The notes under the pieces are model-generated. The model was given only the letters and a program-made list of their open reading frames with translations. It was not told the DNA's origin and ran no database searches. The position numbers and the translations under genes were made by a program. A DNA stretch of 64,000 nucleotides from Escherichia phage vB_EcoP_HC-25922: sequence record OQ555404.1. One strand, written 5' to 3'. This document shows, one piece after another, positions 1 to 64,000 of this stretch. Position 1 is the stretch's first letter; every line of letters starts with the position of its first letter.

Positions 1-32
1 GTCGTCTTGGTAGTAGAAAATAAGGATACTGA

Positions 33-269
33 ATGAATACAAGACAGCAATTCAATAAAGAGCACGCCGCCGCTTTGGCGGCTCTCAATCACAACGGCAT
101 TCTTGACGCAGCATTAGAGGCATTAAAAGAAACCCTCATGAGAGATATTGTATTAACCGAGGCTCATGAGAATAAGAAACGCGAAGAGTGTTATCAAAAG
201 TATAAAATGGTTGGTAGCTTAAAAGAGGTCATAAAAGCTGCTATCAATAATGCAGGAGATATTTCCTAA
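33..269 (+). CDS. hypothetical protein (78 aa)
   Basis: ORF ending 1 nt before the scaffold-like gene; no recognisable motif. Confidence 0.4.
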   Translation: MNTRQQFNKEHAAALAALNHNGILDAALEALKETLMRDIVLTEAHENKKREECYQKYKMVGSLKEVIKAAINNAGDIS

Positions 270-1351
270 TGGCAAATGATTATATTGACCCGAACGATTT
301 TAAATCTTTCCTCCAACTAGACGACTTAAAAGGCTCCTTCAAAGAAGAGCTTAGTCAATTAGAATCAGAACGTGAACCAGAAGTGAACATTGATGATGAA
401 TTCCCAGAACAGTCTGAGACTTTTGATCTTGATGCTTCCGACCTTCTCGGTGATGACGATACGTTAGCGTTCGAAGATGAAGATGGTTGGGAAGATCGTG
501 AAGAGGAAGGCGAAGAAGAAGAGGAAGAGTCTGAGTTCTCTGATGAAGACGATGAAGAAGATGATTCCGGTGAAGCAGATCACGATGAAGCTGCTAACAG
601 TGATGAAGATGGCGAAGAAGGTGAAGTCTTTGACGTAGATTATGAAACTGTTATCACCCTTCCTGATGGTCGTGAGATGACTATTGAAGAGTTGTCTAAT
701 GGCTATTTGACTGGTGCAGAAATGTCCGAACGTGAGACTACTTTGCAGCGTCATGTTGAAGCTTTTGAAGAACGTGTTTCTGGCTTGGGTGATGTATTAG
801 AACTAGCTGCCCTAGAAGCAGACCGAGTAATTGAAGATTACAACGGTTTTGATTGGGACAAACTCGCACAAGAAGATCCTCAAGCTTATGTAGAAAATAA
901 ACGTTTCTTAGAAAAATATACAGCTCGTCGCCAACAGCTTGAACAAGCTCAGCTTAAAATCAAGCAAGAAGCACTAGCAAAAGAACAACAGCTCTTCCAA
1001 GCTAAATGTACTGAGTGTGTAAGCGTACTTAAACGTGAGATTCCTAATTGGGATGACAACTTGTATCAGAACCTGATGCAGTATGCAATCGACTTAGGTG
1101 CTACAGAAGAAGAAGTGCTGAAAGAGAACCGTCCGTCAATCTTCCTAGCTCTACACAAAGCATACCAGTTTGATAAAGGTAAGCAGCAGGTGATGGCTAA
1201 GATTAAACGTCCCGGCTCTCCACGCAAGGTTGTGAAGTCCGATGCTTCTAAGTCTCGTTCTTCCAATACGCCAGACAACGCTAAGGTTGCCAAGGCATTC
1301 TCAGAGGGTCGTATTCGTCACGAAGACGCATTTAAGTATCTCGTAGATTAA
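269..1351 (+). CDS. putative capsid scaffolding protein
   Basis: 360 aa with a long D/E-rich acidic tract and helical C-terminal half; lies immediately upstream of the capsid gene as in T7-like head modules. Confidence 0.5.
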   Translation: MANDYIDPNDFKSFLQLDDLKGSFKEELSQLESEREPEVNIDDEFPEQSETFDLDASDLLGDDDTLAFEDEDGWEDREEEGEEEEEESEFSDEDDEEDDSGEADHDEAANSDEDGEEGEVFDVDYETVITLPDGREMTIEELSNGYLTGAEMSERETTLQRHVEAFEERVSGLGDVLELAALEADRVIEDYNGFDWDKLAQEDPQAYVENKRFLEKYTARRQQLEQAQLKIKQEALAKEQQLFQAKCTECVSVLKREIPNWDDNLYQNLMQYAIDLGATEEEVLKENRPSIFLALHKAYQFDKGKQQVMAKIKRPGSPRKVVKSDASKSRSSNTPDNAKVAKAFSEGRIRHEDAFKYLVD

Positions 1352-1391
1352 TCGACAAATTTATTTTTAATAGTATAGGAGCTAATATAAC

Positions 1392-2450
1392 ATGGCAAAT
1401 CCAACTTTATTTGTATCTTACGACCAGAATGGTAAAAAACTTTCTTTTGCTAACTGGATTTCTGTCCTGTCTCCGCAAGACACTCCGTTTGTGTCTATGA
1501 CTGGTAAAGAGTCTATCAATCAGACTATTTTCAGCTGGCAGACCGATGCTCTGGCGAGCGTAGATGCTAACAACGCCCACGTCGAAGGCTCTCGTGCTGA
1601 AGACGGCGAAATGAAACCGACTGTAATTAAGTCCAACGTTACTCAGATCCTGCGTAAAGTTGTTCGTGTTTCTGATACTGCTAACACCACCGCTAACTAC
1701 GGTCGTGGTCGTGAACTGATGTATCAGCTGGAGAAGAAAGGTAAAGAGATTAAACGTGACCTCGAGAAAATCTTGCTGTCCGGTCAGGCTCGTACCGATA
1801 TTCTGGCAGACCAGTATCTGACCAACTCTGCAACTGATCCTGCTGTTGTAGGTCAGAATGATACCTCAGCTGCTCGTAAGACTGGTGCTTTCCAGTTCCT
1901 GTGTGCACACAATGGTGTTGCTGGTGGTGTTGTTAAGAAAGAAGATGGTCCTGCTGACCCGGATACTGGTGCAGTAACTGTTAAAGTTGCACAGAATGCT
2001 TCTAACCCGACTACTAACATCGGTTTTGATGAAGCTGATATCTTTGATATGACTCTGCAATTGTATACCGCTGGTTCTGAAGCAGACATCATCATGATTA
2101 ACCCTGCTCACGCTAGTATTTTTGCTAAGCTTCAGGAAAACTCTGTTGGTTCTCGTCAGCGTATCTTTGAGAACACCAAACAGTTCATCTATGAAGTTAA
2201 CAGCATCACTGACCCGCTGGGCCAGAGCTATAAAATCATCGTTAACCGTTGGATGCCTGCTGATGCAGTTTACTTCTTCCGCAGCTCTGACTGGACTCAG
2301 ATGGTTCTTCGTGCTCCGAAACGTACTGAACTGGCGAAAGATGGTTCTTACGAGAAATGGATGATCGAAATGGAAGTTGGTCTGCGTCACCGCAACCCGT
2401 ATGCTTCTGGTGTACTGTTCACTGCTGCGGGAAAGGTGGGAGCGGCGTAA
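1392..2450 (+). CDS. major capsid protein (short isoform)
   Basis: 352 aa, AGGAG RBS upstream, follows scaffold gene, carries a -1 frame overlapping extension analogous to T7 gp10A/10B; size matches T7-like capsid proteins. Confidence 0.6.
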   Translation: MANPTLFVSYDQNGKKLSFANWISVLSPQDTPFVSMTGKESINQTIFSWQTDALASVDANNAHVEGSRAEDGEMKPTVIKSNVTQILRKVVRVSDTANTTANYGRGRELMYQLEKKGKEIKRDLEKILLSGQARTDILADQYLTNSATDPAVVGQNDTSAARKTGAFQFLCAHNGVAGGVVKKEDGPADPDTGAVTVKVAQNASNPTTNIGFDEADIFDMTLQLYTAGSEADIIMINPAHASIFAKLQENSVGSRQRIFENTKQFIYEVNSITDPLGQSYKIIVNRWMPADAVYFFRSSDWTQMVLRAPKRTELAKDGSYEKWMIEMEVGLRHRNPYASGVLFTAAGKVGAA

Positions 2451-3229
2451 CAGTAGATTCCGTAACTGTTAGTCCTTCGTCGGTTGCAAGCCTTCCGACG
2501 GGGGCTACTCAGCAGTTTACAGCTACAGCAGAAATGAGCGACGGCTCCACAAGCACAACCGGATTTAATTGGTCCGTTGAGGGCGGTGGGGCTGTTTCTG
2601 TTTCTGGGCTATATACTGCACCGAGTACGTCGCAAGAAACCCCAGCAACTATTACGGCTACTAAAGGTGGTAAGTCAGGTACTGCTACAGTTCTATCTGT
2701 TTTTGAACCTGCTACTATTGAAGCCAAAGCTAACATCTCGGGTAAAGTAGGTGGAAGCACCACAGCTTTTACTACAATGTTTACAGCAACTAACTCTTCA
2801 GCAGAAGATTATTCTTTTGTTGTATCTCCAACGTCAGCAGGAACCGTTAGTGCCGCAGGAGTTTTAACTTTAAGTAATGATGCAACTGGCACAGTTACTG
2901 TTAAAGCAACTCATAAAACTCAGTCAGGTGTTGAAGCCACTATAACCTTTACAGGTGTTGTTGCTAAAGCAGCTATTACTGGAAAAACCGTCACTGGTAA
3001 GGTTGGTAGTGATACTGTTACGTTTGCTGAGTTATTTACAGCAACTAACTCTTCAGCAGAAGATTACAACTTCGTATCAAGTCCTCCTGAAATGACTTCA
3101 TCTATCGATGAGAGCACTGGTCTTGTTACCTTGGCTGCTGGCGCTACAGGTGATATCACAATTACTGCTACTCACAAAACACAAACGTCTGTGACAGCAA
3201 CTGCTACGATTACGGTGGTATCAGAGTAA
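1392..3229 (+). CDS. capsid protein long isoform by programmed -1 frameshift (capsid fused to two Ig-like repeats)
   Basis: zero-frame slippery heptamer G_GGA_AAG at 2429-2435, 16 nt before the stop; the -1 frame (ORF 2357-3229) is open and encodes a duplicated module (FTATNSSAEDY...ATHKTQ...). Confidence 0.5.
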
Positions 3230-3336
3230 CTGTTATTCTACTAGCACTTATTGTCAGTGCAGGTGTGAAAATTACATTTAGAAAGAGTTCTGGTGTTTTC
3301 TGTAATCACTATGTTAAATCTAGTACATAAGAATAA

Positions 3337-3365
3337 AGCTGCCTTCGGGCGGCTTTTCTTGTTTT
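3337..3365 (+). terminator. rho-independent terminator
   Basis: hairpin AGCTGCC-TTCG-GGCGGCT followed by TTTTCTTGTTTT. Confidence 0.6.
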
Positions 3366-3387
3366 AAGACCTATACACGACCGAATG

Positions 3388-3396
3388 TAATGTATA
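3388..3396 (+). promoter_or_regulatory. TAATGTATA promoter-like motif (candidate phage-sigma promoter)
   Basis: exact 9-mer 33 nt upstream of the ATG at 3430; same motif and spacing recur at 20077 and 35772. Confidence 0.45.
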
Positions 3397-3429
3397 TTCT
3401 TTGTCTACATACAACTAGGAGGACAATCT

Positions 3430-4182
3430 ATGGCTATGCCAGACGTTCAGAACCCAATTAATACCTACGGATGGCTTAAGAAGGCTGTGTCCCTCTGGGC
3501 CGACCGTGATGACCCTGAATTTGTTAATCAGATTCCGAACTTTATTAACTTTGCAGAAAAGGAAATCTATCGTAATTTACGTATTCCTCCTTTGGAAAAA
3601 GAAGTATACTTAGATATTAAAGATGGTGTGGCTTTTATTCCACCAGACTATTTAGAAGCTCAGTGGATGATGAGAGCCAAAGATGGCACAATCTTCCAAG
3701 TAACCTCTCCTGAAGAGATTAGCTATCGTAGACAGCATGGAACAATTAACCCATCTCACTGGAATAACCAACCTGTCAACTTTGCTCGTTTCGGTAGTCG
3801 TTTCATTTTCTACCCTAGCATCGAAGCAGATACCCCGTACTACCCTGATGATGGAAGCCCTTTGATTCCAGCAGAAAACTCAGTGATTCTTAGCTATTAT
3901 GCAGACCCACCGGAATTCCATGAAGATACAGATACTAGTACTATTCTTACTATAGCACCGGAACTTCTTCTGTACTTCACCCTACGTCATGCTTGTCTCT
4001 TTGTTCAAGATGATAATGGTGTTCAGAAATGGTCAGCATTAGGAAAAGCTATCCTTGATGAAATGGTAGAACAGAATAAGAAACAAGAGTACTCAGGTTC
4101 ACCTATCGCAATTCCGAATAACATGACTCGACTTCAGAGCAGCTTGCCTGATATTTATGGTATTCGTACTTCTCGTGTATAA
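3430..4182 (+). CDS. virion structural protein (putative adaptor or tail tubular protein)
   Basis: 250 aa ORF with AGGAGG RBS, first gene after the capsid terminator/promoter; function inferred from position only. Confidence 0.35.
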   Translation: MAMPDVQNPINTYGWLKKAVSLWADRDDPEFVNQIPNFINFAEKEIYRNLRIPPLEKEVYLDIKDGVAFIPPDYLEAQWMMRAKDGTIFQVTSPEEISYRRQHGTINPSHWNNQPVNFARFGSRFIFYPSIEADTPYYPDDGSPLIPAENSVILSYYADPPEFHEDTDTSTILTIAPELLLYFTLRHACLFVQDDNGVQKWSALGKAILDEMVEQNKKQEYSGSPIAIPNNMTRLQSSLPDIYGIRTSRV

Positions 4183-4191
4183 GGAGATAAT

Positions 4192-6552
4192 ATGATCGTT
4201 TATAATAACCAAGCACCTGATGCAGTGAATAACGTTGGGCAGTTTGGTGCTACTGAAGGCTCTATTGGAGCTTATAAGCAAGCCGCAGAATATGCAGCTG
4301 ACTCCAAATATTGGGCACTGTTAGCAGAGTCTAAGTTTGGTACAATTGATGACCTGATCGCTGAAGTAGAACGTTTGTATCAGCAAGGTGTTCTGATGAA
4401 GCAGGATATCGAAGATCTTAAGCAGGACTTTAAAGATCAAGATGCTCGTCTGATGAGTTTGATTGCTCAAACTAACGCAGCGGTATCAGATGCGAATAAT
4501 GCTGTAGCTCTAATTAATCAGAAACTTATTGAAGTCCAGAACCAGCTTGACGTTCTGTTAGGAATGTCCGTTGATGTAACCACACTTCCTCCGGGAACTC
4601 CGGCTACTGGTTCTTTTAATCCTAACACTGGTGTAATTTCTTTAGGTATCCCAGAAGGCGAACCCGGAAAGGATGGTTCTGTTAAGGATTTAGACACAGC
4701 TCCTACTGGTGTTCCAGAGCTAGGTGACTTGGGTTTCTATGTTGATAAAGATGACAATACCGTCCATAAAACTACTCTAGAGAATATTGCTAACTTAATC
4801 CCATCTGTTCGTTCTGTTTCTGTTAATGGGGGACCAGCTCTTGATGGAGAGGTTGCTCTAACAATCAACAAAGAGACAGTAGGTTTAGGAAATGTTCTGA
4901 ATGTTGCTCAGTACAGTCGTCAAGAGATTAATGACAAATTTGACAAAACTACCAAGACATACCAATCAAAAGCAGAAGCTGATGCTGACGCTCAGTATCG
5001 TCAAGTTGGTGAGAAAGTCTTAGTCTGGGAAGCTACTAAGTATGAGTTCTACACTGTTGCTGCTAACAAAACATTAACTCCAGTTAAAACTGAAGGTAGA
5101 ATTCTTACCGTTAACTCCCGTTCTCCAGATTCCAGTGGTAACATTGACATTACCATTCCAACAGGAAACCCTTCTCTGTATCTTGGTGAGATGGTGATGT
5201 TCCCTTACGACCCATCTAAGAATATCTCCTACCCAGGAGTTCTTCCTGCTGATGGTCGTCTGGTATCAAAAGAATCTGCTTCAGATTTAGGCCCATCCCT
5301 TGTCAGCGGACAGCTCCCTGTTGTTTCAGAAACTGAATGGCAATCGGGGGCTAAACAGTACTTCTCTTGGGGCAAGTTAGCAGACGGTATTACCGATGCG
5401 GATTCTACTAATTTTATCAACATTCGACTCCCTGATTGGACTGGAGGGGAGGCAATAAGAGCACCAGATTCTGATAAAGACTCTCAGTACAATGGGTCTG
5501 TACAGGCTCAGAAACCTTATGTTGTTACTGTAAATAACCAAGCTCCTGATGAGATTACTGGTAATGTGAACATCTCCAGATCAATTTTAGGTGCTGCTTC
5601 TTCTGGAGCAAACTCTGACATTACATCTTTATCTGGACTCACAACACCGCTATCCATCTCTCAAGGTGGTACTGGAGCTAAAAATGCTGCTAGTGCCCGA
5701 TCTAACTTGGGGTTGGGGAGTGTTTCCACTCTAGATAACGTCCCTATCGCTAGTGGTGGGACAGGGGCTGGAGATGCTGCTGGTGCAAGGTTTAATCTTG
5801 GGTTAGGTAACTCAGCCACAATGAATACCGGAACTAACAGTGATAATGTTCTTAAGGTTGGTGATTTTGGAATTGGAAGACCTGACGGCGCTCTTGTTTT
5901 TGATACTACTTCACAAGACCAACTTCTTGCTGGACTTGACACTTATGGGTTGTGTGTGTTTAGGAATAACCAACAAATAGCAGCACCTTGGGACATATGG
6001 AACTACTCCTCAAACCTTTTCTTTAGGGCGGGTGACACATACAGTATGATAAGTATTCCGTTTGAGTCTGCTGGTAAGATAAAAGTTTTTGGTGGTGCAT
6101 CGGGCAGTGGGTGGAAAACCTCAAGGACGATATACGATACTATAAATACAACTGTTGACGTCAATGGCTTTATTAAAGCAGCGTCACCAATAGTTAAGGT
6201 ATTTCATGACGGAAGTTTTGAAACAAATGAACAATCTGATGGAGTTAGTGTTAAGAAAATCTCCACCGGGGTTTATTTAATTTCAGGGTGTCTTGGTCTT
6301 AATTCTGATGCAGGATGGGGTGGGGTAGATGGAGGTTTTGAAATCCCAATAGACCGAAACAAACAACCTAGAGTCTGGCTGGATTATGAGATTAAAGAAG
6401 ATGGTTCTATTTTAGTTAAAACTTATCACAGAATCCATCCAACCTCTCCGGTTTTTGCTAGAAATGAGATAGAAGGTTTCTCTGACGGCGATCCTATTGA
6501 TATCCCGAGTGATGCTTTTATCTCAGTTCGTGTTGAAATGCCATCCAAATAA
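4192..6552 (+). CDS. tail fiber protein
   Basis: 786 aa; C-terminal part has repeated GGTGA...AR.NLGLG tail-fiber-type repeats. Confidence 0.5.
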   Translation: MIVYNNQAPDAVNNVGQFGATEGSIGAYKQAAEYAADSKYWALLAESKFGTIDDLIAEVERLYQQGVLMKQDIEDLKQDFKDQDARLMSLIAQTNAAVSDANNAVALINQKLIEVQNQLDVLLGMSVDVTTLPPGTPATGSFNPNTGVISLGIPEGEPGKDGSVKDLDTAPTGVPELGDLGFYVDKDDNTVHKTTLENIANLIPSVRSVSVNGGPALDGEVALTINKETVGLGNVLNVAQYSRQEINDKFDKTTKTYQSKAEADADAQYRQVGEKVLVWEATKYEFYTVAANKTLTPVKTEGRILTVNSRSPDSSGNIDITIPTGNPSLYLGEMVMFPYDPSKNISYPGVLPADGRLVSKESASDLGPSLVSGQLPVVSETEWQSGAKQYFSWGKLADGITDADSTNFINIRLPDWTGGEAIRAPDSDKDSQYNGSVQAQKPYVVTVNNQAPDEITGNVNISRSILGAASSGANSDITSLSGLTTPLSISQGGTGAKNAASARSNLGLGSVSTLDNVPIASGGTGAGDAAGARFNLGLGNSATMNTGTNSDNVLKVGDFGIGRPDGALVFDTTSQDQLLAGLDTYGLCVFRNNQQIAAPWDIWNYSSNLFFRAGDTYSMISIPFESAGKIKVFGGASGSGWKTSRTIYDTINTTVDVNGFIKAASPIVKVFHDGSFETNEQSDGVSVKKISTGVYLISGCLGLNSDAGWGGVDGGFEIPIDRNKQPRVWLDYEIKEDGSILVKTYHRIHPTSPVFARNEIEGFSDGDPIDIPSDAFISVRVEMPSK

Positions 6553-6562
6553 ATTTAAGGAT

Positions 6563-6582
6563 GCCCTCTTCGGAGGGCTTTA
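6563..6582 (+). terminator. possible weak terminator
   Basis: hairpin GCCCTC-TTCG-GAGGGC followed by TTTA. Confidence 0.3.
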
Positions 6583-6595
6583 TGGAGGATTATAA

Positions 6596-8791
6596 ATGTC
6601 TAGAGAATTAATGCCCAAATCTGGGATAATGATGCCTCACGTGGTAGTTACTAGAGATGCCGCAGTTGTGGGTGTGTCTACAGTTGATGGCGTGGCAGGT
6701 GCTGTTAATTTAACAGATAAATATCTACAAAAGTCTGATGCTGAAGCAACATATCAAACGAAAGCAGAAGGGGCTACTAAGCAATATGTAACCGATGCTA
6801 TTAACCCTATTATGACAAATGCTCTGTTTAAAGATGACCCTTTTGTCAATAATGATACACCTATCCGCTCTGGTGGTGGTAACGGTGTTGAATCGGTAGA
6901 CATGATTAAAGTCACTCCTGAGAATAATATCAAACTGGGGAGCTATGCTTCTTCTGTTCAGGGGGTTGAGATTCATTCTGCTGGTCGTCTTCAGGTTGTT
7001 GATCAGAACGATTCTGGAGTCGAAACTAAATACCCGATATACTCCAAAAGGTATCGCCCGGAAGTTGAGGATTTACCTTTCGCTTCAATCGGTTCCTACG
7101 TCAAAGATTCCAAAGGACGCACTATTGGTGTAACTCGTACTGGTATCAACTCTGATATCAAACAACTTACCCAGAAGGTAACTTTCACTCAACCCGTTAC
7201 TGTTCCTGATGCAGTTGGTGATTATGATGCGGTTACTTTGAGACAGCTTCGAAACAGCGGTGGTGGTTCTGGTGGTCCTACAATGAGTGGAATTTCTAAC
7301 TTTGGGATTGGGGATTTTCATTTACGTGACAGCCGTGCTTTCATCCCAGCTTTTGAGGTAGTGTCTGATGGGCAGCTTTTGAATCGTGCTGACTACCCAG
7401 ATCTGTGGGCTTATGCACAATTATTGTCGCCTATAGAGGATTCAGAGTGGCTTTCTGACAAGTTTAAGCGTGGTCGGTACAGTACGGGGGATGGTACTAC
7501 AACCTTCCGTGTACCTGACAGAAACGGCATTCAGGCTGGTTCTGTACGCGCTCTATACGGTCGTGGTGATGGTGGGTCCAGTTCTGCTAACGGAGACATA
7601 TTCGAATCCGCCGCACCAAACATCTGGGCGCGGACGGCAAGCTACTCCGGTTCCAGCTATGCACAGGTTTTTGGTGATATAGCGCAGGGTGCCTTCGTAG
7701 CGGATAACACGCTGTTCCCTGCTGCTGCTGGTGATGCTATCCCAGATACAGGCGCAATCGCTATCTCTGGGCGCTATAACACACTGACCTTTGACGCATC
7801 TCGTTCAAGCCCTATTTATGGCGGGTCCGTTGATGAGATTATGGGTCGTAACTTTGTAGGTGTTTGGACTATCCGTGCTCATGGTGGTTTTACTGCTGCT
7901 AACACCTCTTGGTCTGTTATTAACAGTGATGCAAACCGTCCTGCTGGTGGAACTAGGGTAACTAGCGGTTCAGTTGTTTCTGAATATAAAATAGGTTCAG
8001 AAGTAGAAGCCTCTACTACGCTCCAAACTGATGCTTATATCGACGGAGCTTATTATGGGATTATCAATGTTTATAATAAAACCAAAGGAGTTACCAAGCA
8101 ATTAGCTTTTGACGATTCTGGAACCCTGAACTCTGATAGATATGTTGCTCGGTCTAGAACATTGATGTCTTGGAATGAAACAGGAAGTCGCAGAGGGACG
8201 TTTTCTATAGACAACCAAGGGGTTGGTGCTAACTACTCTTTTAACTCTATACTGAGTGCTTCCCAAGCATCCCAAGGTGGATACAAAACTACTACCCATG
8301 TAGGGATGATTCACAATGATGCTGGATCTTTTGCTGATTCCTGTTGGCATGTTTCGGGAGATGAAGACAACAAATATGGTTGTCGTTTAACTCTCCGACC
8401 AAACAGGAACGAGATTTACTACTACACTTGGCAGCCAAGTTCAACCGGAACTTATACTCTTGCTATGAATCCTGTATCTGATGAAAAGTTGAAACATAAC
8501 ATCCAAGATATCTCTCCTGATGAAGCAATTCGTGCGATAAAAGGTTTGGATTTCAAATCGTTTGTGTACAACAATGATAATCAAGGAAGAACTCGTCGTG
8601 GTATCATTGCACAGCAGGCAGAGAAAGTTGAACCTCTTTATGTTAAAACTCGTAAATTCCATGACAACGATGGGGTAGAGCAGGAACAGAAAGAGTTGGA
8701 TGCAACTCCAATGCTTTTAGATACCATACAGGTTGTTCAAGATCTGCTGAAGCGTATTGAAGTTCTAGAAGCGAAGTTAGCAGAGAAGTGA
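6596..8791 (+). CDS. tail fiber/spike with tail-collar motif and C-terminal intramolecular chaperone (peptidase S74-like) domain
   Basis: YPDLWAYA...TFRVPDRNG collar-like motif; C-terminal SDEKLKHNI...GIIAQQ segment with Ser/Lys(+5) dyad typical of autocleaving fiber chaperones. Confidence 0.55.
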   Translation: MSRELMPKSGIMMPHVVVTRDAAVVGVSTVDGVAGAVNLTDKYLQKSDAEATYQTKAEGATKQYVTDAINPIMTNALFKDDPFVNNDTPIRSGGGNGVESVDMIKVTPENNIKLGSYASSVQGVEIHSAGRLQVVDQNDSGVETKYPIYSKRYRPEVEDLPFASIGSYVKDSKGRTIGVTRTGINSDIKQLTQKVTFTQPVTVPDAVGDYDAVTLRQLRNSGGGSGGPTMSGISNFGIGDFHLRDSRAFIPAFEVVSDGQLLNRADYPDLWAYAQLLSPIEDSEWLSDKFKRGRYSTGDGTTTFRVPDRNGIQAGSVRALYGRGDGGSSSANGDIFESAAPNIWARTASYSGSSYAQVFGDIAQGAFVADNTLFPAAAGDAIPDTGAIAISGRYNTLTFDASRSSPIYGGSVDEIMGRNFVGVWTIRAHGGFTAANTSWSVINSDANRPAGGTRVTSGSVVSEYKIGSEVEASTTLQTDAYIDGAYYGIINVYNKTKGVTKQLAFDDSGTLNSDRYVARSRTLMSWNETGSRRGTFSIDNQGVGANYSFNSILSASQASQGGYKTTTHVGMIHNDAGSFADSCWHVSGDEDNKYGCRLTLRPNRNEIYYYTWQPSSTGTYTLAMNPVSDEKLKHNIQDISPDEAIRAIKGLDFKSFVYNNDNQGRTRRGIIAQQAEKVEPLYVKTRKFHDNDGVEQEQKELDATPMLLDTIQVVQDLLKRIEVLEAKLAEK

Positions 8792-8795
8792 GATA

Positions 8796-8817
8796 AGCCC
8801 CTTCGGGGGCTTTTAGG
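8796..8817 (+). terminator. rho-independent terminator
   Basis: AGCCCC-TTCG-GGGGCT followed by TTTTAGG. Confidence 0.5.
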
Positions 8818-8880
8818 AGTGAAACTGGTGAATAAGTAATGAAACTACTATATCCAAAAGGAAAATGAAAGGAGAAGAAA

Positions 8881-9099
8881 ATGAAAATGATGAAACAGGT
8901 AACTTATGGTCTAGCTTGCTTAGGGACAGGTTTTGTGATTTCCACAGCAGTACCTGTAAATGCAGTAGGCTCTCATTCTATTATAGAAGCTCCTGTAGAG
9001 AAGCTTAGTTCTCAATGTAAACAAAGGACCATTCAAAATAATTTGGTTGTTATTTGCCCAGACGCTCAATCTTCAGCTCTGAGAAAAATTCTTCCTTAA
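8881..9099 (+). CDS. small protein with N-terminal hydrophobic segment (secreted protein or holin candidate)
   Basis: 72 aa, hydrophobic stretch YGLACLGTGFVISTAVPV, directly upstream of the lysozyme gene. Confidence 0.35.
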   Translation: MKMMKQVTYGLACLGTGFVISTAVPVNAVGSHSIIEAPVEKLSSQCKQRTIQNNLVVICPDAQSSALRKILP

Positions 9100-9132
9100 T
9101 TGACCTAAAATAACAACAAAAGGAGGTCAAAG

Positions 9133-9624
9133 ATGGACGCTATCGCATTGCCGCCTGTACAGATGAGCCTAAGTCCGGCTGGTATGGAGTTTATTATGAA
9201 ACATGAAGGCATGAGAACTAAAGCCTATAAAGACTCCGCTGGAATCTGGACTATATGTGTAGGGGCTACGCGCGATATGAATGGGTATCCAGTAAGACAA
9301 GGATTAACGTATTCTATAGAGGATTGTCTAGCTCTGCTAGATAGAGACACACAAGACTCTGTTCGTGCTACTCAGAAAAACATAAGAGTTCCTATGCTAG
9401 CTCATGAATTTGATGCTGTCACTTCTTTCAACTTTAATGTTGGTGGTGGTGCTTTGTCAGCTTCAAAACTTAGGAAAGTGATCAACGGAGATGTGAAGGG
9501 TGATGTTTACTCAGAGTTCTTACGTTGGGATAAGATAACTGTTAAAGGTGTAAAGCAGCGGAGTCCGGGACTTCACAATCGCAGGGTTGCAGAAGCAAAT
9601 CTATACACTACAGGAAAATATTAA
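9133..9624 (+). CDS. lysozyme (T4 e-type, GH24)
   Basis: HEGMRTKAYKDSAGIWTICVGAT reproduces the Glu-x8-Asp-x5-Thr catalytic spacing of T4 lysozyme. Confidence 0.8.
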   Translation: MDAIALPPVQMSLSPAGMEFIMKHEGMRTKAYKDSAGIWTICVGATRDMNGYPVRQGLTYSIEDCLALLDRDTQDSVRATQKNIRVPMLAHEFDAVTSFNFNVGGGALSASKLRKVINGDVKGDVYSEFLRWDKITVKGVKQRSPGLHNRRVAEANLYTTGKY

Positions 9625-9636
9625 TGGAGGTGCCTT

Positions 9637-10440
9637 TTGGCTATCGAAACAACTGCGGTAGTTACTACCGATTTAAACCCCCTATACCCACGGGACAGGG
9701 ATTATCTTTATGAAGGGGCTGCCCAGATACGACTGGTCAAACAAGTATTAATTAACACCTTTCCTAACATCACAGAGCCAGTTCAACTTGACTCAGATTC
9801 TTTCAACATCTTAGCAAACAAGGTTTCCTTTACTGGAGATTCTATGGATGTTGGAGGTTTGATGATCAAAAACTTAACTCCGGGAACTGGTGATAAAGAT
9901 GCTGTAACCAAAGGTCAGATGGAAGCTTTCATGTTAAACTGGATGCAGAATAAACTCTATCGTATTGGGGCTTACTATATCACTGAAGAAGATATCAACC
10001 CCGGAGATTCTAGCTCTCTTGGTTTTGGTTCTTGGGCTAAAGTAACTGGTGTTGTTATGGGTACTGGTGTTGTTAACCCTGATGGCTCTGTTCCTAATGC
10101 TCAGCGTGTAGAGTTCCAAGCAGGTGGTACTGGTGGTCGTGTATTTAACACAATTCGTGCTGACAACATGCCTCTGACTACAATCAATGGTTCTAGTTTT
10201 CAAGTTAGTTCTTATTCTCACTCACATAATATCACAATGGGTCGTGGAGATGCTAGTGGTCACAACAGCAGTCCTAATTGGTATAGTCCGGGTGGTGGTT
10301 ATACTCAGGTAACTGACACTAACACCCACTCTCACTCAATTACAGGTTCTGTTAGTTTTGGACGTGATGATGTATCAAGACAACCTATTAACACTTTGCC
10401 GCCTTTCAGAGCAGCGCATATCTGGAGACGTATTAGCTAA
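9637..10440 (+). CDS. virion protein, possible receptor-binding fiber tip
   Basis: 267 aa with Gly-rich and HxH (SHSHNIT, HSHSITG) motifs; assignment by composition and position. Confidence 0.35.
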   Translation: MAIETTAVVTTDLNPLYPRDRDYLYEGAAQIRLVKQVLINTFPNITEPVQLDSDSFNILANKVSFTGDSMDVGGLMIKNLTPGTGDKDAVTKGQMEAFMLNWMQNKLYRIGAYYITEEDINPGDSSSLGFGSWAKVTGVVMGTGVVNPDGSVPNAQRVEFQAGGTGGRVFNTIRADNMPLTTINGSSFQVSSYSHSHNITMGRGDASGHNSSPNWYSPGGGYTQVTDTNTHSHSITGSVSFGRDDVSRQPINTLPPFRAAHIWRRIS

Positions 10441-10449
10441 GGAGGAATT

Positions 10450-13400
10450 ATGGCGCTTTATCCAATAAAATCTTTAGGGGCTGTAGGGGTTATTGCTGAC
10501 CAAGCTCCGACTGATTTAGCACCTAATGCTTTCACTAATGCTATCAATGCCCGCTTTGTAGAGCAAAGAGTTTTTAAGACGGGGGGCAATGCCCCTCTTT
10601 CTTATGTAGAAGAAGATAAAGAGATTACACCACTTTCTTTTATATCAATGCCTTTTGACTACTACAGTGCAGGTAATAGCTTTCTGATTGTTGGTACAGA
10701 CAAAAAGCTATACAAGCTAACAGATGAAAGTTTGACAGATATTAGCCGAAAGGTTGCTACTGTCACAAAAAGAGCTTCCGCTTCTATTAAGATATATCCA
10801 GTTGTTTCTCAGATTGTTCCTAAAGAAACTTCTATTTCAATGAATTTCAATCAAACTAAAACCTTGGAAGTTTCTATTCTTCCTGAAGATGCTAACAACA
10901 CAGCTTTAGTTTGGGAGGTTAGTAATTCTTCTTATGGTAAAGTAGAAGCTGACACCGAGAACCCTAAAACTGCAACCTTGACGTCTTATGAAAAAGAAGG
11001 GAATTTAGTAGTTACTGTATCAACAGCTGATAAATCTATTAGTGCTCAGATTGCAGTAAACATCATAGACGGTGATTCTGGTATCTTCTTAAGTCAGGAT
11101 ACAATAACTGTCCGTAAAGGTGGTAACACAACGCTAACTGCTGTTACTGGAAAAACTCCTGTAACTTGGGTCTCTAGTAATGCTTCTGTTGTGTCTGTAA
11201 CACCTAATGCTAATACACTGACAGCTACTTTGTCTGCTAATGGTGAGGGTACTGTAACAATAACTGCTGATAACGGAACTAAGAGTGCTTCTTGTCAAAT
11301 TACTGTTATATCTCAGATAGACAGTATCACTCTGAGTCAGACAAGCGTTCAAATGAGCAGGGGTACTCAGTATGTTTTAACTGCTACGGTTAATCCTTCA
11401 GATGCTCCCAATAAAAACATAACTTGGACTTCCTCTAATCCTGCCATTGCCACAGTTTCTGGAAATAGTACAGAAGCGGTAATAACAGGGTTACTAGCTG
11501 GGTTTACTGAAATCACAGCTGTTACTCAAGAGGGTGATAGATCAGCAACCTGTACAGTGAGAGTTGATTTAGCTGGGAGAATGATGCGAACTTCTGCAAT
11601 GGCTTTATCAGAACCTGTTGTAGATTCTATACAAGAAGAAGAAACCAATAATACTCCTATCGAATCAGAAGAGGTTTTGTATTTTGTTAATGAGCCATCT
11701 GGAGTTGATACCTCAGGGATGTATGAAGGTAACAACTTCTATGATTACTCAAACGTCAATGATATGGAAGGTTTTGCACGAGCTGCACTTATGTCCAGCG
11801 ATACTCCGTTGCAATCTTTATCACTAGATATCATCGATGCCTCTCTTGATGTTGGGGAAGATATTGTAATTACAGCCAATGCTTTGCCTGAGGGAGAGTA
11901 TTTATATCAGTGGACAGTGGACAAAGCAGGATATGTTTCAACCACATCTACTACCGGGAAATCTCTAAAACTGACAGCTATTCGTAAAGGTGAGATCAAA
12001 GTTACTTGTACTGCTAGTCAAATGACTCAGAAAGATTATGATGCTTTTGACGACTATCCTTGGTATCACACCATAATCTCTAACTGTGCAGTGGCTACCA
12101 CTCACTATGAAACACCACAGGTCAAAGAATTTGAATCTGAGTATTTCGTAGATCTTCCGGGATGGGGTGAGCAAACAGTCGTTGATAATGATGGCAACCC
12201 TTCTGTTAAGAAATTTAACTGGAAGTGTGAGCGTATTCGTGCATTCAACAACAGACTTTTTGCTCTGAATATGAGGGAATCTAATGCATCTGGTGTAACT
12301 ACTCACTACCCTCTAAGACTTCGGTGGTCGAATTTCGCTAACGAAAACAAAGCTCCATCTCTTTGGGATGATTATGCTTATGATCGTTTAACAACTTCAG
12401 ACCTATCAGCAAACATTGTTGGTCAAACTGAGGCTTTGGAAAATGGGTACGCTGGGTATATAGATTTAGCAGATTCTAACGGAAGCTTGATTGATGTACT
12501 TCCTCTGAAAGATTACCTTTTTGTTTACACGGAGTTCGAAACCTACATTGGTTCTCCAACCAATAACACATATCAGCCTCTTATGTTTAAGAAGCTGTTT
12601 AATGACTCTGGCATACTTGCTCCTGAGTGTGCAGTTGAAGTCGAAGGTGGACACTTCGTAGTAACTCAAAATGATGTGATCTTACACAATGGTGCATCTA
12701 AAAAATCTATAGCATCTAACCGAGTCAAGAATCTTCTCATTAATGAGATCTGTCTAGTAAACCCTCTAGCTACTAGAGTTCACCTACACCAAGACAAGAA
12801 AGAGGTTTGGGTTTTATATGTAGGTCCGGGAGAGCCTAAAGAGAGTTTTGCTTGTAATAAAGCCGCTGTTTGGAATTATGAGTTTGACACTTGGTCTTTC
12901 CGTACAATACCATATGCTCAGTGTATTGGGTTAGTCGATCCACCAGTTCTTGAGAGAGGTCCAATCTGGGCAGATTTTCAAGAGATCACTTGGGATAATC
13001 CCTCTATTAACCAATTAGTCTGGAGAAAGGATGCTAATAACTTCCGTCAAAGGATTACAATAGTTGGCTCTTTCCTGAAGGGATTCTATCAAGTGGATGT
13101 TGGTGCTCTGGACTACATCTATGACAGAACCAATGATAGGATTATAGAAAAACCTTTAGAAATGAGGCTAGAAAGAACTGGTATTGATTTTGATAGTGTC
13201 ACTAACGAGTGGAATCAAAAACATATTAATAGATTTAGACCTCAAGTCACTGGTACGGGTACTTATACTTTTGAAGTCGGTGGAAGTCAATTCTCAAACG
13301 AGTATGGACACAATCACTCAACTAAAGAGTTTAGGGTAGGCTCAGATCGTCATGTATCCGTGAGACTGAACCATCCATACCTATTCTATAATGTTATAGA

Positions 13401-13470
13401 TAATGATGTTAACAGTAATGCTTCTATGAATGGTTTAACCATAGAGTTTAGTGTTGGCGGTCGAAGATAA
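10450..13470 (+). CDS. large virion protein with bacterial Ig-like (Big_2-type) domains
   Basis: 1006 aa; several about 80-aa repeats resembling Ig-like group 2 domains (e.g. VTPNANTLTATLSANGEGTVTITADNG). Confidence 0.45.
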   Translation: MALYPIKSLGAVGVIADQAPTDLAPNAFTNAINARFVEQRVFKTGGNAPLSYVEEDKEITPLSFISMPFDYYSAGNSFLIVGTDKKLYKLTDESLTDISRKVATVTKRASASIKIYPVVSQIVPKETSISMNFNQTKTLEVSILPEDANNTALVWEVSNSSYGKVEADTENPKTATLTSYEKEGNLVVTVSTADKSISAQIAVNIIDGDSGIFLSQDTITVRKGGNTTLTAVTGKTPVTWVSSNASVVSVTPNANTLTATLSANGEGTVTITADNGTKSASCQITVISQIDSITLSQTSVQMSRGTQYVLTATVNPSDAPNKNITWTSSNPAIATVSGNSTEAVITGLLAGFTEITAVTQEGDRSATCTVRVDLAGRMMRTSAMALSEPVVDSIQEEETNNTPIESEEVLYFVNEPSGVDTSGMYEGNNFYDYSNVNDMEGFARAALMSSDTPLQSLSLDIIDASLDVGEDIVITANALPEGEYLYQWTVDKAGYVSTTSTTGKSLKLTAIRKGEIKVTCTASQMTQKDYDAFDDYPWYHTIISNCAVATTHYETPQVKEFESEYFVDLPGWGEQTVVDNDGNPSVKKFNWKCERIRAFNNRLFALNMRESNASGVTTHYPLRLRWSNFANENKAPSLWDDYAYDRLTTSDLSANIVGQTEALENGYAGYIDLADSNGSLIDVLPLKDYLFVYTEFETYIGSPTNNTYQPLMFKKLFNDSGILAPECAVEVEGGHFVVTQNDVILHNGASKKSIASNRVKNLLINEICLVNPLATRVHLHQDKKEVWVLYVGPGEPKESFACNKAAVWNYEFDTWSFRTIPYAQCIGLVDPPVLERGPIWADFQEITWDNPSINQLVWRKDANNFRQRITIVGSFLKGFYQVDVGALDYIYDRTNDRIIEKPLEMRLERTGIDFDSVTNEWNQKHINRFRPQVTGTGTYTFEVGGSQFSNEYGHNHSTKEFRVGSDRHVSVRLNHPYLFYNVIDNDVNSNASMNGLTIEFSVGGRR

Positions 13471-13476
13471 CAAATA

Positions 13477-13504
13477 GGGGCTTCGGCCCCTTTTATTGTT
13501 TTTA
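13477..13504 (+). terminator. rho-independent terminator
   Basis: GGGGC-TTCG-GCCCC followed by TTTTATTGTTTTT. Confidence 0.6.
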
Positions 13505-13505
13505 A

Positions 13506-14486
13506 TTGGAGGTACTTATGGGTGCTGGAGGTTTTCGAAAGAATACTGGTAGAAACAACACCACACTTCCGTACAATGTTGGTTTTCTAAACAATGTGCA
13601 GGATACAGAAACTTACAACGTTGCCGTCTATGATGAACTACAAAAAGTTAGTACAGCAACTAATCAGATGTTTCAAGCTATTGATGAAATACATGAAGAA
13701 ATTGATGTTAGGATTAAAGCTCTTAATGCAATGAATCTTCAATTTGATGAACTTGAAAACAGAATTACTACAGAGATCGAAACAGCTATTGCTGATATTC
13801 AAACACAGATGGGCAATCTGTCCACTGAAGATATTTGGGATAATTCAGTACAACCGCCAGTTAAGCTAGAAAGTTCTATGGCAGGGTTTAAAACTTCTAT
13901 AGAAGGTAATGAGGTTAAGATACAATCTGTTGAGGGAATCGTAAACCAGCAGGGAGAGGAAATTGGCTTAGTTCAAACAGAGATCTCCAACATTAACAGC
14001 AGTCTATCTTCTTATATGAAGCTATCTGACTACGAGGCTACGTGGGGGGTTAACTCAAATGTCAACGGTAGGTATGCTGGTGTCAAGTTAACTAACAACG
14101 GAACAAACAGTCAATTCCAAGTAACAGCTAACAAATTTATTGTTGGTGATGGCAGCTCTGGTAACACACCTTTTGTGTTTGAGGGTGGTAGGGCTAGAAT
14201 GGAGTTCGCTGACATAAAGAACGTCAACATCACAACTGCTCAGATTGCCAACGCTAGGATCCAATGGGCACAGATTGATAACGTATCTATCTCCAATGCT
14301 CAGATTCAGAATTTATCAGCGGATAAAATCACTGCTGGTTCTATGTGGGGTTCTAACTGGAGACTTACTGTTGGTGGTGATTTTGTTATGGGTGGTACAG
14401 GTGGTTCTCAGTTGTGGATGAATGGTAATAGAATAGATTTTTATGATGGGAGTGGAACTCTTCGCATAAGAATAGGGAGTTGGTAA
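13506..14486 (+). CDS. virion protein (coiled-coil N-terminus, beta-rich C-terminus)
   Basis: 326 aa ORF within structural module. Confidence 0.4.
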   Translation: MEVLMGAGGFRKNTGRNNTTLPYNVGFLNNVQDTETYNVAVYDELQKVSTATNQMFQAIDEIHEEIDVRIKALNAMNLQFDELENRITTEIETAIADIQTQMGNLSTEDIWDNSVQPPVKLESSMAGFKTSIEGNEVKIQSVEGIVNQQGEEIGLVQTEISNINSSLSSYMKLSDYEATWGVNSNVNGRYAGVKLTNNGTNSQFQVTANKFIVGDGSSGNTPFVFEGGRARMEFADIKNVNITTAQIANARIQWAQIDNVSISNAQIQNLSADKITAGSMWGSNWRLTVGGDFVMGGTGGSQLWMNGNRIDFYDGSGTLRIRIGSW

Positions 14487-14487
14487 C

Positions 14488-15522
14488 ATGGCATATGGAA
14501 TATGGACACGCCCGGTTGGTCCGGGTCCAGCGGCCCCTGCTGATATTTATATTGATAGTGGTAGCACATTCCCTCAACTCAGAAATAGGGTCAGTGGGAA
14601 TTTCTCTTTTAGTGGAAATACCTGTGACTTGCCTATAAGTGGTTGGGATGGTAGTGGTCAGATAGTTATAGTTCCAACAGGGTCTGTTGTTTGGGAGAGA
14701 TACATACCTCCCAATTTAACATCTGATGTATATTGGATAACTGACATATCTGTTATTAATAACTCAACCTTCAGAGTTACTATGGACTATAATGTAAACG
14801 GTTGGATATTTGATATGGCTTTTAATGTGTATCAAATATGGCCTAGAGCTAATAGGAACTATGGAATCACATTCTCCAACTCTGCTGACTATTTCTCAAT
14901 CTCTGATTCTGGAGTTGTTGGTCAATGTATTTGGGCTTGGGAAGGTGACATAAATGGTTCTCTTCAAATACCAGATATTGGTGGTTTTGATATGAGCCGA
15001 GCAACTGTCTACGCAAATTGGAGTAACGGAGGAGCAGGGCTTCTATACAATCCATCCAATAGGGTTGTTTATGTGTACCAGAACAGGTCTCATGATAATG
15101 GTAACACAAACCAAACAGGATCCATTGGCGGTGTTAGAATTGCCGTCTTCTGTGATGGTTCTGGAGTACCGACTCATAATGGAGGTTTAAATATCTTTTC
15201 TCCAAATGGGTCTCAGTGTGTATTTTCTACATATAGAACCCCTTTTAGTGTTGAGGGATTTATGCCTATGAGTGGTGGTAACACATCTCTGGCCTATCCA
15301 ATGATACCACTATCTTACGGAGCCGGAGCAATAAGAGGCAGGACTAGTGGTTGGTATTTTCAACACACAAGATCTCACATGATGAATGGCTCTTCTTTCA
15401 GCACAGGTTTCGGTAGGATGATTTACTCTTGGAGTGACCAATACGATTTAGGAGGAGGTGGTGCTCTCGGATTAAGCATTCCGATATTAGATGCTAGGAA
15501 AATATTCAGGAGTATACAATAA
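14488..15522 (+). CDS. virion protein
   Basis: 344 aa ORF starting 2 nt after the upstream stop. Confidence 0.4.
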   Translation: MAYGIWTRPVGPGPAAPADIYIDSGSTFPQLRNRVSGNFSFSGNTCDLPISGWDGSGQIVIVPTGSVVWERYIPPNLTSDVYWITDISVINNSTFRVTMDYNVNGWIFDMAFNVYQIWPRANRNYGITFSNSADYFSISDSGVVGQCIWAWEGDINGSLQIPDIGGFDMSRATVYANWSNGGAGLLYNPSNRVVYVYQNRSHDNGNTNQTGSIGGVRIAVFCDGSGVPTHNGGLNIFSPNGSQCVFSTYRTPFSVEGFMPMSGGNTSLAYPMIPLSYGAGAIRGRTSGWYFQHTRSHMMNGSSFSTGFGRMIYSWSDQYDLGGGGALGLSIPILDARKIFRSIQ

Positions 15523-15531
15523 GGAGTTATT

Positions 15532-16329
15532 ATGTCAATTAGAATGGGTATTGAAGAACTAGACCCAATGGTTCAACAGGCTTCAAAGAAGTATGGGATT
15601 CCTGCTGCTTTGATTCATGCTGTAATCCAAAGAGAGTCTAGTGGTCGTCCTACAGTGGCTTCTGGAACTGGTCCTGTAGGTTTAATGCAGATTAGTAAAG
15701 GGTTGGCTAAAGATTACGGTTACAAACTTGAAGATAGGTTAGACCCTGCAAAGAATATTGACATGGGTGCTAGATATTTAAGAGATAACCTGAAAGCTTT
15801 TGACGGTGATGTGAGGAAGGCTTTGGTGGGGTATTCAGAAGGGACTGGTGGTGCTAAGCAAATGTTTGCTGGTAAGAAAGGGTTTACACCTCAAGCTTTA
15901 GATTCAATGAATAATAAGCTGTTCCTACCATTCTTTGATAAGAATACAGCAGCGGCACAAGTGGCTAATCCTGTAGGTGCTTTGAAAGCAGTACAGCCTG
16001 TGGACCAGTTTGATTCTAATACGCTGACTAGAGAAGGTGCTGCAAACGCTCCTACTCAAGCAGAGATAGCTGCAAGCAAGGCTGGAGCTTTAGGTGGTCG
16101 TCCTGTAGAGTTTTACTCTGATGAACAATCTACTGGGGAAAATCAAAAACCTCAACAGAACTTTGGAAATGCTGTATTGGCAGCTGCTTCTATGCTTGCA
16201 GGAAAACAGCCTAACTCTCAAACCGTACAGAGAGCACATGCCCCTACTCAAGCAGGTTCTCGATATAGTCCACAAACACAAGCCGTGCTGAGACGTTTGT
16301 CTAGCATAGGTACTGATATTTACAGATAA
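15532..16329 (+). CDS. internal virion protein with lytic transglycosylase (SLT) domain
   Basis: AVIQRESSGRP...SGTGPVGLMQI matches the SLT catalytic ES and GLMQ motifs. Confidence 0.7.
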   Translation: MSIRMGIEELDPMVQQASKKYGIPAALIHAVIQRESSGRPTVASGTGPVGLMQISKGLAKDYGYKLEDRLDPAKNIDMGARYLRDNLKAFDGDVRKALVGYSEGTGGAKQMFAGKKGFTPQALDSMNNKLFLPFFDKNTAAAQVANPVGALKAVQPVDQFDSNTLTREGAANAPTQAEIAASKAGALGGRPVEFYSDEQSTGENQKPQQNFGNAVLAAASMLAGKQPNSQTVQRAHAPTQAGSRYSPQTQAVLRRLSSIGTDIYR

Positions 16330-16338
16330 GGAGGACGT

Positions 16339-17391
16339 ATGTCTCTTTTCGGTTCTGCTCCTAAATCTAAGACTACGGTAGCTCCGTCTTCTCAGGTTGA
16401 TGCTCTTCTGAAACAGATTGTAGCAAATGCTCAGGCTATGAATCAAAACGATCAAGGTTTTATTAATCGTAACATAGCAGGTTTTAATGAAAATCAAACA
16501 GCAGCTCTTTCTAATTTAGCAAATTCTAACACACTCAACCAACTCAGTCAGATGTACACCCCTAGAACTCAACAAGGGTTGGACCAGATGAATGAGTTGG
16601 CTCAGAAATATCAAAACCTAGTTAATAAGGGTGGTATCTCCGCTCAAGATGTTAATAATTTTAGCTCTGGACTGAATAACTCTGCATTAGCTAAATCCAC
16701 AGGTAAAGCTGCTGCTAATGTGTCTCTTGGTAATGGCTCTGATTCAGGTTCTCTGAGACGTGCTGCTGCTCAAGGTGCTGCTCTTTCTTCAGCGAATACA
16801 AATCTTTCTCGTTCTATTCAAGGTAAGAATATGGGTGTTAACACTCTTCTGAATAACAACTCCTATCAGCAAGGTTTGCTCAATGCTCAGTCTGGTTTAG
16901 CAAATCAGAACCTGAATCTAGGAGCTGCTGGGGTACAAGCTGGTCAACAGGCAATACATAATCAGCTCACTGCTGGAAACCTTCAACAGCAGCAAGATCA
17001 ACTCCAAGCTAACAACAATTGGGAGAATGCTATTGGCAGTCAGCAGTATGGTTGGAATCAGCTTAACAATCAGCTTAATGTATTAAACTCAGTAAGTCCA
17101 ATGGCTGGGTACACTATTACTAATAGAGGTGCTGCCCCTAATGCTTCACAACAAATCCTTGGTGCTGGGGTTACTGGTCTTGGTATTGCTGGTCGTCTAG
17201 GTGCTTTTACCCCTAATCAGCAAACTACTAATGCTTGGAACTCATACAATGCTTCTGGAGGTCAAGCTGGGATGGCTGGTCCTATGATTGGCGGCTCAAA
17301 CCTGTCTCAACAGAATGGTCAGAGCAACTGGTTATCTACCGCAGGAAGTAATATCTTAGGTGGTGTTCTAGGAGCCTTTGGAGCAAATTAA
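16339..17391 (+). CDS. Q/N/G/S-rich low-complexity internal virion protein
   Basis: 350 aa; paralogous to the next gene. Confidence 0.45.
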   Translation: MSLFGSAPKSKTTVAPSSQVDALLKQIVANAQAMNQNDQGFINRNIAGFNENQTAALSNLANSNTLNQLSQMYTPRTQQGLDQMNELAQKYQNLVNKGGISAQDVNNFSSGLNNSALAKSTGKAAANVSLGNGSDSGSLRRAAAQGAALSSANTNLSRSIQGKNMGVNTLLNNNSYQQGLLNAQSGLANQNLNLGAAGVQAGQQAIHNQLTAGNLQQQQDQLQANNNWENAIGSQQYGWNQLNNQLNVLNSVSPMAGYTITNRGAAPNASQQILGAGVTGLGIAGRLGAFTPNQQTTNAWNSYNASGGQAGMAGPMIGGSNLSQQNGQSNWLSTAGSNILGGVLGAFGAN

Positions 17392-17400
17392 GGAGGAGCT

Positions 17401-18369
17401 ATGGCTTTATTCGGTGGTGGGAGTAGCAAGACTACTTCTAAAATGACAAGACCTGACTACATTCAGTCCTATATTGATCAGTTGGTCAATCAGGTTAATA
17501 ACACTAGTTCAGGCGATTATGTGTATCGAGAAAATGTTGGACTTAATCAAAACCAGCAAGAAGCTCTGAATAATCTATCACAATCTGGTGCATTAGGTGC
17601 ACTTTCTTCTCAGTATATGGATGCTGCTCAATCTGGCTTAGGTTATCTAGATAATGCATACTCTGGATATAACAACCTGTCTAACTCTGGTCAAATCACT
17701 GGGGAACAGATTGGTGCTCTTGCAGGCCAGCTCTATGACGATGAGGCTGTGCAAGCAGCTATTGCAGCGAATAATGAACAAACCCAACAGAGTTTGGCTA
17801 GGAATGCACTTCCTCAAATCTCTCAGCAGTTTGCTGGTCAGCAAGGTTCTGGTGCACGTATGGCTAAATCTTTTGCTCAGGGTGATGCTCTGAACCAGAT
17901 GCAGAACACAGCAACCAATATTACTAATAGTGCTTATGACTCCGCTCTAACTCAAGCACAGAACATTCTTTCTGGTAATAGACAAACACAAGCATCTGCT
18001 TTAGGTGGTTTATCTAACATTGGCTCCAATCTTGCTAATCTAGGAAACCAAGCTGGTCAGTTATCACAACAGCAAATGATGAATCAGTGGAATGCAGGAC
18101 TGCAACAGCAGCAACAACAGCAGTCTGATTTGAACAATGCTTATGAGAATGCTCAGAATGCCGCTAATTGGGGTTGGCAGGATATTAACAATCAACTAGG
18201 TGCTGCCGGGGTTCTTAATGGAGCTTTAGGGACAACCACAACTACTAAAACATCTGGTGGTAGTGGAGGCTTCCTAGGTGGTGCTGCTAGCGGTGCTGCT
18301 GCTGGTTCAGCTTTTGGCCCTTGGGGTGCTTTAGCTGGCGGTGTTATCGGTGGATTAGCTAGCTCTTAA
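17401..18369 (+). CDS. Q/N/G/S-rich low-complexity internal virion protein (paralog)
   Basis: 322 aa; shares M.LFG...KTT and GLNQNQQEALNNLSQS-type N-terminal motifs with 16339-17391. Confidence 0.45.
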   Translation: MALFGGGSSKTTSKMTRPDYIQSYIDQLVNQVNNTSSGDYVYRENVGLNQNQQEALNNLSQSGALGALSSQYMDAAQSGLGYLDNAYSGYNNLSNSGQITGEQIGALAGQLYDDEAVQAAIAANNEQTQQSLARNALPQISQQFAGQQGSGARMAKSFAQGDALNQMQNTATNITNSAYDSALTQAQNILSGNRQTQASALGGLSNIGSNLANLGNQAGQLSQQQMMNQWNAGLQQQQQQQSDLNNAYENAQNAANWGWQDINNQLGAAGVLNGALGTTTTTKTSGGSGGFLGGAASGAAAGSAFGPWGALAGGVIGGLASS

Positions 18370-18383
18370 TTAGGAGAATAATT

Positions 18384-20051
18384 ATGCAACAAACTTCTTA
18401 TGCGTATCTTCGCAGTCAAGACCCAAGAAATCAGATTTATGGTGTTAAACAAGGGGCCGCTTCGGCCTCTCCATACATGGCAAGACCTGCTTATCCAGCT
18501 GCTGATGTTTCTATGTATAACCGGAGACCTCCTGCTTCTCCTGTAGGTTTGTCTTCTCTTGTTGCCAATGCTCAAGAAGACCAAGAAGCTATGTTAAATC
18601 CGGGATTTAGACAGCGCCTTATGGAAGCAGAGAATCAAGGAACTCCTACAAGCCTTCAGGGTATTGATATTGGTGAACCAGCTCCTGCTATGAATAACCC
18701 AGATCTATCCTCTGATGAGGGTCTACAAGCTGCTGGGTTGATGCCTAGTGACCCACTTCCTGTTACTCCTCCTCGTAAACCTCTGGAAGAAACAGATAAA
18801 GAGTTCTCTCCAGTTCAGGTGGAACAGGCTCAGAATGTTATTAACACTTTAGCTAATAGTAATCCAGCTCCTGAAGGTATGGCTGGTGCAACTCGTGCTA
18901 AAGACCAAGAACGTATTAATAATGATATTATGGAAGTAGCTAAAGCTAAAGACCCAGCACAAGCTTGGAATGAGCTTCAGAAGCAACCGTTCTATCAGAA
19001 GTCTAGTTTCTACACTGGCTTAATGGGTGTTGGTCTTTCTATCATGTCAGGTAAATCCCCTATTGAAGCTTTCCAGATTGGTTCTGGCTTAGCTGCTCAG
19101 GATGAAACTAAACAACAACTAGAAGCCAATCGCGATGCTCTGTTAGAACAAGGCTATTCTCAAGATTCAGTTGCTGCTGCAATTGCTTCGGGAGATCCTT
19201 CCCTTCTCAAAATGCGTCAGATTAGTCCTCAGGAGAAGATGGCTCTTGCTGCTCAGGATGAAGAACGTGCTAATCGTGAGTGGGATAGACGTCAACAGAT
19301 TCAGGATCAATCAGTTCGTGAACGTGCTGCTGAGACTCGTCGTGCTGCTGAAGAACGTGCTGATGCACAATTTGCTAAACAGAAAGAGCTTATTGAATAT
19401 CGTGATAAGGTTAAAGCAGACCGCGCTGAACAAGCTGCTCAGAGCTTCAACTTCAGTACGAAAGAGCTTCGTAACGTTCAGAATACTGCTGAAGGTTCTG
19501 TTGCTAAGCAGTGGGCAGAAAAAGCTGCTCTGTTTAAACAGTCTCATAAGGACTTGGATTTGGCAGATCAGGCTATTAAAGATAAAGACTACCAATCCGC
19601 TCGTACCGCTTACATGCAGGCTATTATGAACTCCGCAAGGGCAGAAATTGGTGCTAACCGCTCTCTCCAAGCTGATGACTTGGCCCACTTTGCAGAAGAT
19701 CCATCAATCTTTGTTAAGGTTGGTAATACTTGGTCACTTAAAGCAGGCTATCGTCCTTCTGATGCTGCTCTGTCATACGCTCGTAAGCAGGCAACTGTTG
19801 GTGCTTCTTCGGCTGACAAAGGTGTTCTGGAGTCTAAGAAATCAACTATTGATGCTTATGTGGGTTCTGGCATGAACAAGAAACGTGCAACAGCTTTGGT
19901 TAACCGTGGTATACCTTCTGGCGGTTTCTATGACCCATACAAGACTTTTGATGCAGAAGCTGAAGAATCTGTTGGTGGAGATGCTACAAATCCTCGATTA
20001 GCAGGTGCTCTTTCTTCTTCAGCGGCAGATACGAGTTGGATGTTCCAGTAA
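18384..20051 (+). CDS. internal virion protein
   Basis: 555 aa ORF with RBS, in structural module. Confidence 0.45.
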   Translation: MQQTSYAYLRSQDPRNQIYGVKQGAASASPYMARPAYPAADVSMYNRRPPASPVGLSSLVANAQEDQEAMLNPGFRQRLMEAENQGTPTSLQGIDIGEPAPAMNNPDLSSDEGLQAAGLMPSDPLPVTPPRKPLEETDKEFSPVQVEQAQNVINTLANSNPAPEGMAGATRAKDQERINNDIMEVAKAKDPAQAWNELQKQPFYQKSSFYTGLMGVGLSIMSGKSPIEAFQIGSGLAAQDETKQQLEANRDALLEQGYSQDSVAAAIASGDPSLLKMRQISPQEKMALAAQDEERANREWDRRQQIQDQSVRERAAETRRAAEERADAQFAKQKELIEYRDKVKADRAEQAAQSFNFSTKELRNVQNTAEGSVAKQWAEKAALFKQSHKDLDLADQAIKDKDYQSARTAYMQAIMNSARAEIGANRSLQADDLAHFAEDPSIFVKVGNTWSLKAGYRPSDAALSYARKQATVGASSADKGVLESKKSTIDAYVGSGMNKKRATALVNRGIPSGGFYDPYKTFDAEAEESVGGDATNPRLAGALSSSAADTSWMFQ

Positions 20052-20076
20052 TCTAAGACCTAAGTCCTATCTCTTA

Positions 20077-20085
20077 TAATGTATA
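20077..20085 (+). promoter_or_regulatory. TAATGTATA promoter-like motif
   Basis: exact 9-mer 36 nt upstream of the ATG at 20122. Confidence 0.45.
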
Positions 20086-20121
20086 TAGGAGGTAGGACAT
20101 TTTTATTTATAAGGAGACGTT

Positions 20122-23100
20122 ATGGCTAATTTAAAATCGTGGGAAGAAGCTTCCAAAGCTCCTGCGTATCTGAACGCCTCTCCAGAGCAACAGGCTCAAA
20201 TGAGAGAACAATACAAGGCAGCAGGGGGCACTATTCCTGAGACTCAACCACAAGAGCAACCACAACAAGAAGAACGAGGTGCTATTGGGGAGTTTGCTCA
20301 AGGTGTGTCTAACGCTCTTCAATCAGGTGGTGCTAACATTGCAGCTAGTGCTGCTAAAGGTTTAGGTGGGCTGGTAGAGATTGGTGAAAACCTAACTGGT
20401 TCGGAAACAAGCTATGGTAAGCGCATTCAAGAGAACTCTAAGCAATTGCTGGAAGAACGCTTATCCAAGATAGAAGATGGTTTTGGTAAAACAGCTGGTC
20501 AGTATGCTGGTGTTGCTGCTGATATCGGTTTGACAGTTGCAAACCCTGCTGTTGCTGCTGCTGTGATTGCAGCTCGTGAAACAGGTCGTGCTTATGCTGA
20601 TCAAACTCCTAAAGAAGATGAAGATAAATCAGTTTTAGATGCCGCTCTTGTTGGTGGCGCTAACTACGCTGCTCAGAAGATCCTTCCGGGCATGACTGGT
20701 ACAGCTTCTACTACTCTTGGTCGTGTAGGACAAAGCGTAGCCTCTAACGCAGTTGCTGGTGCTAAGGGTGGTGCTATTGTAGGTGCTGCTGAAGCTCAGA
20801 ACAAATATGGGGATGATACTACTCTCGCTAACGTCTTAGAAGGGGCTATTGAAGAGGGTGCACTTGGTGCTGCTTATGGTGGGGCGATTGGTGGAGTTCA
20901 TGGGTTAATAAGCCGTCCTAGCCCTCAAGTGTTTGATCGTACTCCTGAGCATGTTAAGACTGACATTGCTGCTGAAGATGAGGCTATTCGTAAAGCTACT
21001 AACGCTGATGAACTTCGTGAAGCCTATGCTAAAGCTGAGAATGCTAATGCTGCCTCTGCTTTAAACCTTCTGGATGAAAATGGTTTCCGAATCACAGATG
21101 CAGTTGCTATGGACTCTCCTGCTGTTCAGCGTATTTTAAATACAGACCAAAGCCGCGCTGAGAAGGCTGCTACGGTTCAGAAAGATAGCTCTAATGTTCC
21201 CGGTCTCAATCCTCTCGCTTCTCCTAAGAAGACTCAAGGTAAAGCTTTTGCTGACAATGAGTACAACCAGAAACAAGCTGTGGCAATGAAAGATGCAATG
21301 GCTGACTACACTAAAGATAACACCAAAGCCCTTACTGATGTTCTAGACAACCTAGACCGAGAGTTAGTAGCTCTGAGAGCAAGTGGTGATTTTACTGGTA
21401 GTGCTATTGACATTAAAAACCGTACTCAAGCTGATCGTGATTTTATTGATGCTTATAAAACTTTTTACAGTGAAGCTAATCGTTTCAAAGCTCGTGATGG
21501 TGAAGACCTAAACAACTTCATTGATAAAGCTACTCAGTTGCAGAAGCTCTCTGAAAATGTTTCTCCAGAAATGAAGAAGGCCATTGGTGGATTAAAGAAA
21601 CTAAAAGGTATGCCTGAAGGTTTTAACCCTATCCAAGATGCTTTCACTCTGAATAATACAGCTAAGTTCATGAGTAACCAAGACCGTGGTTGGACCTCTC
21701 TGACTGATGACGGTTTTCGTGAAGCTCCGGCTCCTGTGTTAGTTAAGAATCCTCTCGGTGCAGCCAAGTATGTACTTAACCGCTTTACTTCCGATCGTGC
21801 TCGTGCTCAACGTGAGAAGCAACAGTCAGCTAATAGTGAAGCTATCCGCTCTTTGGCTAGGGCTGATTTAGAAGTACAACGAGCTAGGACTCAGGCTGAA
21901 GAAGCAAGAGCAAAAATGGAAGAAGAACCAACCACAGAAGACATCAAATTCCGTACTCAAAATGATGCACCTTCCGAACCGGTTCGTGAGGAGCCTTCTG
22001 CTACTACTGTGACGGAAGAAATTCCTTCCTCTCCAGCTCCAACTGAAACACCTCTTACTGCGAGGGATTTGGTTGCTCAAAGACGTGCTCTCCAACAAGC
22101 AGAGCTTAGACGTCAAGAAGCTGAAGCTGCTCAGGCTCAAGAAAGTGCTACACCAGAACCTGAACCACAGCAAGAAGCTCTTACAGCTAGAGAATTAGTA
22201 GCTCAGCGTAGGGCTGTAGCAGAGGCTAAGAAACGTCAAGAGGCAGAAGAAGCAGAACGTGCTAAAGAAGCTCCTAAGGAAGCCGTAGAAGAACCTAAAG
22301 AGAAACCTGAGCCATTACCTGCTCGTGCTCCTAAAGCTCCTGAGAAGGCTCCTGAGCCTGTTAAACCGTCACTTGGTGTAGAGCGTCTAGCTTCTATGTC
22401 AACTGCTGCTCGTCAAGCAACGAAAGACCGTGCTGATCGATTTGCTCGTTCTTTGTATTCGGCTGCTGCTAAAGCTAAAGCCACTGCGGAAAATTTCCTT
22501 TCTTACAAGGGAGATCCTAAAGAGCTTATGCGTCGTATCCGTCAGGAAGACCAAGCAAACAACACACAGCGTCATGAAGAGATGGCTAGAAACCAACTAG
22601 CTTCACAGCAAGGCATTGCTTCTGCTAAATCTCAACATGTTCGTGCTTCTTTTGCTGATTGGGTGAAAGAACGTGGGTTGCCTTCTGATATTGCTACTAA
22701 GGCTTTACGGGCTGAAGAGAAAGGTTTAGGTGGGAACGTCACAAGTCTAGATTCACTGAAGCGAAGAGCTGAGCGTTTATATCAGAAACAAAGAGATGAT
22801 GAGTTTGACCGTCTCTATCGAGAGGCTCTGGAAGAGAATAAAGCTTTTGATAAGAGAGATGCTCCTAAACTGGTAGACCAGAAGAAAGAGCTTCAGGATG
22901 AAATTGGTGCGTTGCTTGATGCTGAACCATTACGTCCTGCTCAGAAAGATGCTATGCGTAGGATTATGGAAGACTTCGTGGAGAGTAAGTTTAAATCTTC
23001 AGAGAGAGCTGGAAGGGTTGAGGCTTTGGAAGTTGGTCAGATGAAGGATGTGTGGGATGGGTTTATTAATACCTATAACCGAGAAGTTAACATGTTCAAC

Positions 23101-24567
23101 AAGGCTAACAAGAATTCTCAATACGAAGCAGCAGCTAAACACTTGCAAGCACGTCAAGAACGTCTTGAGACGCTCCGTAACAGAGCTAAGGCTCGCAGTG
23201 ATGCTAAGGCAGCCATGGAGGCTGAGAAGCAGTCCTTGGAGGCTATAGCGGCTCAGAAATCAGAGATAGAGAAGATGTTCAAAGAATTGCCTGAAAGTGT
23301 CAGAGAGGCTCAGGAAGGGCGTACTTTGAAACAGCTTGCTGCTCACCATGATAAGAACTCTCCAGTACCACCAGAGCGTTTCCGTAGTATCATTGAACGT
23401 ATTCACAACGCTGAGAGTGATTACCTCGATCGCAAACGTCGTTTGACCGAAGCAGAGGAAGATGCTCGTGAAGCTAAGTGGAATAGGATGTATGAACAGG
23501 CTGAGGAAATGAACCGTAAGTTTGATATCGATGCTAGAGTGAAGAGAGATAAGGCTCTGAAGGAAGCTCAAGAACGAGAGAATGACTTAATGGCAGTTCA
23601 ACGTCAGCGTGACGACATTCATAAGCGTTTGGTCAATACTCTGGAAGAGAAGGGAGTTTCTAGAGAAGATGCTGAAGCATATGCTGGGTCTTACATGGAT
23701 AATCGGTATGCTTTGTTAGAGAAACCAATGACTCCAGTGGAACATCAGAATGCTCGTGCTCGTATCGAATCTGACGTAGAGAAGTTTGTTAAGAAATACG
23801 AAACAGCTACTCCAATCGAAAGAGAGATTGCTAAAGCAACTGGTGATGCAGATGGGAAACCTTCTGACTTAGATGCAGAAACATTAAAAGCTATCGAAGA
23901 TGCTCGTAAAGTTGATTCCGATTTTAAGAAACTCTTAGATGAAGAGAAGGAAATGGAGAAGATTCGTTCAGCTCTACCTGAAGATGAAAGATCTCAGGCG
24001 AACTCTGATATTCTGGAAAGTATTAAGAAACAGGAAGATGATTTTGCTAGCAAAGCAGAGAAAGCTTTTATTGAAGGGAAGGACTTGCAGGAGTTAGCGA
24101 GTGTTGCAGAAGTTCTAGATAGGGTTCATGGTGCAGACAAGGCTGGTAACAACCGTCGATTTGTACGTGCTCTACAGACTGCTGCCGAGAACAAGAAACG
24201 TTATGGGGATAATCCAGTGGCTTGGTTTAGTGCTGATGATTATTCTGCTATTGCGAAACTTGGTGCTGCTTCGGCAGGTGGTAACAAATCTCGAGCACTT
24301 GAGAAGATCTTTGGTTCTACAGCAGAACAAGCTAAAGGGAAACTTTTAGGGCGGGATGATGTAGCTAAGATTAGACGTGTGATTGAAGCGAATCCCAATG
24401 TTAAGATTCCTTCTTACAAGACAACTACTCGACAAGAGTACATGCAGTTCTTGGAGAAGTATAATGACGAGGGAGAGTTGAAAGTCAAACGTGGTTCTCT
24501 GTCTGACAAGTTGGAGAGAGGTAAGCGTCAAGCTAAACTCCGTGTTAGAGTTCGAGCTAAGGAGTAA
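20122..24567 (+). CDS. large internal virion/ejection protein (1481 aa)
   Basis: A/E/K/R-rich helical protein with an internal tandem repeat (LTAR[DE]LVAQRRA...); last gene of the plus-strand module. Confidence 0.5.
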   Translation: MANLKSWEEASKAPAYLNASPEQQAQMREQYKAAGGTIPETQPQEQPQQEERGAIGEFAQGVSNALQSGGANIAASAAKGLGGLVEIGENLTGSETSYGKRIQENSKQLLEERLSKIEDGFGKTAGQYAGVAADIGLTVANPAVAAAVIAARETGRAYADQTPKEDEDKSVLDAALVGGANYAAQKILPGMTGTASTTLGRVGQSVASNAVAGAKGGAIVGAAEAQNKYGDDTTLANVLEGAIEEGALGAAYGGAIGGVHGLISRPSPQVFDRTPEHVKTDIAAEDEAIRKATNADELREAYAKAENANAASALNLLDENGFRITDAVAMDSPAVQRILNTDQSRAEKAATVQKDSSNVPGLNPLASPKKTQGKAFADNEYNQKQAVAMKDAMADYTKDNTKALTDVLDNLDRELVALRASGDFTGSAIDIKNRTQADRDFIDAYKTFYSEANRFKARDGEDLNNFIDKATQLQKLSENVSPEMKKAIGGLKKLKGMPEGFNPIQDAFTLNNTAKFMSNQDRGWTSLTDDGFREAPAPVLVKNPLGAAKYVLNRFTSDRARAQREKQQSANSEAIRSLARADLEVQRARTQAEEARAKMEEEPTTEDIKFRTQNDAPSEPVREEPSATTVTEEIPSSPAPTETPLTARDLVAQRRALQQAELRRQEAEAAQAQESATPEPEPQQEALTARELVAQRRAVAEAKKRQEAEEAERAKEAPKEAVEEPKEKPEPLPARAPKAPEKAPEPVKPSLGVERLASMSTAARQATKDRADRFARSLYSAAAKAKATAENFLSYKGDPKELMRRIRQEDQANNTQRHEEMARNQLASQQGIASAKSQHVRASFADWVKERGLPSDIATKALRAEEKGLGGNVTSLDSLKRRAERLYQKQRDDEFDRLYREALEENKAFDKRDAPKLVDQKKELQDEIGALLDAEPLRPAQKDAMRRIMEDFVESKFKSSERAGRVEALEVGQMKDVWDGFINTYNREVNMFNKANKNSQYEAAAKHLQARQERLETLRNRAKARSDAKAAMEAEKQSLEAIAAQKSEIEKMFKELPESVREAQEGRTLKQLAAHHDKNSPVPPERFRSIIERIHNAESDYLDRKRRLTEAEEDAREAKWNRMYEQAEEMNRKFDIDARVKRDKALKEAQERENDLMAVQRQRDDIHKRLVNTLEEKGVSREDAEAYAGSYMDNRYALLEKPMTPVEHQNARARIESDVEKFVKKYETATPIEREIAKATGDADGKPSDLDAETLKAIEDARKVDSDFKKLLDEEKEMEKIRSALPEDERSQANSDILESIKKQEDDFASKAEKAFIEGKDLQELASVAEVLDRVHGADKAGNNRRFVRALQTAAENKKRYGDNPVAWFSADDYSAIAKLGAASAGGNKSRALEKIFGSTAEQAKGKLLGRDDVAKIRRVIEANPNVKIPSYKTTTRQEYMQFLEKYNDEGELKVKRGSLSDKLERGKRQAKLRVRVRAKE

Positions 24568-24574
24568 ACAAGAA

Positions 24575-24615
24575 AAGCCCCCAACCTGTAAAAAGGAAGG
24601 GGGCTTCTTTATTTC
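24575..24615. terminator. terminator hairpin at the convergence point of the two blocks
   Basis: AAGCCCCC...GGGGGCTT stem with T-run after it on plus and A-run before it (T-run for minus). Confidence 0.45.
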
Positions 24616-24684
24616 TAGATGTTAGAATCCATCAAATTCATCATACATCCCAATTTTCTTCTTCAAAGTCAATCATAAAACCTC

Positions 24685-24927
24685 CTAGATTAAATCGTAA
24701 TACTTAATAATATCAGAGAGCTTAAACTCTCTAATGTCATTCTTGTCATTATCCCAAGCAGTCATTATCCAACAAGGTTTGCCCCCATTATGATAAGGGG
24801 AAGAAGCAACTGAGGTTCGTATAGGAATAACGGAGCGGTCTGCAATCTCGCCTCTCCAATTACGATAGCTAAAGCGAAGAATTTGTTTCGTAGATACTTG
24901 ATCATTTGTGCTTTCCTTGTTCATTGA
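24685..24927 (-). CDS. hypothetical protein (about 80 aa)
   Basis: C-terminal part of ORF 24685-25107 taken from the internal ATG after the HNH stop; start uncertain. Confidence 0.3.
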   Translation of the reverse strand, partial: SMNKESTNDQVSTKQILRFSYRNWRGEIADRSVIPIRTSVASSPYHNGGKPCWIMTAWDNDKNDIREFKLSDIIKYYDLI

Positions 24928-24946
24928 TTCAAAGACTTCTTTTTCT

Positions 24947-25351
24947 TCAGGAGTCTCTAGATTTTTTAAATTCACGTCTTGCATCGTTTTCCTCTTTAGT
25001 TTTAATCTTATGGCACGGTTCTTTACATAAGACCTGAAAGCCATCTTTCTCAACCAAAGCTCTCTCAATAATCTCATCCCAAGTAGCTTCACGGTCCACT
25101 GGAACAATAGGCTCGATGTGGTCGACAGCCACCTCTTTCAGAGGAGAGTCATTACCGCACATGGCACACTTGTAGTGCATTGCCAGCTTGCCAGTCTTAG
25201 GATTGATTTTACGTTCTGTCTGAGCTTCTTTGAGAGCATCAAACATAGGCTTCCACTTTCTAGTCAGAGAACGAATCCCTGACTTAATGAAGGAGTTGTA
25301 ACGTGCTTCAGTCCACTGATTTGAACATCTTGTCTTCTCAGCCTTCGCCAT
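24947..25351 (-). CDS. HNH endonuclease
   Basis: CAMCG...VDHIEP...LCKEPCHKIK matches the HNH pattern. Confidence 0.65.
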   Translation of the reverse strand: MAKAEKTRCSNQWTEARYNSFIKSGIRSLTRKWKPMFDALKEAQTERKINPKTGKLAMHYKCAMCGNDSPLKEVAVDHIEPIVPVDREATWDEIIERALVEKDGFQVLCKEPCHKIKTKEENDARREFKKSRDS

Positions 25352-25529
25352 AACCTACATCCATATCAGCGTCTTCCCAAATGCGTTTATTGACTCGGTG
25401 TGATTCTTTATCAGCACGAGGGATACGACCTGTGCGACGATCAAATGCTTGGTGCTTAATCTTTTGATCTTTACGAGATTCACGAGTAGAGAAGTTTTCA
25501 TCATACGAACGATAGTCAAATTTACCCAT
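25338..25529 (-). CDS. hypothetical small protein
   Basis: 63 aa ORF overlapping the HNH start by 14 nt. Confidence 0.25.
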   Translation of the reverse strand: MGKFDYRSYDENFSTRESRKDQKIKHQAFDRRTGRIPRADKESHRVNKRIWEDADMDVGYGEG

Positions 25530-25539
25530 TATAATATCC

Positions 25540-26361
25540 TTATTCCCAAGTTTTATCTAACCATGACCAATCAAAGAGGTCACCTTCAGCTTGTCCAACG
25601 AAGAGCAATCGAGCGTTTTCTAACATCTTATCTTCTGCTTCTTCCTCGAACCTCTTATAGTATTCCATTCGTATAATATGATAAAGAGTCCACTTATCGA
25701 ATACCTTCTCAATAAGTTTGATTGCAGCCTTGCTACCAATGCCTTTACGGCGCATAACCAAGTTGCCACCCCACATCATTTCAACCTTCTCACCACAACC
25801 GGGAATATTATCTGTATTATCCCCAATCAACATTTGGTAGAAGAAATTCTGCCATGCTACTTCTTCTGATACATAATGAGGAGGTACTTCTTTCTGTCTT
25901 TCTCCACAAGCCCAACGATAATGCCATCCGGGAGTGATTAACAAATCTTTATCACGAGTACAGATAATCGTATTCTTATCTCGTCTCTGTCTTTCAGCTA
26001 GGGCATCATCTGCCTCTCTCCCAAAGACTTCTACATACTCGTAATTTTCTTTAATATAATCACTAACGTTCTGCCAGTGGTGGGGTCTTTCTCCCGGTGG
26101 GCGATTAGCTTTGTAGCCTTGCTGTTTAGCAATGTTAAATCGAAAATTACCACCTTCGCTGAAGTAAAAGATTGTTTTCTCGCAACCAGACCTTGCAATG
26201 ATTACATCTATTTTATGCTGAAGTCGTTCAATCAAGAATCCATAATCAACTGGAACACGACCTGTGTCTAGAAAAGGATGCTCTTGTGTAAGAGCACCGA
26301 CTTCATATCGCAGAACATCTGCATCCACAATTGCTACTTCAGGATAGATTACATCAGACAT
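25540..26361 (-). CDS. 5'-3' exonuclease / flap endonuclease
   Basis: GREADDALAE (EADD) and GIG motifs typical of FEN-family nucleases; start set at the ATG overlapping the upstream stop (ATGTCTGA). Confidence 0.6.
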   Translation of the reverse strand: MSDVIYPEVAIVDADVLRYEVGALTQEHPFLDTGRVPVDYGFLIERLQHKIDVIIARSGCEKTIFYFSEGGNFRFNIAKQQGYKANRPPGERPHHWQNVSDYIKENYEYVEVFGREADDALAERQRRDKNTIICTRDKDLLITPGWHYRWACGERQKEVPPHYVSEEVAWQNFFYQMLIGDNTDNIPGCGEKVEMMWGGNLVMRRKGIGSKAAIKLIEKVFDKWTLYHIIRMEYYKRFEEEAEDKMLENARLLFVGQAEGDLFDWSWLDKTWE

Positions 26362-26950
26362 AGAGTTCTCTCCGTGTCCGTACAACAATCCAGTTTAAAT
26401 AATCTACTGCATCTTCTACAGTAGAATTATTCGCTAGGTAGTATGTATTTCTCTGACTGCCTTCAATGTAGGAACGAGAATCTCCTTTAAAATCACAACC
26501 TTCACGAATCACCTGAATTACCTGAACATGGAAATGTTTCTCTAGTTCTTCAACTTCGGCTTTGAACCCACCATCAGAGAAGACGATAACATCATTCTGT
26601 GATGGGATACGTTGTTGAATACTGCTAACAGCAAGTTTACCCATGCAGGTCTCACCAAACATAGGTTTCAGGTAATCCTCACTAGTTGCAATCATCAAGT
26701 CTCGAACTGACTTACCGTCCCATTCAGGACGGCTATGTTCTTTCCACTCACGGTCGTTGTACAGCTCCATGAACTCATAAAGAGGTAGACCTAATGCAGC
26801 AGCAGCCACTCGATATATAGGCTCCTTAAAAGCCTTTACATGCGGCCTAAACTCGGTGTTACCAAGTGTTTTCTCTAACCAAGAATTAGCGATTGTATCT
26901 TTACCACAACCCGGTGGTCCATTCAGAATTACTACTAATGGTTTACTCAT
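26354..26950 (-). CDS. P-loop kinase, dNMP kinase-like
   Basis: GPPGCGKDT P-loop resembling the T4 gp1 SGKDT signature. Confidence 0.45.
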   Translation of the reverse strand: MSKPLVVILNGPPGCGKDTIANSWLEKTLGNTEFRPHVKAFKEPIYRVAAAALGLPLYEFMELYNDREWKEHSRPEWDGKSVRDLMIATSEDYLKPMFGETCMGKLAVSSIQQRIPSQNDVIVFSDGGFKAEVEELEKHFHVQVIQVIREGCDFKGDSRSYIEGSQRNTYYLANNSTVEDAVDYLNWIVVRTRRELYV

Positions 26951-27600
26951 TATTGAATCATCCCTTGAAGATCTTCTTTATCAAAGTGCTTCTCTACTAC
27001 CGCTTCATACAGATCACGATTCTCTGAATAACGACGATAGAAGGTTCCGTGTGAAATTCCCAACTCTTGCTGGATGTGATCATGTGGGATGCCGAGAAAG
27101 AGCATTGAGAACATGCTTGCCATCTTACGGTTTTCCATAATGTCACTCAGGTCTTGGAAGAAGAAAAAGATTCTAGATTCCAAGAACGGGTCTCCAGTAG
27201 AATCATGCTTATCCATCGCAATCTCTAAAGGACTTTCCCATGAATTCATCTCAGGAGGTCTAAACATATCAGCCTCTGGAATAGAGTAGATACGTCGGTC
27301 TCCAACTGTCTGGCGATTAGAACGAATCGACCAGATGATATTCTTGACACGATAAGTCATGTGCTCAATATCTTTTTCATCAGTGAGCAGAAGTTCTTCT
27401 TGCTTTGCAAACACAAAACGCCAAGCGTTCAGTAATACTTCCTGAGCAACATCCTCTGCCTCGTGATAGTCTTTAATGTCATACATAAAATACTTATGCA
27501 CAACTTTCCAGTTCTCTCGATAAAATTCATCGAAGGTTGGATAATATTTAATAGGAATGCCATGAATACGATAGCGTGTGGGTGTTGTCTTCTTCTTCAT
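26950..27600 (-). CDS. ECF-like sigma factor
   Basis: [14 protein letters not shown] resembles sigma region 2; C-terminal [22 protein letters not shown] resembles a region 4 helix-turn-helix. Confidence 0.5.
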
Positions 27601-27624
27601 AAGTCGTCCTTAACTTACTTTATG

Positions 27625-27849
27625 TTAGGCTACACAGAATAGATACATTGCTGTGTCAGGACAAGGAATGGCTGTCTGAATACCACTTACCTTAATCCAC
27701 ATATCTTCTTCAGAGTCATAATAGGCCCAATAGGATTGGTCTCCATCTACAAAGAACTTAAAAGTTCGTCCCCAAACTTGATTGTTGTATTCCCATACTG
27801 CATGAAGTTGAGTAACGCCTTCTGGTATTGTAAGTTCTGCTCTTATCAT
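27625..27849 (-). CDS. hypothetical protein
   Basis: 74 aa ORF. Confidence 0.35.
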   Translation of the reverse strand: MIRAELTIPEGVTQLHAVWEYNNQVWGRTFKFFVDGDQSYWAYYDSEEDMWIKVSGIQTAIPCPDTAMYLFCVA

Positions 27850-28106
27850 TGTATCCCTCTCTCTTTGAGAGCTTTAAGTAAACCATTGTGATTAGCAGCA
27901 CAGGTTGTATAATTATCCTGATACCACTCAAGTGTTGTTGCAAGTGCTACTCCCTGTCCACTCTGAAGTAAAGGGAGGTCTATATCACACTCAGTTTTTA
28001 GGTTTGTTGGTAAGGGCACTAACTGCCTGCTGTTGTCTCTCGTTGAACAAGCTGACATACTCATCGCTAGCACACACATTGTAAAAAACTGGCTTAGTCT
28101 TTTCAT
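27846..28106 (-). CDS. o-spanin (Rz1-like lipoprotein)
   Basis: signal peptide ending in lipobox-like MSAC; starts inside the 3' end of the i-spanin gene in another frame. Confidence 0.5.
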   Translation of the reverse strand: MKRLSQFFTMCVLAMSMSACSTRDNSRQLVPLPTNLKTECDIDLPLLQSGQGVALATTLEWYQDNYTTCAANHNGLLKALKERGIQ

Positions 28107-28338
28107 AATGCATCTCTTTGTAAATAGTTTCTGTGTTCTTCTTCCAGTTTGATAAACTAGTTAGAACTTTCTGAGCCACTTCATCAGCAGCCTTAGCTCT
28201 CTCAATCTCGATCTCTTGTTGTTTCTTCTCTTGGTCAAGAGTGTTACTATCATTTCTATATTGCTCAAACTTCATGCCACCAAAGAAAATAATAGCTGTG
28301 AAAATAAGAAAGCCTATATTGTTTTGAAGCTTTTCCAT
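27991..28338 (-). CDS. i-spanin (Rz-like)
   Basis: N-terminal transmembrane segment IGFLIFTAIIFFGG then coiled coil; start moved to the ATG with a GGAG RBS just after the terminator. Confidence 0.5.
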   Translation of the reverse strand: MEKLQNNIGFLIFTAIIFFGGMKFEQYRNDSNTLDQEKKQQEIEIERAKAADEVAQKVLTSLSNWKKNTETIYKEMHYEKTKPVFYNVCASDEYVSLFNERQQQAVSALTNKPKN

Positions 28339-28350
28339 TTTAACTCCAAC

Positions 28351-28374
28351 GAAAAAAGCCACCCGAAGGTGGCT
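28351..28374 (-). terminator. rho-independent terminator (minus strand)
   Basis: minus-strand AGCCACC-TTCG-GGTGGCT followed by TTTTTT. Confidence 0.6.
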
Positions 28375-28397
28375 AAGCTATTACAAGGAGAGATTCA

Positions 28398-29138
28398 TTA
28401 GAAAGGGCTGTCATCTTCTTCAAAGGTAGACTGCGGCTCTTCGTTAATAGTAGGGATACTTGGAGTAGCATCTTTCTGTTCAGTATCAGAAGCTTTAGTA
28501 ACTTCACGACCAGCCAGAGGGATGTTCTTAGCATCATTAGCTTGGGTCAGAAGATTACGTTGGAATGGGAAGATTGCTTGATAAGCAGCCAAGTTAGCAT
28601 CAGTCTCAGCATACGGTTCGAAGAAGATCAACTCACTACGAGGGGCACCTACAGCATCACGATATTTGGTAGGGATTGGAGTGATACTCTTAATGGAGTT
28701 TTTCTTCTCACCAGCTTTGTTTACATAGGAATTAACCAGAATGTTAACAGGCTGACCTAGCAGCATATCTTTAAACCAACCCAAATCACCTTTCAGTGCT
28801 TGAACACTTGGGTCGATCATTTTGATCAGATTCAGAATACCAGAGTTCTTAGCTCGTGGGTTTACGTCGAAAGTTTTAAACTGGCAAGCAGGACGAGGGT
28901 CCAGAGGTTTGCCTTCATTATCAGTCCCTGTTGCATCCACGCCAATCAGTTCAAAAGCCAAGTCCATACGGAAAGCTGGGTTCTTAGGAGTAACTGCTTT
29001 AGTCTTAGGGTCAATCCAAGGGTCACGATTGTGAACACCTAAACCTACAACACGAACAATACGTGCTTCGTACTCACCATCAGGGATTACATCGTAGTTG
29101 GATTTACGGGATACAGACAGTTCAGGGATCATAGACAT
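28398..29138 (-). CDS. single-stranded DNA-binding protein (T7 gp2.5-like)
   Basis: 246 aa with acidic C-terminal tail ending in Phe (EEDDSPF). Confidence 0.45.
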   Translation of the reverse strand: MSMIPELSVSRKSNYDVIPDGEYEARIVRVVGLGVHNRDPWIDPKTKAVTPKNPAFRMDLAFELIGVDATGTDNEGKPLDPRPACQFKTFDVNPRAKNSGILNLIKMIDPSVQALKGDLGWFKDMLLGQPVNILVNSYVNKAGEKKNSIKSITPIPTKYRDAVGAPRSELIFFEPYAETDANLAAYQAIFPFQRNLLTQANDAKNIPLAGREVTKASDTEQKDATPSIPTINEEPQSTFEEDDSPF

Positions 29139-29556
29139 ATTAATATTTCCTTATATAAATTTAAGATTGTTGCTCTCTTTGAGCGGTTTGTATACTATAT
29201 ACATTACACTTATACAGATAAGGTTCTATTATACTATAACCTTTTTGGTAGTAGATAATAACAAATAGTAATGTATATATATGGTATAGCTAGTAAAGCT
29301 ATTGCAGGCTTGTATATTGGGCAATTCATAGAATCCCTTGCAAGTACCGAAGGGCAGGAGCCACCTGCGAGATAAAAATAGAGAATTAAGGAAATCCTTG
29401 ATTTAGGTTGTAGGGACTCCTAGGGACTTTGATTCTCTATTTAAAAGAATATTAATTACTTACTACCTAAATAATTAACTAACTTACTTAAACCAAACTC
29501 AAGAATAATAGATAAAAAGATTATTCCTAAGAAAGCTAAAAAGTAAAGGATATAAG
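29139..29556. promoter_or_regulatory. 418-bp AT-rich noncoding region with divergent TAATGTATA motifs, palindromes and direct repeats
   Basis: no ORF of 60 aa or more; TAATGTATA on minus at 29198-29206 and on plus at 29269-29277; inverted repeat AAATAGAGAAT/ATTCTCTATTT; direct repeat TAGGGACT x2. Confidence 0.4.
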
Positions 29557-29686
29557 TTACCATTCAAGTAAACCTTTAAAGTTAGTTTGTTCTACTATCC
29601 TCTGATAATGAAGATTAGAATCAGCTTGTTTCTTTAACATCTCATTATATTTATCTCTGATAGAGTCTTTATAAACTACAGGTTCT

Positions 29687-30208
29687 TTAAATAATGAGAT
29701 CTTGTTCTTTTCTTCTTTCATCGAAAACCTTCCTAATCTCTTGCAGAGAAACAGCTTTATAATTAATTTGCTCCATTGATGTACAGAAATATCTCCAATC
29801 ATCAATTACATGATTATGGGTATGAGCATAAATATTAAACTTCCCTCTCATTTCATCAGTGTGAATAGGAATATGAGTTACCCAAAACTCTTTATATTTA
29901 TAATCACCAGAGATTCTACGGAAGACTTTCATCATATCAGGGAGAAGTTCTAACCTGTCATGGTTTCCTAAGACTAGATGCTTCTCTCCTTTTACTTCAG
30001 CGATGATATCAAGGGCATACTTTTCAAACACCCAATCACCGGTAAAGAAAGTTTTATCACGTTTAGTAACATGGTCAAACGCTGCTAAGATAGCGTTGTC
30101 GTGTTCTTCAATACTACTAAACCTCTTCCTAAAGCTACAGATGTTACGATGGCCTAGGTGACCATCACCTGCAAAATAAACTTCAGCCATTCTCGTATGT
30201 GTCCTCAT
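29687..30208 (-). CDS. metallophosphoesterase (calcineurin-like)
   Basis: GDGHLGH, GNHD and HTHNH motifs. Confidence 0.65.
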   Translation of the reverse strand: MRTHTRMAEVYFAGDGHLGHRNICSFRKRFSSIEEHDNAILAAFDHVTKRDKTFFTGDWVFEKYALDIIAEVKGEKHLVLGNHDRLELLPDMMKVFRRISGDYKYKEFWVTHIPIHTDEMRGKFNIYAHTHNHVIDDWRYFCTSMEQINYKAVSLQEIRKVFDERRKEQDLII

Positions 30209-30333
30209 AATATGAGTAGTTGAAGGATTCAGCTTTCGTTTCAGCCTCCTCCATATCGTCTGTTTCCAGAATCACTCTCCAGCCAGAACCGTTAGGATAT
30301 TCAGCTCCCTCATCTAGCCAGACTTTGTATCGT

Positions 30334-30537
30334 TTAGATTGTGCAACCATCGCAGATGTAATCTCCGCTTAGAGACTCTTGCAAGAGCCGGGATTGTTCA
30401 TCTGATACCAACTTGTCAACCTCTTCTTTCAGAGCCATAAGATCAACAAAGGTTAGTAGCTCGTGTCGGTCAGCAATCACTTGGTATTTGTAGTCATTAA
30501 TATGTGGTGCGCTTTGTACGACGTAAATATTAGACAT
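30334..30537 (-). CDS. hypothetical small protein
   Basis: 67 aa ORF. Confidence 0.35.
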   Translation of the reverse strand: MSNIYVVQSAPHINDYKYQVIADRHELLTFVDLMALKEEVDKLVSDEQSRLLQESLSGDYICDGCTI

Positions 30538-30761
30538 TATAAGATCTCCCTTTGTTTAGCGTTAATGACTGACATTGCTGTGATTGGGTTGTTTGTTCCA
30601 AGATATTCCAGAACAGGGACACCCTTAGTCGGTTTATCAGCCTCTGTGTAATTCTTAACCTTGCCACCAAGAACCTCTAGAGAAGCCTGAGCTTCCGCTT
30701 CATCATAGTGAATTCGGTCAACTGTTTTCTTTCCAATCCTATAAGTGTGAACGTAAATCAT
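30537..30761 (-). CDS. hypothetical small protein
   Basis: 74 aa ORF. Confidence 0.35.
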   Translation of the reverse strand: MIYVHTYRIGKKTVDRIHYDEAEAQASLEVLGGKVKNYTEADKPTKGVPVLEYLGTNNPITAMSVINAKQREIL

Positions 30762-30964
30762 TTAACTTCCTCAATATCAACTAATTCAAAACTTCCTATT
30801 TCTTCAAGCTTAATAATCTCTTTAACCTTCTCAACAGCTTTAATAGGGTTTTCTTCTTCTACAACTTTACACCCTGATACTTCAAGACTGCCTGTTCCAC
30901 GAAGGTATAAATTCAACTTATAAACTACTTTGTAGTATTTCATCGTGCTCCCAATTTCTTTCAT
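30758..30964 (-). CDS. hypothetical small protein
   Basis: 68 aa ORF. Confidence 0.35.
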   Translation of the reverse strand: MKEIGSTMKYYKVVYKLNLYLRGTGSLEVSGCKVVEEENPIKAVEKVKEIIKLEEIGSFELVDIEEVK

Positions 30965-31097
30965 AATATCCAGAGTTGTAGTTTAGGGCGCATTTCTCGG
31001 CCTCTTCTATGTCGTCTGTGTTTAGGATATTAACCCAACCACCAACTTCATCAAAACCCTCTTCTACCTCATTGAACCACACGCTGTATTTCTTCAT
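30918..31097 (-). CDS. hypothetical small protein
   Basis: start set at MKKYSVWF, whose ATG overlaps the upstream stop (ATGA). Confidence 0.3.
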   Translation of the reverse strand: MKKYSVWFNEVEEGFDEVGGWVNILNTDDIEEAEKCALNYNSGYYERNWEHDEILQSSL

Positions 31098-31272
31098 CTT
31101 GATAAGACCCTTCCCCAATCCTTGGTGTAACATCGACCATCAACCCACTTGGTCTCTGATTTAAACTCTTGAGAGATTCTTGTTTCACAGTCTTCTTTAC
31201 TGTAATCACCAAGAGCATCCATCACCCAAAGAAACAGAGCAATTACAATAGACCAGATTAGAAACTTCTTCA
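31094..31272 (-). CDS. small signal-peptide/membrane protein (59 aa, below ORF-track cutoff)
   Basis: MKKFLIWSIVIALFLWVMDA...; ATG overlaps the upstream stop and its own stop overlaps the next ATG. Confidence 0.3.
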
Positions 31273-31662
31273 TCGTATCACCAGAGGCTCTTCAGAGTAC
31301 ACAGGAGAGGTTATTTCTACCGGAGGTGCTGCTCTAAGGTCATTAAGTCTTACGCCCTTCAGCATACCATCTAGGTGGTCCATTTTAGGGATACCTACAG
31401 GGAAGTCATCAATCCAAACATCCACAAAGAAACCCAAGCTCTGAGTGACGGAATCCTTCTGAACACCATTGCAAAAGATAACAGGAATATCTAGACTTGC
31501 TGCATCTGCTAGAAGCTCCTCATTTGAATACCCATTAGGTTGAGCAAAACGATAGGTGACAATACGTACATCATGTCCACGAGATTTCATAAGACCTACA
31601 ATGTGGGTCCACATCTCTTTGTCCACTGTAAAAGTATCATCATAATCTAAACCAATATTCAT
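31270..31662 (-). CDS. hypothetical protein, possible HAD-like phosphatase
   Basis: N-terminal IGLDYDDTF resembles HAD motif I; weak. Confidence 0.3.
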   Translation of the reverse strand: MNIGLDYDDTFTVDKEMWTHIVGLMKSRGHDVRIVTYRFAQPNGYSNEELLADAASLDIPVIFCNGVQKDSVTQSLGFFVDVWIDDFPVGIPKMDHLDGMLKGVRLNDLRAAPPVEITSPVYSEEPLVIR

Positions 31663-31679
31663 ATTAGCCTCTTAGACAA

Positions 31680-31701
31680 GAAAAGCCACCCGAAGGTAGC
31701 T
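31680..31701 (-). terminator. rho-independent terminator (minus strand)
   Basis: minus-strand AGCTACC-TTCG-GGTGGCT followed by TTTTCTTGTC. Confidence 0.5.
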
Positions 31702-31946
31702 TATTTATTCTGTGTTTCCAGTTCGCTGATACGAACTTTCAAACCGTTAATCTCAGCCTGAGCAGCTTCTAGTTTAATTAGGGCTTCTTCAGCGTCAGCT
31801 TCTGTTTGAAGAACCGCAGTGGTTAGTTCGTATAAAGCTTGGCGGAGAGAGTCTTTGCCCATAGCATGAATCTGTGCAACAAAGAATTGCTTACCTTCCG
31901 TGGTTTCCAAAGTCTCTTTTAATTCTTTAGATGTTAAAGTCATCAT
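31701..31946 (-). CDS. coiled-coil protein
   Basis: 81 aa helical ORF. Confidence 0.35.
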   Translation of the reverse strand: MMTLTSKELKETLETTEGKQFFVAQIHAMGKDSLRQALYELTTAVLQTEADAEEALIKLEAAQAEINGLKVRISELETQNK

Positions 31947-32110
31947 TACTCCCTTTCATAAATTTTAAGAACTGTACCGCCATCTGCTTCAATCTGAGCA
32001 ACTACTTCATCGCGCTCTTTATCAGAATAAACCAGTTGGTTGTGAAATTTGCCTGTACTGTCTTGGAAATATACATTCCATTTTGGAGCAGGTTTACGAA
32101 TCAAATCCAT
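31944..32110 (-). CDS. small protein (55 aa, below ORF-track cutoff)
   Basis: MMDLIRKPAPKW... with GAGGAG RBS; stop overlaps the next start (TAATG). Confidence 0.3.
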
Positions 32111-32325
32111 CATTGATCTTTCTCCTCTCGTTCAACCCATGTACGGAAAAGCTCCCCATACACTTTGGCATCATCAAAACGTCCTTCTTCCTGTGCGAGT
32201 TTTTGTTGCTTCAAGCACCATTCAGAACTTTTTACTTCTTCCACTTCCTTGTCTCCTTAAAAAGAACTAATCAATAAGACTAGTTCATTTCGTAATACGA
32301 TTCAGCTCTTCCACTGAACTAATCA

Positions 32326-32637
32326 CTACTTCTCCACCACAAAGAGGTTAACTTCAATGAAAGTTTCGTATTGTGTTGACTCCTGCTTACGGGTGTAGTA
32401 GAAATGACGACCTTCTAATGCACCTCCGTACTGAGTGGCACATCTTTTAACCATCTCTTTTATCACATCTACAACTGATTCGCCTTTCCACGGACGTAAC
32501 CCCTGAGTTGGGACTTTTGCTGTACAGGTTACTTGTGTGTAACCTACATCTTGTAGAGATATCTCAAGAATCAGCTTTGCCCAAGCATCAAAATTAAGCT
32601 TGGGGTTATATTTAACTTCAGTTTTGATATCAATCAT
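32326..32637 (-). CDS. hypothetical protein
   Basis: 103 aa ORF directly downstream of the DNA polymerase gene. Confidence 0.4.
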   Translation of the reverse strand: MIDIKTEVKYNPKLNFDAWAKLILEISLQDVGYTQVTCTAKVPTQGLRPWKGESVVDVIKEMVKRCATQYGGALEGRHFYYTRKQESTQYETFIEVNLFVVEK

Positions 32638-34484
32638 TAGTGAGTATGATTCCAGTTTAATCCAATCTTACAATCTGATGCAAGAGGACATTCCATCTTG
32701 AGGTATTCCCCTGCTTTACGAACACATTCTTCAGTGAGGGTACGAAGTTTGTTAACATCATCACGATGTACAGTGAACTGTCCTTCATCATGCATGTCAA
32801 TAACCTTCGCACAACGAACACCATCCCGCTCAATCCATTTATTGAGGAATAGCATTGCATACTTCATAACAATCGCCCCAGCGCTCTGTAAGAGTGTATT
32901 TAAGGCTTTATGGACCATAACCTTTCCAGTTGCATCTCTTCTCATTGTAATACGACGTCCATCCACACCGTAGATATATCCACTTTGCGCTTTCTCTGTC
33001 ATACGTTCAATAAGGATTGCAATACAAGGGTTCTCTGCTAAGAATCTTGCTCTCATGATAGCCCCTTCGTCAGAGCCACCACCTACAATACTTCCTAACT
33101 TAGCGTCACCTGCCCCATAGTTAAAGGCATAGATAAACGTTTTAGCATTATCACGAGTAGGAAGGCCAGCAAGTTTTTGGTTATGTGAGTGAATATCTCC
33201 TTCTAAAAGAATATCTCTATACATAACAGCAGAAGCTAGACCACGTTCAGCTTCTCGTTTCTTAGCCGGGTTGTTTTCTCGCTCTGCTTCAGCGAGCATC
33301 TCACGACATTCTTTAATAAGGTAGTGAGCTAGCATCCTCAGCTCAAGACCAGAGCCATCGTAACCTAAGAAGATTTCACGACCAGCAGGAACATAGAACT
33401 TATAGGCACCTACGGGTTTGTCTTTCTTGCCCGGTTTTCCCACTTCGTAGATAATGTTAGTACCCTTTCGTACGTAACACCCATCAGGGATATGGTTGGT
33501 AATGATGAAAGGATGGTTATGACTATCGTCTGAGGAATAGTCAGATTGAAAAAGACTGCGGCACTCGTGACCAAACAAACCGCGAGAAGGAATATTAACA
33601 ACAATGCGATGTTTAAAACGAAATGTCGGAGTAGCGCAGCTATTAGCTTCGGCGGACAACTTACCATCTTTACGTTCCTTGTCGATAAGCCCGCTAATCA
33701 AACCTAGCCTGTGAGCCGCTACAACGCGTCTCTTAAGCAAACTTCCTACACCCCCTAGCTCACCCCCAAGCCCCTCTTCAAGAGTCTCCTCAAGGTTTGT
33801 AGGGGCTGTGGGCCACTTGTTTGATGTAGCCAAAGCTTTTTTGATTTCATCAAAGGTTACAGGTTTCTTCCTATTCGGATTAAGACCTAAACCACTGACG
33901 TAGGCTTTCATGTAGTTGACAGTGTGATAACGGAAATGTTTATCCAAAAATCTTCGGATATCAGCATCTATCATCTCCGCTGTCTGTTTCTCTTTAGCAT
34001 TACCTCGAATCCAAGCAGAATACCATGCAGAGTATGTACCATACTTCTTCATAGCTCTACGGATTTCAAATGTATTCCAAGGTTTCTTAGAATAATTCCA
34101 CTCTGGAGGTATGAAGCCCTCATCCATCAAGGCTTCTTTAATACGTGCATCTTTCGATGGGTCGAAGTCTACATACTCAACGCAAGTAAACGCCCCACCG
34201 ATATCTTCTCTTTTAAGACCAACCCTATCGCAATAGAGCTGAGGCCACTTCTGTAAAGCACCTGATTTCTTAAAAGGCTTAGCATAAGTTGAACCATCCA
34301 CCCGCATTTTAGGGAGGAGAGGAATCAGTTCTTTATCAATATTGACAATAATCTCTTTGAGAAGGTGAACAAACCACCGAGCGTTTCTTCTGTTGAAGTT
34401 GACTCCATGCTTCGCTTGTTTTGAGATTATATCAGCGACTGTCATCTCCGTTATGAAAGGTAACTTATCAGGGTTATCCATCAC
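32637..34484 (-). CDS. DNA polymerase, family A, polymerase domain only
   Basis: motif A GYDGSGLELR, motif B RDNAKTFIYAFNYG, motif C VIDMHDEG; no 3'-5' exonuclease motifs in this 615-aa ORF. Confidence 0.8.
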   Translation of the reverse strand: MMDNPDKLPFITEMTVADIISKQAKHGVNFNRRNARWFVHLLKEIIVNIDKELIPLLPKMRVDGSTYAKPFKKSGALQKWPQLYCDRVGLKREDIGGAFTCVEYVDFDPSKDARIKEALMDEGFIPPEWNYSKKPWNTFEIRRAMKKYGTYSAWYSAWIRGNAKEKQTAEMIDADIRRFLDKHFRYHTVNYMKAYVSGLGLNPNRKKPVTFDEIKKALATSNKWPTAPTNLEETLEEGLGGELGGVGSLLKRRVVAAHRLGLISGLIDKERKDGKLSAEANSCATPTFRFKHRIVVNIPSRGLFGHECRSLFQSDYSSDDSHNHPFIITNHIPDGCYVRKGTNIIYEVGKPGKKDKPVGAYKFYVPAGREIFLGYDGSGLELRMLAHYLIKECREMLAEAERENNPAKKREAERGLASAVMYRDILLEGDIHSHNQKLAGLPTRDNAKTFIYAFNYGAGDAKLGSIVGGGSDEGAIMRARFLAENPCIAILIERMTEKAQSGYIYGVDGRRITMRRDATGKVMVHKALNTLLQSAGAIVMKYAMLFLNKWIERDGVRCAKVIDMHDEGQFTVHRDDVNKLRTLTEECVRKAGEYLKMECPLASDCKIGLNWNHTH

Positions 34485-34497
34485 CCACTCCTTATAG

Positions 34498-34851
34498 TTA
34501 TTGGTATATTAAGTCTGTGAATGCTTGGTTGTCTTCAACAATATCTAAAGCTTCATATGAATCAGCCAATTCATCCACATAAAAGACTGCTGGAATATCT
34601 TCTGCTCGCTGTCTACGAGATTCCCTTTGTTCATTGATATTTCTTTGAACCTGTGCAAGTTTCATACCCCACACCTGCTCATACAACTCTGGATATTTGT
34701 CACTAACCACTACATAATTTCGAGCTGGTTGGTTTCTATTAATCTTCGCTGTCAACTCAATAAACTGGCGAAACTCTTGAATAGAGAGGTTGTCATGAAT
34801 ATTATCCCATTTGAGAACGCAGTGACGTTCTAGGCGTTGAGGTACTGGCAT
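34498..34851 (-). CDS. hypothetical protein
   Basis: 117 aa ORF. Confidence 0.4.
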   Translation of the reverse strand: MPVPQRLERHCVLKWDNIHDNLSIQEFRQFIELTAKINRNQPARNYVVVSDKYPELYEQVWGMKLAQVQRNINEQRESRRQRAEDIPAVFYVDELADSYEALDIVEDNQAFTDLIYQ

Positions 34852-34854
34852 AAC

Positions 34855-35112
34855 TTACTCCACTGTCGGGAATGGTTTTAGGTTGTTCATGGCTGTACGA
34901 ACATCAGCACAGATTTCAGGATCACGATAAGAGAGGAATTTACCATCCTTACCACGAATCATTACATTAGTCCGTGCTGTTTTATTAGGCAATAAAGAAA
35001 TCCCTCCAATAAGATGGTTGGTAGGGTGTTGTCCTTGATTAACCTTGTAGTCATGAGTCTGAGCGTCACCGTTAAAGAGATGATCACGAATTTGGATTAA
35101 GCTAATCTTCAT
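34855..35112 (-). CDS. small protein, paralog of 35114-35365
   Basis: shares TARTNV..RG.DGKF.S.RD....NLKPFP with its neighbour. Confidence 0.4.
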   Translation of the reverse strand: MKISLIQIRDHLFNGDAQTHDYKVNQGQHPTNHLIGGISLLPNKTARTNVMIRGKDGKFLSYRDPEICADVRTAMNNLKPFPTVE

Positions 35113-35113
35113 A

Positions 35114-35365
35114 TTATGCACCAAAGTTAGGGAAAGGTTTCAGATTTTCAATAGACTTAGCAATACGCTTAGGAACAGCCTTATCACGGAAGGAGATGAA
35201 CTTTCCATCAGGACCACGAAGGGCTACATTAGTACGAGCTGTTGTTTTGTTAAACTGAATCATCTCAACAGAGCTTGTAACATTTTCTACAGGAAAAGTA
35301 TAGCTCTCAGTTGTGTTCAGAGAAGGGAGGAAATCAGTTACAGTGATGTAAGTTACTTTAGACAT
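35114..35365 (-). CDS. small protein, paralog of 34855-35112
   Basis: same motif; start set at MSKV with AAGGT RBS. Confidence 0.4.
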   Translation of the reverse strand: MSKVTYITVTDFLPSLNTTESYTFPVENVTSSVEMIQFNKTTARTNVALRGPDGKFISFRDKAVPKRIAKSIENLKPFPNFGA

Positions 35366-35386
35366 ATTTATTACCTTAGGTTCTAT

Positions 35387-35416
35387 AAAAGAAAAGGCCA
35401 CCCGAAATGGGTAGCC
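35387..35416 (-). terminator. rho-independent terminator (minus strand)
   Basis: minus-strand GGCTACCCA-TTTC-GGGTGGCC followed by TTTTCTTTTAT. Confidence 0.55.
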
Positions 35417-35421
35417 TTATA

Positions 35422-35739
35422 TCAACTTGAGCTTAAAGCTCCTTTGCGACCGCCTGCTGATTTTCCAGCACGATCTCCACTTTTGCCGCCGTTCGAGCGA
35501 TTTCGAGAGACTGATTCAACACGTAAGTTACTTGACGCATTAGAACCTCCCGACTTGATTGATCGTTTGTGTCCAACATCTTTACCTCGGACAGCAGCTT
35601 TTCCATCGCGCTTTTCAACGATGCGACGTGCACGGTGGCGCTGAGCATCTCCGCTCTTGCTACCAACGCCGGTCTCACCCCTTGCGATTGCAGTTCTTCG
35701 TTCTTGTGCATAATCACGTTTCGCCTTATCGTTCATCAT
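35422..35739 (-). CDS. basic Gly/Lys/Arg-rich low-complexity protein (KGG-repeat-like)
   Basis: ATG with AAGGAG RBS 4-5 nt upstream; preferred over the overlapping GTG-initiated frame 35433-35717. Confidence 0.4.
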   Translation of the reverse strand: MMNDKAKRDYAQERRTAIARGETGVGSKSGDAQRHRARRIVEKRDGKAAVRGKDVGHKRSIKSGGSNASSNLRVESVSRNRSNGGKSGDRAGKSAGGRKGALSSS

Positions 35740-35771
35740 AACTCCTTAATATATCAGTGTACACTAAGGAG

Positions 35772-35780
35772 TATACATTA
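35772..35780 (-). promoter_or_regulatory. TAATGTATA promoter-like motif (minus strand)
   Basis: plus TATACATTA; 32 nt upstream of the start codon at 35739. Confidence 0.45.
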
Positions 35781-35783
35781 TGT

Positions 35784-36521
35784 TTATGATTTTTCAGATT
35801 CCATTGCTTTAACAATAGCTTTACAGAAACCTGAACGAACAATATCATCTGATTCGCCATCTACTAGAGCGGCAAATTCAAATAACTGGTGACGGTAGAT
35901 GAAATCAGTAGCCCAATCAAGACCGCTCTCACCACGCATGTCGTGCTGGTTAGTGTCCCCCATGCAGAACATCTGAGAGGTTTCACCAAGACGTGTCATG
36001 ATTGAATATGCTTCATCAGGAGTAGTGTTCTGGAACTCATCAACAATCACGATAGCATCGTTGAACGAGCGACCGCGTAGATATTCCAGAGGTACGAACT
36101 CAATATTACCATTACCTACTTGACATTCGTAGAAACCTTTACCGTAGCGCTGAGTAATAACATCAACGATTGGCATTAGGTATGGTTCAAACTTCTCACG
36201 AAGCCCACCGGGAAGTAATCCAAGACTATTACCCATACCAACAGCAGGTCGGCTTAGGATAATCTTCTCAATCTTCCCACTCTTCAGAGCATCAATCACT
36301 GTAGAAGTGATTACGAAGGTCTTACCACAACCAGCAGGAGCATCTGTGAATACAACCTGTTTGGTTTTAATTGCATCAAGCAGCTCACTCTGGAATTGGT
36401 TCTGAGGTACTACCGGCTTAGCAAGAACTACTTCTTCAAATTCCCGCTTTCCTTTCTTGGTGACGAGAGCTTCACGACGTAATTCTCTCCGTGATGCTTT
36501 CCGAGATTCTCTACGACTCAT
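35784..36521 (-). CDS. phoH: PhoH-like ATPase
   Basis: Walker A DAPAGCGKT and IVIVDEFQN Walker B-like segment in PhoH-like arrangement. Confidence 0.65.
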   Translation of the reverse strand: MSRRESRKASRRELRREALVTKKGKREFEEVVLAKPVVPQNQFQSELLDAIKTKQVVFTDAPAGCGKTFVITSTVIDALKSGKIEKIILSRPAVGMGNSLGLLPGGLREKFEPYLMPIVDVITQRYGKGFYECQVGNGNIEFVPLEYLRGRSFNDAIVIVDEFQNTTPDEAYSIMTRLGETSQMFCMGDTNQHDMRGESGLDWATDFIYRHQLFEFAALVDGESDDIVRSGFCKAIVKAMESEKS

Positions 36522-36699
36522 TTCCTACCTCCGTGTTCTTCATATAAGAAGCTACAGGATTTACACTCTGAGCAATGGATACCTATAACCTTAATTTCGA
36601 CAAACTTCTTATTCTTCCCTTTAGTCGGGGAGCCTTTGGCAAGCTCCCGTATTACTTTCGAGTCCAAATGGAGAAGAGTTGATTCACATTTAAAACATT

Positions 36700-37020
36700 T
36701 CAGATTGATTTGTCCTTATGTAAACGGTATACTTCAGTAGCCATACAAGCTATACGCTCGTCATGTGGGAGATGCATACCAGTAGAGCCGTTCCATCCTT
36801 CGAACTCTGAATCAAAGAATCCAATAGGCTCGGGATACATCTCTTGCAAGGTGGTTAAGTCATCAGCCACTTGTTGCCACTTATCGTCAGACCAGATTGG
36901 GTCATCCAACCAATAATACAAATAGGAGTGGATAAGCATCTGTGTTCTATGTCGTTTAATCACTTCAGCAGGACTGATTTCATTTCCGTTACCAGTCCTA
37001 AATGTATTATTGTTGATCAT
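36700..37020 (-). CDS. hypothetical protein
   Basis: 106 aa ORF. Confidence 0.4.
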   Translation of the reverse strand: MINNNTFRTGNGNEISPAEVIKRHRTQMLIHSYLYYWLDDPIWSDDKWQQVADDLTTLQEMYPEPIGFFDSEFEGWNGSTGMHLPHDERIACMATEVYRLHKDKSI

Positions 37021-37496
37021 TCCAAAACCCTTTCTTCTAAATCATAAAAGATTTGATTTGTCCCATTATTCTCAACAAGCACTGTTCCATTATCTAGCAG
37101 GGTAGCAACTTGGGAATAAGGAATGTTCTTTAACATCAGAGCATTAATGGTCGGCTTGTTTTTGAAGTAAGCGACAGGCTCAACATAGAAGGAAATCCCA
37201 CGACTTCCTTTAATTGGGGTGCTTGAAGATAGAACCCAAATTGTTTCTGGCTTGTCTATTTCCTTTTCAACACCAACCTCAACAAGAGAGTCAGCAGCGA
37301 AACCTACAGGACGCCTAGAAGAACCAAGCAACCGAACATATCCCGGTAATTTTGACATATTAGACCAACTACCAGTGTTTTCATTAAACACAGGTCTTAC
37401 ATCACCATATGCCCAAACCAGATTATCATAGTCACGGGCTATGTATTTAACCCAATCAGGAACATCATACTCCCTTCCTTCAAAAATAGCTTTCAT
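37017..37496 (-). CDS. hypothetical protein
   Basis: 159 aa ORF. Confidence 0.4.
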   Translation of the reverse strand: MKAIFEGREYDVPDWVKYIARDYDNLVWAYGDVRPVFNENTGSWSNMSKLPGYVRLLGSSRRPVGFAADSLVEVGVEKEIDKPETIWVLSSSTPIKGSRGISFYVEPVAYFKNKPTINALMLKNIPYSQVATLLDNGTVLVENNGTNQIFYDLEERVLE

Positions 37497-37805
37497 TTAG
37501 ATAACCTTGTGCTTATAGATGTTAGGGTTGTAGTAATGCAACCAGTTTATGTATTGCTTCTGTTCGAGGTAGTGCCTGCAATCATGACAAAAAGCATGAC
37601 CCAAACCTGTTTCCTCGTTCAGCTTGAAATTGATAAGAAGCTTCTGCTTTCGACAGAAGCTACATGCTTTAGTGGGCTTCACGTAATGCATCCCAAGAGA
37701 TTGGATATATTTTACGAAGCTCTTCATCAATGGTTGATGCGAACACTCGTACTTCGTACTGAGCATGGTCTGACAGTCGCTGACGACACAACTCTGACCA
37801 ACCAT
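37497..37805 (-). CDS. Cys/His-rich small protein (possible zinc-binding); start uncertain
   Basis: CSFCRK...CHDCRH; N-terminus overlaps the ThyX-like gene so the true start is probably internal. Confidence 0.3.
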   Translation of the reverse strand: MVGQSCVVSDCQTMLSTKYECSHQPLMKSFVKYIQSLGMHYVKPTKACSFCRKQKLLINFKLNEETGLGHAFCHDCRHYLEQKQYINWLHYYNPNIYKHKVI

Positions 37806-38319
37806 ATAGAGAACCGGTCCATACCCACTCAGTGATCATACCCTGAGGTAATACGAATCGAGCTTGTTCTGGAGCAATGAACTTAATCAATTCATCATAC
37901 GACTCAAGAGCTGTTTCATATGCTCGGTTAATCAGAACTAGTGCAGAGTTTTGTGCTCCTGTGGTGAGGAGATTCCCTGCACCTGCATGGAGGTCCGAAG
38001 GTCTTTCAAAAATCTCTTTAGGGATGAAGAGTTCAACTGCTCCATCTTTATACCGCCGGGACATTTCGTTCCACGAGAATCCAACTTGATGCTTGCCCAG
38101 CTGTCTCGCAATTGCGATTGGCGCTTTGCATCGGAAGCTAATTGTCGGATGGCGGAATGGTGTGACATGCTTTTCTCTGGCAAGGAACTTGATAAGGCGT
38201 TCATCTCGTTCATTTAACTCTCCTTCACGAGTAACCCCAAAGGAAACTCGAGCTGCATTAACAACAGATTTATCAGAACCCATTGCTTCAATTAGTGTTG
38301 CTTGTAATTGTTCGTTCAT
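37669..38319 (-). CDS. ThyX-family flavin-dependent thymidylate synthase homolog with non-canonical signature motif
   Basis: AARVSF, TPF.H...F..KAPI..ARQ, S.NE.S.RY, ARFVLP and DHAQ blocks align with ThyX; the RHR of the signature is KHQ here. Confidence 0.6.
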   Translation of the reverse strand: MNEQLQATLIEAMGSDKSVVNAARVSFGVTREGELNERDERLIKFLAREKHVTPFRHPTISFRCKAPIAIARQLGKHQVGFSWNEMSRRYKDGAVELFIPKEIFERPSDLHAGAGNLLTTGAQNSALVLINRAYETALESYDELIKFIAPEQARFVLPQGMITEWVWTGSLYGWSELCRQRLSDHAQYEVRVFASTIDEELRKIYPISWDALREAH

Positions 38320-38333
38320 CCTTGAATTCTTCC

Positions 38334-38549
38334 TTAGTAATGAATCTTTTTATAAATCAGGTTGCTTCCACTTTCTGTTTCAATCCCTTTCTGGATTGTA
38401 ATCTTAGAAGCACCGGTATTAGCAATTTTTAAAGCTCGTTTAAAGCGGCGAGCCTCTCTCCGTGTTGTGTATGAGGAGAAGCTAGGGATTGTACTATCAA
38501 AATTAAACCACTTAACTACCCAAAAAGTAATCCAAGGTTTCTTTTCCAT
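38334..38549 (-). CDS. small protein, TRQEAR...YY family paralog 1
   Basis: TRREARRFKR...IYKKIHY shared with 40415-40630 and 40630-40842. Confidence 0.4.
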   Translation of the reverse strand: MEKKPWITFWVVKWFNFDSTIPSFSSYTTRREARRFKRALKIANTGASKITIQKGIETESGSNLIYKKIHY

Positions 38550-38550
38550 A

Positions 38551-38826
38551 TTAAATACCTTTCAGAGCTGTATCTAAAAACGCACGGAGGTTTGATTCAG
38601 TTTGCATACCGGACAAGCTGTAGTGAGCACCACTGTTCATGTTAGGAACCACAAAGGCTGGGATACTGCGAACACCATATTCAATGGCTCGCTCTCGACC
38701 ATCACCTTCAGAGATATTTACTTCTTCAACTTCTACGTTGTAATCAGCTACAACTTTCTTAAACACAGGAGCCATAGCTGCACATGGAGCACAGGAATTA
38801 CTATAAAACTTAATTACTTTACTCAT
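38551..38826 (-). CDS. thioredoxin/glutaredoxin-like protein
   Basis: CAPC active-site motif in thioredoxin-fold context; start set at MSKVIKFY. Confidence 0.55.
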   Translation of the reverse strand: MSKVIKFYSNSCAPCAAMAPVFKKVVADYNVEVEEVNISEGDGRERAIEYGVRSIPAFVVPNMNSGAHYSLSGMQTESNLRAFLDTALKGI

Positions 38827-39016
38827 TTTATTCCTTGTTAATAAACAGATTGATATGACGCTGGGTAGCAGGAACAACAATAAAAGACTTATACTGCCCT
38901 TTTGCTAAATCATGAGCAATCTTCTTTGTCTGACCAAGACCCATCACACAGCCACTAACGATAATGGCATGTGCTTGTAATTCTTCAGGTAGGTTTAGTT
39001 TCACTCTTTGGGTTCC

Positions 39017-39202
39017 TTATAGCATACAAAGAATAATAACAAGAGGTAGTGTTATAGCAAAATGTACCAGAACAACACTACCCAGCTTGATAGCTTTAAC
39101 ATCCTCTTCTGCTGGGTTTTCTTTAATTGCTAAATTTCGAGCTTTATATATAACAGTACCAACTATTAACGACCACACGGCCCACACAATCAGTGAAATC
39201 AT
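39017..39202 (-). CDS. small membrane protein
   Basis: 61 aa with two hydrophobic segments. Confidence 0.3.
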   Translation of the reverse strand: MISLIVWAVWSLIVGTVIYKARNLAIKENPAEEDVKAIKLGSVVLVHFAITLPLVIILCML

Positions 39203-39455
39203 ATCAAACCCTCATGCAGTCAACAGGTGGAGAAGGAAAGGAATGACAACAGAGAAGACTACCAGAGCAATGCTGCCATGTTTAATGGGTTTAGCGTCAT
39301 TCGGGTTCTCTTTAAGCATCTGTTTCTGAGCTACATAAACGATACCGCCAACAAAAAATTGCCCATACAGACCATACGATTGCTGAAAACATACTCATAT
39401 CCTTATAAAGAAGTTCGCCCCACCTCTTGAACAAAGAGACAGGGCGGAGGTTTGA

Positions 39456-40031
39456 TTAGTAAGACACATCACCACTGGAGTGGGACATGTTGCTCTTGAC
39501 GAAGTAACAGAACTTGCCAAGACCTTCATTAATTTCTTGAAGCATACTCTGGTCCACTGGATAGGTGCACAAGTCTGAATCAAACTCATCCATCTTCTCA
39601 ATGATACACATAAGAGTCATGCACATGTCGGAAAGCATACCGTCCATGTCAAGATCAGCGTTACCTTCTCGGAACCAAGCATGACCTAAATAATTACTAG
39701 CAGTAGCATCCACTTTAACACAATGAAAGCGCATACGCTCTGCTATTCGGTCGCCTGCCTCACGAGCATAATCTTCTAGTTCATCGAACATACCATGAAC
39801 ACCTTGGAAACCAGCTCCAGAGACGTTCCAGTGGTAGTTCTTTGCTTTGATGTGTAGAAGTTCAAGGTTAGCTTGCACACCACACAAGATGTGTTCTAAA
39901 CTGTTACCGCTAATCAGTTTATTCATTCCCTCAAGACGAGAGATAGAAGAGTCAGTAGTAGAGAATGGGTTGCTAGAACCCACTCGTGTTAGTTCTGGTA
40001 AGTCGAAGACATTATTATGCATTAGGTGCAT
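39456..40031 (-). CDS. Dps/ferritin-like protein
   Basis: AKNYHWNVSGAGFQGVHGMFDELEDYAREAGDRIAERM parallels the Dps ferroxidase-site helices. Confidence 0.55.
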   Translation of the reverse strand: MHLMHNNVFDLPELTRVGSSNPFSTTDSSISRLEGMNKLISGNSLEHILCGVQANLELLHIKAKNYHWNVSGAGFQGVHGMFDELEDYAREAGDRIAERMRFHCVKVDATASNYLGHAWFREGNADLDMDGMLSDMCMTLMCIIEKMDEFDSDLCTYPVDQSMLQEINEGLGKFCYFVKSNMSHSSGDVSY

Positions 40032-40362
40032 CCCCTTCTAAGTTAGTTGAATTAGCTACATTACGAGCAATGTTATCCATGACCTGCTGTGTAATAACAA
40101 TACAATTCTGAGGGTCTACTGATTTAGAACGCCCCATCTCAGGGTCATAGACTTTGACTCGCTTGGCTGTTGAGCCAGTAACTTGCAACACTTTGAGAAG
40201 ATAGCCTTGGTTTCCAATAGACCATGCAACAACATCACGATTCTTGATATAACGACCAAGCATGTCACGATGATAGAACTGCTGCATAACTTTAGCTTTG
40301 CTAATCTCTTCAGATGGCGGGGCCACTTTACTCAAATCTAACATAACTCTCTCCTGTTTCAT
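40015..40362 (-). CDS. hypothetical protein
   Basis: 115 aa ORF. Confidence 0.4.
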   Translation of the reverse strand: MKQERVMLDLSKVAPPSEEISKAKVMQQFYHRDMLGRYIKNRDVVAWSIGNQGYLLKVLQVTGSTAKRVKVYDPEMGRSKSVDPQNCIVITQQVMDNIARNVANSTNLEGDAPNA

Positions 40363-40414
40363 ACAATATTCTTATACTGTATATACATTTGAGAGTTATC
40401 ATATCTACTACCAA

Positions 40415-40630
40415 CTAGTAATAAACCTTGCTGGATATGAATCCAGCACTGTTATGGATATTTTCAATCCAACGATGAATCTCCACCTTTTCAGCGATTC
40501 CTAAAGCTTTTGTAGCTTTTATAGTTTTCTTAGCAAGACGAGCCTCTTGTCTTGTGTTGAATAATTGAATACAATCACCACCAAGAGCTTTGTTAGCCCA
40601 TTTAGTACGAACTGCCCATAATTTATCCAT
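40415..40630 (-). CDS. small protein, TRQEAR family paralog 2
   Basis: NTRQEARLAKK...FISSKVYY. Confidence 0.4.
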   Translation of the reverse strand: MDKLWAVRTKWANKALGGDCIQLFNTRQEARLAKKTIKATKALGIAEKVEIHRWIENIHNSAGFISSKVYY

Positions 40631-40842
40631 TAGTAATGTACCTTTCCGCTGATATAGAAACGACCTGATTTAAAGTCTTGAGCTTTGTGGATAGTGATCT
40701 TATTAATTGTGCTTTCACAACTTAATAAGAACTTCTTATGAGCGCGAGCTTCTTGACGGGTATTCCTAATACCCATTGACTCTGTACCACTGCTCCAGTG
40801 AATACGAACTACCCAACGTCTTTTCATTGTTCCAAACTCCAT
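40630..40842 (-). CDS. small protein, TRQEAR family paralog 3
   Basis: NTRQEARAHKK...FYISGKVHY. Confidence 0.4.
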   Translation of the reverse strand: MEFGTMKRRWVVRIHWSSGTESMGIRNTRQEARAHKKFLLSCESTINKITIHKAQDFKSGRFYISGKVHY

Positions 40843-41033
40843 TATCTGTCAACCGATTTAGGGACAAACTGCATTACACAGACCTGACTACGAGGGAGAT
40901 TTATTTCACAAGCGGCTCTTCTCGTCTCAATCTTAACGCTAGAATCTGGACCAACGTTAGATATAAATACTCCCATAGCAAATGCCCCAACTACAAAACC
41001 TATAGCTAAGTAAGTAGCTTTTTCTTCTTTCAT
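40842..41033 (-). CDS. small membrane protein
   Basis: 63 aa with hydrophobic N-terminal segment. Confidence 0.3.
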   Translation of the reverse strand: MKEEKATYLAIGFVVGAFAMGVFISNVGPDSSVKIETRRAACEINLPRSQVCVMQFVPKSVDR

Positions 41034-41038
41034 CTTGG

Positions 41039-41572
41039 TTATACACCCTTAGATGCAACTACACCATTACTGCCGTTGTATCGACCCTTCACTGCATAAG
41101 AGTCATCACCAGCGTGAGAGTGTTCGAACATAACCATTTGACCAACACGCATCCCAGCACGAACTCGTAAGCTATGATTATGGGTAACGTTATGAAATTC
41201 AAAGGTTAGTTTACTGCTGTTAAACCCTGCATCAGCCCAACCAGCATGGAGGTGGTTTAAACCACAACGAGCCATTGAGGAGCGAAGTACAAACAGGCTT
41301 GAGATGTTATCTGGAAGGTTAAACTCTTCCATTGAGTGCGCTAAGAAGAATTGCCCCGGAGTGATAACAATACCATCTTCAGGGATTTTTACTTCTTTCC
41401 ACTTGAGGTTTTCTTTAGCATCAATGTCAACAATTCCGTCAGCCTGTTCTTCAACAAGGATAGTATCACCAATACGGATATCCACGCTAGCAGCGTTAAC
41501 ATATTTATGCTCCGCATCTAAAAAGCCATTATCAATAACGCTGTGTAATTCTTGAGAACCTAAAAGACTCAT
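41039..41572 (-). CDS. dcd: dCTP deaminase family protein
   Basis: ASVDIRIG and RSSMARCGL blocks and the C-terminal YNGSNGVVAS region parallel bacterial Dcd. Confidence 0.65.
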   Translation of the reverse strand: MSLLGSQELHSVIDNGFLDAEHKYVNAASVDIRIGDTILVEEQADGIVDIDAKENLKWKEVKIPEDGIVITPGQFFLAHSMEEFNLPDNISSLFVLRSSMARCGLNHLHAGWADAGFNSSKLTFEFHNVTHNHSLRVRAGMRVGQMVMFEHSHAGDDSYAVKGRYNGSNGVVASKGV

Positions 41573-43032
41573 GAGTTTCTGTTTCCTTGTACAGATGATG
41601 CCAAATTATTAATCATGTTACGAGCTGTTTCACGAGATAGTGTAACACCTGCTAAGTTGTTATGAAGCTCACCAGATAGCTCACGAGCAGCAGCTCGAAG
41701 TTCTGTACCAAGTGTAGTATCGGAGTGAGCCAAACCATTACGACGACTATAAGGTCGAGGAGCTTCGTTAGCGTCATTAGCCAATGATGCAAAACCAATA
41801 TGAGCAGCTTCACGAGCCGCTATAGTTGACACTCGATCTTCCGTAGGGGTTGGCAAATCACCAACTTCTACACGTTCTATATCACCAGCACGTAGACCCT
41901 GAACGACTGAGCTTACTGTTTCCCATGAACGACGAGAACGCTGTAAATCACCCATTGACGGAGAAGAAGCAGGTCGAACAGTTACTCCACCTGTATCATG
42001 AGTGACATGCCATGTACGAGTATCCATTCCAGAAGAGCGTGCACTACCAAAACTGCCAGTGAAAGTGTCACGAGGTGCCATTGTAGGAGGAACTGCGAAT
42101 CTTTCCTGTTGCCAAGAATCGCGTCTGTTAGTTCCCGGAGTCCAAGGCTGCGTGATTGCTTCAGCACCTATAGTGGTTAATCCGCTAGACCATTCTGTCT
42201 GTAGGTTAACTTCCTCGTCCAGATAACTACGACCCCTTTCCTGAGGAATGTTTAATATAGTTTCCATCATCTTCAGGGTATAATGACGACGCTGATTCTG
42301 ATATAAATTTACACCAGCCATAGGTCCAACTAAATCACTAATCAGGTGAACTTCTGGCTCACCGAAAGCTCCCATTGCAAGGTGCATATATTCGATAGAA
42401 CTGCTATAAACTGCAACAGTTGCTTCAGGCCACTTTTTGTGAACATACTTCATTTCACGACTAGATACCACAGGAATGTCACGAGTGTATGACATTGCAA
42501 ACAAACCTTCGTTTGACACATACATGTCATCAAGAGACATGAACCCCTGACAGATCATAGGAAAGCGACGGCTTAAAGTATCCATATCCAAAGGTAGATT
42601 AATCATCATCTGGATTTTAACTTGATCAATCTCAATTTCCAGAATCTCTTGGAAAGTGAAAAGTGATTCAGTATAGGTTGTTCCACTGATAGGCTGAACT
42701 AGTCGAGATGTAACTTGAAGCCCCTTACTCTCTGTCCAAGACAAGAAGTTGTCAAGGAATAGTGCAGCATTACTTACGTTAGCAGGGCTGTTTTCCTGAC
42801 GAGTGTTCCAACGGAACCCTCCTTGAACTAGGAAGATATCAACATCATTCGGAGTTCGATTTTGGAAGAACGTATCACGGATAGCACCACCTGCAATGAC
42901 AGGATAGATACCATCAGGGACTACGTTATCTCTGATCAGATTGCGAATCAGATCAAGCCCTACGCTGAGGGCTTCTCCTTCTTGAAGGTTTAATTCAGAC
43001 AATGGAATCTTAATCATTTCTACATTTTCCAA
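41569..43032 (-). CDS. Pol-beta superfamily nucleotidyltransferase, CCA-adding/poly(A) polymerase-like head
   Basis: AGGAIRD-x9-DVD matches the GGxVRD...DxD head motif of class II tRNA nucleotidyltransferases; overlaps the exonuclease gene by 13 nt. Confidence 0.5.
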
Positions 43033-43568
43033 TTTAGAGATGGGGGATTCTTATAATCAAATCCAGCCATTTGACAAAGACACATGTAAACTTTAACTGT
43101 CAAGTTAACGTCTTGCTCACAATAGGTGAACATGTCTTCAGTGAATGCGTCCCATGCCTCCTCCTGTTCTCCATAATCTCCTTTCAGCTCCCCAAGAAAC
43201 TCGCCCCATTGTTTGAGGCCGTGACCACGAGGGCCATGTCTAGGGTCGCCTTTGGGGTATTCTGGACTATCACCAATACGGTCAGGCTTGAGATATCTAC
43301 TCAGGCACAAAGTATCGAAGACGTTAAAGCGAAAAGGTATCACATGAGAATAAAACTTAAACAAAGCAGGAAGGTCAAAATCAATAATATTGTGACCTAT
43401 TACTACATCAGCTTCTTTCAGTTTGTGTAGTGCTTCTTCAATTTGGTGAGGGCGATACCCCCACCGCTCTCCAGATAATACATCAAATATCCAGATACAC
43501 CAGACATTCTGAATACCATCATAGAGATTATCCCCCTCGATATCAAACGCATACAGTTTCTTTACCAC
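43020..43568 (-). CDS. DEDDy 3'-5' exonuclease (DnaQ-like), likely proofreading partner of the polymerase
   Basis: Exo I YAFDIEGD, Exo II HNIIDFD, Exo III YCEQD. Confidence 0.6.
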
Positions 43569-45352
43569 GGACGTGCCTCCCCTTCTTGTGCAAGTAAGGA
43601 AGCTGCATCCTCTCCATTGGTAACGGTAAAAGGATGCTCTTCATCAACTTCATGATCTTCTCGTTCTACAAGACGACCTGTTTCATTGATGTATTTGGTA
43701 TAGCAAACCCCTGTCTGTCCATAGTTACGCTCTTTGAGCAGTCGTATGATTGACAAGTTTTTACCTAACCCATCCGCTTGTTTATTACGTTCAAAACCAA
43801 TAATACACTGACACCAGCGCATCAATGAACGTGAACCAGTAAACTGTACTTCTTTAACCTGACCACCTTCTTCGTGGGGTGCACCACCTGCCGGAGCGTT
43901 CAAGTGAGATAATACAAAAGCAGTGAAGTCTAATTCCTTACACATACCAGCAAGCTCTGAAGCAATCTTGCTGATTTCTGTGTTTACCTCAGATGGGGTT
44001 AAGTGAGATACCAATGCAGTGATGTTATCAAGAATGATAAATTTACACTGATTCTCAACTACCCAAAAGCGAATACACTGCTTAATGTCTTCCCACTCGT
44101 TCTGCCCAAAGTTGTCATACAAGAAAAACTTATCAGCGTATCGAAGTGCTTCATCTCGTAGCTGGCTTTCTTCGTACTCAACATCTGGTCGGTGGAATGG
44201 AATAGATGCAGATTTACCTGCAATGTTCTTAACAGACATGCCTACCTTCTCTTCCAAGAAGAAGCCACCACCATTAAAACCATGCTCAAGGCAAAGCCAT
44301 GCTACTAGTTCGTGTGCGATTAAGGTTTTACCTGAACCAACACCACCGCCGATTGCAACCATCTCTCCCCAACGAATACCAAAGGTCATGTCGTTAAGAG
44401 TTTTCCACGGATAAGGAATACCCCATTCCGCTTTCTTCAGAGCATCTTCGAGGCAATCAAAAACTGTAACAGCTCCAGCAGGGGATTCCCGCTTAGCTGA
44501 ATATTTCAGATTGTTGAAAAGCTCTTGACCTCTCCCTGCAAGTAACATGTCGTTTGCATCTTTGATTTCCTTTTCTTGTCCGTTATAAGTGAACGTACCT
44601 TTTGGAATCCTTGCAAACTTAACATGCGGGTACAGAGAACGACCCTTAGTTAAAGCAATCTCACCTGCATCATCATTGTCCATGCAGAGTACAATCTCCT
44701 CGAAACCATTAATAAAATCACGGTTTCTTGATAATACAGAAGAGATTGAACCTGCACCGAACGGAAGAGAGACGCAAGCAGGTTTGATGTTAGTTGCGTT
44801 TGTAAACGCGGTAAGTACGTGGAACCCAGACATACAAGAGAGAGGATCTTCAAAGATGAAGAGTTTCTTGTTGTATACGTCACCACGTTGTGCTTGAGCC
44901 ATACCAAACAAGTCGGCTTCTTTCACATTACCTACATAATAGAACTTCTTGCTGTCTAGAAGTTTTACTTCATATCCAACAATGTTCCCATCACGTTCAC
45001 GAGGGAAGAAGTAGCTGTCAGGAGTTTGACCATCTGTTTGGCTTAAACCGATACGGCATCCATAACGTTCAGATACAGCTTTAGGGATTAAGCGACGAGT
45101 CAACTCTCCCTGAGGAAGCTCTAAGCAATCGTCTAAGACTTCTCGGAGTTCTTCAGGGGACAGCTCTTTCTTTTCATTAGGAGTGGGCGTCGTTCCTTTC
45201 TCGAAGATTTCATACGCACCACATCTGTTACATGAACCCCACTCCTCACCGGACTCTTCATTTCGGAAGAGAATCATGTGATTGCGGGTCTTATCACGAC
45301 CATGAGAGATACACTCTTTACAGCCCGTGTCTCCCAAAATGATCTTTGACAT
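43562..45352 (-). CDS. primase-helicase (T7 gp4-like)
   Basis: N-terminal Cys4 zinc-binding region (CKEC...CNRC), Walker [10 protein letters not shown] in DnaB-like helicase context. Confidence 0.8.
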
Positions 45353-45387
45353 GCTCTATCCTCCTTGGAATTCCTTGAGCAATCTTC

Positions 45388-45594
45388 TTAGTAAAACGAT
45401 CGTATTTCTTCCCACACATCATCTTGCAAGTTTCTAAAACCCTGCAAGGTTTGCTTTGTTCTGTGAATAAATTCTTCAGAGTGCTTATCAGGTGTGAGCA
45501 TACTGACAAACTTTTCATAGCGATTAATCTTCCACCGCATCTTCAAGTAGTCAGATTCCAGCTTTCTTAACTTCTGCCTGTCAGTTACTGTCAT
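45388..45594 (-). CDS. hypothetical small protein
   Basis: start set at internal Met to reduce overlap with upstream gene. Confidence 0.3.
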   Translation of the reverse strand: MTVTDRQKLRKLESDYLKMRWKINRYEKFVSMLTPDKHSEEFIHRTKQTLQGFRNLQDDVWEEIRSFY

Positions 45595-46012
45595 CCTTCT
45601 CACCTGCCAGATATGCTGTCCAGTCACCAGATTCAACCAGAACATCTTGTTCTTCGTCGATGTGATAAATCCACGCTTCCACAGTTTCACCGCTGTCCAA
45701 TAATACTGGAATCAGTGTACGCTTGTAAAAGGTGTATGGGTTATCATTACCACGATGACCTTCCAGACCGTCATACGGACCTTCCAGACCAGCTTGGGTT
45801 GTTTCAAAGACTTCTACACGAACAGGCTTACCGTTGCTGTCATGCTCCAAAGATACACTTGGGAAGTATGCTGTGCAATACTGATACAGGTTACAGTTGT
45901 TTACTGTCCACCCTTCACCAATAGACACACCACCTGCACGAGCATTGATAGCGTGGTTGTGTTGACCTTTACGAAGAGAACCATACGTTGCAACTAATAC
46001 TTTATCAGACAT
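45581..46012 (-). CDS. gamma-glutamyl cyclotransferase-like (AIG2/GGCT fold) protein
   Basis: N-terminal VATYGSLRKGQHNH resembles the YGSL motif of the GGCT/AIG2 family. Confidence 0.45.
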   Translation of the reverse strand: MSDKVLVATYGSLRKGQHNHAINARAGGVSIGEGWTVNNCNLYQYCTAYFPSVSLEHDSNGKPVRVEVFETTQAGLEGPYDGLEGHRGNDNPYTFYKRTLIPVLLDSGETVEAWIYHIDEEQDVLVESGDWTAYLAGEKDDSN

Positions 46013-46016
46013 TACA

Positions 46017-46214
46017 TTACCTTTTGTTTAAAATTTCTTTTGTACAAGAAGTCCCGTTACACACGAGAACTGTTTGAGTTATAGAATCGACAACTGTTAC
46101 ATGGCTGCCGCATTGAGTTATGATTTGACCTCTCCCTGAATCTTTAGAGATGCATTCATCAGCGGCGATCGCTGACACACTGAATAAGGAGAGGAAAAAT
46201 AGAATCTTTTTCAT
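46017..46214 (-). CDS. small secreted Cys-rich protein
   Basis: signal-peptide-like MKKILFFLSLFSVSAIA followed by 6 Cys. Confidence 0.35.
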   Translation of the reverse strand: MKKILFFLSLFSVSAIAADECISKDSGRGQIITQCGSHVTVVDSITQTVLVCNGTSCTKEILNKR

Positions 46215-46220
46215 GGCTGC

Positions 46221-46637
46221 TTACCAATCATGTTGGAAACCAGAATATCCAGAGAAGATGATTGATCGGATTGGCTTTTCAGGGAATTCTTCAAAACATC
46301 CCTTAATGGCTTTCTTGGTTTCATCAGAAATTGACTCTTTTTCACCAAACCAATATTCTTCAAAAATATCAGAGAAGATATAAGTTCGGTATCTTTCCAA
46401 GTCATAAAAACCTTCCACTGCACTTGTAACAGCTCTACTAATTACACTTGAAGCTACAGGAAATAAGTCACCGTGTTCCAGAAACAAGCACCAACGATCA
46501 AAGAGAGGAATCTCTTCATCTTTCAGAAGACTTTCTAACTCTTCCTTTGCCTCTTTCTTGTGCTTCTCAAAGAGGTTTTTGGAATACTCTACATCTAAGA
46601 TACGACTTTTAAACATATCCAGTTTATTATTAACCAT
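46221..46637 (-). CDS. hypothetical protein
   Basis: 138 aa ORF. Confidence 0.4.
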   Translation of the reverse strand: MVNNKLDMFKSRILDVEYSKNLFEKHKKEAKEELESLLKDEEIPLFDRWCLFLEHGDLFPVASSVISRAVTSAVEGFYDLERYRTYIFSDIFEEYWFGEKESISDETKKAIKGCFEEFPEKPIRSIIFSGYSGFQHDW

Positions 46638-46694
46638 TTTACAACCTCTAGTTAAATTCGAACTAGCCTCCTCTTTCGAAGAGGCTAAAGCAAA

Positions 46695-46880
46695 TTATTC
46701 TACTTCGAAGTGTTTGATCACACCAGTCAGTACATCAGATTGGAATGTACCCACTAGCTCTGTACCTCGGAAGAAGTTAACACTTGTTCCAAGTGCTTCA
46801 AAGCGATCTGCTTGAATGTCCAGAGATTGAATATTTCCTTCTGCTGACATTGTACGAAACATGATTGTGTATTTATTCAC
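46695..46880 (-). CDS. hypothetical small protein
   Basis: 61 aa ORF. Confidence 0.3.
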   Translation of the reverse strand: MNKYTIMFRTMSAEGNIQSLDIQADRFEALGTSVNFFRGTELVGTFQSDVLTGVIKHFEVE

Positions 46881-47119
46881 AGACTTGTTACTCCCTTATC
46901 TGCTTGTGCAATTGCGATGATACGCTCAGCACATTCCATTGAATATTTATCACCTCGTTTGAGGAAGGTGATGATTGCAGAGAACTGATTACCAATCATT
47001 CTCTTATTTGTGATACCGAACTCTTCACAGAGTTGGTTGATAGCTTTACGAGAGCCTACAATCAGAGGCTCTTTTTCTTCGGTCATTCCACGGCTGATCA
47101 AATCTTCGATAGACAACAT
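46877..47119 (-). CDS. hypothetical protein
   Basis: 80 aa ORF. Confidence 0.35.
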   Translation of the reverse strand: MLSIEDLISRGMTEEKEPLIVGSRKAINQLCEEFGITNKRMIGNQFSAIITFLKRGDKYSMECAERIIAIAQADKGVTSL

Positions 47120-47145
47120 TACAAATTCCTTTTTGTTTAATTTAA

Positions 47146-48381
47146 TTACAGAGTTACTGCTACTTCGCTACCTTCAACATTTACAGACTCTAACTTGCGA
47201 GGGTTATGAATCTGGACTGGATTGACCGGAACGTTCCAACCACTGCGGTAGAAGTTACGACCATCACAGAACAGGATGACATTGGCAGACATTGCATTCG
47301 GTTGCAGGTTGTTGTGGACATGACGGATATTTGCAATCCAGTAGCCACGAGACAAAGTGTAGCCAGTAGGTGCATTACGAATAGTTTGAGTATTCATCTG
47401 ACCTTCCAGTTGCATTTCTTCAGGAACCACATCAACTGAATCAATCGGCTGTGCTACTTGTCCTTCCAGTGCAAAGTTTTCATCATCAGCACTTTCAATA
47501 TCATCCACTAACTCACCGTCTCCATCTTCAATCGGAGTCTGGTAAACCACTTTATACTGAGGAGTATAGAGAGGGTTCTGAGCTTTAACAAACTCAAGAA
47601 TGTTATGACGGTAGGTATCCAGAGTTGTACCAGTCAGGCCCGGTGCTGTATTAACTTCCAGTACCCACGCTTCTTGACCTTTGGTGATAATATCAACTGC
47701 ACCGAAATCCAGACCCATTGATTCAACAGCTTTCACTGCATTGATCAGAGAGGCGTCATTCGGAGCATCTGTGAAGGAGCTTGAGTAAACCCAGCCAGTG
47801 TGGTGATTACGAATATCTTCACGATAGTTAGGGTCTTCGCGATAACCATTGCGACGAATCTTCTTCTGAACATAGGTGATTACACCTTTGAACACATGGA
47901 CACGCCACTCACGACGTGGGCCTTGAATGCCTTTAGTGTACAGTTCAGCTCGACCAAGACCATCACCCGGTTCTACAACAACAATGCCCGAACCAGAGTG
48001 ACCAGTCAGCTCATGGCGCTCATACACAATATTACCAGTGTTTGACCACTCTTGAGCAGTCTCTTGAACATCTGTGTATTCCACAGTTTTAACACCTGCT
48101 TGGTCCATCACGCTGAAAGCACGACGTTTGTTCGCTGCCATATGTAAGGCTGCGGTACGGTTAAGGACGGTTGCAGAACCAAAGAATGATTCAGGATAGC
48201 GACGGTTCCCGTAGTTAACAACCACATCACCTTCACGAGAACGCCAGCGGCTATTCTCTGAAAGAAGACCCATCACGTTAGCATTGATGCGTTCATCACG
48301 GATAGTATCACTGATAGCAGATACTAGAGCGTTAACAGAATCAGACGGGCCATACGGAAGAACACGGATACGAGTAGTCAT
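47146..48381 (-). CDS. ATP-grasp ligase (RimK/glutathione synthetase-like)
   Basis: GHSGSGIVVV and FGAVDIITKGQEAWVLEVNTAPG match ATP-grasp nucleotide-binding motifs. Confidence 0.6.
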   Translation of the reverse strand: MTTRIRVLPYGPSDSVNALVSAISDTIRDERINANVMGLLSENSRWRSREGDVVVNYGNRRYPESFFGSATVLNRTAALHMAANKRRAFSVMDQAGVKTVEYTDVQETAQEWSNTGNIVYERHELTGHSGSGIVVVEPGDGLGRAELYTKGIQGPRREWRVHVFKGVITYVQKKIRRNGYREDPNYREDIRNHHTGWVYSSSFTDAPNDASLINAVKAVESMGLDFGAVDIITKGQEAWVLEVNTAPGLTGTTLDTYRHNILEFVKAQNPLYTPQYKVVYQTPIEDGDGELVDDIESADDENFALEGQVAQPIDSVDVVPEEMQLEGQMNTQTIRNAPTGYTLSRGYWIANIRHVHNNLQPNAMSANVILFCDGRNFYRSGWNVPVNPVQIHNPRKLESVNVEGSEVAVTL

Positions 48382-48383
48382 TT

Positions 48384-48614
48384 TTAGATACCTTTTAGTT
48401 TAAGAATTTCGTTACGACAGGATTGAATTTTAGCTTCGATTGCCCAATACTCAGCGAACATTTCGTCTTCTTGGGCATCACTTGGAGAGTCGATTAAGTT
48501 AAAAGCAAACGGATACAGCTTTCGCTGCTCCGTTACCAGTTGTTGAAGTCGGAGTTGTTGATACTCCAGCATTGTCAGGTGAGGCTTAGCTCCCTTGCTT
48601 GACATGAGGCTCAA
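48384..48614 (-). CDS. hypothetical small protein
   Basis: 76 aa ORF between ATP-grasp and GATase genes. Confidence 0.3.
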   Translation of the reverse strand: MSLMSSKGAKPHLTMLEYQQLRLQQLVTEQRKLYPFAFNLIDSPSDAQEDEMFAEYWAIEAKIQSCRNEILKLKGI

Positions 48615-48819
48615 CTTTAATCCCCTTCATTTTAACATAGTCAGCCAACACGTTATTGATAACGGTTGGAAAAGGGATTTCTACTGGAGAGTCAACCAGC
48701 TTCCCAATACCTTCTTGCATCCACTTCTGGATTGCTCGGAGGTTATCACATCCTGTGCTTGTCATCGGAATACGGCGGGTAGTTACCACGTTATCCAACA
48801 TCAGTTTACGAACTTCCAT
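48586..48819 (-). CDS. hypothetical small protein
   Basis: 77 aa ORF overlapping the previous one by 29 nt. Confidence 0.3.
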   Translation of the reverse strand: MEVRKLMLDNVVTTRRIPMTSTGCDNLRAIQKWMQEGIGKLVDSPVEIPFPTVINNVLADYVKMKGIKVEPHVKQGS

Positions 48820-48830
48820 AACTATACCTC

Positions 48831-50864
48831 TTAGTGTTTACCTTTACAGTAATCTGAATTACAGATCACCCTGTTTTCTTTGTTCAGTGAGCAAGTTTCT
48901 GCATCACGCCACGGAATTTGTTTATAACAGACTGCACAAAACCCAATTGAAGTCCAGAGGGCTTTTGTAAACTCAGCTGTTCGTTGTCCATCGTAACTGA
49001 CAACTGTTTTTCGGAGAGAGGTTGACTTTTCTGGAAATGTCTCCGCTTTCTCAGCGGGTACCTCCTTTGGGGCATTCTTTGGACCATAAACAGAGATGGC
49101 ATAAGTATCACCACCACGTTTTTCCAAATACGAATTAGGAACATCTGCAAGTGTGATGTCCCCTGAACGTTTTGCTGAGCTGACCATTACAATCATACGG
49201 CTAAGCATACGTTCATCAACACGAACAGCTACTTCAGGACGACGTGGGTTGGTTGTGTCTACTGCTTTAGTCCAAATATAACCTTCAGATAGAGTAACAT
49301 TCTTTACTTTATCTTTGATTTCTTTGGAGCAGATATAACAAACGTCTTCACCACGAAGTTTACTCATTTCGTTGTCAAACTCGAAATCAGTCTTGACTTC
49401 ACCACAGATAGCACATACACCCAAAGGCACATCTTCTTCCTCTTCAGAGGTTTTAGATAACGCTTCGAAGCATTCTGGATGCCAGTATGCCTGATAAGCA
49501 AACACAGCCTTACGAGCATCTTTCCAGTCAATGTGCTTATCACAACCACCACAGTCACCATGAGAGTGAGATTCCCAGAACTTACGAGTGACTTCTACAC
49601 CATTCTTAGTGATGAAGGAGTCCTCTGCATCAAAAGGGATATCATCATCAAAATCAGCAGTAGTGCTTTGAGGCTCCTTATCTGTAGCATCAACAAACAG
49701 CCCTGAAGTTAGTACGAGGCGAATCATACTGTCCACTTCGGAGATACAAGCAATCGTCCCGCGATATACTACCTTTGGGTTTTCAAGAGCCTTAAGATAT
49801 TCATCTTTGGCTACGTTGTGAACATCCCCTTCGACATACTCTTGAGCTTTATCATCGTAGATGTAACCAACCATCTTACCACGATCTGTGTTGTTATAAG
49901 CATGGAACTCGTGAGGAATAATATCCACACGACCATCACGACGATAAGGAAGACCACGATCGGCAGCCAGTTTGTTCTGGTCTTCAATCGCTTTACGACG
50001 ACGAATGTCTCCGCTTGTCACGCCGGGCTTGTCGTCTTTGTTTCCGTAAATGTCGCTTGTGCTGCTGCTTGATTTGTTTGTCTGTTGGTTCTGATAAAGA
50101 GAGGAGTTCGAGTAATAGCCGCCCCAGCGACTCGTTACCGTAAAAACCGGAAGCGTGTGCTCCACCTCTTGAACCAGAGTCATACGACTGTTAGACACAT
50201 CAAAGATATACTCAGTTCCCACTTTACATTCGAAGTGGTCATTGATACGGTTCTTATGGGACTTAGAACGCTCTAAAATCCACATAAGCATAGCTTCTTC
50301 AGAAGCTCCAAACCAATCCAAACCACAGCGGGCTAGGTGGAAAGGACGCTCATCATTACGGATAATGTGAAGTGTGTTGTCTTTAGCATCATGCCAAATC
50401 AAAGTGAATGCACCATCCAGTTTTTGGATAGTCTCTGCTGCTCCAATGGTGTTAATTGAGTGGCAGATGTTTTCACTATCAACTTCGAAACGCTTACTGT
50501 CAGGAAGGAGATCTTGATCTAACAGGGTTCCATTATGAACCAGAGTAATATCCCCGTGAGTAAATGGGTGAGCATTTCGAGCATTGACAGCCCCACGAGT
50601 GGCATGTCGGCTGTGACCAACAATCCACGAAGGAGGAACTACGTAGTTCGTAAGCCCTTTGGTAATATTTGTATATTCTGTCTGGAGCATAAAAGCATAA
50701 GAAGGAAGAGCTTCTTTATAAGAGAAGACTTGCTTTTCACCTTTACGCTGACCAAACACACCAGTTGAGTGCTGTCCACGGAAAACACCAGCATACAGAA
50801 GTTGGTTGAAAATGTCCAAATCTGCTGAGGTCATGTTGCCGCCAGCTAATACGATACCACAAAT
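48831..50864 (-). CDS. class II (Ntn) glutamine amidotransferase domain protein with C-terminal Cys-rich region; probable AUU start
   Basis: NAHPF...HNG GATase II motif; extending in frame to ATT at 50862-50864 gives MCGIVLAGG with AGGTGG SD 8 nt upstream; multiple CxxC pairs in the C-terminal third. Confidence 0.55.
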   Translation of the reverse strand: MCGIVLAGGNMTSADLDIFNQLLYAGVFRGQHSTGVFGQRKGEKQVFSYKEALPSYAFMLQTEYTNITKGLTNYVVPPSWIVGHSRHATRGAVNARNAHPFTHGDITLVHNGTLLDQDLLPDSKRFEVDSENICHSINTIGAAETIQKLDGAFTLIWHDAKDNTLHIIRNDERPFHLARCGLDWFGASEEAMLMWILERSKSHKNRINDHFECKVGTEYIFDVSNSRMTLVQEVEHTLPVFTVTSRWGGYYSNSSLYQNQQTNKSSSSTSDIYGNKDDKPGVTSGDIRRRKAIEDQNKLAADRGLPYRRDGRVDIIPHEFHAYNNTDRGKMVGYIYDDKAQEYVEGDVHNVAKDEYLKALENPKVVYRGTIACISEVDSMIRLVLTSGLFVDATDKEPQSTTADFDDDIPFDAEDSFITKNGVEVTRKFWESHSHGDCGGCDKHIDWKDARKAVFAYQAYWHPECFEALSKTSEEEEDVPLGVCAICGEVKTDFEFDNEMSKLRGEDVCYICSKEIKDKVKNVTLSEGYIWTKAVDTTNPRRPEVAVRVDERMLSRMIVMVSSAKRSGDITLADVPNSYLEKRGGDTYAISVYGPKNAPKEVPAEKAETFPEKSTSLRKTVVSYDGQRTAEFTKALWTSIGFCAVCYKQIPWRDAETCSLNKENRVICNSDYCKGKH

Positions 50865-50941
50865 TTTCTAATCCACCTGAAGGGTAAACCCTTTCATCTA
50901 ATTAACCTTTAAATGCGCCCTGTATAAGAGCGCCCGTTGTG

Positions 50942-52042
50942 TTACAGCAGTCGTTCTAATTGCATTTCCAGATGGTCTGGAATATAACCAGTGACGTTAT
51001 CATCACTGCTACCTGATTCACGCATCAATGCAAACATGTGACGAATTTCACGAACCGTTGCGATTCGAGTGCTTTCAATCTGAGGGGTGTAGTAGGTCAT
51101 GATCTCTTCGTAGACACTGTTGGCATTACCGCGCACATATCCCAAGAAACCATAGAAGTCATTCATATCACGTAAGTTGATAAGGACTTCACCATCAGGG
51201 CCAGTCTGTTGCACACGAACACGACCAACCAAAGTTACAGATTGCTCACGACAGAAGAGAATATCACGAGCAAGACGATACCCTTCAGTGAGATCACTGT
51301 CTCTTGGAGTATAGTCTAGGGGTAGATGTTGAATCATAGGAGCGAAGCGCAGCTCATTCAACTTCTCAACATAAGCTTCATTGTCTAAATCTGCATATTC
51401 AACAGCCAGTTTCTTGAGAACCAAGAAGCGGTTGACCAGATTCAGAAGTTGGCTCTTTTTCCACTTCGGCTCTGAGATACGGAACTCAACAGAACCAAAT
51501 TGAGATAGAGGCAAAAGATTAAGGGAGGTATATTTATCCCAGCTATTAACAAGAGAGTGGAAGAAAGCTTCCCCGTCTCGGTTGAACGCTGACGAAGCAT
51601 TCATAACTTGTGCTTGAACGACAGCAAAAGCTGGACAGAAGTTGCTACGATAGCGATGGTATCCAGAACATTTGAACATCATCTTTTCATAGAACGTCCA
51701 TCCAAGAATAACTTTCTTAAGGATATTACTATCAGCGTCACGCATATCCATATGAACGTGAGTGGAGCAGCGCCAAGTTCCCTCGGCTCCAGAATCCTGT
51801 ACTGCTTCACTCAGATTGTTAATAGCACGAAGTAATTCTTCACCGTTGTAAGGTCGTGCACATACTAATTCACAACCATCACGAAGAGAGCCATCTTCAG
51901 TACAAACCCACATATCAGCGTCAATGTCAGTTGTACCTTCGACTTCTAACTCAATACCAACACCACACTGAAAAGCAATACTTGGATGCGGTTCAGATAA
52001 GCGAGGGTTACGGTATCCAAAAACTTGTGCTACGGTTGTCAT
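50942..52042 (-). CDS. amidoligase-family protein
   Basis: GVGIELEVEG and STHVHMDM motifs resemble the phage amidoligase family. Confidence 0.5.
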   Translation of the reverse strand: MTTVAQVFGYRNPRLSEPHPSIAFQCGVGIELEVEGTTDIDADMWVCTEDGSLRDGCELVCARPYNGEELLRAINNLSEAVQDSGAEGTWRCSTHVHMDMRDADSNILKKVILGWTFYEKMMFKCSGYHRYRSNFCPAFAVVQAQVMNASSAFNRDGEAFFHSLVNSWDKYTSLNLLPLSQFGSVEFRISEPKWKKSQLLNLVNRFLVLKKLAVEYADLDNEAYVEKLNELRFAPMIQHLPLDYTPRDSDLTEGYRLARDILFCREQSVTLVGRVRVQQTGPDGEVLINLRDMNDFYGFLGYVRGNANSVYEEIMTYYTPQIESTRIATVREIRHMFALMRESGSSDDNVTGYIPDHLEMQLERLL

Positions 52043-52665
52043 AATGATTCCACCAACTCTACATTATATGATGACAGGTCTGAAGAAATATGCTTGAACT
52101 TCTCCAGAAGGTTTAAAGATTGACGACCATTGTCGCCATAACCAGCTTCAAGAAGCACGTTTCCAACGTAAGCCCCTTTGTAATAAACTTTTCCATCGAC
52201 AGGATTGATATAGATGAAACGAGTAACCAACCCTTCAAACTCTGGATTAAACAGGTTGTACACCAAATCACCCGGAATCGAACGTCCGAGAGAAGGTGGA
52301 GTACCACGAAGTTTATTCCCCATCAAGCCTTTAGCTCGCTGACGAACAGGGTTGATATGGGTCCAGCTCACCATGTTATTGCCATGCTGAAGGTATCCTA
52401 CATCTGGAGACTCCAGAATGAGGCTGTGATCAAACACTGGGATATTACTAACAATCTGACGTTCAAACTGACCTTCGGAGTTTTTAGTCCAGCGCTCCGC
52501 CTCAAACACTAAAGACATTTCAGCGTCGTGTGAGTAGTCGTCGATATCAAAGTTACCTTGCTGACGAACATCAAGCACATATAGAGGGAGGTTTTTACCA
52601 TCAGGTGATCGCTGAGCAATCCATGTTCCACAATAATAGTGTTGAAAATCTCTTAACAAGCTCAC
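52039..52665 (-). CDS. hypothetical protein
   Basis: 208 aa ORF overlapping the amidoligase start by 4 nt. Confidence 0.4.
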   Translation of the reverse strand: MSLLRDFQHYYCGTWIAQRSPDGKNLPLYVLDVRQQGNFDIDDYSHDAEMSLVFEAERWTKNSEGQFERQIVSNIPVFDHSLILESPDVGYLQHGNNMVSWTHINPVRQRAKGLMGNKLRGTPPSLGRSIPGDLVYNLFNPEFEGLVTRFIYINPVDGKVYYKGAYVGNVLLEAGYGDNGRQSLNLLEKFKHISSDLSSYNVELVESL

Positions 52666-52674
52666 AATATCACC

Positions 52675-53481
52675 TTATACAATCTGGAGTTTAGAGGAGA
52701 ATTTATCCGCTTCTTTAACATCGTTACTGTTGATGATGTTGTGAAGCTTTTCAATTGGAAGGCGAGAGTGAAGTGACATCAATACTTCCATATCACAGCC
52801 TTGAACAACCTTATCAACTTGCTCATAAACAAACTTGCGGGTTGACTTCTCGCCAATCCAGAAGTTAGAAAGAGAACGATATTCAATACCGTAATCTTTG
52901 TAGCGAATGGCAGAAGCCTTTCCGTATAACTCTTTACGACGAGTATCTTTATCCATGATCACAGCTGGCAAGGACAGGAAGTAATCACACAACACACCCA
53001 ACATCATTTGAGTCTGACGACTAATTTCCAGCGTACCAGTGACGCCAAGGTGAACATGACCACCAGCAGTACGCAGACCTTTGTCTGTCGCTACTGGAGA
53101 TGGGTTTTTCTGACCAGTGAAGGCGTTGAAATCAGGAGTACAACCAAATACAAAGGCTGACGGATGGAAAGATTCCATCTCTTCTGAAGTGAACACATGA
53201 GAGCTAATCCCAAGTGCTGCCTCCATGCCACGTTCATTGAGAACTTTGTTAGTCAGATCAATACCACGCTGAATGTTATCATTAAACGCTTCAAACCCTT
53301 TCTGTGGGTTAATATCGAACTCGGCCAGAACGTTGTCTTCTTGAAGACGAACATCAGGGGCCAGATCAATTTTGTTGTCTTTAGAGCAGCCCAGCTTACC
53401 AGCCACAGAGGTGATAATACCAGAAGCAGTACGAACAAACATTTCAGGGTCAGAACCAATAAGGAAAGCACGCTTAGTCAT
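52675..53481 (-). CDS. second amidoligase-like protein
   Basis: FLIGSDPEMFV and GGHVHLG parallel the motifs of 50942-52042; start set at MTKRAF. Confidence 0.35.
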   Translation of the reverse strand: MTKRAFLIGSDPEMFVRTASGIITSVAGKLGCSKDNKIDLAPDVRLQEDNVLAEFDINPQKGFEAFNDNIQRGIDLTNKVLNERGMEAALGISSHVFTSEEMESFHPSAFVFGCTPDFNAFTGQKNPSPVATDKGLRTAGGHVHLGVTGTLEISRQTQMMLGVLCDYFLSLPAVIMDKDTRRKELYGKASAIRYKDYGIEYRSLSNFWIGEKSTRKFVYEQVDKVVQGCDMEVLMSLHSRLPIEKLHNIINSNDVKEADKFSSKLQIV

Positions 53482-54424
53482 TGTAATACTCCACGAGTTC
53501 ATCAAAAAGGGAAACAACACGAGCACCAGCTTCTTCTGGTGTCATTGAGGAAGGTACTGCTTGCATCAGACGTTCGATAAAACTTCGAACAGTAATTCTG
53601 TCCATACGCTGATCTAATACTTCTCGCTTGTGACCTGCACAAGTTGACCAGAGACGTAACCACTCACTCATACTCTCATAATGGTCAGGGTCTTGGTCAC
53701 GACGACGTGCCATACGACGGAGAACTCCATCATTATGGTTTCGTACATAACCATCTCGGTTGTCATCAACACCGAATACATTCTGAACCCATACGTTTTC
53801 AGAAAATTCATCAGTGGTGCAAATTAATGGCAGAAATGCAATTGCACTCATGTCGCCATCAAAATAAGTCGCTGCTGACTCATCGGTTGAGCCTACGTCA
53901 TTACTATAACACCAGCGACCAAAGAAGTTACGACTTAAACCAGCTAAGCGTAGAGCTAAACCGATTCGTTGTCGCTTAAGCAACTCTTCCTTGTCTTGTA
54001 CGCCTTCCTGAAGGAACTCCATTCCATTAAAATCACCATCCAAATAGCTACGGATGGTCATTAGTCCAGTAAACACCTTGTCTGCTGGATGGTTTCGAAG
54101 GTTCACGGCAATGGAGTTCACCGAAGTGACAGAGAACATATCTTTATAGCAAGACATTGAGTTAAAAATATCTGTTGCTTCAACTAAAGCTCTTTCGATA
54201 TCTTTAGCTGGCACGCCATAAAAATTGTGAGGCCAGAAGTTAATAACTTCAATTTCTGAAGTTCTATCACGAAGGCTTGTTCGGTTACGACTTTCACCGT
54301 TAATGTCTGTAACAGAATACATGTGCATACAGTTAAAAGTACCAAAGCAAGCTCTTCCTTTGAACACTGACTCACCGAAATCCTCTGCCGATGTTACCGG
54401 AGCAATCGATGCGGAGATTGACAT
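53474..54424 (-). CDS. hypothetical protein
   Basis: 316 aa ORF in the amidoligase cluster. Confidence 0.4.
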   Translation of the reverse strand: MSISASIAPVTSAEDFGESVFKGRACFGTFNCMHMYSVTDINGESRNRTSLRDRTSEIEVINFWPHNFYGVPAKDIERALVEATDIFNSMSCYKDMFSVTSVNSIAVNLRNHPADKVFTGLMTIRSYLDGDFNGMEFLQEGVQDKEELLKRQRIGLALRLAGLSRNFFGRWCYSNDVGSTDESAATYFDGDMSAIAFLPLICTTDEFSENVWVQNVFGVDDNRDGYVRNHNDGVLRRMARRRDQDPDHYESMSEWLRLWSTCAGHKREVLDQRMDRITVRSFIERLMQAVPSSMTPEEAGARVVSLFDELVEYYND

Positions 54425-54432
54425 ATTCGCCT

Positions 54433-55650
54433 CTATTTATTAAAGAATAGTTTTTCCATAATGGTTTCCCACTCTTCTGAGGGGAGGGTTGAGAACCCGT
54501 TTCCGTGAAGCCTGTTTGTCATGCAACTAATAATATTGTACATGTTGTAGCTTCGGGTGGATTCTGTTCCATTGTTCCAGTTATAACCGAAAACAATTTT
54601 ATCGAAGGAGGTTTTATCCGTAGTTACTTCTCGGATAAACTCAACCAAGAGCGATTTCTCTGTGATGACCGCACGTTCACCATCTGGCAGATTGCAATAC
54701 TGAGGAAGAAGGATTGGTAAGAACATCGAATTGTTCACTCGACAATCACGAACACCTTCACTGCGATAGATTAGGCTTGAGAAGTCTTCATCACGCAGGT
54801 GTCCTTCACCTTCAGTGTATTCACACTGTCGCCACTTGGTCTGGCGAGGCTCAATCATTGTACTACCAACGCCTACTGTATACAGAGACGCTTGGAAAAT
54901 ACATGAATCGTAATCATTCCCTGTTAAAGCAACTTGCTCGTTGCCGAACACATCCACTGAAGAGTTAATCAGTCGGCTGAATGCAAGAGAGGCTAAAGGG
55001 GACCAGCCTTTCTTATACATCTTGTTCAGCATTTCATACACAGCAGATTTTTCATCATCTGTATAGAATGTACGATTCAGCATCAGATAGAACAGAGCGC
55101 GATCAGCAGGACAACCATCAGTACAAACACCCATGAATCCTACTTCATGCCATACCAGACATGAGTCAGAATCTTTATCCATGAATGCTTCAAAGGCTTC
55201 CATTACAGCCCTGTCAGTAACATCAGGACGGTTGTTTTCTTCTGCCCATGTTTCTACATGAGAAGGAGGACGAGGGTCTCCATTCTCCACCCCTTCGCGG
55301 AAATATTGAGTGGTAATAGGCTTTTTATCACCATAACGTTTTACACCATAAGCGGGAAGGTGTGTACCAGAGTTCCAGATGTACTTAATTTCGGACATAG
55401 GCATCATGTTTTCGAGAACGTTCTCTTCAGCAGTGCCTTGACGAACCATCATATTTTCACTCCACACCTTAATGCGGATATTCCAGCCGTAGTTGCTGTC
55501 ATACGTGTTATAATAATCAGGATCACCATCTTCATCTTCATCATAATCACCACCCTGATAGTAACCTGCTTTCAGGAAACCATAACAAGGAGGCCAAACA
55601 GTTACAACGTCTTCTGATTCTTTCCAGCTTTGAAGTGTTACAGGGAACAT
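54433..55650 (-). CDS. hypothetical protein
   Basis: start set at MFPVTLQ with AAAGAGG RBS, just after the upstream stop. Confidence 0.4.
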   Translation of the reverse strand: MFPVTLQSWKESEDVVTVWPPCYGFLKAGYYQGGDYDEDEDGDPDYYNTYDSNYGWNIRIKVWSENMMVRQGTAEENVLENMMPMSEIKYIWNSGTHLPAYGVKRYGDKKPITTQYFREGVENGDPRPPSHVETWAEENNRPDVTDRAVMEAFEAFMDKDSDSCLVWHEVGFMGVCTDGCPADRALFYLMLNRTFYTDDEKSAVYEMLNKMYKKGWSPLASLAFSRLINSSVDVFGNEQVALTGNDYDSCIFQASLYTVGVGSTMIEPRQTKWRQCEYTEGEGHLRDEDFSSLIYRSEGVRDCRVNNSMFLPILLPQYCNLPDGERAVITEKSLLVEFIREVTTDKTSFDKIVFGYNWNNGTESTRSYNMYNIISCMTNRLHGNGFSTLPSEEWETIMEKLFFNK

Positions 55651-55660
55651 TTTTACCTCT

Positions 55661-56023
55661 TTACTCTGATACCAGAAGGCCCAGAGATTTGCGAATGTAG
55701 TCAATACTACGGAAGTTTCGATAGTTCTCTTGGAAGCGCATCTTTTCAAATTCAGCTTCCTGAAGTTCTAACTCTGCCGCTTTATATCCCGATAAAGCTA
55801 AACTCACCACATCCTGAGGCAAGACATTACGACGGCGAATAAGATATTTATTCGCTTTTAGTTTACCTTGTGCACGAGCCATTTTGGCCTTTGCCGCCTT
55901 GATACCATGAGAAATCCAAAGCAGTTGCTGTTTCAGATCTTCCTCATCCATACCACCTAAGTCATTTGCTACTTTATGAAGCGTAGACAGGTTCACATGG
56001 CCTTTAATGGGGCGTAGGTTCAT
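55661..56023 (-). CDS. hypothetical protein (helical, basic)
   Basis: 120 aa ORF; its ATG overlaps the stop of the small gene 56020-56187. Confidence 0.4.
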   Translation of the reverse strand: MNLRPIKGHVNLSTLHKVANDLGGMDEEDLKQQLLWISHGIKAAKAKMARAQGKLKANKYLIRRRNVLPQDVVSLALSGYKAAELELQEAEFEKMRFQENYRNFRSIDYIRKSLGLLVSE

Positions 56024-56187
56024 AACTTCTCCTGTTTGTCACATTGATTGGTTAGCCAGTTGTAAGACCCTCTGTTATTCTTGCTTAACTCGCAAGATGC
56101 AAAAGAGTACATCCTGACAAACCCCACAGTGGCTAAGCAAATAAAGATTGCTGCCAATAAGAACTTAACTTTCAACTTATTATCCAT
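56020..56187 (-). CDS. small membrane protein (55 aa, below ORF-track cutoff)
   Basis: MDNKLKVKFLLAAIFICLATVGFV...; AAGAAGAGG RBS 5 nt upstream. Confidence 0.3.
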   Translation of the reverse strand: MDNKLKVKFLLAAIFICLATVGFVRMYSFASCELSKNNRGSYNWLTNQCDKQEKL

Positions 56188-56296
56188 ACAACCTCTTCTT
56201 TGAACTTAAAAAAGGACTCTCCTAAGAGAGCCAAGCTTTAAGGCCAATTAAATAGATATCACCCAATATCTGTGGATAACCTGCTCTTAAAATATT

Positions 56297-56433
56297 CTAT
56301 CCGACGGATGTTCGAGGATTATTCCTCTCCCTAGCATCGGCCCCATACGGGAAAGATTAAATTAAGTTTAGGTTAGTTGAGCCAGAATAGCTCACATAGC
56401 CCTCTGATACTCACAAGGGCTATAGATGTTACT
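56297..56433 (-). repeat. conserved noncoding element, copy A
   Basis: shares ordered blocks (ctatc, gatgtt, tctctccctagc, tcacatagccctctgata, gatgttact) and a hairpin with copy B. Confidence 0.5.
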
Positions 56434-56677
56434 CTGCGGCTCCGTCGAATCGGAGGATTGCTGCTGGAACAGGGTATACTTCCAGATCTTCATCCAGTCG
56501 GTACAGGTGCCCTGTGCTTAAATTTACAGCTGTTACTGGCTTAGAATGACCTCCAGCCTGTATGGAAGGGACTCTGATAAAGAACTCTTCCGGATATTCA
56601 ACAGAGTGGAACACACTCCCTGAATAGAGATTCTTTATTTTGGAAGTTTGTTTAGGAGTTTTATCGGCAATTTGCAT
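56429..56677 (-). CDS. small protein, GD.F-family paralog
   Basis: 82 aa; one of six small proteins sharing an L..L.PGD[VF]F-type N-terminal motif. Confidence 0.4.
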   Translation of the reverse strand: MQIADKTPKQTSKIKNLYSGSVFHSVEYPEEFFIRVPSIQAGGHSKPVTAVNLSTGHLYRLDEDLEVYPVPAAILRFDGAAE

Positions 56678-56910
56678 TACAGACCTTTCTTAGCACGATC
56701 TTTGGCAGTTTTGCCAGTGCGGATACGATGGGAAACATTAACCAGCTCGCCACCTTCGACGATGGTCACGCTTTTGTTTTTCGCAATATCAAACACAGTT
56801 TTCTCTGTACCGCCCAGACGAATCTGTTTAGGCTCGCTGTGGGTCTGAGTTGATTTAGACTGGAACTGGAACGGCTGACGGATGGCATCAATTGCACTAG
56901 CTTTAGACAT
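56677..56910 (-). CDS. hypothetical small protein
   Basis: 77 aa ORF. Confidence 0.35.
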   Translation of the reverse strand: MSKASAIDAIRQPFQFQSKSTQTHSEPKQIRLGGTEKTVFDIAKNKSVTIVEGGELVNVSHRIRTGKTAKDRAKKGL

Positions 56911-56937
56911 ATTTTATTACCTTAAATTAAAGAGATA

Positions 56938-57351
56938 TTAAACAACGAATTGGAACGCTTCGTATCCAAACTTGTATAAGAAATCGTGTTTGAACTTTAC
57001 TACACGACCACGATCGCGGAAAGCTTTCAGGCGACTGCTGAACCCAACCATTGGCTCAGGGTCAATAGGGCTACGAATCTTCATAGCTATAGAGTGCAGC
57101 TTGAAGCGTTTACCAGTGCTACAGGCCATCATCACATACTCCATACGAGTAGTCCAGATGTTGAGCACCATGCTTGTTTTCTCCGCTGACCAACCAGTCT
57201 TGCGGGCGATTTCTTTATGGACATTAAGCTCCAAAGGAAGAGGGAATTGCTTGTTGAATGAAGCCGGATATAGCTTGACCAGAAGGTCAATGTTTTCTTT
57301 ATACGTTAAGTAAGCCAATTTCTTGCTTACGTTAGGGAATTTCCCAGACAT
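56938..57351 (-). CDS. hypothetical protein
   Basis: 137 aa ORF. Confidence 0.4.
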   Translation of the reverse strand: MSGKFPNVSKKLAYLTYKENIDLLVKLYPASFNKQFPLPLELNVHKEIARKTGWSAEKTSMVLNIWTTRMEYVMMACSTGKRFKLHSIAMKIRSPIDPEPMVGFSSRLKAFRDRGRVVKFKHDFLYKFGYEAFQFVV

Positions 57352-57549
57352 TTTTGAAGCTCCAAAACAGCGCCGAAAAGAGAGGCGTCATAGTAGCTAA
57401 AAGGAGGAGAGAAGAGGGCTTATTTACTTGCTTTTTTCTGTCCGTTAATGTACCAGATAACTGAACCGTCAGGCTGTCGTTGACCGAAGCCTTTCAAGTT
57501 AACCATTTCTTCTTCAGAGTAGGCACGTTTTCTCACTGATTTTCTCCTG

Positions 57550-57807
57550 TCAGTAGAAGGTGTGTGTAGAGTCGTCGTTCATAGATAACCAAACGAAGAA
57601 GACAATCACACAGAAAGCAATAATACCGAGAGTTGCAAGGATTATAGTGTTAGCTAATGTGATATCTAACACGCTTTGCAGATACATAAAGAACTGTACG
57701 ACACCACATACCATCAGCACAACCCCAACGACAATGAGGAGCCAATATGTGCAGAGAAGGACTGCATCTAATAGTGATACATACTTTGGATGATCTTTAT
57801 GTCTCAC
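57550..57807 (-). CDS. small membrane protein (2-3 predicted transmembrane segments)
   Basis: 85 aa, strongly hydrophobic. Confidence 0.35.
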   Translation of the reverse strand: MRHKDHPKYVSLLDAVLLCTYWLLIVVGVVLMVCGVVQFFMYLQSVLDITLANTIILATLGIIAFCVIVFFVWLSMNDDSTHTFY

Positions 57808-58063
57808 TGATCTTTTCCACTAAATCCAGAGTTGCTGATTCAAATACAACACCAACTACCATATTAGGTGCCATATTACGAACGTATCCGCTCTGCATAG
57901 ACACGGCCCGAGAGTATTCAGAACCGTTAGAACTTTTGTTTACCTTCATGTAAAGGGTTTGCTCTTTATCTTCTTTCAGAGTAAAGAAAGAGCCGGGAAG
58001 AAGCCTCTGAACAGTCAGAGGGATATCTGCAACATGAGTCTTATTGATAGTAAGAACTGTCAT
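57797..58063 (-). CDS. small protein, GD.F-family paralog
   Basis: QRLLPGSFFTL...TLYMKVN. Confidence 0.35.
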   Translation of the reverse strand: MTVLTINKTHVADIPLTVQRLLPGSFFTLKEDKEQTLYMKVNKSSNGSEYSRAVSMQSGYVRNMAPNMVVGVVFESATLDLVEKISET

Positions 58064-58066
58064 TGC

Positions 58067-58321
58067 TTATTCCTTAATAGTTGCTTCAGCTTTAATAGGA
58101 ATAACAGCAACATCTTTACGAGGTGCTGTCGCTCGACCTGTGTTAAGGCAGGCTACAAGTCTATGCTCGTCCGCACCCTTGATGCAGAGTCGAGTTGAGA
58201 ACTCAGTAGACAGCAAGATGTACAAATCATCATCTTCACTGTTAGGGTACATGAAGCAATCCCCAAGTCGTAAAGCACTGAGAGGTATTGCACTCTTACC
58301 TGCTGGTTTATTAACTTTCAT
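58067..58321 (-). CDS. small protein, GD.F-family paralog
   Basis: LSALRLGDCFMY...DLYILLS; start set at internal MKVNKP. Confidence 0.35.
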   Translation of the reverse strand: MKVNKPAGKSAIPLSALRLGDCFMYPNSEDDDLYILLSTEFSTRLCIKGADEHRLVACLNTGRATAPRKDVAVIPIKAEATIKE

Positions 58322-58661
58322 TTTACCACCTTTAATTATGGACCAAATAAAAACTATCGGGGAGTGCACTAGCTCTGGGCCACGTTGTGAACATCGGCCT
58401 ACCTTTCACAACTAATTAGCTAATACACTCTCCGATAGTTTATAAATAGGGGGAGGGGACGAATCCTCCCATATCCTATTAATTAATATTGCATGTAAGA
58501 CCTAACAATCCGATGCTGTAGTGGATAGCGTAAAACGCTTACCGGCATTAAACCCAGCCCATGAGGGGCTTATGTGATTAAAATGCTCAACATTGAGCGG
58601 TTAGTTGATAGGAGATCTGAAGTCCTATCTCAAAGGACTCTCGTAAGAATCCTTCACGATA

Positions 58662-58928
58662 TTACTTAGTAATAAAGACTGTCATCTTATTCATTACCCA
58701 GCCTATTAACATAAGTAGAGGTAAGAGGAAGATAAAGATCAGCATAAAAGGCCAAAAGAATATTACCGTCCAAATAGAATATTCATCAGGCTTACCACTC
58801 CATGAGGAATGGAAGAAGTTGTAGAGTGTATTGGTTTTGAAGCACCACTTAACTACAATGGCAGCTAACCACCAACCAATAACATAAATCAGGAGGACAT
58901 ACGCTGCTGTAACCATTGACCGTTCCAT
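58662..58928 (-). CDS. small membrane protein
   Basis: 88 aa with 3 hydrophobic segments. Confidence 0.35.
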   Translation of the reverse strand: MERSMVTAAYVLLIYVIGWWLAAIVVKWCFKTNTLYNFFHSSWSGKPDEYSIWTVIFFWPFMLIFIFLLPLLMLIGWVMNKMTVFITK

Positions 58929-59143
58929 TGATAGTTGCGAGTGACCACGTTTCCGTGGATAAGGAAGTGCTGGCGGCGAAGGATATCTTTAACGTTGTAA
59001 TAGGCAGCGTTTCCTAGATGACCTTCTTTAATAAGCCAACGAAGATTACGGATATCAACCAACAGCATTTTTACTTGCTGTTGGCATGAAGTTTGAGCCG
59101 CTGTTTCAAGTAGAGCTTTCGTATCAGAATAATGACCAGACAT
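58889..59143 (-). CDS. hypothetical small protein
   Basis: 84 aa ORF. Confidence 0.3.
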   Translation of the reverse strand: MSGHYSDTKALLETAAQTSCQQQVKMLLVDIRNLRWLIKEGHLGNAAYYNVKDILRRQHFLIHGNVVTRNYQWNGQWLQQRMSS

Positions 59144-59144
59144 A

Positions 59145-59471
59145 TCACCACTCCTTACCTGTTGTTGTCACAGAACCACCACACAGCTCACCACGGGAGA
59201 TGAAGTCATAACGTGACCAATCACCTTGGGTAGCCATATCACGATCTGCATAAGCTTTCTCGTCAACAGCACCGCCATTGGAACAAGAAGCACCAGCATA
59301 ACGCATATCAATTTCACCACTAGGAATCTTCTCCCCGCTATGCCAACGGGAAACGCATACACCCTCTACAGCTACTGCACACCACCCATCAGGACGATGC
59401 TGTACACAGCCTGTAAGAGCTACACAGGCGATAAAGATACAGGTTAAGGTAATTACACCACCCCAGCTCAT
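59145..59471 (-). CDS. putative lipoprotein, Cys-rich
   Basis: signal peptide with lipobox LTGC, then a Cys-rich soluble part. Confidence 0.4.
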   Translation of the reverse strand: MSWGGVITLTCIFIACVALTGCVQHRPDGWCAVAVEGVCVSRWHSGEKIPSGEIDMRYAGASCSNGGAVDEKAYADRDMATQGDWSRYDFISRGELCGGSVTTTGKEW

Positions 59472-59626
59472 GATCCCTCCTGAAGCGCCTTACGGCGGCT
59501 ATCTCGCCAAGCCATCCATAGGTAGGTTTTAAGTTCTTCTCTTTCTTCTTCGCTGAACAAAGGAGAAGTAAAGATATCATCGAACCACTCATTAAACTCA
59601 GGGGTCATAAACCCTCCTATTTGATT

Positions 59627-59653
59627 TGGTGGACTATCTGGAATCGAACCAGA
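59627..59653 (-). other. tRNA 3'-half-like fragment (T-arm plus acceptor 3' strand)
   Basis: minus-strand TCTGG-TTCGATT-CCAGA T-arm followed by TAGTCCACCA; no complementary 5' acceptor strand found. Confidence 0.3.
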
Positions 59654-59752
59654 AGCTCACTAAGAAAGCAATTCCCACTGTTATAAAAGCACTTGCCTCA
59701 ACAGGGATACACTAACTCTGGTGCCGTACCCATACTAGCCCTTGTTTAAAAT

Positions 59753-59780
59753 TGGTCGGGACGGAAGGATTCGAACCCTC
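59753..59780 (-). other. tRNA 3'-half-like fragment ending in CCA
   Basis: minus-strand GAGGG-TTCGAAT-CCTTC T-arm followed by CGTCCCG-A-CCA; no room for a full tRNA. Confidence 0.3.
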
Positions 59781-59804
59781 CTACGTTGATTTAAAAGCTC
59801 TTAG

Positions 59805-59883
<79 letters not shown>

Positions 59884-59906
59884 ATTAAGAGCTTTCAATA
59901 TTTTGT

Positions 59907-60116
59907 TTAACTGAAAATACGCAAGGCCACATCATGACCGATATGACCGGGAACTTTGTGCTGCTCTATTTTCAAACAGAGTTTACAAACACGAGACACA
60001 CGAGACTCTTTCGCTTCGACTGGAGTGTCTTTAGCGTGAGTGATGTGTAGGTTTTCAGTGATCACCCACTCGTGTTTACATCCAGAATCTTCGGGCTTTT
60101 TCTTACGAAAGAACAT
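59907..60116 (-). CDS. small Cys/His protein, tandem paralog 1
   Basis: CKHEW...RVCKLC; start set at internal MFFRKKK. Confidence 0.35.
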   Translation of the reverse strand: MFFRKKKPEDSGCKHEWVITENLHITHAKDTPVEAKESRVSRVCKLCLKIEQHKVPGHIGHDVALRIFS

Positions 60117-60124
60117 AACACCTC

Positions 60125-60289
60125 TTAGATCAGATCTGTTTTCTTGTGCAGACCACACACTTTACAGCGAGAGTAGATACGCAACCCTTGTCGCTCTCTG
60201 TCAGTAAGTTTATTTGTGATCGTCAGTTCATAAGTATGAAGATCTTCCCACTCATGGAAATGAAAGAAACGTTTGAACCATTTAATCAT
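60125..60289 (-). CDS. small Cys/His protein, tandem paralog 2 (54 aa, below ORF-track cutoff)
   Basis: MIKWFKRFFHFHEWEDL...RCKVCGLHKKTDLI read from the minus strand. Confidence 0.35.
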   Translation of the reverse strand: MIKWFKRFFHFHEWEDLHTYELTITNKLTDRERQGLRIYSRCKVCGLHKKTDLI

Positions 60290-60298
60290 AATGATTCC

Positions 60299-60460
60299 TT
60301 AGATTACATCACGATGACTAACATCACCACACACCTTACACTGAATAACGTAACGTGTGCCCTTGTCATTGTTCCCATCTGAATCTGTATAGACCAGAGG
60401 ACGGGTGTTAATAATCTTCCAATCATGACAATGGAAGACACGCTTTAGCCATTTAATCAT
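60299..60460 (-). CDS. small Cys/His protein, tandem paralog 3
   Basis: MIKWLKRVFHCHDWKII...QCKVCGDVSHRDVI; start set at internal MIKW. Confidence 0.35.
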   Translation of the reverse strand: MIKWLKRVFHCHDWKIINTRPLVYTDSDGNNDKGTRYVIQCKVCGDVSHRDVI

Positions 60461-60461
60461 A

Positions 60462-60719
60462 CTAAGCACACGCCGGTAATTCAATTAACTGAGGAGTACG
60501 ACAAGGGCCATCCTCATACACACCTACTAGTGTTGGCATGTAAGGCCCAGCGCACTGGTATTCATCGAACAGTTCATTGTAAGTAGGCTTCCACTTCCAA
60601 GCCCACACATAACCCATTCGATCAATGGCAATGTAACGAGTGTTCAGAGGAACCTGCATCATCACATCACCAACTGCTATTACTTTCGTAATAACTACTG
60701 CTCGGAAGTTTGTCTTCAT
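60462..60719 (-). CDS. hypothetical small protein
   Basis: 85 aa ORF. Confidence 0.35.
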   Translation of the reverse strand: MKTNFRAVVITKVIAVGDVMMQVPLNTRYIAIDRMGYVWAWKWKPTYNELFDEYQCAGPYMPTLVGVYEDGPCRTPQLIELPACA

Positions 60720-61024
60720 GACTTTGCAGCCTCCATCATTTTATTCATTTTAGCCACACCTTTACGGATAAGAGGCATAAATTCATCAGCCAGTTCAGTG
60801 GATAAAAGTTTAAGCCCGCCTGATTTAATACCGTTCACCGCCTTCTCAACTTCATCCGACAGCAATGTCATTGTTAACCACGGGGATTTTATTACCACAG
60901 TAAAGCCCGGTTCATACCGCGAGTGACTGTAGGTGAACTCTAAATGAGTAACACCGGGCATCTTAGACATTTGAGCACGGATATCTACATTAGGGTTGCA
61001 GCGAGTTGAAGATGAAATTGTCAT
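60716..61024 (-). CDS. hypothetical protein
   Basis: 102 aa ORF. Confidence 0.4.
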   Translation of the reverse strand: MTISSSTRCNPNVDIRAQMSKMPGVTHLEFTYSHSRYEPGFTVVIKSPWLTMTLLSDEVEKAVNGIKSGGLKLLSTELADEFMPLIRKGVAKMNKMMEAAKS

Positions 61025-61272
61025 GGCGCTTTAATCTCAATCTGAACGTTGACGACGAATACAGTATGGTTTGCACTGTACACTGAAGTGCCTATGATTG
61101 GCTTATCATCACTGAGGATTTCAACAGCGTGCTCAAGGTTAATCTTCAGATGAAGACGCCCTGATTCCATGAAGAAATCACCAGCACGTATCTCACCGAA
61201 CTTAGCTGGCACACCGATAGAGGGTATCAGTATGTCAGTGCGACCTTTACGGTCAAATAAACGATTGAACAT
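61021..61272 (-). CDS. small protein, GD.F-family paralog
   Basis: FGEIRAGDFFME...RLHLKIN. Confidence 0.35.
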   Translation of the reverse strand: MFNRLFDRKGRTDILIPSIGVPAKFGEIRAGDFFMESGRLHLKINLEHAVEILSDDKPIIGTSVYSANHTVFVVNVQIEIKAP

Positions 61273-61281
61273 ATCAACCCC

Positions 61282-61491
61282 TTATGTAATATCAACCTCA
61301 AACCAACAGGTAAGAGCTTTTTCATTGTTGCGTTTTGGCTCAAAGGATTTAACAACCGATAATACTCGGCGCTGTTCTCCATCAAACCAGATAGTTTCAT
61401 CTTTTTCAGGGAGTAGGTTGTGTGCAGCACAAACGATTTCACCTAGCACAACCTGTCTGCCATCTTGCTTACGAACTAAACGAATGTTCAT
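61282..61491 (-). CDS. hypothetical small protein
   Basis: start set at MNIRLVRK with AGAGAGG RBS after the terminator. Confidence 0.35.
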   Translation of the reverse strand: MNIRLVRKQDGRQVVLGEIVCAAHNLLPEKDETIWFDGEQRRVLSVVKSFEPKRNNEKALTCWFEVDIT

Positions 61492-61534
61492 AACAACCTC
61501 TCTTGTTAGTTTAAGTAAGAGTTGTCCCTTAATT

Positions 61535-61567
61535 AAAACAACAAAGGCCACCCCTAAGGGCAGCCTC
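61535..61567 (-). terminator. rho-independent terminator (minus strand)
   Basis: minus-strand GGCTGCCC-TTAG-GGGTGGCC followed by TTTGTTGTTTT. Confidence 0.5.
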
Positions 61568-61571
61568 TTAT

Positions 61572-61775
61572 TTAAGCGCAAGCACTACGCAGTTTGTTAT
61601 TCAAGAAGCGATCTTCTGCATTATACAGGAATGCATAGAACAACTCTTTTGCTACATCCCGATCGCAATTGAGACATTTAGAGATCTGTAACAACAAACC
61701 ATCACGACTATTAGGATGGTCAATTATCGCAAGACGAATAATCTCACGAATACCAATGTCATGCTCAGCCGCCAT
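61572..61775 (-). CDS. hypothetical small protein
   Basis: ORF 61572-61787 taken from its internal ATG (MAAEHD). Confidence 0.3.
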   Translation of the reverse strand: MAAEHDIGIREIIRLAIIDHPNSRDGLLLQISKCLNCDRDVAKELFYAFLYNAEDRFLNNKLRSACA

Positions 61776-61905
61776 AGAACCAATCACCCTGACGTTTACG
61801 AATGTTAGTTGTCAGACGAAGCATGGCAGACTCAATCTTCAGAGCACCATTTGCTACTGCATCCATACGTTCAGGACGGTTCATACGTTTGGTTGTCTTT
61901 TTCAT
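61765..61905 (-). CDS. small basic protein (46 aa, below ORF-track cutoff)
   Basis: MKKTTKRMNRPERMDAVANGALKIESAMLRLTTNIRKRQGDWFYGG. Confidence 0.3.
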   Translation of the reverse strand: MKKTTKRMNRPERMDAVANGALKIESAMLRLTTNIRKRQGDWFYGG

Positions 61906-62085
61906 AATGTTCTCTCTTTATTGATGGAGGCAGGATTGCCAGTTAATATAAAGGGAAGCCCTACACGTCAAGGCTTCCGCTTGTACAAACTGTCGAGAAC
62001 TCTCTACCCCTAGATTGTTCTCTATCCCAAACCGATACATACCCCTACATATCGGAATGCCATTCGAAAATTAACAGGTTTTAGT

Positions 62086-62212
62086 CTATCACCGGATGTT
62101 TGAGACAAGTCTCTCCCTAGCGGTGAGCCATATGGCGTTGAGATTATAGTTAATTGAGGAACATCCTCACATAGCCCTCTGATAAACACAAGAGCTATAA
62201 GTCGATGTTACT
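62086..62212 (-). repeat. conserved noncoding element, copy B
   Basis: second copy of the element at 56297-56433, same orientation, again abutting the stop of a GD.F-family gene. Confidence 0.5.
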
Positions 62213-62432
62213 TGTTGGTTAGTCGTGCGTTAGGTACAGGTCTGACTACAGTCGATTTACACTCAGAATCACGCTTACCTGTATAAAGGTTAACAAAATA
62301 ACTTTTGTTTTCACCATAACACGCAGTACGCATGTAGTATTGAGTTTCATTGTAGTTAAACTGGAAGACTTCACCCGGATTTAGGTCTCCGAGAGTTACA
62401 ACCTCTGGCGTACTATCAATGTCAATCTTCAT
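62208..62432 (-). CDS. small protein, GD.F-family paralog
   Basis: VTLGDLNPGEVFQF...QYYMRTA. Confidence 0.4.
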   Translation of the reverse strand: MKIDIDSTPEVVTLGDLNPGEVFQFNYNETQYYMRTACYGENKSYFVNLYTGKRDSECKSTVVRPVPNARLTNK

Positions 62433-62663
62433 TTAACCACCAATATTAGTCACTTGAACATCAAATACAGGGATAACTTCATGATGTTCCTGTAACTGGA
62501 ATAGTGTTCCCTGACGAAGACCAACCACACGATGCATATCATTCAGGCAGGTGTCTGTCTTTAGATAGAGGTGTTCAGAGTTAGTTGGTAGACGGAATAC
62601 GTCACCCGGACGTAGATCGCTGAGCTTTTTAGTAACAACTAAAGATGGGAGATTAATTTTCAT
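62433..62663 (-). CDS. small protein, GD.F-family paralog
   Basis: KLSDLRPGDVFRL...HLYLKTD. Confidence 0.4.
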   Translation of the reverse strand: MKINLPSLVVTKKLSDLRPGDVFRLPTNSEHLYLKTDTCLNDMHRVVGLRQGTLFQLQEHHEVIPVFDVQVTNIGG

Positions 62664-62854
62664 TTGATTAACACCAAATCAGTACGACGTTCGAAGGAAG
62701 GGGAGGATTCACCATTCCACTGAACAAGATAACAGAGAACACCATCAATCGTTGTTCTCCGACGAATAACACCTGTAACAGTTCCACCAACAAGGCGAAC
62801 GGTGTCGCCAACGGTAAATTTAACCTTTGAGCGCATCTCCCGTTTCCTCATTCT
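62660..62854 (-). CDS. hypothetical small protein
   Basis: C-terminal part of ORF 62660-62989 from an internal Met (KFTVGDTVRLVGG...). Confidence 0.3.
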   Translation of the reverse strand, partial: RMRKREMRSKVKFTVGDTVRLVGGTVTGVIRRRTTIDGVLCYLVQWNGESSPSFERRTDLVLIK

Positions 62855-63125
62855 GGCGTTTAATTTCTTCAGTGAGTTGCTTATTAAGATCTTGAATACG
62901 TTTAATCTCCCAACCCAAAGAAGCCAAACGATCGTTACGTGCTTCGATTTGTTCCTGCATTTTAAGTAATTTGGAACGAACATCAGCATTAAAAACTTCT
63001 TCTTGCTTAAGAAGGAACTCGTAACGACGCTTCCAGCTTGCTGATTTGTTTCTTAAAATAATAAATCCTAGAGTAGAAACAGTTACAGTGAGTACGAAAA
63101 GGAACTTATAAACCTCTAAAGACAT
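62820..63125 (-). CDS. membrane-anchored coiled-coil protein
   Basis: N-terminal transmembrane segment FLFVLTVTVSTLGFIIL then helical region. Confidence 0.4.
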   Translation of the reverse strand: MSLEVYKFLFVLTVTVSTLGFIILRNKSASWKRRYEFLLKQEEVFNADVRSKLLKMQEQIEARNDRLASLGWEIKRIQDLNKQLTEEIKRQNEETGDALKG

Positions 63126-63326
63126 ATCTTTATCCTCTTAAAGTAAGATATTATAAGAAATATTATTTAGAATTTATTATTTCTAAACTTAATTCCTATC
63201 AATAATTTTCAGAGGTCTATATACAGTCATTACCTCTGGTCCCAAATCACTTCCACTTTTTACAGAGAAAATCATAAGTGTGTGATTTATAAGGAAATTT
63301 AGTTTGTCAATATTGGCACTTATGAA

Positions 63327-63713
63327 TCAGTCACGGGAGCTATTATTGAACACTAAATCACCACAATACATCGGATTGGTATACCACTTTGGCACCCCTT
63401 CGCTCTTACTCTGAAAGTATGTACCGCTGTACAAAGGCACATAACCTTTCTTCAGTGCACGCCTTGCAAGCCGCTCGCTCTCTCTGATTGATTTCTTTAT
63501 CAGAGGGTTATCATCACGAATTAGCTTTACATAACGCTTAAAAGGTTTCTCCTTCTTTAATAGGACGGGTATCCACTCGAACTGGTTTCGTTGATTTATA
63601 ACCTGCTCGGCAGTCAGTTTTCGTTGTGACATTCTGTTTATTACGGTATCCGCTACTAATGCTTTGCAAGCGGTTGGCTGATTCCCTGCCTCATAATAAA
63701 TAGTCAATGTCAA
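63327..63713 (-). CDS. SleB-like cell wall hydrolase domain protein
   Basis: IYYEAG.QP..CKALVADTVINR...QFEW and C-terminal YF....P.WYTNP...GDLVF parallel SleB-type hydrolase motifs; start is non-ATG (TTG) and uncertain. Confidence 0.45.
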   Translation of the reverse strand: MTLTIYYEAGNQPTACKALVADTVINRMSQRKLTAEQVINQRNQFEWIPVLLKKEKPFKRYVKLIRDDNPLIKKSIRESERLARRALKKGYVPLYSGTYFQSKSEGVPKWYTNPMYCGDLVFNNSSRD

Positions 63714-63763
63714 AAGTAGCTGGGCTGTCGTTATCAGAACTTACTACCCCCTTGTTTTACGGG

Positions 63764-63791
63764 CATAAAAAAGCCCCATCCGAAGACGGGG
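63764..63791 (-). terminator. rho-independent terminator (minus strand)
   Basis: minus-strand CCCCGTC-TTCG-GATGGGG followed by CTTTTTTAT. Confidence 0.6.
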
Positions 63792-63845
63792 CGGCCTGAA
63801 AAGTGAACATGACTTCACTCATTTAAGAATCCTCGTAAAGACTCT

Positions 63846-63870
63846 TAAAAAAGAGGCCTCGTTAAAGGCC
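63846..63870 (-). terminator. rho-independent terminator (minus strand)
   Basis: minus-strand GGCCT-TTAACG-AGGCC followed by TCTTTTTT. Confidence 0.5.
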
Positions 63871-63950
63871 CGGTCAAATGACCATCCAATAGGGATTGAA
63901 CCATGCCAATGATTCACAAAGGGAGTTCCCTTTAGGCATCACTAGCTACG

Positions 63951-63972
63951 AAAAAAGCCGCACAAAGGCGGC
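63951..63972 (-). terminator. rho-independent terminator (minus strand)
   Basis: minus-strand GCCGC-CTTTGT-GCGGC followed by TTTTTT. Confidence 0.55.
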
Positions 63973-64000
63973 AGACAAAGACGCTCAAGAAGAGCGTCAT

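What the first reader, a model, noticed from the sequence alone, without database searches (positions are those of the whole stretch)
56297..62212. Two copies of a roughly 130-nt conserved noncoding element, each abutting the stop codon of a paralogous small gene
Seen in sequence: 56297-56433 and 62086-62212 share ordered blocks (ctatc, gatgtt, tctctccctagc, tcacatagccctctgata, cacaag, gctata, gatgttact) in the same orientation. Each begins at the TAA of a GD.F-family gene (56429-56677, 62208-62432) and forms a conserved hairpin in the transcript (AUAGCCCU...AGGGCUAU) with no U-tract. Each precedes a further 200-250 nt of noncoding sequence and then a small gene. A weaker related stretch may exist near 58500-58560. 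Inference: a duplicated RNA structural or regulatory element, or an unrecognised small mobile unit.
Basis: partly seen in the sequence, partly recalled or inferred. Interest (0 to 1): 0.6.

Follow-up and report, generated by a model that had tools for sequence, protein, structure and literature searches.

The report
Conserved structured RNA in phage early operon
The two repeats are paralogous copies of an undescribed, multi-hairpin RNA element carried inside the early messages of phiEco32-like phages, and one copy also holds a 34-base stretch antisense to the leader of the host's anaerobic ribonucleotide reductase mRNA.

Summary
Copy A (56206-56434) and copy B (61945-62213), both on the minus, gene-sense strand, belong to one structured-RNA family. 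A covariance model scores them 170 and 154 bits and finds nothing else in the window. About 100 Gordonclarkvirinae genomes carry two syntenic copies. Moazamivirus carries one, and divergent copies occur in Citrovirus phages and a metagenomic phage contig. Compensatory changes support six or more helices: 96-98% of cells paired, against 34-53% when partners are slid. G·U pairs fit only the sense strand, and stable tetraloops replace one another. An internal loop (CUAGGG[A/C] / [G/A]AACAU) is nearly invariant. No Rfam family matches. The copies are therefore not a decaying duplication, and I found no sign of mobility. Copy A ends in a canonical terminator. It also carries 34 nt matching the region 10-43 nt upstream of E. 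coli nrdD, in antisense orientation, in 5423 of 5426 genomes; this stretch includes a perfect DnaA box. My best reading is a noncoding RNA module made from early transcripts that docks a conserved host factor, with copy A also pairing with the nrdD leader. The mechanism is inferred, not shown. The rivals are a put-like antiterminator, a processing site or ribozyme, and a DnaA site on DNA.

The parts
56206..56434 (-). Copy A, whole unit: from the stop codon of the upstream ORF to the end of the terminator U tract
   Evidence: Covariance-model hit at 56246-56434, 170.3 bits. The 59-pair structure is 98.3% paired, against 34-53% when partners are slid. Single-sequence fold z=-2.65.
56425..56434 (-). 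A: 5' motif GAGUAACAUC, containing the UAA stop (56429-56431) of ORF 56429-56677; it can pair with GUUAUUC (helix P0, an alternative to P2)
56395..56424 (-). A: helix P1 hairpin (UAUAGCCCU...AGGGCUAUG)
   Evidence: 97-99% paired. In relatives the loop is replaced by C(UUCG)G or U(UACG)A tetraloops, and the stem is fully covaried in L053.
56379..56393 (-). A: helix P2 hairpin (GAGC UAUUCUG GCUC)
   Evidence: Compensatory U-A to C-G change in the window lineage; G-C in the B copies.
56362..56375 (-). A: 5' strand of the long-range stem (UAACCU...CUUAA), which pairs with 56277-56290
   Evidence: Helices 4 and 5. Three pairs in LR2 change on both sides; LR1 is invariant.
56342..56351 (-). A: helix P3 hairpin (CCC GUAU GGG)
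   Evidence: 100% paired; C-G to G-C swaps between A, B and Moazamivirus copies.
56301..56340 (-). A: invariant core. P4 (CCGAUG/CGUCGG) encloses the internal loop CUAGGGA / GAACAU and hairpin P5 (GAGG..CCUC)
   Evidence: P4 is 99% paired with 3-4 pairs changed on both sides. Loop sequences are kept even in L053. The position next to P5 is A·G in 16, A·A in 4 and C·A in 4 sequences, never C·G.
56262..56295 (-). A only: 34 nt, AUAUUUUAAGAGCAGGUUAUCCACAGAUAUUGGG, matching the E. coli chromosome 10-43 nt upstream of the nrdD start codon; the phage RNA is antisense to the nrdD leader
   Evidence: 32/34 identity, E=4e-4 against 28 Gb. The shorter 29/31 match is present in 5423 of 5426 genomes.
56271..56279 (-). 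A only: perfect DnaA-box consensus TTATCCACA; it overlaps the 3' strand of the long-range stem
   Evidence: GGTTATCCACA is invariant in 13 of 13 A-type copies, including Moazamivirus.
56254..56271 (-). A: helix P6 hairpin with a G-rich loop (AGAUAU UGGGUG AUAUCU)
   Evidence: absent in 7-11 and SeKF_80
56206..56241 (-). A: intrinsic terminator (core hairpin 56215-56232, U6 tract) with an A-rich 5' flank that pairs with the U tail
   Evidence: helices 10 and 11 are 100% paired; annotated as a terminator in SU7 and 7-11
61945..62213 (-). Copy B, whole unit: from the stop codon of ORF 62208-62432 to the tail of the last hairpin
   Evidence: Covariance-model hit at 62025-62213, 153.8 bits. The 65-pair structure is 96.1% paired, against 38-49% when slid. 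Fold z=-2.85.
62170..62200 (-). B: helix P1 hairpin
   Evidence: helix 2
62156..62168 (-). B: helix P2 hairpin (GAGG AUGUU CCUC). Its loop can instead pair with the 5' motif AACAUC (P0)
   Evidence: P0 pair 9/50 is C-G in 8, U-G in 2 and U-A in 1 sequence.
62089..62136 (-). B: P3 (62127-62136) and the P4/internal-loop/P5 core (62089-62126)
62032..62055 (-). B: helix P6 hairpin with loop UAGGGGUA
   Evidence: helix 8, 97% paired
61995..62023 (-). B: helix P7 hairpin with loop CUAGGGGUAG
   Evidence: helix 9; 4 pairs changed on both sides
61945..61978 (-). B: helix P8 hairpin plus the tail CUUUAUAUU. It looks like a terminator in this window, but the U tract is poor in most relatives
   Evidence: helix 10
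58320..58672 (-). Element C: a third conserved structured intercistronic element. It is its own family, also present in phage 7-11, and is at most distantly related to A and B
   Evidence: A/B model 9.3 bits, E=0.08

Best explanation
SHOWN: A and B are paralogous members of an undescribed family of structured RNA elements, about 190-270 nt long. They are transcribed as part of the phage's early, gene-sense messages. Each starts at the stop codon of one small gene and ends in a hairpin placed just before the ribosome-binding site of the next gene. The fold is a scaffold of covarying helices: P1, P2, P3, P4-P5, P6, plus a long-range stem in A and P7-P8 in B. This scaffold surrounds a nearly invariant asymmetric internal loop, CUAGGG[A/C] / [G/A]AACAU. 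G-rich loops (UAGGGGUA or UUGGGUR) recur in the 3' hairpins.

INFERRED (my committed mechanism): the unit is an autonomous noncoding-RNA module, not a regulator of a particular neighbouring gene. It is produced from the abundant early transcripts. In copy A it would form the 3'-terminal domain of transcripts that stop at its own terminator, like a 3'-UTR-derived small RNA; read-through would supply the downstream genes. The invariant internal loop would dock a conserved host component, which would explain why the sequence is held constant across phage families that share few genes. Copy A carries an added 3' module. Its 34-nt stretch can form a 33/34-pair duplex (one G·U, one U·U) with the host nrdD mRNA leader, ending one nucleotide before the Shine-Dalgarno sequence. 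This predicts control, most simply silencing, of the anaerobic ribonucleotide reductase. Copy A's terminator, with an A-rich 5' flank paired to the U tail, has the form preferred by ProQ/FinO-type RNA chaperones. The window encodes one such protein 500 nt upstream.
For: Family and structure. These cover covariation, the slide and shuffle controls, tetraloop replacement, and the divergent copies (L053 at 65 bits, Klyazma at 29 bits, CVT22 at 23 bits), each found in an intercistronic gap that starts at a stop codon.

Strand: many G·U pairs work only on the sense strand.

No known family matches.

Autonomy: the upstream and downstream genes differ between phage groups while the element is kept.

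No promoter-like site lies in the A or B gaps, and neither the gp36 promoter motif nor boxA occurs anywhere in 55500-63500.

Terminator.

nrdD match. A-type copies score 30-31 against a shuffle mean of 10 and maximum of 17. B, C and the Citrovirus copies score at background.

ProQ-type 3' end: helix 10, compared with the features described in PMC7367173. ProQ/FinO-like gene at 56938-57351.
Against: No transcript data were available, so a discrete RNA species is unproven. The element has no promoter of its own. Copy B lacks a good terminator in most phages, so its 3' end would need processing. The host factor is unnamed. The nrdD match exists only in A-type copies, so it cannot explain the function of the family as a whole. 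The Salmonella phages match the E. coli leader as well as they match the Salmonella leader, so there is no host-specific co-variation. The best-conserved part of the match is exactly a DnaA box, which also forms one strand of a helix, so the similarity could reflect a DNA site or a structural constraint. That the matched region lies inside the nrdD 5' UTR is inferred from the position of the FNR and NrdR boxes, not from a mapped start site. The phage ProQ/FinO gene is absent from phiEco32 and SU10, which still carry both copies.
Confidence: 0.4

Rival explanations
1. A cis-acting transcription-elongation element, like HK022 put, Tn916 canT or a nut site. The nascent RNA, alone or with a phage or host protein, would modify host RNA polymerase so that it reads through the terminator after A, other terminators, and Rho-dependent sites in the long early transcription unit.
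For: Published promoter maps place the sigma-70 early promoters only at the far right end, with the next promoter about 26 kb downstream (SU10 table S2). The 7-11 paper states that an antitermination strategy 'remains to be defined'. Copy A sits directly upstream of a strong conserved terminator, which is followed within about 20 nt by the next gene's ribosome-binding site, so read-through is obligatory. RNA antiterminators are a heterogeneous class ranging from about 70 to 450 nt. Two copies per genome recalls putL and putR.
Against: The elements lie 5-19 kb from the known early promoters, not close to them. Strong terminators also lie upstream of B at 63750-64000. In 7-11 almost no terminator-like sites follow A on the sense strand, so a processive function would have little to act on. 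A constitutive antiterminator placed next to its own terminator has no obvious purpose. Copy B has no real terminator after it in most phages. No boxA was found. No conserved alternative pairing with the terminator stem was seen by inspection.
Confidence: 0.2
2. An RNA processing or stability signal that punctuates the polycistronic early message. It would be a recognition structure for a host RNase or a new self-cleaving ribozyme. Cutting would separate operon segments, and the folded 3' domains left behind would protect the upstream mRNA.
For: The elements occupy intercistronic positions at three junctions (A, B, C) in an operon that also contains tRNA genes, which must be excised. A small invariant internal loop set in covarying helices is the typical pattern of ribozyme cores and of protein-recognised processing sites. 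Stable UNCG, CUUG and GNRA tetraloops are typical of stabiliser hairpins.
Against: No known ribozyme or processing-site family matches. P4 plus P5 gives only about 10 bp, too short for an RNase III site of the T7 type. Simple 3'-end protection would not require sequence invariance across phage families. No cleavage data exist.
Confidence: 0.17
3. For the A-specific 3' module only: a DNA-level site. A perfect DnaA box with host-like flanks would bind host DnaA, acting as a roadblock or regulator at the operon junction, titrating DnaA, or forming part of a replication origin.
For: TTATCCACA is the exact consensus and is invariant in all A-type copies from both phage families. The homologous host segment, AGAACAGGTTATCCACAGA, is conserved upstream of nrdD in E. 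coli, Salmonella, Citrobacter and Klebsiella. The E. coli leader holds a second perfect box. This suggests a real DnaA site in the host.
Against: The match to the host extends 34 nt, far beyond a 9-bp box. The box is also one strand of a helix whose extension covaries. B, L053 and the Citrovirus copies lack it, so it cannot be the family's function. I found no paper in the held library describing a DnaA site at nrdD.
Confidence: 0.1
4. A riboswitch or attenuator. The junction formed by P3, P4 and P5 would bind a metabolite or protein and set the fate of the terminator after A.
For: The architecture is a three-way junction with an invariant internal loop followed by a terminator. In Gordonclarkvirinae and Moazamivirus, A precedes the conserved amidoligase and glutamine-amidotransferase gene cluster.
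Against: No Rfam aptamer matches. By inspection I found no conserved, mutually exclusive pairing between the element and the terminator stem. B and the Citrovirus copies lack both a proper terminator and that gene cluster directly downstream.
Confidence: 0.06
5. A neutral remnant of a segmental duplication, or a small mobile element, with no function of its own.
For: The upstream genes of A and B are weak paralogues. EcoN5 shows that segmental duplications do occur in this region. In the window lineage, P1 of copy A looks as if it was converted by B.
Against: Both paralogues are kept in about 100 genomes. The element is about 70% identical between phage families whose neighbouring genes do not align. 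Covariation preserves all the helices. Positions are syntenic and there are no terminal repeats.
Confidence: 0.02

Closest known systems
3'-UTR-derived and other trans-acting small RNAs of enterobacteria and their phages (ProQ- or Hfq-associated; for example the FinP/FinO and RocR/RocC pairs)
   Same: It lies at the end of a coding unit, is co-transcribed, and (in copy A) ends in an intrinsic terminator whose A-rich 5' flank pairs with the U tail. It has extended complementarity to a host mRNA leader next to the ribosome-binding site. A FinO-domain protein is encoded nearby in this phage and in Moazamivirus.
   Different: It is much larger and more elaborately folded than typical small RNAs, and the invariant part is an internal loop rather than a single-stranded seed. 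The antisense stretch is 34 nt and looks host-derived. The second paralogue has neither a target match nor a good terminator. No transcript or chaperone data exist.
HK022 put RNAs and other RNA processive antiterminators (EAR, Tn916 canT, pLS20 conAn2)
   Same: It is a sense-strand structured RNA inside a long operon transcribed by host polymerase. It occurs as two related copies per genome and lies upstream of an intrinsic terminator that must be read through.
   Different: There is no sequence or structural similarity. At 190-270 nt with six or more helices it is far larger than the roughly 70-nt, two-stem put RNA. The copies lie kilobases from the promoters and in series on one strand. Few terminators lie downstream in 7-11.
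T7-group RNase III processing sites between early genes
   Same: They are repeated, related, structured intercistronic elements in an early operon, each with an asymmetric internal loop between two helices.
   Different: The helices flanking the loop total only about 10 bp rather than about 20. Several extra hairpins are present, and the loop sequence is conserved across phage families.
Orphan structured RNA motifs found by comparative genomics in phages and metagenomes (candidate-motif collections in Rfam)
   Same: It is defined by covariation and a conserved core, is phage-associated, and has no known function.
   Different: It matches none of the 4227 Rfam 15 models, at either the gathering threshold or at E<=10.

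Membership tests
Any described RNA family (Rfam 15) | Covariance-model score at or near the family's gathering threshold | tested here: not met
   The only real hit in the region is a tRNA at 59805-59883. Inside copy A the best hits are terminator-like matches to TarB and STnc100 at 21-22 bits, against gathering scores of 47-80.
tRNA / tmRNA | Cloverleaf detected by ARAGORN or the tRNA covariance model | tested here: not met
   nothing in A or B.
Intrinsic (Rho-independent) terminator, 3' end of copy A | G+C-rich hairpin followed by a U tract | tested here: met
   56232-56215, 7 pairs, tail CTTTTTTAAG. Conserved with covariation. Annotated as a terminator in SU7 and 7-11.
Intrinsic terminator, 3' end of copy B | Hairpin followed by a U tract, conserved among relatives | tested here: inconclusive
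   In the window, 61978-61954 passes the scan with tail CTTTATATTA. In most relatives the tail is CCGCUAUAUC or the loop carries a 70-nt insertion.
HK022 put RNA | About 70 nt, two stem-loops, located just downstream of an early promoter | tested here: not met
   The unit is 190-270 nt with six or more helices. No promoter-like site lies next to it. Known early promoters are kilobases away. put features were taken from PMC9378689.
HK022 put RNA | Acts in cis on the RNA polymerase beta' zinc-binding domain to suppress termination | not testable with these tools
   This needs transcription assays.
Lambda-type nut site | boxA (CGCUCUUA or GCUCUUUAA) followed by a boxB hairpin | tested here: not met
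   no boxA-like sequence on the sense strand between 55500 and 63500.
phiEco32 gp36 (phage sigma) promoter | tAATGTAtA motif near -10 | tested here: not met
   no TAATGTAT in the region. The motif is as given in PMC4331800 and PMC4281155.
Sigma-70 promoter driving an independent small-RNA gene | -35 and -10 hexamers with 16-18 nt spacing upstream of the element, conserved among relatives | tested here: not met
   One search finds none in or next to A or B. Sequence upstream of the AGUAAC motif is not conserved between phages.
T7-type RNase III site | About two turns (roughly 20 bp) of coaxial double helix around an internal loop (feature stated from general knowledge) | tested here: not met
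   P4 is 6 bp and P5 is 3-5 bp.
Riboswitch with a terminator expression platform | Conserved, mutually exclusive pairing between the aptamer's 3' part and the terminator's 5' arm | tested here: inconclusive
   Inspection of alignment A5 found only a 4-6 bp match (AAGAGC/GCUCUU) that is not kept in Moazamivirus. No formal search was run.
Trans-acting antisense or base-pairing RNA (copy A against nrdD) | Significant complementarity to a target mRNA at or near its ribosome-binding site | tested here: met
   32/34 identity to the antisense strand 10-43 nt upstream of the nrdD ATG, E=4e-4 against 28 Gb. Present in 5423 of 5426 genomes. Local alignment scores 30-31, against a shuffle maximum of 17.
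Trans-acting antisense or base-pairing RNA (copy A against nrdD) | Discrete stable transcript, and a regulatory effect on the target | not testable with these tools
   No transcriptome data for these phages were found in the held literature.
ProQ/FinO-type RNA ligand (3' end of copy A) | Terminator hairpin, at least 4 U in the tail, and an A-rich 5' flank pairing with the tail (PMC7367173) | tested here: met
   Helices 10 and 11 are 100% paired in 13 sequences, with a U6 tract. Actual binding was not tested.
DnaA box | 9-bp consensus TTATNCACA (stated from general knowledge) | tested here: met
   TTATCCACA at 56271-56279, invariant in 13 of 13 A-type copies. DnaA binding was not tested.
Miniature mobile element | Terminal inverted repeats, target-site duplication, and presence/absence polymorphism at varied sites | tested here: not met
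   One search shows no flanking repeats. Positions are the same syntenic ones in all genomes sampled.

The most novel reading that the evidence does not exclude
A modular phage regulatory RNA of a kind not yet described. An ancient, conserved scaffold shared by three podophage groups would engage a core host machine (RNA polymerase, ribosome, RNase or chaperone) through its invariant internal loop. One paralogue would have acquired a host-derived antisense module that targets the leader of the anaerobic ribonucleotide reductase mRNA. Alternatively, the invariant core could be a new ribozyme or a new RNA polymerase-modifying (antitermination) class, which would fill the gap noted for 7-11 and phiEco32 early transcription.
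Probability: 0.3. Interest if true: 0.85.

Novelty: new variant of a known kind. Interest (0 to 1): 0.7.

Why it matters
phiEco32-like phages (Kuravirus and relatives) are widely isolated for therapy, and their early program runs on host RNA polymerase across tens of kilobases. How that transcription passes internal terminators is an acknowledged open question. This analysis defines a covariation-supported RNA family at the junctions of that early region. The family is conserved more strongly than the surrounding genes across three phage groups and has no entry in Rfam. That gives experimenters a precise target, the internal loop and its helices, for deletion, end-mapping and binding studies. 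The 34-nt antisense match of copy A to the nrdD leader, present in essentially every E. coli genome, is a concrete and cheaply testable prediction of phage RNA control over host anaerobic dNTP synthesis. It may matter for phage growth in the gut.

Tried and rejected
- **Rfam scans** at the gathering threshold and at E<=10 found no family. ARAGORN found nothing in A or B.
- **Promoter readings.** No sigma-70-like site lies in or beside A or B, the gp36 motif is absent, and the upstream sequence is not conserved.
- **nut-like reading.** No boxA was found.
- **RNase III site.** The helices are too short.
- **Riboswitch.** No conserved antiterminator pairing was seen.
- **Mobile element.** No terminal repeats, and the positions are fixed.
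- **Second (B-like) copy in Moazamivirus.** Not found even with the filters off.
- **Element C as a family member.** Only 9.3 bits, so I treat it as separate.
- **Long-range stem in B, analogous to A's.** 76% paired with no covariation, so rejected.
- **phi32_92 as the ProQ-like gene syntenic with A in all phages.** Wrong: it is a membrane protein. The ProQ/FinO gene exists only in the Suseptimavirus-like subset and in Moazamivirus.
- **Host-specific co-variation between the phage module and the nrdD leader.** Not found. The Salmonella phages match the E. coli leader as well as the Salmonella leader.
- **Host matches for B and C.** None.
- **Whole-molecule RNAduplex energies.** Uninformative, because shuffled sequences scored as low.
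- **Literature.** The two primary phiEco32 papers (PMC2587145, PMC3275717) are not held. Searches found no description of this element.

Full report
**Identity of the window.** The region is 91-97% identical to Escherichia phages IME267, vB_EcoP-101114UKE3, SU7 and ECBP2. These are phiEco32-like podophages of the subfamily Gordonclarkvirinae. All genes between about 55.5 and 63.5 kb lie on the minus strand and belong to the early region of small genes.

**Check of the observation.**
- The stretches 56280-56440 and 62070-62222 align at 78% identity in the same orientation.
- The 19-mer CTCACATAGCCCTCTGATA occurs twice, against 0.02 expected.
- Each copy begins at the TAA of the upstream ORF, inside a shared motif AGUAAC.
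- The upstream ORFs are weak paralogues of a small-protein family with several members nearby.
- The stated 'further 200-250 nt of noncoding sequence' is too long. The true figures are about 110 nt for A and 180 nt for B, and that sequence is itself part of the conserved unit.

**Distribution.**
- BLAST finds copy A in 100 phage records, almost all with two places per genome. These include phiEco32 itself, where A lies between genes 91 and 90 and B between genes 113 and 112.
- Copy A is also present once, at about 70% identity, in the Salmonella phages 7-11, SeKF_80, SE131 and pSal-SNUABM-01. These belong to Grimontviridae (the first three to the genus Moazamivirus), and their neighbouring genes do not align with the window.
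- I built a covariance model (R1) from 24 A and B sequences. It scores the window copies 170.3 and 153.8 bits and finds no other copy in the 64 kb.
- Pattern scans of metagenome and genome collections, rescored with R1, recovered many further Gordonclarkvirinae and Moazamivirus-like contigs. They also recovered one very divergent member, at 65 bits, on a 48.7-kb MAG contig (L053). Its P1 and P4 stems have entirely different sequences but still pair, and it keeps the internal loop GCUAGGGCGAG...CUCAAACAUCCG.
- That contig is related to the Citrobacter and Klebsiella phages CVT22 and Klyazma (Zobellviridae, Citrovirus). Both carry weaker hits, 22.8 and 29.2 bits, exactly in an intercistronic gap that starts at a stop codon.
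- The family therefore spans three podophage groups, all of which also share a phage sigma factor and an amidoligase gene cluster.

**Structure.**
- RNAalifold and single-sequence folds agree on the architecture.
- On the mixed A, B and Moazamivirus alignment, helices P1, P3, P4 and P5 are 99-100% paired, with 1-3 pairs in each changed on both sides. The whole structure is 85% paired, against 33-51% when the partners are slid.
- On the alignment fitted to the model, 24 of 34 pairs show changes on both sides.
- For copy A, with 59 pairs and 13 sequences, 98.3% of cells pair, against 34-53% slid. For copy B, with 65 pairs and 11 sequences, the figures are 96.1% against 38-49%. No shuffle reaches the observed values.
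- Several pairs are G·U in most sequences (for example 111/142, 212/240 and 217/235). These would be A·C mismatches on the other strand, so the fold belongs to the gene-sense RNA.
- Loops are swapped for stable tetraloops. P1 is closed by C(UUCG)G in phiEco32 and by U(UACG)A in SeKF_80. P5 carries CUUG in the B copies. The terminator carries UUCG or GAAA.
- Between P4 and P5 lies an asymmetric internal loop, CUAGGG[A/C] / [G/A]AACAU, that barely varies.
- The two nucleotides next to P5 occur as A·G (16 sequences), A·A (4) or C·A (4) and never as a Watson-Crick pair. I read this as a non-canonical pair; that reading rests on general knowledge of RNA base-pair geometry.
- G-rich loops (UAGGGGUA, CUAGGGGUAG, UUGGGUR) recur in P6, P7 and the terminal hairpins, including those of Klyazma and L053.
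- The 5' motif can also pair with the strand that otherwise forms P2 (helix P0). Each alternative has one compensatory change in its favour, so I leave the choice open.
- A long-range stem encloses P3-P5 in copy A and shows covariation in its inner half. The analogous stem in B is not supported.

**Context.**
- No promoter-like site lies in or beside A or B, the phage-sigma motif is absent, and sequence upstream of AGUAAC is not conserved.
- Published maps for SU10 and phiEco32 place the sigma-70 early promoters only near the right genome end, with the next promoter about 26 kb downstream. For 7-11, only two early promoters at the extreme right end were validated, and the authors state that an antitermination strategy remains to be defined.
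- Copy A ends in a canonical, conserved terminator (56215-56232 plus U6). About 20 nt later comes the ribosome-binding site of the next gene. The downstream genes therefore depend on read-through.
- Copy B ends in a hairpin whose U tract is poor in most relatives.
- The genes on either side of the element differ between phage groups. The element is therefore not tied to a particular neighbour.

**An unexpected host match.**
- The 3' part of copy A (56262-56295, AUAUUUUAAGAGCAGGUUAUCCACAGAUAUUGGG) matches the E. coli chromosome at 32 of 34 positions in two genomes. The shorter 29/31 form is present in 5423 of 5426 complete genomes, at a single site 10-43 nt upstream of the nrdD start codon.
- The phage sense strand corresponds to the strand antisense to nrdD. 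The RNA could therefore form 27 + 6 base pairs, including one G·U and separated by one U·U mismatch, with the nrdD leader. The duplex would end one nucleotide before GGAG.
- FNR- and NrdR-box-like sequences lie about 200 nt upstream of the ATG (boxes as described in PMC2892513). I therefore infer that the matched region is transcribed as 5' UTR.
- The centre of the match is a perfect DnaA box, TTATCCACA. The host segment AGAACAGGTTATCCACAGA is conserved upstream of nrdD in Salmonella, Citrobacter and Klebsiella.
- All A-type copies score above shuffles against these leaders: 30-31 for the E. coli phages and 16-21 for the Salmonella phages, against a shuffle mean of about 10. B, C, L053 and the Citrovirus copies score at background.
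- The Salmonella phages are no closer to the Salmonella leader than to the E. coli leader. The similarity therefore looks ancestral rather than tuned to each host.
- The module is found only in this phage group in IMG/VR.

**A second lead.**
- The 137-aa ORF at 56938-57351 is a ProQ/FinO-like protein: Pfam 25.5 bits against a cut-off of 27, E=1.3e-5. Its 7-11 homologue scores 36.8 bits, and relatives are annotated as ProQ or RNA chaperones.
- According to PMC7367173, FinO domains bind terminator hairpins with at least 4 U, and ProQ ligands carry an A-rich 5' flank that pairs with the U tail. Copy A's terminator has exactly this form (helix 10).
- The gene is missing from phiEco32 and SU10, so it cannot be essential to the element. 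Host ProQ remains a candidate partner.

**Interpretation.**
- What is shown is a new, deeply conserved, sense-strand structured RNA family with two paralogues in this genome. It is not a decaying duplication or a mobile unit.
- The mechanism is inferred. I commit, at about 40%, to an autonomous noncoding-RNA module made from the early transcripts. For copy A this would be a 3'-UTR-type RNA that ends at its own terminator.
- On this reading the invariant internal loop docks a conserved host factor, and copy A additionally pairs with the nrdD leader.
- The main rival, at about 20%, is a put-, canT- or nut-like elongation element. It is attractive because of the unexplained long early transcription units. 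It is weakened by the distance from the promoters, the terminators upstream of B, the scarcity of terminators after A in 7-11 and the absence of a terminator after B in most phages.
- A processing or stability signal, or a new ribozyme (about 17%), a DnaA site on DNA for the A module (about 10%) and a riboswitch (about 6%) remain possible.

**Novelty.** No Rfam model matches and no paper in the held library describes the element. I file it as a new variant within the known kind 'phage-encoded structured regulatory RNA'. There is a real chance, about 30%, that it represents something further from known systems.

Noticed in passing
window 56938-57351 (-): This 137-aa ORF is a ProQ/FinO-like RNA chaperone (Pfam PF04352, 25.5 bits, just under the cut-off; the 7-11 homologue scores 36.8 bits). 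It is present only in the Suseptimavirus-like subset of Gordonclarkvirinae, in Moazamivirus, and in unrelated Erwinia and Aeromonas phages.
   Followed up: partly
window 58320-58672 (-): Element C is a third long, conserved, structured intercistronic element. Its P1-like hairpin has a UACG tetraloop, and it ends in the hairpin GGGAGG..CCUCCC followed by CCUAUUU. It is conserved in all Gordonclarkvirinae sampled and partly in 7-11 (L010:8731-8980), with compensatory changes. It is a separate family from A and B.
   Followed up: partly
window 59610-59910 (-): An unusual tRNA-like cluster of about 300 nt replaces the single canonical tRNA-Arg(UCU) of SU7 and phiEco32. ARAGORN calls nothing here. 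Rfam calls one 79-nt tRNA (59805-59883), flanked by a 22-nt inverted repeat. Two further T-arm/acceptor-like 3' halves ending in CCA follow it.
   Followed up: partly
E. coli locus L060:2492-2700 (nrdD leader): The nrdD leader holds two perfect DnaA boxes (TTATCCACA at 2519-2527 and 2594-2602) between the FNR/NrdR-box promoter region and the start codon. The proximal box, with its flanks, is conserved in Salmonella, Citrobacter and Klebsiella. I found no description of this in the held literature.
   Followed up: partly
window 63750-64000 (-): Two or three strong intrinsic terminators lie in tandem upstream of the SleB-like hydrolase gene 63327-63713. One is GCCCCGUCUUCGGAUGGGGCUUUUUU, with a UUCG loop. 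An AT-rich 200-nt gap with a TTGACA follows at 63126-63326. The early region is therefore not a single terminator-free unit.
   Followed up: no
window 61543-61568: A strong hairpin with U-rich tails on both strands (a bidirectional terminator-like site) lies about 460 nt downstream of copy B, between small early genes.
   Followed up: no
window 56395-56424 vs 62170-62200: In this lineage (window, SU7, ECBP2) the P1 hairpin of copy A carries the long loop typical of copy B. Other genera have a UUCG tetraloop there.
   Followed up: partly
window 56429-56677, 57797-58063, 58067-58322, 61021-61272, 62208-62432, 62433-62663 (-): A family of at least six paralogous small early proteins (about 74-88 aa) shares an N-terminal L..L.PGD.F-like motif. 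They fall in PHROGs 6570, 7431, 7832, 9955 and 16423; the function is unknown.
   Followed up: partly
L015 (phage EcoN5) 6482-6660 and 8000-8178: A segmental duplication of about 1.5 kb (genes gp96-gp93 plus copy A) gives this phage three copies of the element.
   Followed up: no
L053:1978-5668: In the divergent metagenomic phage, at least six small early ORFs end in ...EENE, with start/stop overlaps to the next ORF. This appears to be a repeated translational-coupling cassette.
   Followed up: no
L010 (phage 7-11) 7072-7784: A 700-nt unannotated noncoding gap follows the phi32_112 homologue. It contains two tRNA-like 3' ends (GGTTCGAATCC...CCCACC and GGTTCGACTCC...GCTCCA). ARAGORN reports only the annotated tRNA-Cys further downstream.
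   Followed up: no
window 61765-61905 (-): The gene directly after copy B encodes a 46-aa, strongly basic protein (MKKTTKRMNRPER...). It is one of the few early proteins conserved between phiEco32-like phages and 7-11. Its arginine- and lysine-rich N-terminus makes it a candidate RNA-binding partner.
   Followed up: no

What the first reader, a model, noticed from the sequence alone, without database searches (positions are those of the whole stretch)
56429..62663. Six-member family of small (about 75-90 aa) proteins with a shared N-terminal GD.F-type motif
Seen in sequence: 56429-56677, 57797-58063, 58067-58321, 61021-61272, 62208-62432 and 62433-62663 share an N-terminal pattern (hydrophobic-x-x-L-x-[PA]G[DES][VCF]F) followed about 12-15 residues later by a LY/HL-hydrophobic stretch and a further Gly. 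Inference: repeated duplication of one small domain in a single phage suggests diversification under selection, for example host-takeover or anti-defense factors.
Basis: partly seen in the sequence, partly recalled or inferred. Interest (0 to 1): 0.5.

Follow-up and report, generated by a model that had tools for sequence, protein, structure and literature searches.

The report
Phage early small beta-barrel protein family
Six small genes in the early region of this phiEco32-like E. coli phage really are diverged copies of one ~75-residue SH3-like beta-barrel protein; the family is widespread in phages, has no described function, and its members are credible but untested candidates for proteins that bind host factors.

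Summary
The window is a Suseptimavirus-type (phiEco32-like, Gordonclarkvirinae) coliphage. All six ORFs lie on the minus strand.

- **Membership:** five ORFs (p1, p2, p3, p5, p6) recover each other in leave-one-out HMM tests (E 1e-4 to 3e-14, 0 of 1000 shuffles). The sixth, p4 (61021-61272), is a divergent member seen only by profile-profile comparison (hhalign 94.5%, score 37.7 against a shuffle maximum of 19.1).
- **Real genes:** all six evolve under purifying selection (dN/dS 0.06-0.26).
- **Distribution:** the family has no Pfam or NCBIfam model. It is split over about nine PHROGs of unknown function, has 464 cluster representatives in an exhaustive search, and includes N4 gp21. Related phages carry 5-9 copies. 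Unrelated viral contigs also carry tandem copies and fused two-domain forms.
- **Conservation:** it sits mainly on hydrophobic strand positions and two glycine turns, plus a few polar sites. The strand 2-3 loop varies from 6 to 33 residues. Net charge is about zero.

Function is untested. My best inference is a diversified protein-binding scaffold made early in infection, for host takeover or counter-defence.

The parts
56429..56677 (-). p1, 82 aa family member. It is the last gene of the p3-p2-...-p1 gene string.
   Evidence: Leave-one-out HMM E 5.5e-6, 0/1000 shuffles. phrog_6570 E 6e-15 with cross-hits to 7431, 7832, 8365 and 12612. dN/dS 0.23.
57797..58063 (-). p2, 88 aa family member. It forms a tandem pair with p3, separated by a 3-nt gap.
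   Evidence: Leave-one-out HMM E 2e-6, 0/1000 shuffles. phrog_12612 E 3e-29 with cross-hits to 6570 and 7431. dN/dS 0.19.
58067..58321 (-). p3, 84 aa family member with a long insertion in the strand 2-3 loop.
   Evidence: Leave-one-out HMM E 1e-4, 0/1000 shuffles. phrog_7832 E 2e-21. dN/dS 0.06. The ATG at 58321 matches the annotated start in relatives.
61021..61272 (-). p4, 83 aa, probable divergent member. It lacks the N-L-x-T-G turn and has a roughly 20-residue N-terminal extension.
   Evidence: HMM E only 0.14-0.79. hhalign of the family profile against the p4-ortholog profile gives 94.5%, score 37.7, against a shuffle maximum of 19.1. Its own PHROG is 22099. dN/dS 0.12. The AF2 model is unusable, pLDDT 40.
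62208..62432 (-). p5, 74 aa family member. It abuts p6 directly and is absent from several close relatives.
   Evidence: Leave-one-out HMM E 3e-8. phrog_9955 E 1e-19 with cross-hits. Present in 5 of the 10 phages that carry orthologs of p1-p4 and p6. dN/dS 0.26.
62433..62663 (-). p6, 76 aa family member, the closest to the family consensus.
   Evidence: Leave-one-out HMM E 3e-14. phrog_16423 E 4e-26 with cross-hits. AF2 model pLDDT 82.8 with five beta strands. dN/dS 0.23.
56215..56232 (-). Terminator-like hairpin plus T-run about 200 nt downstream of p1, the likely end of the transcription unit that carries p3, p2 and p1.
   Evidence: Consensus scan. A terminator is annotated at the equivalent place in phage SU7. 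This is a pattern match only, not shown experimentally.

Best explanation
The six genes encode diverged paralogs of one stand-alone domain of about 75 residues, an SH3-like small beta-barrel. The family is phage-specific and widespread.

Where and when they are made: in phiEco32-like phages the genes sit in the leftward gene block that, in phiEco32, host RNA polymerase transcribes early. They would therefore be produced in the first minutes of infection.

How I infer they work: the fold is held by hydrophobic residues on the strands and by two glycine turns (G-D-x-F and N-L-x-T-G). The positions between these, and especially the loop between strands 2 and 3, are free to vary. Each paralog would then act as a small protein-binding module with its own target, most likely a host protein or a host defence component that it blocks or redirects. 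Tandem neighbours (p5-p6, p2-p3) may work as pairs, since single-chain two-domain versions exist elsewhere.

Shown here: homology, purifying selection, fold class, distribution, variable copy number, and genomic position. Inferred: early expression in this particular phage, protein binding, and the host-takeover or counter-defence role.
For: - **Homology:**
- **Real genes:** dN/dS 0.06-0.26.
- **Phage-wide family:** 464 representatives, mostly 70-90 aa. N4 gp21 matches at E 1e-17. BFVD hits are all uncharacterised phage proteins.
- **Expansion:** 5-9 copies in 12 Gordonclarkvirinae. An unrelated viral contig has 4 genes carrying 5 domains within 3 kb, and others have tandem pairs. 12 of 146 representatives are 130-170 aa; every one of this size that was checked has two matched domains.
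- **Scaffold versus variable parts:** high-information columns are mostly hydrophobic strand positions and G20/G52, plus a few polar sites. The strand 2-3 loop is 6-33 residues long.
- **Charge:** pI 5.9-7.7 and net charge about 0, which argues against unspecific nucleic-acid binding.
- **Position:** syntenic with phiEco32 genes 91-116, a block reported as early-expressed, most variable and probably used for host takeover (PMC8948821). No exact gp36-type promoter consensus lies right of 35.8 kb.
- **Divergence:** family members share at most 33% identity with phiEco32 where neighbouring genes share 41-92%.
- **Phage group:** Gordonclarkvirinae are reported as highly resistant to the defence systems tested (PMC11990801).
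Against: - No member of the family has any experimental function, interaction partner or solved structure.
- Early expression is transferred from phiEco32 by synteny. The sigma-70 promoter scan found fewer sites than in shuffled sequence (10 against 17.2), so it gives no support.
- Gene-wide dN/dS is purifying, so an arms race is not demonstrated.
- The SH3-like fold is equally common in RNA- and DNA-binding proteins.
Reading the conserved positions as the fold's core is an inference from the residue types.
- The link to the defence resistance of these phages is circumstantial.
Confidence: 0.5

Rival explanations
1. [quoted passage not shown]
For: - The top structural neighbours include ribosomal protein L2, EF-P/eIF5A and Spt5 KOW domains.
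- T4 has an analogous set of paralogous early proteins with the same structural neighbours (FeoA, IdeR), and a GoF mutant stabilises an mRNA (PMC12152347).
- A gene with a near-threshold ProQ/FinO match (E 1.3e-5, 25.5 bits against a cut-off of 27) lies between p2 and p1 on the same strand.
Against: - Net charge is about 0 and pI 5.9-7.7.
- Apart from K/R35 there is no conserved basic or aromatic position beyond the hydrophobic and aromatic strand residues counted as scaffold.
- There is no Pfam LSM, KOW or S1 match even at E up to 10.
- No sequence relation to the T4 proteins was found (hhalign at most 1%).
- In the cited paper, wild-type GoF and MotB.1 had no RNA effect.
Confidence: 0.2
2. 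They act on the phage's own processes, for example as small chaperones, adaptors or regulators of phage replication or of the neighbouring amidoligase and glutamine-amidotransferase module, rather than on host targets.
For: - Orthologs are stably retained and under purifying selection.
- p1-p4 and p6 are present in all ten close relatives that were compared.
- The genes lie directly upstream, in transcription order, of the conserved homologs of phiEco32 genes 87-89 and the enzyme genes that follow.
Against: - The family occurs in unrelated phages with quite different gene sets (N4, and 122-183 kb contigs) and has no constant neighbour.
- Copy number and identity of the members change between genera while the putative partner genes stay.
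Confidence: 0.15
3. The shared motif is a chance or compositional resemblance among unrelated short ORFs.
For: The proteins are short, pairwise identity is 21-36%, and some pairs give no significant BLAST hit. By HMM alone p4 is not significant.
Against: - Leave-one-out HMMs with shuffle controls.
- Cross-matching independent PHROG profiles.
- 464 database relatives of the same length and pattern.
- Column-shuffle and neighbouring-ORF controls for p4.
- Purifying selection.
- A confident common fold.
Confidence: 0.02

Closest known systems
PHROG families 16423, 9955, 6570, 7832, 12612, 7431, 8365, 10911 and 34455 (all 'unknown function'), including phiEco32 gp95-98, 104, 109, 113-115 and N4 gp21
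   Same: Direct sequence homologs: the same length, the same G-D-x-F / Y-M-K / N-L-x-T-G / V-x-P-V pattern, and the same genomic setting among small phage genes.
   Different: Nothing differs in kind; these are the same family. The databases split it into many unlinked clusters, and none carries a name, domain model or function.
[quoted passage not shown]
   Same: Several paralogs per phage, early expression, a five-stranded bent antiparallel barrel, closest solved structures FeoA and DtxR/IdeR-type SH3-like domains, non-essential in the laboratory, function unknown (compare).
   Different: No detectable sequence relationship (hhalign at most 1%, HMM E above 0.1). The T4 proteins are 119-141 aa, with a barrel followed by a linker and a C-terminal domain. 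The proteins here are the bare barrel.
Generic SH3-like small beta-barrels (FeoA, DtxR/IdeR C-terminal domain, KOW domains of EF-P and Spt5, ribosomal protein L2 C-terminal domain, Tudor, CarD/TRCF RNA-polymerase-interacting domain, VapX antitoxin, HspQ)
   Different: Sequence identity is 2-20%. No Pfam match to any of these families. Foldseek finds no PDB hit at E up to 0.001. The similarity is at fold level only and does not transfer a function.
phiEco32 gp79, the one small non-structural protein of these phages with a known mechanism (PMC12276001)
   Same: A small protein (83 codons in the phiEco32 record) encoded in the same leftward gene block of the same phage group. It binds host RNA polymerase, which shows that small proteins from this block do act on host machinery.
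   Different: gp79 is described through alpha-helix 1 and a hydrophobic groove, with no barrel mentioned. It is encoded elsewhere and is not a member of this family.

Membership tests
The phage small-barrel family itself (PHROGs 16423, 9955, 6570, 7832, 12612 and relatives) | A significant profile match over the whole ~75-residue domain | tested here: met
   p1, p2, p3, p5 and p6: PHROG E 6e-15 to 3e-29 with mutual cross-hits, and leave-one-out E 1e-4 to 3e-14. p4: only by profile-profile comparison (94.5%, controls); its own PHROG, 22099, does not cross-match.
SH3-like small beta-barrel fold | Five antiparallel strands forming a closed or bent barrel of about 60-70 residues | tested here: met
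T4 GoF / MotB.1 / Frd.2 LSm-like family | Sequence-profile relationship of the N-terminal barrel | tested here: not met
   hhalign of the 100-sequence family profile against each T4 protein gives probability 0.2-1.0%; HMM E is 0.27 or higher.
T4 GoF / MotB.1 / Frd.2 LSm-like family | Two-part architecture: barrel, flexible linker, C-terminal domain | tested here: not met
   The window proteins are 74-88 aa and the barrel fills them. The T4 proteins are 119-141 aa.
Hfq / Sm (LSm) proteins | A match to the LSM domain model | tested here: not met
   No Pfam hit at E up to 10 for any of the six, nor at E up to 0.01 for 100 relatives. The p6 model has no N-terminal helix before the strands other than a 3-residue turn.
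FeoA / DtxR C-terminal SH3-like domain | A match to the Pfam FeoA model | tested here: not met
KOW domain | The KOW motif as captured by the Pfam KOW model | tested here: not met
Known anti-defence or host-takeover proteins | Demonstrated binding to, or inhibition of, a host or defence protein | not testable with these tools
   No experimental data were found for any member (literature searches). This needs pull-downs or genetic tests.

The most novel reading that the evidence does not exclude
The family is a phage 'binder library'. One stable SH3-like scaffold carries a hypervariable strand 2-3 loop and variable surface. It is kept in 5-9 copies per genome, partly as heterodimerising tandem pairs. 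Each copy neutralises a different host defence or housekeeping protein. This would account for part of the unusually broad defence resistance reported for Gordonclarkvirinae, and would define a new, very widespread class of anti-defence or takeover proteins that also includes N4 gp21.
Probability: 0.12. Interest if true: 0.75.

Novelty: new variant of a known kind. Interest (0 to 1): 0.42.

Why it matters
Most early genes of lytic phages are still unexplained. Here about one in six small genes of the 56-63 kb early block belongs to a single family, one that recurs in several copies in every relative examined and also in N4 and other unrelated phages.

Merging about nine unlinked PHROG clusters into one domain family, with a confident fold and a clear split between scaffold and variable parts, gives a compact set of testable candidates. 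BASEL phages Bas86-88 carry the same genes and grow on E. coli K-12 with restored O-antigen. That makes it practical to ask what these phages do to the host in the first minutes, and why they resist so many defence systems.

If the proteins prove to be ordinary accessory genes with no phenotype, the value is limited to better annotation.

Tried and rejected
- **phiEco32 gp79** (RNA polymerase inhibitor) as a possible member: rejected. It is described through a helix and a hydrophobic groove, and it is encoded elsewhere.
- **T4 GoF, MotB.1, Frd.2** as homologs: no sequence signal.
- **Named families:** Pfam, NCBIfam and PDB sequence searches gave nothing significant.
- **Fold searches:** Foldseek against PDB gave no hit at E up to 0.001. 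The afdb50 library was not available.
- **p4 structure:** the prediction failed (pLDDT 40), so p4 could not be confirmed by fold. An HMM built from the subgroup of members that lack the T-G turn did not rescue p4 either (E 0.79).
- **Wider loci:** tblastn of one distant member against the phage collection found a single hit, which was uninformative.
- **Promoters:** the sigma-70 scan found fewer sites than in shuffled sequence, so it says nothing about promoters.
- **Domain fusions:** only one informative fusion turned up, to a KTSC domain that is itself of unknown function.
- **Long hits:** the multi-repeat proteins in the exhaustive search (P0042, P0043, P0180) are bacterial surface or SH3b-type repeat proteins that match short stretches. 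I did not count them as family members.
Full report
**Source and setting.** A 7-kb query spanning the finding (window 56000-63000) is 97% identical to Escherichia phages IME267 and vB_EcoP-101114UKE3, and 91-94% identical to SU7, ECBP2, EK010 and the BASEL phages Bas86-88. These are Gordonclarkvirinae, phiEco32-like podoviruses with prolate heads, and the closest classified records are Suseptimavirus. Most predicted genes between about 24 and 64 kb are on the minus strand.

**Is the family real?** The six translations are p1 56429-56677 (82 aa), p2 57797-58063 (88), p3 58067-58321 (84), p4 61021-61272 (83), p5 62208-62432 (74) and p6 62433-62663 (76).
- Pairwise BLAST is significant for only some pairs: p5-p6 6e-8, p3-p6 3e-6, p1-p6 1e-5, p4-p6 6e-4.
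- I therefore ran leave-one-out profile tests. An HMM built from five proteins was searched against all 755 stop-to-stop ORFs of the window. The left-out protein was always the best non-training hit, at E 3e-14 (p6), 3e-8 (p5), 2e-6 (p2), 5.5e-6 (p1) and 1e-4 (p3). None of 1000 shuffles of the left-out protein reached its score.
- Independent PHROG profiles give the same picture: the five proteins match their own PHROG and cross-match each other's (6570, 7431, 7832, 9955, 16423, 12612).
- No other ORF in the window matches.

**The sixth member, p4.** HMMs give only E 0.14-0.79, although p4 is the top non-member in two of the three searches. Its PHROG (22099) does not cross-match.
- A profile of p4 and its four orthologs, compared with a 100-sequence family profile, gives hhalign probability 94.5% and E 8e-8 over 56 columns, nearly the whole domain.
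- As a control I shuffled the columns of the p4 alignment 300 times. The mean score was 9.8, sd 2.1, maximum 19.1, against 37.7 for the real alignment. The reversed alignment scored 9.1.
- Twenty other small minus-strand ORFs of the same region score 6.6-14.9, with probability at most 3%.
- p4 keeps the G-D-F-F and L-x-L-K blocks and the C-terminal V-x-V strand. It lacks the N-L-x-T-G turn and has an N-terminal extension.
- Its structure prediction failed (pLDDT 40).
- I count p4 as a probable divergent member.

**Are they genes?** I collected the same region from eleven other Gordonclarkvirinae, giving twelve phages with the window. Ten of the twelve carry orthologs of the window's paralogs. 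Pairwise Nei-Gojobori dN/dS is 0.06 (p3), 0.12 (p4), 0.19 (p2), 0.23 (p1, p6) and 0.26 (p5), with median dS 0.2-1.0. All six are under purifying selection, so they are functional coding genes. This gene-wide measure gives no sign of positive selection.

**How big is the family?**
- The word-indexed search found only close relatives (39 hits).
- The exhaustive HMMER search of 1.84 billion cluster representatives found 464 proteins at E up to 1e-3.
- Of the 146 listed representatives first returned by that search, 126 are 100 aa or shorter and 12 are 130-170 aa; every one of that size I checked has two matched domains. One is fused to a KTSC domain, itself of unknown function.
- The few long multi-repeat hits are bacterial surface or SH3b-type repeat proteins that match short stretches. 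I do not count them.
- None of 100 members has a Pfam match at E up to 0.01, beyond two stray single hits. The six have no NCBIfam match.
- Members fall into about nine PHROGs, all 'unknown function'.
- N4 gp21 is a clear member (E 1e-17), as the structure search had suggested.
- No source gives any member a name other than 'hypothetical' or 'uncharacterized'.

**Copy number and arrangement.** In the twelve Gordonclarkvirinae the region holds 5 to 9 members:
- 5 copies: SU7, UKE3, Bas87 and EK010.
- 6 copies: the window, NC-B and TH43.
- 7 copies: ECBP2 and PAS59.
- 8 copies: TH34 and CHD5UKE1.
- 9 copies: phiEco32 (gp95, 96, 97, 98, 104, 109, 113, 114, 115).

They cluster at two hot spots. 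One corresponds to p2-p3 and holds three or four copies in tandem in Kuravirus. The other corresponds to p5-p6 and holds up to three. There are also singletons.
- p5 is present in only five of the ten relatives that carry the other window orthologs. TH34, ECBP2 and PAS59 have an extra 77-79 aa member next to p6.
- Between the window and phiEco32 the best family matches share 32-33% identity, while neighbouring genes share 41-92%.
- The window's paralogs share only 21-36% identity with each other. The copies are therefore old. The pattern is gain, loss and replacement, not recent duplication.
- The habit is not confined to this group. A 183-kb contig has a tandem pair, and a further contig (a 2.8-kb fragment; the same protein also occurs on a 122-kb contig) has a pair with one copy cut by the contig end. 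An unrelated metagenomic viral contig has four genes carrying five domains within 3 kb.

**Structure.** AlphaFold2 on p6 with a 29-sequence alignment gives pLDDT 82.8 and pTM 0.67, with five strands at 22-25, 28-40, 43-48, 54-58 and 62-66. BFVD's independent model of the identical 76-residue protein superposes at TM 0.96.
- Foldseek against the PDB finds nothing at E up to 0.001.
- Profile searches of PDB sequences find nothing significant.
- So the fold class is clear, but no solved relative can lend a function.

**Anatomy of conservation.** Across 100 members the high-information columns are as follows:
- the initiator M-K-I;
- hydrophobic positions on the strands (L17, V22, F23, Y33, M/I34, V47, L49, V63, V66);
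- two glycines in turns (G20, G52);
- a few polar sites (D/E21, K/R35, N48, T51, D/N60, P65).

The loop between strands 2 and 3 ranges from 6 to 33 residues; p3 has a long insertion there. This looks like a conserved scaffold with a variable surface. The six proteins have pI 5.9-7.7 and net charge between -2.2 and +0.6.

**Expression class.** The region is syntenic with phiEco32 genes 91-116, which lie just before the homologs of gp89-87 in transcription order.
- In phiEco32 the rightmost leftward-transcribed block was shown by macroarray and primer extension to be the early class. It is described as the most variable part of the genome, with genes of unknown function that probably serve host takeover (PMC8948821).
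- The phage sigma factor gp36 recognises tAATGTAtA. Exact matches in the window are at 3388, 20077, 29198, 29269 and 35772, with none in 56-64 kb.
- The generic sigma-70 scan found fewer sites than in shuffles and is uninformative. Terminator-like hairpins are enriched (14 against 6.1 expected), including one about 200 nt downstream of p1, at a place where SU7 has an annotated terminator.
- Early expression in this phage is thus an inference from synteny.

**Mechanism.** I consider a protein-binding role most likely: a stable SH3-like scaffold, made early, with each paralog presenting a different surface to a different target. The reasons are:
- the scaffold-only conservation;
- the hypervariable loop;
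- the near-neutral charge;
- the accessory, fast-turnover behaviour;
- the position in the takeover block;
- the precedent that small proteins of this block act on host machinery, as gp79 does on RNA polymerase (PMC12276001). gp79 itself is described in helical terms and is unrelated.

Fused two-domain homologs suggest that adjacent paralogs may pair. Whether the targets are housekeeping proteins or defence systems cannot be decided here. The reported high resistance of Gordonclarkvirinae to tested defence systems is only circumstantial (PMC11990801).

The main rival is RNA binding.
- For it: the fold neighbours include L2, EF-P and KOW domains. T4 has an analogous set of early paralogs (GoF, MotB.1, Frd.2) with the same structural neighbours and a mutant that stabilises an mRNA (PMC12152347). 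A near-threshold ProQ/FinO-like gene sits between p2 and p1 on the same strand.
- Against it: the neutral charge, the lack of conserved basic positions, the absence of any LSM or KOW model match, and no sequence link to the T4 proteins.

**Comparison and novelty.** The family is already present in databases as unlinked clusters of unknown function, so the proteins themselves are not new. What this analysis adds:
- their unification into one domain family, including p4-type proteins and N4 gp21;
- a fold assignment;
- the multi-copy tandem habit across unrelated phages;
- evidence of purifying selection combined with rapid turnover.

The closest described analogue is the T4 LSm-like family. This family differs from it in sequence and in architecture, being a bare barrel rather than a barrel plus a C-terminal domain. 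I rate it a new variant of a known kind, of moderate interest, and a well-defined target set for experiments in the BASEL Gordonclarkvirinae phages.

Noticed in passing
window 56938-57351 (-): A 137-aa protein encoded between p2 and p1 on the same strand has a near-threshold match to the ProQ/FinO RNA-chaperone family (E 1.3e-5, 25.5 bits against a cut-off of 27). A phage-encoded ProQ/FinO-like protein in the early block would be worth a closer look.
   Followed up: no
window 59907-60116, 60125-60289, 60299-60460 (-): Three adjacent small ORFs (69, 54 and 53 aa). The last two clearly resemble each other (MIKW[FL]KR.FH.H.W ... CKVCG), and the first shares a C-x-H-x-W and C-K-L-C pattern. They look like a second small tandem paralog family, possibly zinc-ribbon-like. 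No Pfam match.
   Followed up: partly
window 59805-59883 (-), and 59610-59800: Rfam calls a tRNA here (36.4 bits, gathering score 29), but ARAGORN calls none. Its sequence differs from the tRNA-Arg that relatives carry at this position, and it is 79 nt long. Downstream there are further pieces resembling tRNA 3' halves (GGTTCGA.TCC...CCA).
   Followed up: partly
window 60716-61024 (-): The 102-aa protein directly downstream of p4 belongs to Pfam DUF7247 (E 1.8e-14). No separate gene of this size is annotated at the corresponding place in SU7.
   Followed up: no
window 62660-62989 (-): The ORF just upstream of p6 is 109 codons long here, but relatives annotate only its last 58 codons (177 nt). 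That part (KVKFTVGDTVRLVGG...) looks like another small barrel or KOW-like motif, but it has no Pfam or NCBIfam match and does not match the family profile. In TH34, ECBP2 and PAS59 an extra family member lies between it and p6.
   Followed up: partly
window 62820-63125 (-): Several relatives annotate the ortholog of this 101-aa protein as 'DNA helicase'. Its size, and its N-terminal hydrophobic stretch followed by a charged stretch that looks coiled-coil-like, make that label very doubtful. The only Pfam match is a weak DUF4446 hit.
   Followed up: no
window 3388, 20077, 29198, 29269, 35772: Exact copies of the phiEco32 gp36 sigma-factor promoter consensus TAATGTATA. They probably mark the middle and late promoters of this phage, though the total number of matches with one mismatch is not above chance.
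   Followed up: no
window 55500-64000, minus strand: Terminator-like hairpins are about twice as frequent as in shuffled sequence (14 against 6.1, sd 2.4). Eleven of them are on the coding strand, and several lie at 63.8-64.0 kb.
   Followed up: no

Follow-up and report, generated by a model that had tools for sequence, protein, structure and literature searches.

Three small adjacent genes on the minus strand of Escherichia phage vB_EcoP_HC-25922 (OQ555404.1), here named A, B and C, were followed up within a 64,000-nt stretch of its DNA (the window). Our findings support a model where A and B are tandem paralogs from a phage-restricted family of predicted mini zinc ribbons, while C probably shares with them an architecture and a very old origin. 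As to what these proteins do, the reading we favor, at a probability of roughly 0.4-0.45, is that all three are early binders of protein targets, serving host takeover or anti-defence. The genes were already known as annotated hypothetical proteins clustered in PHROGs, and the fold class is known as well; the new elements are that a sizeable family with no Pfam entry is delimited here, with its motif, a model and a variable loop, and that C is set apart from A/B. The sequence-only reading had placed three genes here, and they are present at those positions; its remark that the middle one falls below the 60-aa cutoff of the ORF track is also borne out when the minus strand is read:

Gene A: 60299-60460, minus strand; ATG at 60460, stop at 60301-60299; 162 nt, 53 aa; predicted mini zinc ribbon, subtype A1; MIKWLKRVFHCHDWKIINTRPLVYTDSDGNNDKGTRYVIQCKVCGDVSHRDVI
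Gene B: 60125-60289, minus strand; ATG at 60289, stop at 60127-60125; 165 nt, 54 aa; paralog of A; MIKWFKRFFHFHEWEDLHTYELTITNKLTDRERQGLRIYSRCKVCGLHKKTDLI
Gene C: 59907-60116, minus strand; ATG at 60116, stop at 59909-59907; 210 nt, 69 aa; separate family; MFFRKKKPEDSGCKHEWVITENLHITHAKDTPVEAKESRVSRVCKLCLKIEQHKVPGHIGHDVALRIFS

The source phage is a phiEco32-like podophage of the Gordonclarkvirinae. The gene region matches 87 phage records, almost all of them phiEco32-like C3 podophages (Gordonclarkvirinae: Kuravirus, Suseptimavirus), with Escherichia phages TH42, IME267, 101114UKE3 and MLP3 the closest (96-99% identical). A, B and C belong to a block of small ORFs, read leftward, that separates the helicase gene from tRNA-Arg and is syntenic with phi32_107 and its flanks in phiEco32 and with the early region (CDS 69-125) of SU10, whose syntenic genes belong to the early class (PMC8948821; PMC4281155). 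A leftward operon read from sigma-70 promoters at the right genome end, and syntenic with experimentally classed early genes, points to early expression of all three; the label of early gene given by the sequence-only reading draws its support from one source, synteny with the phiEco32 and SU10 early genes. A promoter scan gave no enrichment, and no internal promoter stands out. The block from the helicase to the tRNA locus is functionally uncharacterised throughout: eight of nine flanking small ORFs (58662 to 61787, including 60462-60719 on the minus strand) match PHROGs of unknown function, and the ninth matches none.

Kinship of the three genes

The three proteins carry a common signature, [H/C]-x-H-x-W near the N-terminus and C-x-x-C about 26-29 residues further on. 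Searched as [HC]xHxW-(20-38)-CxxC, it is found only in A, B and C among the 1259 six-frame ORFs of the window, with 0.01 expected from residue shuffles. The motifs described in the sequence-only reading need some adjustment: its F.H.W is a real shared element, the exact form of which is H-x-H-x-W in A and B (FHCHDW, FHFHEW) and C-x-H-x-W in C (CKHEW), and its CK.CG applies to A and B (both CKVCG) but not to C (CKLCL). The shared residues do align, with H-x-W and C-x-x-C in register over 40 columns of the A/B and C profiles.

Between A and B the relationship is plain. BLASTP aligns them at 41% identity (E=1e-13), both match PHROG 8294 (A at E=2.5e-24, over profile positions 1-56 of 56; B at E=1.5e-17), and the DNA itself is repeated:

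Direct repeat, copy 1: 60419-60461; 5' end of gene A; 81% identical to copy 2, at a spacing of 171 nt
Direct repeat, copy 2: 60248-60290; 43-nt stretch at the 5' end of gene B
Second repeat: 60326-60340 and 60152-60166; 15 nt, 93% identical, at a spacing of 174 nt; spans the codons for CKVCG

The two genes also end alike, with GAY-NTN-ATC-TAA-G followed by the Shine-Dalgarno sequence of the next gene. In NJ01, A is directly followed by C, and the sequence joining them fuses exactly the 3' end of A with the B-to-C junction as found in the window, so that recombination between the repeated ends has added or removed one unit. The BLASTP similarity, the repeats at 171-174 nt, the repeated junction and the NJ01 unit indel together identify A and B as a tandem paralog array; the proposed expansion by tandem duplication holds only for this pair, C having another PHROG and another distribution. 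A1, the subtype found in the window, A2, an alternative type of the first gene, and B are roughly as distant from one another as from metagenomic members, and a distance bootstrap did not recover the three as mutual closest relatives; either the duplication is thus old or there has been exchange of alleles.

The repertoire in relatives is variable, comprising one gene (phiEco32), two (NJ01) or three. In phiEco32 the single copy, phi32_107, is of type A2 and directly followed by tRNA-Arg, and C is absent. The first slot is occupied by A1 (window) or A2 (EK010, PAS59), about 54% identical to each other, while the adjoining B and C are nearly identical. A/B-type genes were located by tblastn in about 90 kuravirus-like records, 35 of which have B orthologs (≥60% identity), and C in about 47 kuravirus-like and about 29 Vequintavirinae records (CR3/8/9, W70, F4M1E, Kashira, PcCB7V). 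Narrower searches returned less: a related-locus search with a narrow A/B profile yielded NJ01, ECBP2 and phiEco32 only, and a word-indexed protein search four matches for A and two for C. The examples of PHROG 8294 (A, B) and PHROG 13426 (C), among them phi32_107, NJ01_122/123 and ECBP2_0103/0104, hold the same position by tRNA-Arg in the Gordonclarkvirinae early operon, with no difference from the genes described here; membership explains no mechanism, since these clusters are without functional or structural annotation.

Beyond these phages, a HMMER search with the A/B profile against 1.84 billion cluster representatives identified 133 clusters (defined at 50% identity; E≤1e-3), nearly all of them stand-alone proteins of 47-67 aa. 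Six long proteins with multiple matches (P0085, P0094, P0102, P0108, P0130 and P0131) were set aside and rejected as family members; their sequences are repetitive or multi-zinc-finger and unrelated to it. Among cultured phages the family is carried by Gordonclarkvirinae, Pseudomonas Bruynoghevirus, phage ventosus and Synechococcus phage B3, the last with two copies. The longer member contigs are phage-like (DNA ligase, primase-helicase, split PolA, HNH and ribonucleotide reductase genes), and where contigs are long the members have small ORFs as neighbors and belong to phage replication or early modules; in the longer contigs examined, no gene recurs beside them as a conserved partner. As judged from these records, the A/B family is shown to be phage-restricted and made of stand-alone proteins of about 50-57 aa.

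Three members or their surroundings deserve separate mention. On JGI metagenome contig Ga0613792_000150 (L024, 4431-6876), a distant member of 53 aa (P0021) and two small ORFs lie between the halves of a split family-A DNA polymerase. A metagenomic protein of 182 aa (P0095) consists of three tandem (C/H)xHxW...CxxCG domains joined by proline-rich linkers, a fused counterpart of the gene array. In the left-end region of Pseudomonas phage TL, near annotated early genes, an unannotated ORF (L015, 3703-3942) overlaps the end of gp08 and encodes a diverged member (...GCFFGVHDYKIIRTG...YYDLQCKVCGDVKRKVMKA); annotation of TL and of other Bruynogheviruses has probably missed this gene.

The position of C is harder to establish. 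The triplet could really be a doublet, with C unrelated to A/B, its metal motif convergent and the gene perhaps received by horizontal transfer from large myophages. C matches a different PHROG (13426, E=3.6e-36), its family is common to the Vequintavirinae and absent from phiEco32, and no A/B-type gene lies beside the C homologs in five Vequintavirinae loci. Pairwise similarity is slight as well: BLASTP aligns C with A at E=0.001 and does not find B, and hhalign, run with the 120-sequence A/B alignment against 7- or 24-sequence C alignments, returns P of about 1e-3 and a probability of 20-22%. C further bears an extra conserved C-terminal module, E-x-H-x-V-x-G-H-I...A-x-x-I-F, and a fold search with its model retrieved its own family with no A/B-family member among the best 50 matches. 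Nevertheless, an A/B HMM built without C ranks C third of the 1259 window ORFs (E=4.6e-5, the next at 0.089), the register of both motifs is kept in the profile alignments, and 17 A/B-family clusters themselves have C-x-H as first ligand pair, like C. The predicted strand order is also identical, and the A model matches the C family at a TM of 0.64-0.66. On balance we consider an unrelated C somewhat unlikely; C is not a recent third duplicate, and its weak profile similarity to A/B probably reflects a common architecture of very old shared origin.

Predicted fold and putative role

Conservation within the A/B family is concentrated on the putative metal ligands, which in gene A are H10, H12, C41 and C44. 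H12, C41 and C44 are invariant in the 120-sequence alignment, W14 and G45 exceed 90%, H10 and G34 reach 86-89%, and L22, R36, Y37, K48 and D51 stand at 62-67%. The first ligand is His in 86% of the family and otherwise mostly Cys; the pattern (H/C)xHx[WYFH]...CxxC is retained in 122 of 127 short members, including the 17 with Cys in first place. Column entropy is highest at positions 18-33, and the median pI is 9.2. In the C family H15, R42, C44, C47, E51 and H53 are invariant, and the first Cys is shifted or missing in some members; since this Cys is not fixed while H53 is, the fourth ligand of the C family may be a different one.

The AlphaFold2 model of gene A, built on the family alignment (mean pLDDT 90), has a helix at residues 3-8 and strands at 14-25, 31-41 and 47-52; that of gene C (pLDDT 82) has strands at 17-27, 35-44 and 50-56 and a helix at 61-68. 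In both models the HxH/CxH pair is located in the linker just ahead of strand 1 and the CxxC at the turn between strands 2 and 3. Measured against zinc ribbons, the family presents four conserved ligands in two pairs (in the C family with a variable first Cys) and, in the predicted models, three antiparallel strands forming a sheet, with a knuckle where strand 2 turns into strand 3; of the two pairs, only the second is a CxxCG knuckle, where classical CPxCG-type ribbons would have two. What is predicted is a zinc-ribbon-like fold, three antiparallel strands with an unusual first ligand pair, expected to hold one structural metal ion per protein, presumably Zn2+; metal binding is deduced here from conservation and a metal-free model. 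The zinc-ribbon-like character proposed earlier is supported by the invariant H12/C41/C44, the His/Cys swap at ligand 1 and the AlphaFold layout.

The closest known systems include the classical zinc ribbons (the NrdR N-terminal domain, the TFIIS/RPB9 C-terminal domain, bL32 and eS27); a PDB sequence search with both family profiles gave nothing below E=0.3. Against BFVD, the A model matched its own family (EP335, ventosus) and, at TM 0.64-0.66, C-family proteins, namely I1TR93 of CR3 (TM 0.66) and a 146-aa protein. Pfam hmmscan gave no match to A, B or C at E≤10, nor to 120 family members at E≤0.01, and PADLOC and NCBIfam no meaningful match or family model; no paper on these proteins was found in the literature. 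DUF1660 (PF07874, a prophage protein) and DUF4379 (a probable treble-clef zinc finger) comprise small phage or prophage proteins with G-H-x-W ... C-x-x-C. They resemble the present family as short phage-associated metal-binding modules with H-x-W and CxxC, and the multi-domain P0131, matched by the A/B profile, also matches both. Membership in either was rejected, with no match near the gathering score and a single one of the 120 members hitting DUF1660 (E=0.036).

How would such proteins act? In the mechanism that we propose, a metal ion would be held by the N-terminal (H/C)-x-H pair, followed by the invariant Trp, and by the C-x-x-C knuckle, forming a conserved scaffold from which the strand 1-2 hairpin would project, with a tip that is hypervariable both in sequence and in length. 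Proteins this small would have no room for a catalytic site, so stoichiometric binders are proposed: with a pI of about 9, they would bind a host macromolecule soon after infection, as dispensable accessory factors of host takeover or anti-defence. Target specificity would be set by the variable hairpin, extra copies would widen the target range, and the number of genes would shift through unequal recombination between the repeated gene ends. The hairpin is where differences among the orthologs of A and of B are seated (e.g. ECBP2), including a 5-residue deletion in the ECBP2 A1.

The nature of the target is less clear, given that the basic charge fits nucleic-acid binding and protein binding equally. 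A, B and C might instead be nucleic-acid-binding zinc ribbons, attaching to DNA or RNA or docking on RNA polymerase or the ribosome and regulating phage or host expression, in keeping with their charge and with their zinc-ribbon neighbors. Yet the similarities behind this alternative are all below significance, the exposed hairpin is the most variable part of the protein, and phages that are nearly identical differ in both copy number and alleles, as would be unusual in a core regulator. Furthermore, host proteins are the targets of most early phage proteins of this size that have been characterised. We regard a nucleic-acid target as unlikely and retain binding to a protein target as the preferred, if tentative, reading. 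PhiEco32 gp79, T7 Gp2 and Gp5.7, T4 AsiA and LUZ24 Mip offer parallels in size, early operon, accessory status and lineage-specific distribution; none is a zinc ribbon or shares sequence or fold kinship with A, B and C, and the analogy would be one of function.

Should the predicted fold be right, these genes represent a compact phage-specific zinc-ribbon family of at least 133 clusters, outside Pfam, NCBIfam and the PDB, with a model of high confidence and an evident specificity loop. A broader proposition, which we offer as a long shot, is that the (H/C)xHxW...CxxC mini zinc ribbon is a widespread and unnamed phage binder scaffold, a hypervariable hairpin on a metal-stapled sheet, carried singly, in tandem or fused (P0095) against varied host defence or housekeeping targets. 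If so, the A1/A2 allele swaps and the gain and loss of units in Gordonclarkvirinae would be the signature of an arms race. These phages are common, have broad host ranges and are reported to be highly resistant to the defence systems tested (PMC11990801). For E. coli K-12 the BASEL isolates Bas86-91 can be obtained, and Bas87 has the same triplet, which makes deletion and pull-down experiments practical.

Coding status

The coding status of the triplet was assessed from start sites, annotation and substitution pattern. The ORF track begins gene A at TTG 60484 (61 aa) and gene C at GTG 60158 (83 aa); the ATG starts adopted here for A, B and C fit the family-wide N-termini and the CDS lengths annotated in relatives. 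The A/B family-wide N-terminus, M-x-x-W-L-K-R, is present in gene A. Shine-Dalgarno sequences precede gene B (AAGGA at 60300-60296) and gene C (AAGAGGTG at 60126-60119), and none was recognisable for gene A when the minus strand was read directly; its ATG lies 1 nt past the TAG (60464-60462) of the upstream ORF, a spacing that suggests translational coupling. All three are annotated CDSs (hypothetical proteins) in IME267, Bas87, SGF2, CHD5UKE1 and other relatives. Computed over 12 related loci, dN/dS comes to 0.08 for the A1 type, 0.08 for the A2 type, 0.28 for B and 0.10 for C; variable sites in A and C are mostly at third codon positions, and the substitutions of gene B cluster in the strand 1-2 hairpin. 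With values of 0.08-0.28 across related loci, this comparison shows A, B and C to be real protein-coding genes under purifying selection. That at least one of the ORFs is untranslated, being spurious or acting as RNA, could be argued from the gene A start and from the lack of a match for a homolog in the SU10 proteomics supplements, but is hardly credible given dN/dS far under 1 in all three with third-position changes dominating in A and C, amino-acid motifs and an exact N-terminus kept in hundreds of distant homologs, strong Shine-Dalgarno sequences at B and C with stop-start coupling at A, and no significant Rfam family across the genes.

The tRNA locus beside gene C

Just downstream of C, at 59805-59883 on the minus strand, the window and TH42 contain a 79-nt tRNA-like gene, at a site occupied by a canonical tRNA-Arg(UCU) in all 10 relatives checked. 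The RNA would comprise a 7-bp acceptor stem, a UAUCUCA linker replacing the D-arm, a CUUCUAA anticodon loop, a variable region of about 22 nt and a normal T-arm; ARAGORN makes no call, and the Rfam tRNA model scores 36.4 bits. About 224 phage records contain homologs, most of them unannotated or labeled 'tRNA-OTHER' and, in the loci examined, placed in or beside tRNA clusters; the carriers are phi92-like phages, Vequintavirinae, Felixounavirus, jumbo phages and a single Vibrio phage. Pairing in the acceptor, anticodon and T stems stands at 98% among seven divergent copies, with compensatory changes in 12 of 17 pairs, a count reached by none of 500 shuffles; hardly any variation is seen in the linker, the CUUCUAA loop or the 'variable' region. 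By this covariation it is a genuine conserved RNA, which may merit more attention than the protein triplet. Whether it works as a non-canonical tRNA or as an anticodon-nuclease decoy is speculation.

The locus bears other traces of tRNA genes. A tRNA 3'-half-like remnant, GGAGGGTTCGAATCCTTCCGTCCCGACCA, lies at 59753-59781 on the minus strand and consists of the T-arm, the acceptor 3' strand and CCA with no matching 5' half; a second 3'-half-like stretch (about 59600-59735, minus strand), common to IME267, ends in CTGGTTCGATTCCAGATAGTCCACCA. These remnants suggest repeated rearrangement of tRNA genes at this locus. HNH endonuclease genes are also found near it in relatives (Bas91; Logan contig L012).
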